From the NCBI GenBank assembly GCA_038889075.1, contig JAWAHS010000016.1, forward strand, positions 4,064 to 16,088: a DNA stretch of 12,025 nucleotides, written 5' to 3'. Position numbers and translations under genes: made by a program. The stretch comes from Ignisphaera sp. (GTDB lineage Archaea > Thermoproteota > Thermoprotei_A > Sulfolobales > Ignisphaeraceae). Shown here in pieces: positions 1-12,025 of the stretch (within the stretch, counting starts at the first letter, position 1; every line of letters starts with the position of its first letter). The notes beneath the pieces were generated by a model, which was given only the letters and a program-made list of their open reading frames with translations, did no database searches and had not been told where the DNA came from.

Positions 1-114
1 TACGTTAGAAACTCCTTCCATCTTAGAGTATTCGAACCAAACTACACAAAACAACACGAAGATGCCTATACCGCATTCCTAGAACTATTAGAGAGAACCT
101 CAAAATCAAAATAG
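1..114 (+). CDS. C-terminal fragment of an FGGY-family carbohydrate kinase, rhamnulokinase-like (5' end outside the window)
   Basis: Frame 1 is open from base 1 to TAG at 112-114 and reads YVRNSFHLRVFEPNYTKQHEDAYTAFLELLERTSKSK*. The VRNSF..(F/Y)EP.....AY..FL.L pattern resembles rhamnulokinase/FGGY C-termini. It is not in the supplied ORF track, and only 37 aa are visible. Confidence 0.55.
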   Translation, partial: YVRNSFHLRVFEPNYTKQHEDAYTAFLELLERTSKSK

Positions 115-246
115 CGAACCTGCGGTTCCCACCTCCTGCTCTATACATGGAACAGGTTACTTTGTCTGTCCATCCTAGATGGAAGCCGTAGAGCGGTTAT
201 GTAGGGTCTGTAGATAGACTTCGGTGAAAATGTTTCCGAGCTAGTC

Positions 247-1341
247 CTAGGTCAAAACCTTTTCTATACTACTCCTTTCTACAGCTAACCTTATCTCCCG
301 TGCTATTCTTCTACCGGTGCTCATAGGCTCGCTCCAGTAGAGGAAGGAGTAGGGGCTACCATAGATGTAGAGGTTGGTACCAGCGACTATTCTGCCGGAG
401 AACTCAAAGACTTTGATATTCATATCTCTATCAATAATGCTTTCAAGACAGAATGGCCCTACTATACCAGATTTAATGTACTTCTTGGCTGTTTCTACGA
501 ATTTTATGCCATACTCAAGTATTTTCGGTAGCAGGCTTTCCCTAAGCACGAGAGGGATATTTCCCACAACGGTGAAGGTAGGATCTAGGTCTAGCTCTAC
601 TACATATTTTGGCGGTAGCCTCCCTACACCATCTATATCTGATTCGTATCTTATGTCCGCGCTTAGTATCTCAACTCTATCTAATATTATACTGTAGAAG
701 TAGTGGTAGTAGGCTGTAGCACCTATTAAGTATTCCTGTATCACGACCTGGTCGAGGCTTTCTATAACACTGCTCTTCAAATACTTGTTGAGCTTCTCAA
801 TGATCTCCTCCCTCGATGTGGCTAAGAAGTAGCCCCTACCCCCCTTTGCACCAGGAAGCTTAACTATTACAAGCCTATCGATTTCATCATTTAGTGTGTA
901 TATCTTTGGTATAGGTATACCAGAGTTTTTGAGGAGCTCCATCTTCTTATGCTGATCAGCTTCGATGGAAAACATGTAGCGTGATCCAAATATCGGTATA
1001 GGGATGGTCTCAGCACAACTCAGTCCAACATACTCTACATAGCTTCCGTGGGGAACTATAATGCTGTACCACTCTCTAAGCTTTGAAACAACATCTTCTC
1101 TACAGAGATCTCGCCAACTATCAACAACTATAAAGTTGTCTATAAGATGGGAAAACTGTCTGTAAAACCATACCCTATCCCTCAACGTAATAACAGCTGT
1201 TCTAAACCCCTCTAGCTTTGCACCATGGACTATCTGCAACGATGAATGGCTTGCCAATGTCGCTACAGATAGCCTATCCACATCATATTTAGCTACAATA
1301 GACCCTATATCCAAATCCTGCACCAGATCATCCCTCAGCAC
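247..1341 (-). CDS. purP: FAICAR synthetase (5-formaminoimidazole-4-carboxamide ribonucleotide synthetase), ATP-grasp PurP family, canonical type I-like
   Basis: Motifs ASHSSLQI, PHGSYVEY, glycine-rich loop GAKGGRGYFLA, DIRYES, VVGNIPLVLRESLL, GPFCLES, FEFSGRIVAGTN and GRRIAREI. The GTG start (1339-1341) overlaps the end of purB by 7 nt. Confidence 0.92.
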   Translation of the reverse strand: MLRDDLVQDLDIGSIVAKYDVDRLSVATLASHSSLQIVHGAKLEGFRTAVITLRDRVWFYRQFSHLIDNFIVVDSWRDLCREDVVSKLREWYSIIVPHGSYVEYVGLSCAETIPIPIFGSRYMFSIEADQHKKMELLKNSGIPIPKIYTLNDEIDRLVIVKLPGAKGGRGYFLATSREEIIEKLNKYLKSSVIESLDQVVIQEYLIGATAYYHYFYSIILDRVEILSADIRYESDIDGVGRLPPKYVVELDLDPTFTVVGNIPLVLRESLLPKILEYGIKFVETAKKYIKSGIVGPFCLESIIDRDMNIKVFEFSGRIVAGTNLYIYGSPYSFLYWSEPMSTGRRIAREIRLAVERSSIEKVLT

Positions 1342-2678
1342 AAAGTCAGCACATTTTTCACATAGTTTGCAGTTCTTTCAATAAGCTCTCTATAGCATCC
1401 AAGGTAGCTGTTGTAGTCGAGTATTTTCTCAAGCTCTTCACGTGTAAACAGCTTGGAGATCCTCTCATCCCTTAGAAGCCTATCCAAGAAGCTCTCCCCT
1501 TCGTTCATAGTTGTGGATAGCTCCTGAAGTACTCTATGGGCTTCATGTCTATGCATACCTTTTTCAACCAGTTTAACCATAACAGCTTCGGACATGGCTG
1601 CTCCTCTTAGCAGCATGAGGTTTTTCTTCATAGTATTCTCATCTATGCTGAGGATTGTTAGAAGCCTCTCCATATCCATAAGCATTTGATCTATTACGAG
1701 AAAAGTGTGGGGTAGTAGAATTCTTTCACTGCTACTGTTTGTAAGATCTCTCTCATGCATTAACGGTATGTTTTCGAGAGCTACTGATACAAAGCCTCTT
1801 AGGACTTTCGCTAAACCCGATATCCTCTCAGCTATAACCGGGTTCCTCTTATGAGGCATGGTGCTACTGCCAATCCTTTTAACAGCCTCGTACACCTCTC
1901 CTATCTCAGGTCTGGAAAGCTCCCTAACCTCTAGGGCAAATCTATCCAATTGACTTGCTAGAATGGCTAGGTTAGCGACAAGTTCTGCAAATCCATCCCT
2001 AGGAGCAACCTGGGTACTTATTGTGTGAGGATCAAGCCCTAGGTACTCCATAGCATACCTCTCTACAACCAGCCCCTTATCGCCCCATGCAGCCATAGTT
2101 CCAACAGCTCCACTCATCTTCCCTTTAACAACTCTCTTCCTACATTCACACAGCCTTTCATAGCTTCGGGAGAACTCGTAGGCATAGTTAGCTAATTTAA
2201 AGCCAAATGTTATGGGTAGTGCGTGTTGTCCATGTGTACGGCCGACCATTACCACATCGGCATATTTTATAGACATATCCACAATTTTTTCAATTATATG
2301 CTTTAGCCTAGCTAAGACTATGGAAAGGGCATCCCCTATCACTAGAGCCCATGCTGTATCGACAATATCGTAGCTTGTTGCTCCTAGATGCACGTATCTA
2401 CCGCATTCACCACACCTCTCTCCAAGGATGTAGGCTAGGGATGCTATATCGTGGCCCAACTCCCTTTCCTTCACATATACATCTTCAGCCGATACCTCTT
2501 CGCTACATCTACTGATGGTATCGATGCATCTCTCTGGTGCTATGCCTGCCTTCGCTAAACTAACGATTAGAGCCTTCTCTACCTCAAGAAATCGTTTGAC
2601 TATGTTATCAGATTTGAAGAGGTTTCTCATCTCCTCAGATCCATACCTCCACTCAAGTACACACATACTGCTACCCAT
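1335..2678 (-). CDS. purB: Adenylosuccinate lyase
   Basis: Fumarate-lyase signature SSTMPHKRNP, plus HLGATSYD, GRTHGQHA, SGAVGT and HERDLTNSS. An AGGAGG RBS (2688-2693) overlaps the upstream gene's TAG. Confidence 0.96.
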   Translation of the reverse strand: MGSSMCVLEWRYGSEEMRNLFKSDNIVKRFLEVEKALIVSLAKAGIAPERCIDTISRCSEEVSAEDVYVKERELGHDIASLAYILGERCGECGRYVHLGATSYDIVDTAWALVIGDALSIVLARLKHIIEKIVDMSIKYADVVMVGRTHGQHALPITFGFKLANYAYEFSRSYERLCECRKRVVKGKMSGAVGTMAAWGDKGLVVERYAMEYLGLDPHTISTQVAPRDGFAELVANLAILASQLDRFALEVRELSRPEIGEVYEAVKRIGSSTMPHKRNPVIAERISGLAKVLRGFVSVALENIPLMHERDLTNSSSERILLPHTFLVIDQMLMDMERLLTILSIDENTMKKNLMLLRGAAMSEAVMVKLVEKGMHRHEAHRVLQELSTTMNEGESFLDRLLRDERISKLFTREELEKILDYNSYLGCYRELIERTANYVKNVLTLC

Positions 2679-2691
2679 AGTCCGCCGCCTC

Positions 2692-3807
2692 CTAGGTCAC
2701 TATCTCCTCAAGGCATTCCATATGTAGGCAATCCCTAATCTCTATAGCTATCCTCCTACCCATGCTAATCGGTTCACCGAAGTATAGCTTGCTGTACTGG
2801 CTCCCTATACCCATGTGGATATTTGTTCCTCCACCAATCCTAAGAGCTACATCGAATACCACTACATCCATATCTGGTGTAACCATCAGCTGTAGGGTGA
2901 AGGGTCCTATAACACCCGGGGGTTCAATTCTTATAGATGCTTCCACAAACCTATCACCTATATCAAACAGCTTCTCAAGCATGCTCTCCCTAATGGTAGC
3001 CATTTCATGTCCTATCTCTATCATCTCTACATCTATGTACTCCTTAAGCTCGATCTGAACATCTGCCGGAAGTCTTAGAAATCCATCGAGATTCGTTTGT
3101 ATTCTCCTATCGATACCTATTATCTCAACGTCCTTTCTAGCTACAGTTCTAAAGTAGTTTACGTTAAAGTGGGAACCCACCACCAGCTCCTCTATAGATG
3201 CTCTATGAAAATCCTTCTCATCTACAATTCCATCCGATGCAAGTTTCCTAAACTTCTTCCAAAAATCATCTCTATCGATAGCTATGAAGAATCCTCTCTC
3301 AACCCTCTTCCTAGCATGGGGCATTTTAACCATAACAGGCCTATCTATTGCATCAGGCGATTCGAATATCCTGGGCCTTCTAATCCCTGCTTCATCGAGT
3401 ATGCTATAGTATGTTTTTTCTCCAACTCTCTCCTCGTATTTCAGGAGATATCTATTGCCGAAAATTGGTACAGGAAATCTATTCTCAATATTTTCGTAGC
3501 CAACATATACAGAGAAACTTCTATTGGGAACAAATACAGCATTTCTAGACCTTAGAATAGATACAACATCATCTCTAACTACATCTGCAAATCTATCGAG
3601 GATAACCGGGTAATCGACGACCCTTCTAAACCTAAGGTAGGGCTTCTCCCTACCTTTCTGACATACAGCTATCGTTTTAAAGTTCTCATCCTTAGCTCCA
3701 TCGAATACATCCAGTGCTGAATGGCTTGCAATTGTAGCTATATGAACCGATTCTACATCCAGTCGATAGTTCTTCACAAGATCTCTAGGACTGTACCTCA
3801 AATCCAA
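2692..3807 (-). CDS. purP: PurP-like ATP-grasp paralogue (divergent type II-like; DUF1246/DUF1297 domains)
   Basis: Motifs ASHSALDVFDGAKDE, PNRSFSVY, DRRIQTNLDG, IRESMLE, GPFTLQ, DVALRIGGGTN and MGRRIA. The Gly-rich loop is replaced by HARKRVERGFF. TTG start at 3805-3807 with a GGTG RBS at 3816-3819. Confidence 0.88.
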   Translation of the reverse strand: MDLRYSPRDLVKNYRLDVESVHIATIASHSALDVFDGAKDENFKTIAVCQKGREKPYLRFRRVVDYPVILDRFADVVRDDVVSILRSRNAVFVPNRSFSVYVGYENIENRFPVPIFGNRYLLKYEERVGEKTYYSILDEAGIRRPRIFESPDAIDRPVMVKMPHARKRVERGFFIAIDRDDFWKKFRKLASDGIVDEKDFHRASIEELVVGSHFNVNYFRTVARKDVEIIGIDRRIQTNLDGFLRLPADVQIELKEYIDVEMIEIGHEMATIRESMLEKLFDIGDRFVEASIRIEPPGVIGPFTLQLMVTPDMDVVVFDVALRIGGGTNIHMGIGSQYSKLYFGEPISMGRRIAIEIRDCLHMECLEEIVT

Positions 3808-3846
3808 AATTTCTGCACCACAGATAGAGAAATCCTAGAATCAAAG

Positions 3847-3863
3847 ATATAAACTATTTATAT
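3847..3863 (-). promoter_or_regulatory. Putative BRE/TATA promoter of the pur operon, within the perfect palindrome ATATAAA-CTA-TTTATAT
   Basis: The minus strand reads TAAATAG TTTATAT about 40 nt upstream of the TTG start, which fits a short leader carrying the GGTG RBS. Confidence 0.55.
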
Positions 3864-4152
3864 ACATTGCCATGCTATAGCCTATCCTGGAAGAGAACAC
3901 CTATCTACATAATCTATGTAGATTGAAAAGCTCTGCCGGCTACCACTTTGACTACAGGTGGGAATCTTAGTTGAAGCTTAGATGCAACCCTCTGAGTACA
4001 CTGTTTTTGGTAACCATAATTGGATGGTGTGGAGAAAAGCTGTAGCCTAAAAATCGGTGTTTAAGGGATTTTATAGCATAAATCGATATATAATAGAGAG
4101 GCTTAGATGTAGCACCTATGTATAGGCAACGAAGATAGGTATTCACAGTACC

Positions 4153-4167
4153 AGGGTTTTTAAAGTT
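4153..4167 (+). promoter_or_regulatory. Putative TATA-containing promoter motif of hypD (AGGGTTTTTAAAGTT)
   Basis: TTTTTAAA box about 90 nt upstream of ATG 4257. The same 15-mer occurs at 10068-10082. Confidence 0.5.
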
Positions 4168-4256
4168 CTGAAAAAGAGTTGTTGGTATCGACACTAACAG
4201 ATCTCTGTACATCTGTTGAATGTATGGAGGCATGGCTTGGTGTAGGGGTGGCTGTT

Positions 4257-5483
4257 ATGGATATTGGATATAGAGAAGCTCCTAGCAGTATTGAGATGCT
4301 GGTGAATCTATTTAGAAGCAATCTGCCTCTCGTTAGAACACTGGTTTCAAAGATTAGATCACTGACTCTAGAGGTTGGGAAGAGGTATGGTGGGGATTCC
4401 AGATTTAGAATAATGGATTTCTGCGGTACACATGAATGGACTATTACCCACTTTGGAATACGTAGTTTGATGCCGCCTGCGATAGAGCTTGTAGCTGGTC
4501 CTGGATGCCCAGTCTGCGTCACACCATCGTATTTTATAGAGGAGGTTGTAAAGCTGGCTTTGGATGGTGTGACTGTGTATACATATGGTGATGTGTATAG
4601 GCTTAGAGCTATTAGATCGGTAAAAGGGGCCTACTCCCTTAGCGATGCTAGAGCTCTAGGTGCTAGTGTAAAGATTGTGACCACCATACTTGATGCCATT
4701 AGAGATGCTAGAGGTGGTAGAGGTAATGCGGTATTCGTGGGTATAGGATTTGAAACGGTAGCACCAGGGTATGCACAGGCTATAGACAGAGAACTTATAC
4801 CAGATAATCTAAGGTTTCTAAGCCTTGTCAAGCTCACACCCCCAGCAATGCTGTACTCAATAGGTGTACTGAGGGAGAGATCTGGAGAACCACCGGTAGC
4901 CGGTATTATAGCACCTGGCCACGTATCCACAGTAATAGGGGCTAAGGCTTGGGCCCCCGTTTCTGAAAACTATGGAATTCCCGTTGTAGTATCGGGATTC
5001 GAGCCAATAGATGTACTCATATCCATAGCTGAGATCATGAGGCAGCTAGCTAAAGGAGAGGCTAAAACAGTTATAGAATACACAAGAGCAGTAACGTGGC
5101 ACGGTGATTTGAAAGCGCAGAAACTGATTGCCAAAATCTTCGAAGCCGTTGATGATGCATGGAGAGGTATAGGATTCATATCTAAGAGCGGTCTAAGGCT
5201 TAGAGATAGCTACAGTAGATACGATGCCTTTAGAGAATACGGAATTAGGGAACTAACACCTGAAAACTGGAAATACGACCTCCCACCAGGCTGTAGATGC
5301 GGAGAGGTCATCATCGGTAGGGCAAAGCCTACACAATGCCCACTATTTATGAGGAGCTGCACCCCCAGCACACCCATAGGACCCTGCATGGTATCCATCG
5401 AAGGAACCTGCTCCATATGGGCAAGGCTGGGGGCGGGAGGACTAGCTGACGAAATTGCTAGAGAACTAGGGTTATCTCAGTAA
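4257..5483 (+). CDS. hypD: [NiFe]-hydrogenase maturation protein HypD
   Basis: Motifs FCGTHE, GPGCPVC, GFETV, PGHVS and GFEP, and the C-terminal Fe-S/thiol cysteine region CRC...CPLF...CTP...GPCMVSIEGTC. ATG 4257 is preferred over TTG 4179 because it has a GGGGTG RBS at 4245-4250. Confidence 0.95.
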   Translation: MDIGYREAPSSIEMLVNLFRSNLPLVRTLVSKIRSLTLEVGKRYGGDSRFRIMDFCGTHEWTITHFGIRSLMPPAIELVAGPGCPVCVTPSYFIEEVVKLALDGVTVYTYGDVYRLRAIRSVKGAYSLSDARALGASVKIVTTILDAIRDARGGRGNAVFVGIGFETVAPGYAQAIDRELIPDNLRFLSLVKLTPPAMLYSIGVLRERSGEPPVAGIIAPGHVSTVIGAKAWAPVSENYGIPVVVSGFEPIDVLISIAEIMRQLAKGEAKTVIEYTRAVTWHGDLKAQKLIAKIFEAVDDAWRGIGFISKSGLRLRDSYSRYDAFREYGIRELTPENWKYDLPPGCRCGEVIIGRAKPTQCPLFMRSCTPSTPIGPCMVSIEGTCSIWARLGAGGLADEIARELGLSQ

Positions 5484-5582
5484 CCTACAAATAGTATAGA
5501 AGGGCCTCCCCATATATAGTGGCCCACGTAGAATGGAGGTTAGGATGTGTAGGACTCCAACCATATAATAATGTTGCATATT

Positions 5583-6419
5583 TCAGCCCACTCTCCCCAT
5601 GTATTCAGGCTTAAGGAATTTCTCTAAGATTAACATAAATGCTATACTTGGCACGAGGAGAACTATCGCTGTTGCTGATGCAAACTGCATGTTATAGCCA
5701 CTTGCACTATAGAGAAGCATTGGTAGTGTCATAATGTTTGGGAGCCCTATGAAGAATGTACCTACAAATTCATCGAGTGAGTAGATAAATACAAATACAC
5801 TACTTGCTAAAATCCCTGGTTTAGCAAGAGGTAATGTAATTCTAAAGAAGGTTGTAATAGGTCTAGCACCACAAATTCTTGCCGCCTCTTCTAACTCGGG
5901 GGGGATGGATCTGAATGTGGCAGTATTTATCCATATTGCGTAGACTAAACTTGGCATTAGATGTGCCAGAACGACACCCGGCACCGTTCCAACAAGCCCC
6001 ACTCTATAGAAGATACGCATAAGGTTGACATATACTGGCTGTAGTGGGAAGGCCTGGGGCATTAGAAATAGGAAGAATAGCAGTGGTTTATACGGTACTC
6101 TATATTTTGCTAAAGCGTAGCTTGTGGGTAGTGAAATTAATTGGGTGAGTGGGGTGACTATAAGGGCTATAGTCATACTCATTTTCAGTGCATCTACAAT
6201 GTTTACAGCTCCAACAATAGCAAGACCTCTCCTAATACCGAGCGACTCCAGCCAGTAATCAAGACCTATTTCCTGTGGCAGTAGACTTGGCCAGTACCAT
6301 TTTAAAGCTATAGACCACAGCACCAAGCTTAGAAATGGTAGGAAGACCCAGAAAAACATTACCGCTAGCAATACCAATTTAGTGGCCAAAGCCAAAGTTT
6401 TAATTATTTTAACGCTCAT
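5583..6419 (-). CDS. ABC transporter permease (PotC-like, BPD_transp_1)
   Basis: About 6 hydrophobic segments and the EAA loop LEEAARICGARPITTFFRITLPL. The start overlaps the upstream permease by 11 nt and has a GAGGGGT RBS. Confidence 0.92.
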   Translation of the reverse strand: MSVKIIKTLALATKLVLLAVMFFWVFLPFLSLVLWSIALKWYWPSLLPQEIGLDYWLESLGIRRGLAIVGAVNIVDALKMSMTIALIVTPLTQLISLPTSYALAKYRVPYKPLLFFLFLMPQAFPLQPVYVNLMRIFYRVGLVGTVPGVVLAHLMPSLVYAIWINTATFRSIPPELEEAARICGARPITTFFRITLPLAKPGILASSVFVFIYSLDEFVGTFFIGLPNIMTLPMLLYSASGYNMQFASATAIVLLVPSIAFMLILEKFLKPEYMGRVG

Positions 6420-7284
6420 AGATACCCCTCTTAACCATCTCCCTTAGGTAGTAGATGGAGAAAACAGCCACGAGTATATACATCACTACCCCAAGGGCGT
6501 TGGCCGTACCCCAGTCACCAAAGTACGTTACTCTGTGCGCTATGTCAACAGTGAGTGTTGTTGGTTTAGCTCCTCCAATCAACATATATGGTAGTGTAAA
6601 TGTTCCAATATTTGAAGCAAAAGTCAGTATAAATGCGATAGCGATGCTCGATCTCGCCATCGGTAGAAGAATGTTGAATACTATCCTCCAGGAGCTGGCA
6701 CCTACAACCTTTGCTGCTTCTATGTAGCTGTCATTAATCATGGCGAACCCACTTAGCACTATAAGTGTCATAAATGGTAGTTGCTTCCATACAAATCCTA
6801 TTAACAGTCCCTTCCAATCAAAAAATATAGGTGGGTTGCTGAGGTCTACCAATCCCACTAATGCAAGTAGAGAATTTAGATAGCCACGTGGTGCAAGAAA
6901 AGATCTCATCATTTGTGCGACTACAACCATAGGTATAAATAGTGGGAGTCTATAGATTTGATTTAAGGCTTTCTTTATTGTGATACCAGTACTTAGCCTT
7001 ATATATGATGCTATAATAATTGATAGCGCTCCTGCAACAAATGTACTCAATAGTGATATCCAAAAACTGAATACTACATCATCTCCATAAACCCTAAATA
7101 CAGTTCTATAGTATTCCAATGTTATACCTCCATGGTCGTCAGTTAAGCTTGTTACAAAACAGAGGATAAATGGGTAGATGTACAGGAGGATGATAACGAG
7201 TAGTGATGGAGCGAGCATCAAGATGGAGAGGAGGTGGGAAGAGGAAAAATTAGAAAAAATATTTAGTCTTATACCCCTTTTCAT
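6409..7284 (-). CDS. ABC transporter permease (PotB-like, BPD_transp_1)
   Basis: Multiple transmembrane segments, WKQLPFMTL, EAA loop YIEAAKVVGASSWRIVFNILLP, and a C-terminal DWGTANALGV typical of PotB-class permeases. The exact start is uncertain. Confidence 0.92.
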   Translation of the reverse strand: MKRGIRLNIFSNFSSSHLLSILMLAPSLLVIILLYIYPFILCFVTSLTDDHGGITLEYYRTVFRVYGDDVVFSFWISLLSTFVAGALSIIIASYIRLSTGITIKKALNQIYRLPLFIPMVVVAQMMRSFLAPRGYLNSLLALVGLVDLSNPPIFFDWKGLLIGFVWKQLPFMTLIVLSGFAMINDSYIEAAKVVGASSWRIVFNILLPMARSSIAIAFILTFASNIGTFTLPYMLIGGAKPTTLTVDIAHRVTYFGDWGTANALGVVMYILVAVFSIYYLREMVKRGIYER

Positions 7285-7314
7285 GGTTCTTCAACGCTGG
7301 AGTGCCGTCTCTAT

Positions 7315-8505
7315 TTAACCGACTACCTCCTCATATAGTTTAAGTATGTCAGTAAAGTATGGTGAGAGTGGGAACATTTTACCGTATTTTGCCAGAGTTT
7401 CAGGTGTGATTTCGCTAAACAGTCTCTGCTTGGCCTCCTCACTAACATGTGGTAATACATAGCTGCCATCTATACCTGGATACCAGTTGTACTTCTCCAC
7501 TATAACCTTTGCCTGCACCTCTGGGCTTGTTATGAACTCTATGAGTTTCTTTGCCCACTCCGGATTACAAGCTCTTGCCGGTACTACTAGGTACATAGGT
7601 TGCCCTGGTAAACCCGGTTCTAGCACATAAAGCCTTATGTATGTGGGCATACGGCCCTCTGCTACCCAAGTATAGAACATGTCAACCCATACAGGGCCCA
7701 TCCATATTTCTTCACGTGCAAGCATATCAAGGGTACCTACATTGCCCGCTGTTATAACTGCATATTTGTTGAATTCTTTAAGCTCTCTAAGGGCTGGTAT
7801 AATCCGTTCTCTCATGGCTTCATCATATGGGCCTCTCGTTAGCGTATCATACTCGCCGGTCTTCCAGTACACCCATCCTACAACAAAACCTACACCAGAC
7901 ATACCACCCTTAATACCATTGTGGCCAAACTTGCCCGGGTTTTCCAAAACCCACTTAGCTAGCTCATCATATGTTCTTGGTGGGTTAGCTACATACTTTG
8001 GATTATATGCAATTGCGATTTGGCTATGGAATAGGGGTATACCGTAACCTTCAATGGGTGTTCCTAGCGCATACCTAGCGTCCTCCGATGTCACATACTT
8101 CCATGTGGATAGTTCATGGGCGTATTTTGCCAGTAAGCCCTCGGGTAGAGCCCAGGACATAAAGATTTGATGGACTACAGCTACATCTATATCCCAGCAC
8201 TCTTTTCCAGCGTCCTTGGCTGCCTTAAGCTTTTCAAATATTGTTCTACTTCCAGCCTCCCCCGGACCTGTATGAATTGTAATTATCTCTACCTCAGGGT
8301 GTTTCTCCATAAACATTGGTCCAATAACATTTTGCATTAAAGCAAGCATGTTGATGTCTCCAGCAGTTGCATATACAAGTCTAACCTTACTGGGCCTAGT
8401 GCTAGTACCGATAATGCCGAAGGCCATGGCGCCAAATACTGCAGCAATAACTGCAACAATTACGATAGCAGCAACCAATATATAGAGAGTAGACTTACTA
8501 ACCAC
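7315..8505 (-). CDS. ABC transporter extracellular solute-binding protein (PotD/AfuA-like class, ligand unknown), N-terminally membrane-anchored
   Basis: N-terminal Lys followed by a long hydrophobic helix and Ser/Thr linker. Motifs DIDVAVV, IAYNPKYV..PP.TYDEL..W...NPGKFG and AKKLIEFITSPEVQ. GTG start with an AGGTGA RBS at 8514-8519. First gene of the permease operon. Confidence 0.9.
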   Translation of the reverse strand: MVSKSTLYILVAAIVIVAVIAAVFGAMAFGIIGTSTRPSKVRLVYATAGDINMLALMQNVIGPMFMEKHPEVEIITIHTGPGEAGSRTIFEKLKAAKDAGKECWDIDVAVVHQIFMSWALPEGLLAKYAHELSTWKYVTSEDARYALGTPIEGYGIPLFHSQIAIAYNPKYVANPPRTYDELAKWVLENPGKFGHNGIKGGMSGVGFVVGWVYWKTGEYDTLTRGPYDEAMRERIIPALRELKEFNKYAVITAGNVGTLDMLAREEIWMGPVWVDMFYTWVAEGRMPTYIRLYVLEPGLPGQPMYLVVPARACNPEWAKKLIEFITSPEVQAKVIVEKYNWYPGIDGSYVLPHVSEEAKQRLFSEITPETLAKYGKMFPLSPYFTDILKLYEEVVG

Positions 8506-8542
8506 CTAACTATTCACCTACATTACGCTATTAGTAGAACCG

Positions 8543-8558
8543 TTAATAAACTTTTATT
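8543..8558 (-). promoter_or_regulatory. Putative BRE/TATA for the binding protein-permease operon
   Basis: The minus strand reads AATAAAAG TTTATTAA, which places a transcription start near 8520, just upstream of the AGGTGA RBS. Confidence 0.55.
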
Positions 8559-8627
8559 TATGGGGGTGACTATTAAGCTCTATAAAGATATATAGAGATA
8601 TATGGAATAACGTTAAAAAGAAAGCTA

Positions 8628-8641
8628 TAAAAATTTATTAT
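8628..8641 (+). promoter_or_regulatory. Putative BRE/TATA for the ABC ATPase gene
   Basis: TAAAAA TTTATTAT about 60 nt upstream of ATG 8700. The region is very AT-rich, so other TATA candidates exist. Confidence 0.4.
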
Positions 8642-8699
8642 GCATTTAAACAGGACATAAGTAATAGTGATGTGGAGTATTTTGTTAAGGTTGGACTTT

Positions 8700-9773
8700 A
8701 TGAGGCATGTTGAGCTAGAGTGTATAAGCAAGAGGTTTGGGAGCACCATTGCTGTAGATAATGTGAGTTTGAGTGTTAATCTCGGTGAAATATTTTCTCT
8801 GCTAGGTCCAAGTGGCTGTGGCAAGACAACAACCCTTAGAATTATTGCAGGTTTGGTTAAGCCTGATAGTGGTAGAGTCTATATAGGTGGTAATGATGTC
8901 ACCGATATACCTACTGAGAAGAGAAATGTTGGTATGGTCTTTCAAAACTATGCACTATGGCCTCACATGACAGTCTATGATAACATAGCATTTGGCCTGA
9001 AGCTAAGAAGGCTTCCACAAGAGGAAATTAGAAGGAGAGTTAAAGAGGTCCTAGCACTAGTTAAGCTTGAGGGTTTTGAAAACCGGTACCCCACACAACT
9101 TTCTGGTGGACAGCAACAAAGAGTATCACTAGCAAGAGCTCTTGCACTAAATCCTGAGGTTATACTATTAGATGAACCGCTGAGTAATCTCGATGCAAAA
9201 TTAAGAGAAGAATTGAGATATGAGCTGCGAACTCTACTCAAATCTCTAAAAATAACATCAGTTTATGTTACACATGACCAGCTAGAGGCTTTAACGATAT
9301 CTGATAGAATAGCTGTTATGAACCATGGTAGGATAGTTCAAATCGGTACCCCACGGGAAGTATATGAAGAGCCTACAAATAGATTTGTTGCAGCATTTAT
9401 TGGGGAGAGCACAATCATTGAGGGGAAGCTTATCGATGTAGAGGATAACTATGGTGTTGTAAAGCTTAAAGGCGGTATTAAAATTAGGGGAAGAATACCT
9501 CGTGGAGTTTCGCTAACCCGTAACAGCGATGTTATGTTGATTATAAGGCCAGAGGCCATACATGTCTCGGAGGAAACACCTGGGGAGAATATACTAGTGT
9601 GTAAACCTGTGAGAGAAATATATATTGGGGAGAGAATTGAATATAGACTTGACTGCGAGGGTTATGAATTGAAACTAAAGTTGCCATCCAATAAACCACT
9701 GAGTATGGGTAGTGAGATTAGCGTCAGCCTTGATTCACAGCGTACAATAATTGTTGGGAAAAAAGAGGAGTAG
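8700..9773 (+). CDS. ABC transporter ATP-binding protein (PotA/MalK-like, with C-terminal TOBE domain)
   Basis: Walker A GPSGCGKT, Q-loop VFQNYALWPH, signature LSGGQQQR, Walker B ILLDEP, H-loop VTHDQ. ATG 8700 (MRHVEL..ISKRFG) fits the usual N-terminus better than GTG 8667. Confidence 0.95.
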   Translation: MRHVELECISKRFGSTIAVDNVSLSVNLGEIFSLLGPSGCGKTTTLRIIAGLVKPDSGRVYIGGNDVTDIPTEKRNVGMVFQNYALWPHMTVYDNIAFGLKLRRLPQEEIRRRVKEVLALVKLEGFENRYPTQLSGGQQQRVSLARALALNPEVILLDEPLSNLDAKLREELRYELRTLLKSLKITSVYVTHDQLEALTISDRIAVMNHGRIVQIGTPREVYEEPTNRFVAAFIGESTIIEGKLIDVEDNYGVVKLKGGIKIRGRIPRGVSLTRNSDVMLIIRPEAIHVSEETPGENILVCKPVREIYIGERIEYRLDCEGYELKLKLPSNKPLSMGSEISVSLDSQRTIIVGKKEE

Positions 9774-9893
9774 CCCACCTACATGTGGCTGTATTGTCGT
9801 AAAGCATATTAAAGGCCATACCAATTAATTTAAGGTTCCACACAAAGGTTATAGACGGTGGGTATAGTTAGGCAGAACTTATTGTGGTGCAGC

Positions 9894-9956
9894 GGCTGTG
9901 ATGAGCTTTCGGTCGCTGTGAATAGAAGAGATGTACTGTATTCCTCCCACTGAGCC
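9894..9956 (+). ncRNA. Box C/D 2'-O-methylation guide sRNA
   Basis: Perfect box C GTGATGA (9898-9904) and box D CTGA (9950-9953), closed by a terminal GGC/GCC stem (9894-9896/9954-9956). D'-like GTGA (9918-9921) follows a 13-nt guide, and a degenerate C' lies near 9924-9934. The roughly 60-nt size and intergenic position are typical of archaeal C/D sRNAs. Confidence 0.8.
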
Positions 9957-10036
9957 ATCCCTCCTTGGATGCCGATGCACCATGGGTGCTATCCATCTGT
10001 TGCTGGGATACCTTTGTTTAGCTCTCTATCGGCACG

Positions 10037-10050
10037 TTCTTTTCTTTTTT
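10037..10050 (+). terminator. Archaeal oligo(T) terminator candidate (TTCTTTTCTTTTTT)
   Basis: 14-nt pyrimidine/T tract downstream of the ATPase gene and sRNA, just upstream of the next promoter. Confidence 0.5.
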
Positions 10051-10064
10051 GAATTGAATTGTGT

Positions 10065-10082
10065 AAAAGGGTTTTTAAAGTT
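10065..10082 (+). promoter_or_regulatory. Putative BRE/TATA promoter of the DUF4038 glycosidase gene
   Basis: Purine-rich AAAAGGG followed by TTTTTAAA, about 82 nt upstream of ATG 10164. Bases 10068-10082 are identical to 4153-4167. Confidence 0.55.
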
Positions 10083-10163
10083 TTTGGCACCCGTAATTAT
10101 CAATTGAATGCTCAGAAGATTTACAAGTTCTCTAGCGTATTTTCTCCGTGAAAGTGTGTAGCT

Positions 10164-11435
10164 ATGGGAAGGCTATATATTTCTGGATCCCGCGACTACT
10201 TTCTAAGAGATGATGAGAAGTTCTTCTATCTTGCAGATACCTGTTGGAGTGCCTTTACCAATGCATCACTTGATGAGTGGAGCTATTATCTTGAGTATAG
10301 GAGGATGCAGGGATTCAATGCAATTCAGATAAACATTCTCCCTCAGCACGATAGAAGCCAATCCGGTAACCATATAGAGCCGTTCGAAGTCTCTTCGGAC
10401 GGTGGCTGGGATTTTAGGAGAAGGAATGAGAGGTACTTTGATAGAGCTGAAAAGATGGTTGGGATGGCTGTTGAGAAGGGCTTTACCCCTGCCCTAGTAC
10501 TTCTGTGGTGCAACTATGTTAGAGGTACATGGGGCTCCAACATAACGCCATCAAAGATCATCCCAATAGAGTATGTAGGGGAGTATATAGAGTATGTGGT
10601 GGAGAGATTTGGGAAGTACAACCCCATCTTTATAGTAAGTGGAGATACCAACTTTGAAACCAATGAAGCCATAGAGTACTATAGAACCGCACTGGAAATC
10701 GTTAAGAGTAAAGCACCAAATTCTCTAACCACCATGCATCTAATGGGGGGACTAATCCTACCAGAGGTATTTGTAAAGTCACAGCACCTAGACTTCTACA
10801 TGTATCAATCGGGCCACACCAGGGAGAGGCAAACGCTAGCATTCGAGCTTGCCCAGAAACACTACAGCATGACCATCAAGAGACCCATTGTTAACGGTGA
10901 GCCCTGCTACGAAGGGCATTCACACGGTGGAAAGTATGGAAGATTCAATAACTTTGATGTTAGAAAGGCTATATGGCAGAGCCTATTGTCAGGGGCTAAG
11001 GCTGGGGTAGCCTATGGAGCCCACGGTATATGGAACTGGCATGTAAAGGGAAGTAGATTTATGGGGGAGGCATTCTCGGGAGAATCCTACGATTGGAAAA
11101 CAGCACTTAGATTCCCTGGAGCATTCGATGCAGCATTTGCAAAGTGGATATTTGAGAGATATGATCTATTTGATATAGAGCCTGCAAACGATAAGCTTCT
11201 ATACAATACAGGTTCAGAGATAAGGGTCTCCATGTCTAAGGATAAGATAGTGGTCTACTCACCATATAACTGGAGCATAAAGCTGAAAATAGATGGAGGA
11301 ATGTACAGGTGGGAGGGTATAGAGCTTGAGTCCAGAAGGGTCTTCAAGCCAAAGATAGAAATCTCAGGAGACTATACTATAGTAGAGATGTCCGAATTCA
11401 ATAGCGATAGCATTCTGATAGGCATAGCCCCATAG
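10164..11435 (+). CDS. DUF4038 / GH140 (apiosidase-like) glycoside hydrolase, cytoplasmic
   Basis: Motifs FFYLADTCW, YLEYRRMQGFNAIQ, YFDRAE, IFIVSGD, LDFYMYQSGH, PIVNGEPCYE and SGA..GVAYGAHGIW are characteristic of the DUF4038 TIM-barrel domain. No signal peptide is visible. The substrate cannot be determined from sequence alone. Confidence 0.8.
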   Translation: MGRLYISGSRDYFLRDDEKFFYLADTCWSAFTNASLDEWSYYLEYRRMQGFNAIQINILPQHDRSQSGNHIEPFEVSSDGGWDFRRRNERYFDRAEKMVGMAVEKGFTPALVLLWCNYVRGTWGSNITPSKIIPIEYVGEYIEYVVERFGKYNPIFIVSGDTNFETNEAIEYYRTALEIVKSKAPNSLTTMHLMGGLILPEVFVKSQHLDFYMYQSGHTRERQTLAFELAQKHYSMTIKRPIVNGEPCYEGHSHGGKYGRFNNFDVRKAIWQSLLSGAKAGVAYGAHGIWNWHVKGSRFMGEAFSGESYDWKTALRFPGAFDAAFAKWIFERYDLFDIEPANDKLLYNTGSEIRVSMSKDKIVVYSPYNWSIKLKIDGGMYRWEGIELESRRVFKPKIEISGDYTIVEMSEFNSDSILIGIAP

Positions 11436-11517
11436 AAATAATAGATAGATCCGGCATTCTACCAACATACGATAGTTTTATACTTAGTTCTGGAGTAGCT
11501 GTACTACTGTAGATGGT

Positions 11518-11544
11518 TGGGGTGCTGAGCGGCTACCCCATTTT
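11518..11544 (+). terminator. GC-rich hairpin followed by T4 between convergent genes; possible terminator or stabilising structure
   Basis: TGGGGT (11518-11523) pairs with ACCCCA (11535-11540), extended by GCT/GGC, then TTTT at 11541-11544. Confidence 0.35.
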
Positions 11545-11559
11545 AAGGTTTGCCAGAGA

Positions 11560-12024
11560 CTACGATAGTTCCATGCTGGTCTTTCTATGGATGTAGTAGG
11601 GTTCTATTGAGATGCTGTCGATGTAGGCATGGTTGGTAGCAACGTGGAGCATTACAGCTATTTCATTAATCCCTCTCCTAGCTAGTGGTTCTGGTATATA
11701 GAATTCTGTCTGGGGTCCCTCGTCAGCATACCTTCCTATGAGCTGTCCATTAAAGTATAGCAGGGCTCTAACACCCGATGCTCTAACAACCATCTTTAGA
11801 GGTGCTACAACATCTCCCTCACACTCCATGTATACCCTTCCCCTCAGCCATATCAGCTTCCCCATGGAGTTCTCCATGTATAGGGGTAGCTCTAGCTCCT
11901 CCCATCTACTGTCATCGTAGCCCTCTTTATACCAGCCATCTGCAAGACCCTCTGTGTGTTCCCTGACCCTCCACACCCCATCTACGGCATACTGGTACCT
12001 CTTTATAGCCGGAGCTAGTGTTAG
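11560..12024 (-). CDS. C-terminal jelly-roll domain of a GH35-type beta-galactosidase (5' end outside the window)
   Basis: The frame stays open upstream of the track's GTG 11976 (LTLAPAIKRYQYAVDG-VWRV...) to the window edge. Motifs YDDSRW and RALLYFNGQLIGRY...GPQTEFYIPE....G.NEIAV match the BetaGal_dom4_5-type domain. Confidence 0.75.
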   Translation of the reverse strand, partial: LTLAPAIKRYQYAVDGVWRVREHTEGLADGWYKEGYDDSRWEELELPLYMENSMGKLIWLRGRVYMECEGDVVAPLKMVVRASGVRALLYFNGQLIGRYADEGPQTEFYIPEPLARRGINEIAVMLHVATNHAYIDSISIEPYYIHRKTSMELS

Positions 12025-12025
12025 C

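Follow-up and report, generated by a model that had tools for sequence, protein, structure and literature searches.

Anatomy, conservation and predicted 23S rRNA targets of a box C/D sRNA gene in Ignisphaera sp.

Anatomy of the predicted sRNA gene

The stretch of DNA analysed in this work, called the window in what follows, comprises 12,025 nucleotides of an Ignisphaera sp. contig (JAWAHS010000016.1, positions 4,064 to 16,088 of the forward strand; assembly GCA_038889075.1) and contains, on the forward strand at window positions 9894-9956, a predicted small RNA gene of 63 bases. Box C/D RNAs carry a box C, of consensus RUGAUGA, near the 5' end, and a box D, CUGA, near the 3' end; the consensus of the internal box D' is, in DNA letters, CTGA. 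The string of boxes and spacers proposed for 9894-9956 (+) by an earlier, sequence-only reading of this DNA was found exactly as quoted when read directly in the window. It opens with GGCT (9894-9897), the 5' half of a closing stem, of which GGC pairs with the 3' half, GCC (9954-9956), T9897 being either unpaired or next to box C. Box C, GTGATGA (9898-9904), is followed by a 13-nt spacer, GCTTTCGGTCGCT (9905-9917), the putative D' guide, and by a variant box D', GTGA (9918-9921). From GTGA to GTATTCCTCCCA, the D guide segment lying directly 5' of box D (9938-9949), runs ATAGAAGAGATGTACT (9922-9937), which includes a loop between D' and the C'-like motif (9922-9927), variable both in length and in sequence among homologues. 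The C' box had been left unnamed in the sequence-only reading: the sole candidate is the degenerate motif GAGATGT (9928-9934), with a GATGT core at 9930-9934. The D spacer (9935-9949), 15 nt long, leads to box D, CTGA (9950-9953). All these features are on the forward strand.

The sequence had been described as an assembly of box motifs with a closing stem and canonical spacing. Boxes C and D and the stem are indeed present, but box D' is GTGA and not the consensus CTGA, and the spacing is only roughly canonical, since 13 nt separate box C from D' and 15 nt lie between the C'-like motif and D. Counting five nucleotides back from D' and from D leads to positions 9913 and 9945, respectively, the two indicated as the guide bases. 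The variant D' retains the GA needed for sheared pairs; NNGA is found there in 30 of 32 aligned homologues, mostly as CTGA, and the 13-nt D' spacer is gap-free across all 32. The C'-like motif aligns with clearer C' boxes, of the TGATGA and TGATTGA types, in other homologues. The D spacer, counted from this motif, is longer than in most homologues, where 12 nt are found.

In the 32-row alignment (A1) the TGATGA of box C shows no variation, in part a consequence of how the search pattern was constructed; the hexamer is likewise invariant in an unbiased alignment of three genomes, the one under study (G000) and its two closest relatives, G009 and G012. Box D and the GATGT core of the C'-like motif are equally invariant in these three genomes. 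The closing stem is short and variable across the family: in its 3-bp register 57% of the cells pair, against 45% in shuffles, a value reached by 1 out of 500 of them, and the covariation score is 0.415, against 0.248 in shuffles (2 out of 500). A 4-bp register was no better than shuffles. The single-strand fold is at chance level (MFE -14.8 kcal/mol, z = 0.51, 131 of 200 shuffles folding as well), as expected for the C/D class, yet this gives no support.

A strict scan for the box arrangement (RTGATGA; xTGA following a spacer of 12-13 nt; CTGA at 44-61 nt, counted from where box C begins; a closing stem of 3 bp) returned four places in the real 1.95-Mb genome, 9894-9956 among them; out of ten second-order Markov simulated genomes, two gave a single place each and eight gave none. 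The arrangement of boxes exceeds chance.

Conservation and genomic context

When window positions 9860-9990 were compared by BLAST with 41 genomes, only query positions 35-96 aligned, corresponding to 9894-9955 of the window, at 92% identity for G009 and G012; G015, G016, G029, G007, G001 and G002 gave weaker matches, limited to the same span. In the three-genome alignment 53 of 61 positions within the sRNA show no variation, compared with 9 of 45 on its upstream side and 13 of 113 on its downstream side. A profile built on the family (R1), at a score of at least 45 bits, recovered full-length copies in 18 of the 41 related genomes, including 10 of the 17 of the genus, and matches were found in 26 of 151 genomes of the class, spread over 7 of its 16 families, across which the homologues occupy differing genomic contexts. 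An exact pattern made of box C and the D' guide was found in 43 archaeal records, all of Thermoproteota type by title, and in 29 bacterial ones; a D guide of the TCCTCC type lies beside CTGA in 23 of the former and in none of the latter. A related RNA, found in records titled Thermoproteaceae and in G038, carries a D guide of the TTCCTCTC type, and its best match in G038 is a third site, none standing out clearly in G075.

By these comparisons the stretch is a conserved gene, and the proposal of a dual-guide box C/D sRNA is borne out by its conservation in relatives, as seen by BLAST, by profile R1 and in the three-genome alignment. That the gene was unannotated also proved right in terms of Rfam families: Rfam 15 gave no match in the whole window at gathering thresholds, and a search of 9780-10170 with E values up to 10 returned no C/D family, and three chance-level matches to vertebrate RNAs, located downstream of the sRNA. 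No tRNA was found in the window by ARAGORN. When full texts in the literature were queried with the guide core and the sequence complementary to it, only an antisense 23S probe of S. acidocaldarius and unrelated primers were retrieved, the guide tables of Dennis 2015 and Lui 2018, which may list such a guide, being outside the scope of that search; no paper containing both 'Ignisphaera' and 'box sRNA' was found by the same kind of search.

A weak TATA-like sequence, TATAGTTA, is located on the forward strand at 9863-9870, centred about 27 nt upstream of 9894, and may represent a promoter element proper to the sRNA. A/T-rich, TATA-like stretches are found 25-40 nt upstream of box C in most homologues; in the three-genome alignment the position of the element is not conserved in G009 and G012. 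The sequence-only reading had suggested that the RNA may be processed from the 3' UTR of the upstream ABC ATPase gene. As a general mechanism this does not hold: in neither of the two closest relatives is the ABC gene a neighbour of the sRNA, and in other strains, represented by three DNA runs, unrelated sequence lies directly upstream of 9895. Because of these two observations, production of the RNA probably does not depend on the ABC gene. One standard metatranscriptome (X20), with contigs 95-99% alike, covers 9501-9847 and 10191-10400, and not 9848-10190, and has no bearing on expression.

The proteins of a C/D machinery are encoded in the same genome: the gene for Nop5 (contig C17, 10992-11669; PF01798, 250.5 bits) adjoins that for fibrillarin (C17, 11857-12528; PF01269, 341.5 bits), and two genes of the L7Ae family (PF01248) score 100.1 and 65.6 bits.

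Guides and candidate targets in 23S rRNA

By the mechanism known for such RNAs, L7Ae would bind the kink-turn that boxes C (9898-9904) and D (9950-9953) make together and, in addition, the weaker internal pair made of D' and the C'-like motif; a Nop5 dimer and two fibrillarins would assemble on the pairs so bound, the spacers would pair with rRNA, and a 2'-O-methyl group would be placed on the rRNA nucleotide that faces the fifth base 5' of D' or D. The most likely role of the RNA is to guide sugar methylation in the large ribosomal RNA. As judged from complementarity, the target of the D' guide is clear, and that of the D guide carries more doubt than the sequence-only reading allowed.

Nucleotides 258-269 of the genome's own 23S rRNA are matched by the D' guide through 11 Watson-Crick pairs (9906-9916) and one G-U pair (T9917), giving a 12-bp duplex in which the N+5 base, T9913, faces A262 (G000, contig C19, 12819), about A251 of E. 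coli, in domain I; A262 is the predicted site of 2'-O-methylation. The complement foreseen for this guide, GGCGACCGAAAG, is present in the genome's own 23S at the place predicted, and the target is the predicted A of GCG[A]CCG, within the 240-255 range given in E. coli numbering. The site is invariant in 20 of 20 aligned 23S fragments and is the top match in 9 of the 10 genomes compared; 13 of 2000 shuffled D' guides reach a 12-bp run in the genome's own rRNA. Among 37 tRNAs, no convincing target was found for either guide, the best being a 10-pair run including 4 G-U in tRNA-Gln for D' and 6 pairs for D. Under loose criteria, a search of the genome for other guides aimed at A223, A262 and A1808 gave 33, 4 and 29 places, respectively, almost all coding and devoid of a box C, none of them convincing; as a means to detect further guides to these adenosines, such a loose search is uninformative.

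For the D guide, two 23S sites have to be weighed. Positions 9939-9948 pair with nucleotides 1805-1814 (site GGGAGGAATG) through 9 Watson-Crick pairs and 1 G-U, covering guide positions 2-11; alternatively, 9941-9948 pair with nucleotides 220-227 through 8 contiguous Watson-Crick pairs, guide position 10 being mismatched. The N+5 base, T9945, faces A1808 (C19, 11273; about E. coli A1548, domain III) in the former case and A223 (C19, 12858; about E. coli A213) in the latter. Aligned with the host rRNA, both guides find a complement of at least 9-10 nt. The sequence-only reading had placed the two targets at neighbouring sites of domain I: the second site, GGGAGGAA, is real, lies 39 nt upstream of GGCGACCGAAAG and is, by covariation in other lineages, the ancestral D target, but in this genome it offers only 8 bp, while the distant domain III site gives a full 10-bp duplex. 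A1808 is the best D-guide fit in 7 of the 17 genomes compared (G000, G009, G012, G016, G007, G006 and G008), all of this genus, with runs of 10 bp in the genome under study and of 10-11 bp in the six congeners; these seven may reflect one inherited substitution. Guide position 11 is either C or T, both able to pair with the target G. In G015 the domain III site has changed, and an 11-bp match is retained at the domain I site instead.

Taken as a whole, the reading that we prefer, to which we assign a probability of roughly one half, is that of a box C/D sRNA gene of about 60 nt, probably independent of the ABC gene, whose D' guide would address A262 and whose D guide would most likely address A1808, with A223 as a weaker target. 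Two features of the data bear on how the D match is to be read: 208 of 2000 shuffled D guides reach a 10-bp run in the genome's own rRNA, so that the match is not significant in a single genome, and the 23S sequence contains a run of about 92 N, near LSU 1189-1280, where a better complement could be hidden. Archaeal C/D RNPs are reported to use at most 10 nt of substrate (PMC7229835).

A somewhat unlikely alternative keeps both guides on neighbouring domain I sites, A262 for D' and A223 for D, 39 nt apart, the domain III match being a coincidence between purine-rich look-alikes. In other lineages the A223 target varies and the guide follows: in G015, target GGAGGAAGAG and guide CTCTTCCTCC form 11 Watson-Crick pairs, 11 are likewise formed in G162 by GGAGGAAAAG with TTTTCCTCC, a combination also present in G122 and G167, and 10 are formed in G029 by GGAGGAGAAG with TTCTCCTCC. 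Since the guide covaries with the target in these lineages, the comparison shows A223 to be the ancestral D-guide target. The A223 site is, moreover, the top or tied-top D match in 7 of 17 genomes and the second in 1 more. G078, which belongs to another family, has the identical D guide, GTATTCCTCCCA, yet its domain III site lacks GGGAGGAAT, indicating that this guide variant can persist on the 8-bp domain I match only; in G078, G095 and G115 alike, the 8-bp core match to A223 is found without any domain III match. The distance between the ancestral pair of targets fits what is described for Pyrobaculum, where dual guides directed to rRNA mostly aim within 100 nt (Breuer 2021, PMC7994747, citing Lui 2018), and a weak alignment of profile R1 (E ~0.004) with antisense 23S spans the two sites, in the same order and with similar spacing. 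Against this alternative stand the mismatch at guide position 10, which leaves 8 contiguous pairs in the genome under study, the finding that an 8-bp substrate remained unmodified in one reconstituted RNP, albeit from a eukaryotic thermophile, a yeast, at 50 C (PMC7229835), and the 10-11 bp fit to the domain III site in each of the seven congeners whose position 10 is A. Because only 8 bp are offered, A223 is here a weaker, possibly secondary target.

It is improbable that the RNA works in practice as a single guide, with only the D' half active (Am262) and a D half which is decaying or orphan, and at most aids rRNA folding by transient pairing. The degenerate C'-like box, GAGATGT, and the 15-nt D spacer, to be compared with a norm of about 12 nt (PMC7229835), could mean that the D-guide half is weakened or disabled, and the D-guide match, as seen above, does not stand out from shuffles in one genome. 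In other Desulfurococcales records, box C and the D' guide are joined to unrelated 3' halves (L059/L074/L078, L083/L089/L101 and L056/L084/L093), which marks the D' module as the stable part, and orphan guides are common, accounting for 292 of 1052 in Pyrobaculum (PMC6009581). On the other hand, the D core, TTCCTCCC, and GATGT are invariant in G000, G009 and G012, while neighbouring loop positions vary; a TTCCTC core is invariant across the 32 homologues, partly by selection of rows; and the compensatory changes of guide and target in other lineages show the D guide to be under selection there.

Finally, the view that no RNA gene exists, and that the boxes and complementarities came together by chance between genes or mark DNA to which a protein binds, agrees with the lack of an Rfam match and of a fold beyond chance, but is very hard to reconcile with a conservation confined to 62 nt (53 of 61 positions invariant versus 12-20% in the flanks) whose conserved parts are exactly the boxes and guides, with homologues in different genomic contexts in seven families, with the 12-bp match to an invariant 23S site, with the covariation of guide and target and with the rarity of the strict box pattern in simulated genomes.

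Relation to known C/D RNAs and significance

Eukaryotic box C/D snoRNAs feature the same boxes, a kink-turn, a fibrillarin-type methyltransferase and the N+5 rule, along with longer spacers and the proteins Nop56, Nop58 and Snu13; unlike them, the 9894-9956 RNA is archaeal and compact, with two short guides. With the C/D sRNA and snoRNA families of Rfam 15, none of which matches the window at gathering thresholds, it has the general box C/D architecture in common. A closer likeness is to the dual-guide C/D sRNAs of hyperthermophilic Crenarchaeota, such as Sac sR13, Pca sR30 and Iho sR6, as described by Dennis et al. 2015 (PMC4644070): these are about 60 nt long, have the order C/D'/C'/D and two guides of some 12 nt each, and address 23S by the N+5 rule with the Nop5/fibrillarin/L7Ae machinery, one guide being conserved across species while the partner guide varies. 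Guides and targets differ from those of the examples named in that paper, and the GTGA box D', the degenerate C' and the long D spacer set the present RNA apart from the sRNAs it describes. The same source places the methylation hotspots of 23S in domains II, IV and V, domain I being sparsely methylated. In the Pyrobaculum C/D families, according to Lui et al. 2018 (PMC6009581), a family likewise extends across species, and single substitutions lead to a weaker or orphan guide while the partner stays fixed, as in sR30.

Judged from its homologues and boxes, this is a real but ordinary guide RNA gene, which adds to a known kind of archaeal C/D sRNA. Thermophilic species have 52-128 C/D sRNA genes each, according to PMC7994747. 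Hyperthermophilic Crenarchaeota have dozens to more than 100 such genes, and C/D annotation is missing in most genomes; one more is therefore useful for annotation, and not surprising. Rfam lacks this RNA family, whose conservation extends over at least seven families of the class, so curated libraries could gain a covariance model for it.

The comparative series, in which the D' guide is frozen on an invariant 23S site and its partner tracks changes of the target or, in this genus, fits a look-alike site, bears on the evolution of archaeal methylation patterns and on the proposed sRNA chaperone bridges. Its predictions come down to three named adenosines, A262, A1808 and A223, and are directly testable. 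We tentatively suggest that in one genus of Ignisphaera-like archaea a single-base change may have moved the D guide from its ancestral domain I site, 39 nt from the D' target, to a purine-rich look-alike in domain III, at a distance of about 1,450 nt. With the D' guide remaining fixed, the sRNP would then hold together domains I and III of the 23S as it is being made. If this is true, guide retargeting would have been caught in the act, and both the methylation map and the chaperone bridge would have changed.

Anatomy and conservation of the sRNA gene

The candidate sRNA gene lies at window positions 9894-9956 (+), in a 390-nt intergenic gap between two plus-strand genes, one upstream for a TOBE-domain ABC ATPase (8667-9773, +) and an apiosidase-like glycoside hydrolase gene downstream (10164-11435, +). 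An ORF search of the window found no frame of at least 60 aa overlapping it. The string of elements proposed in the sequence-only reading is borne out by the window: on the plus strand, a 5' GGCT precedes box C (GTGATGA, 9898-9904), followed by a 13-nt D' spacer (GCTTTCGGTCGCT, 9905-9917), the D' box GTGA (9918-9921), a 16-nt stretch (ATAGAAGAGATGTACT), the D-guide segment (GTATTCCTCCCA, 9938-9949), box D (CTGA, 9950-9953) and a terminal GCC (9954-9956), which can pair with GGC at 9894-9896. The sole candidate for a C' box, an element which that reading did not name, is a degenerate GAGATGT at 9928-9934 (+).

A strict scan for RTGATGA followed by a 12-13 nt spacer and xTGA, with CTGA placed 44-61 nt from the box C start and a closing stem of 3 bp, returned 4 matches, the sRNA included, in the real 1.95-Mb genome; in ten second-order Markov simulated genomes it returned one match in each of two and none in the other eight. 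The three additional sequences, on contigs C2 (+, offset 18512), C6 (-, offset 39376) and C12 (-, offset 22870; offsets 0-based, on the scanned strand), look like further unannotated C/D sRNA genes. Another candidate, on C6 (+, near offset 32491), has ATGA where box D is expected.

Conservation is stronger evidence than these scan statistics that the sRNA exceeds chance. When window 9860-9990 was compared by BLAST with its own genome and 40 relatives, two of the latter (G009 and G012) aligned to query positions 35-96 alone (window 9894-9955), with 92% identity; six others (G015, G016, G029, G007, G001 and G002) gave weaker matches, limited to the same span. Synteny extends downstream: in both G009 and G012 the sRNA is followed by the glycoside hydrolase gene (84% and 88% amino-acid identity), so that the intergenic DNA of the three genomes is orthologous. 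Aligned across the three, the sRNA is invariant at 53 of 61 positions, the figures for the flanks being 9 of 45 upstream and 13 of 113 from the sRNA to the putative hydrolase promoter block. Variation at the other 8 falls on the nucleotide following box C, 4 loop bases, 2 bases at the 5' margin of the D spacer and the nucleotide adjoining box D; both guide cores are unchanged, and so are all the boxes.

Predicted targets of the two guides

In the organism's own 23S gene (G000:C19:9891-13080, minus strand), positions 259-269 form 11 Watson-Crick pairs with 9906-9916 of the D' guide, and G258 adds a G-U pair with T9917. T9913, the fifth base upstream of D', stands opposite A262 (C19:12819), which pairwise alignment places at A251 of an E. 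coli 23S, inside the 240-255 range proposed in the sequence-only reading. A 12-bp run anywhere in the own 16S and 23S was obtained in 13 of 2000 shuffles of this guide. The target is invariant in 20 of 20 aligned 23S fragments, and the A262 site is the best match of the guide in 9 of 10 genomes compared, the exception (G006) having a guide shorter by one base. These sequence comparisons support A262 well as the D' target, and we assign a probability of about 0.9 to the joint claim that this is a C/D sRNA with a D' guide so directed.

For the D guide, two candidate targets were found. In domain I, TTCCTCCC (9941-9948) pairs with GGGAGGAA at 23S 220-227, the base facing the fifth guide nucleotide (N+5) being A223 (C19:12858, about E. 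coli A213), 39 nt upstream of A262; only 8 pairs are contiguous, guide position 10 being mismatched. In domain III, 23S 1805-1814 (GGGAGGAATG) forms 9 Watson-Crick pairs and one G-U with guide positions 2-11, and N+5 is A1808 (C19:11273, about E. coli A1548), in a numbering inflated by about 98 relative to congeners past a run of about 92 N, which interrupts the assembled gene at about 1189-1280. Since a 10-bp run in the own rRNA was found in 208 of 2000 shuffles of the D guide, neither match is significant in a single genome, and the comparison was therefore made across 17 genomes, each carrying the sRNA and its own rRNA operon.

The domain III site is the best target, with 10-11 bp, in seven genomes, all of this genus (G000, G009, G012, G016, G007, G006 and G008); here the guide has A at position 10 and, at position 11, C or T, either of which pairs with the target G. 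The domain I site ranks top, or tied top, in seven others (G015, G029, G162, G122, G078, G095 and G115) and second in G167, and neither site is the best target in G038 and G075. G015, from the same genus, has an altered domain III site, and its D guide matches the domain I site perfectly over 11 bp. Within the domain I group the guide tracks variants of the target (...GGAAGAG with CTCTTCC..., ...GGAAAAG with TTTTCC..., ...GGAGAAG with TTCTCC...), a compensatory pattern which shows the domain I site to be the ancestral target.

On balance, A1808 is favoured as the probable main target of the D guide in this genome, with A223 weaker or residual. The neighbouring 23S site suggested by the sequence-only reading is thus a real complement and the ancestral one, but the weaker of the two candidates here. 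In the excerpts of PMC7229835, archaeal C/D RNPs are described as using at most 10 nt of substrate, with spacers held to about 12 nt, and a reconstituted thermophilic-yeast RNP left an 8-bp substrate unmodified. A clean retargeting from domain I to domain III is counted against by G078, a genome from another family whose D guide is identical to that of the window and whose domain III site is unrelated, so that this guide variant can persist with an 8-bp domain I match alone. The 15-nt spacer and the degeneracy of the C'-like box raise the further possibility that the D half is an orphan guide. The full preferred model, with A1808 among the predicted targets, stands at even odds.

Possible origin of the predicted transcript, and flanking DNA

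Processing from the 3' UTR of the ABC ATPase gene, as once proposed, is improbable as a general mechanism: in neither G009 nor G012 are the ABC gene and the sRNA within 1.5 kb of each other. The single RNA run, stored as contigs, has no coverage of the sRNA, a gap that carries no weight for or against its expression. A weak TATA-like TATAGTTA is present at 9863-9870, and A/T-rich, TATA-like stretches precede box C by 25-40 nt in the majority of homologues. A GxGTTTxTAxAGTTTTT block at about 10069-10085, conserved in G000, G009 and G012 some 80-95 nt ahead of where the apiosidase-like gene starts, is probably the BRE/TATA promoter of that gene; because the hydrolase has this conserved promoter-like block of its own, the sRNA would not be part of its leader. 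An oligo-T run (10040-10050) lies ahead of the block.

Contigs of three public DNA sequencing runs (X14, X19 and X1) match the window from 9895 on, with unrelated sequence upstream; in X1 both upstream forms are present, at depths of 21.9 and 11.8, versus 30.6 downstream. A strain-level structural breakpoint thus lies at 9894|9895, coinciding exactly with the predicted 5' end of the gene.

Elsewhere in the window, an adenylosuccinate lyase gene lies between two paralogous genes with DUF1246 and DUF1297 domains (247-3807, -), in what looks like a small purine-biosynthesis cluster, and a HypD hydrogenase-maturation gene is located at 4179-5483.

Family, distribution and relation to known sRNAs

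The exact pattern of box C plus D' guide was found in 72 records in a search of one genome per species. The 43 archaeal ones bear titles such as Ignisphaera, Desulfurococcaceae/-ales, Thermogladius, Acidilobaceae, Pyrolobus, Thermoproteaceae and similar, while the 29 bacterial ones are about the number that we estimate would arise by chance for an 18-mer in a search of this size. In 23 of the 43 archaeal records, and in none of the 29 bacterial ones, the pattern is accompanied by a TCCTCC-type spacer and then CTGA. Other Desulfurococcales records (L059/L074/L078, L083/L089/L101 and L056/L084/L093) join the same box C and D' guide to unrelated 3' halves, and the D' module is therefore more widely shared than the D guide.

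A sequence-only profile (R1), built from an alignment of 32 distinct full-length homologues chosen by pattern, detected full-length copies scoring at least 45 bits in 18 of the 41 related genomes, including 10 of 17 of the genus; it matched none in G003, G004, G005, G010, G011, G013 and G014, some of which are incomplete. Among 151 genomes sampled across the class, 26 were matched at E <= 1e-6, in 7 of 16 families, with none in two large families (0 of 34 and 0 of 25 genomes). Outside G009 and G012, homologues lie in a different genomic context. G008 holds a second, diverged copy (C8:132783-132833, 35.7 bits), and a BLAST look-alike of the 3' half alone (G003:C6:69591-69625, E 1e-4) may be a remnant or chance. 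R1 also matches the antisense strand of 23S in 9 genomes (E 0.001-0.006), the span in the own gene being G000:C19:12812-12864 (about 23S 217-269), where complements of both guides follow the order of the sRNA at similar spacing. The match might point to descent from antisense rDNA, or follow simply from the two ancestral targets.

No Rfam family matched the sRNA, a result which says no more than that the curated families leave it uncovered. No mention of this guide was found in the article text searched, as distinct from the supplements, where the guide tables stand. The genome encodes a Nop5 gene adjoining a fibrillarin gene, and two L7Ae-family proteins. According to excerpts of Dennis et al. 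2015 (PMC4644070) and Breuer et al. 2021 (PMC7994747), methylation hotspots fall in domains II, IV and V, domain I being sparsely targeted. Judged from its sequence, the gene at 9894-9956 is genuine, conserved and unannotated, and specifies a box C/D sRNA of a well-known kind, which agrees with the archaeal C/D sRNAs in those excerpts in architecture, machinery and guide behaviour, in that one guide is stable and its partner drifts or is exchanged.
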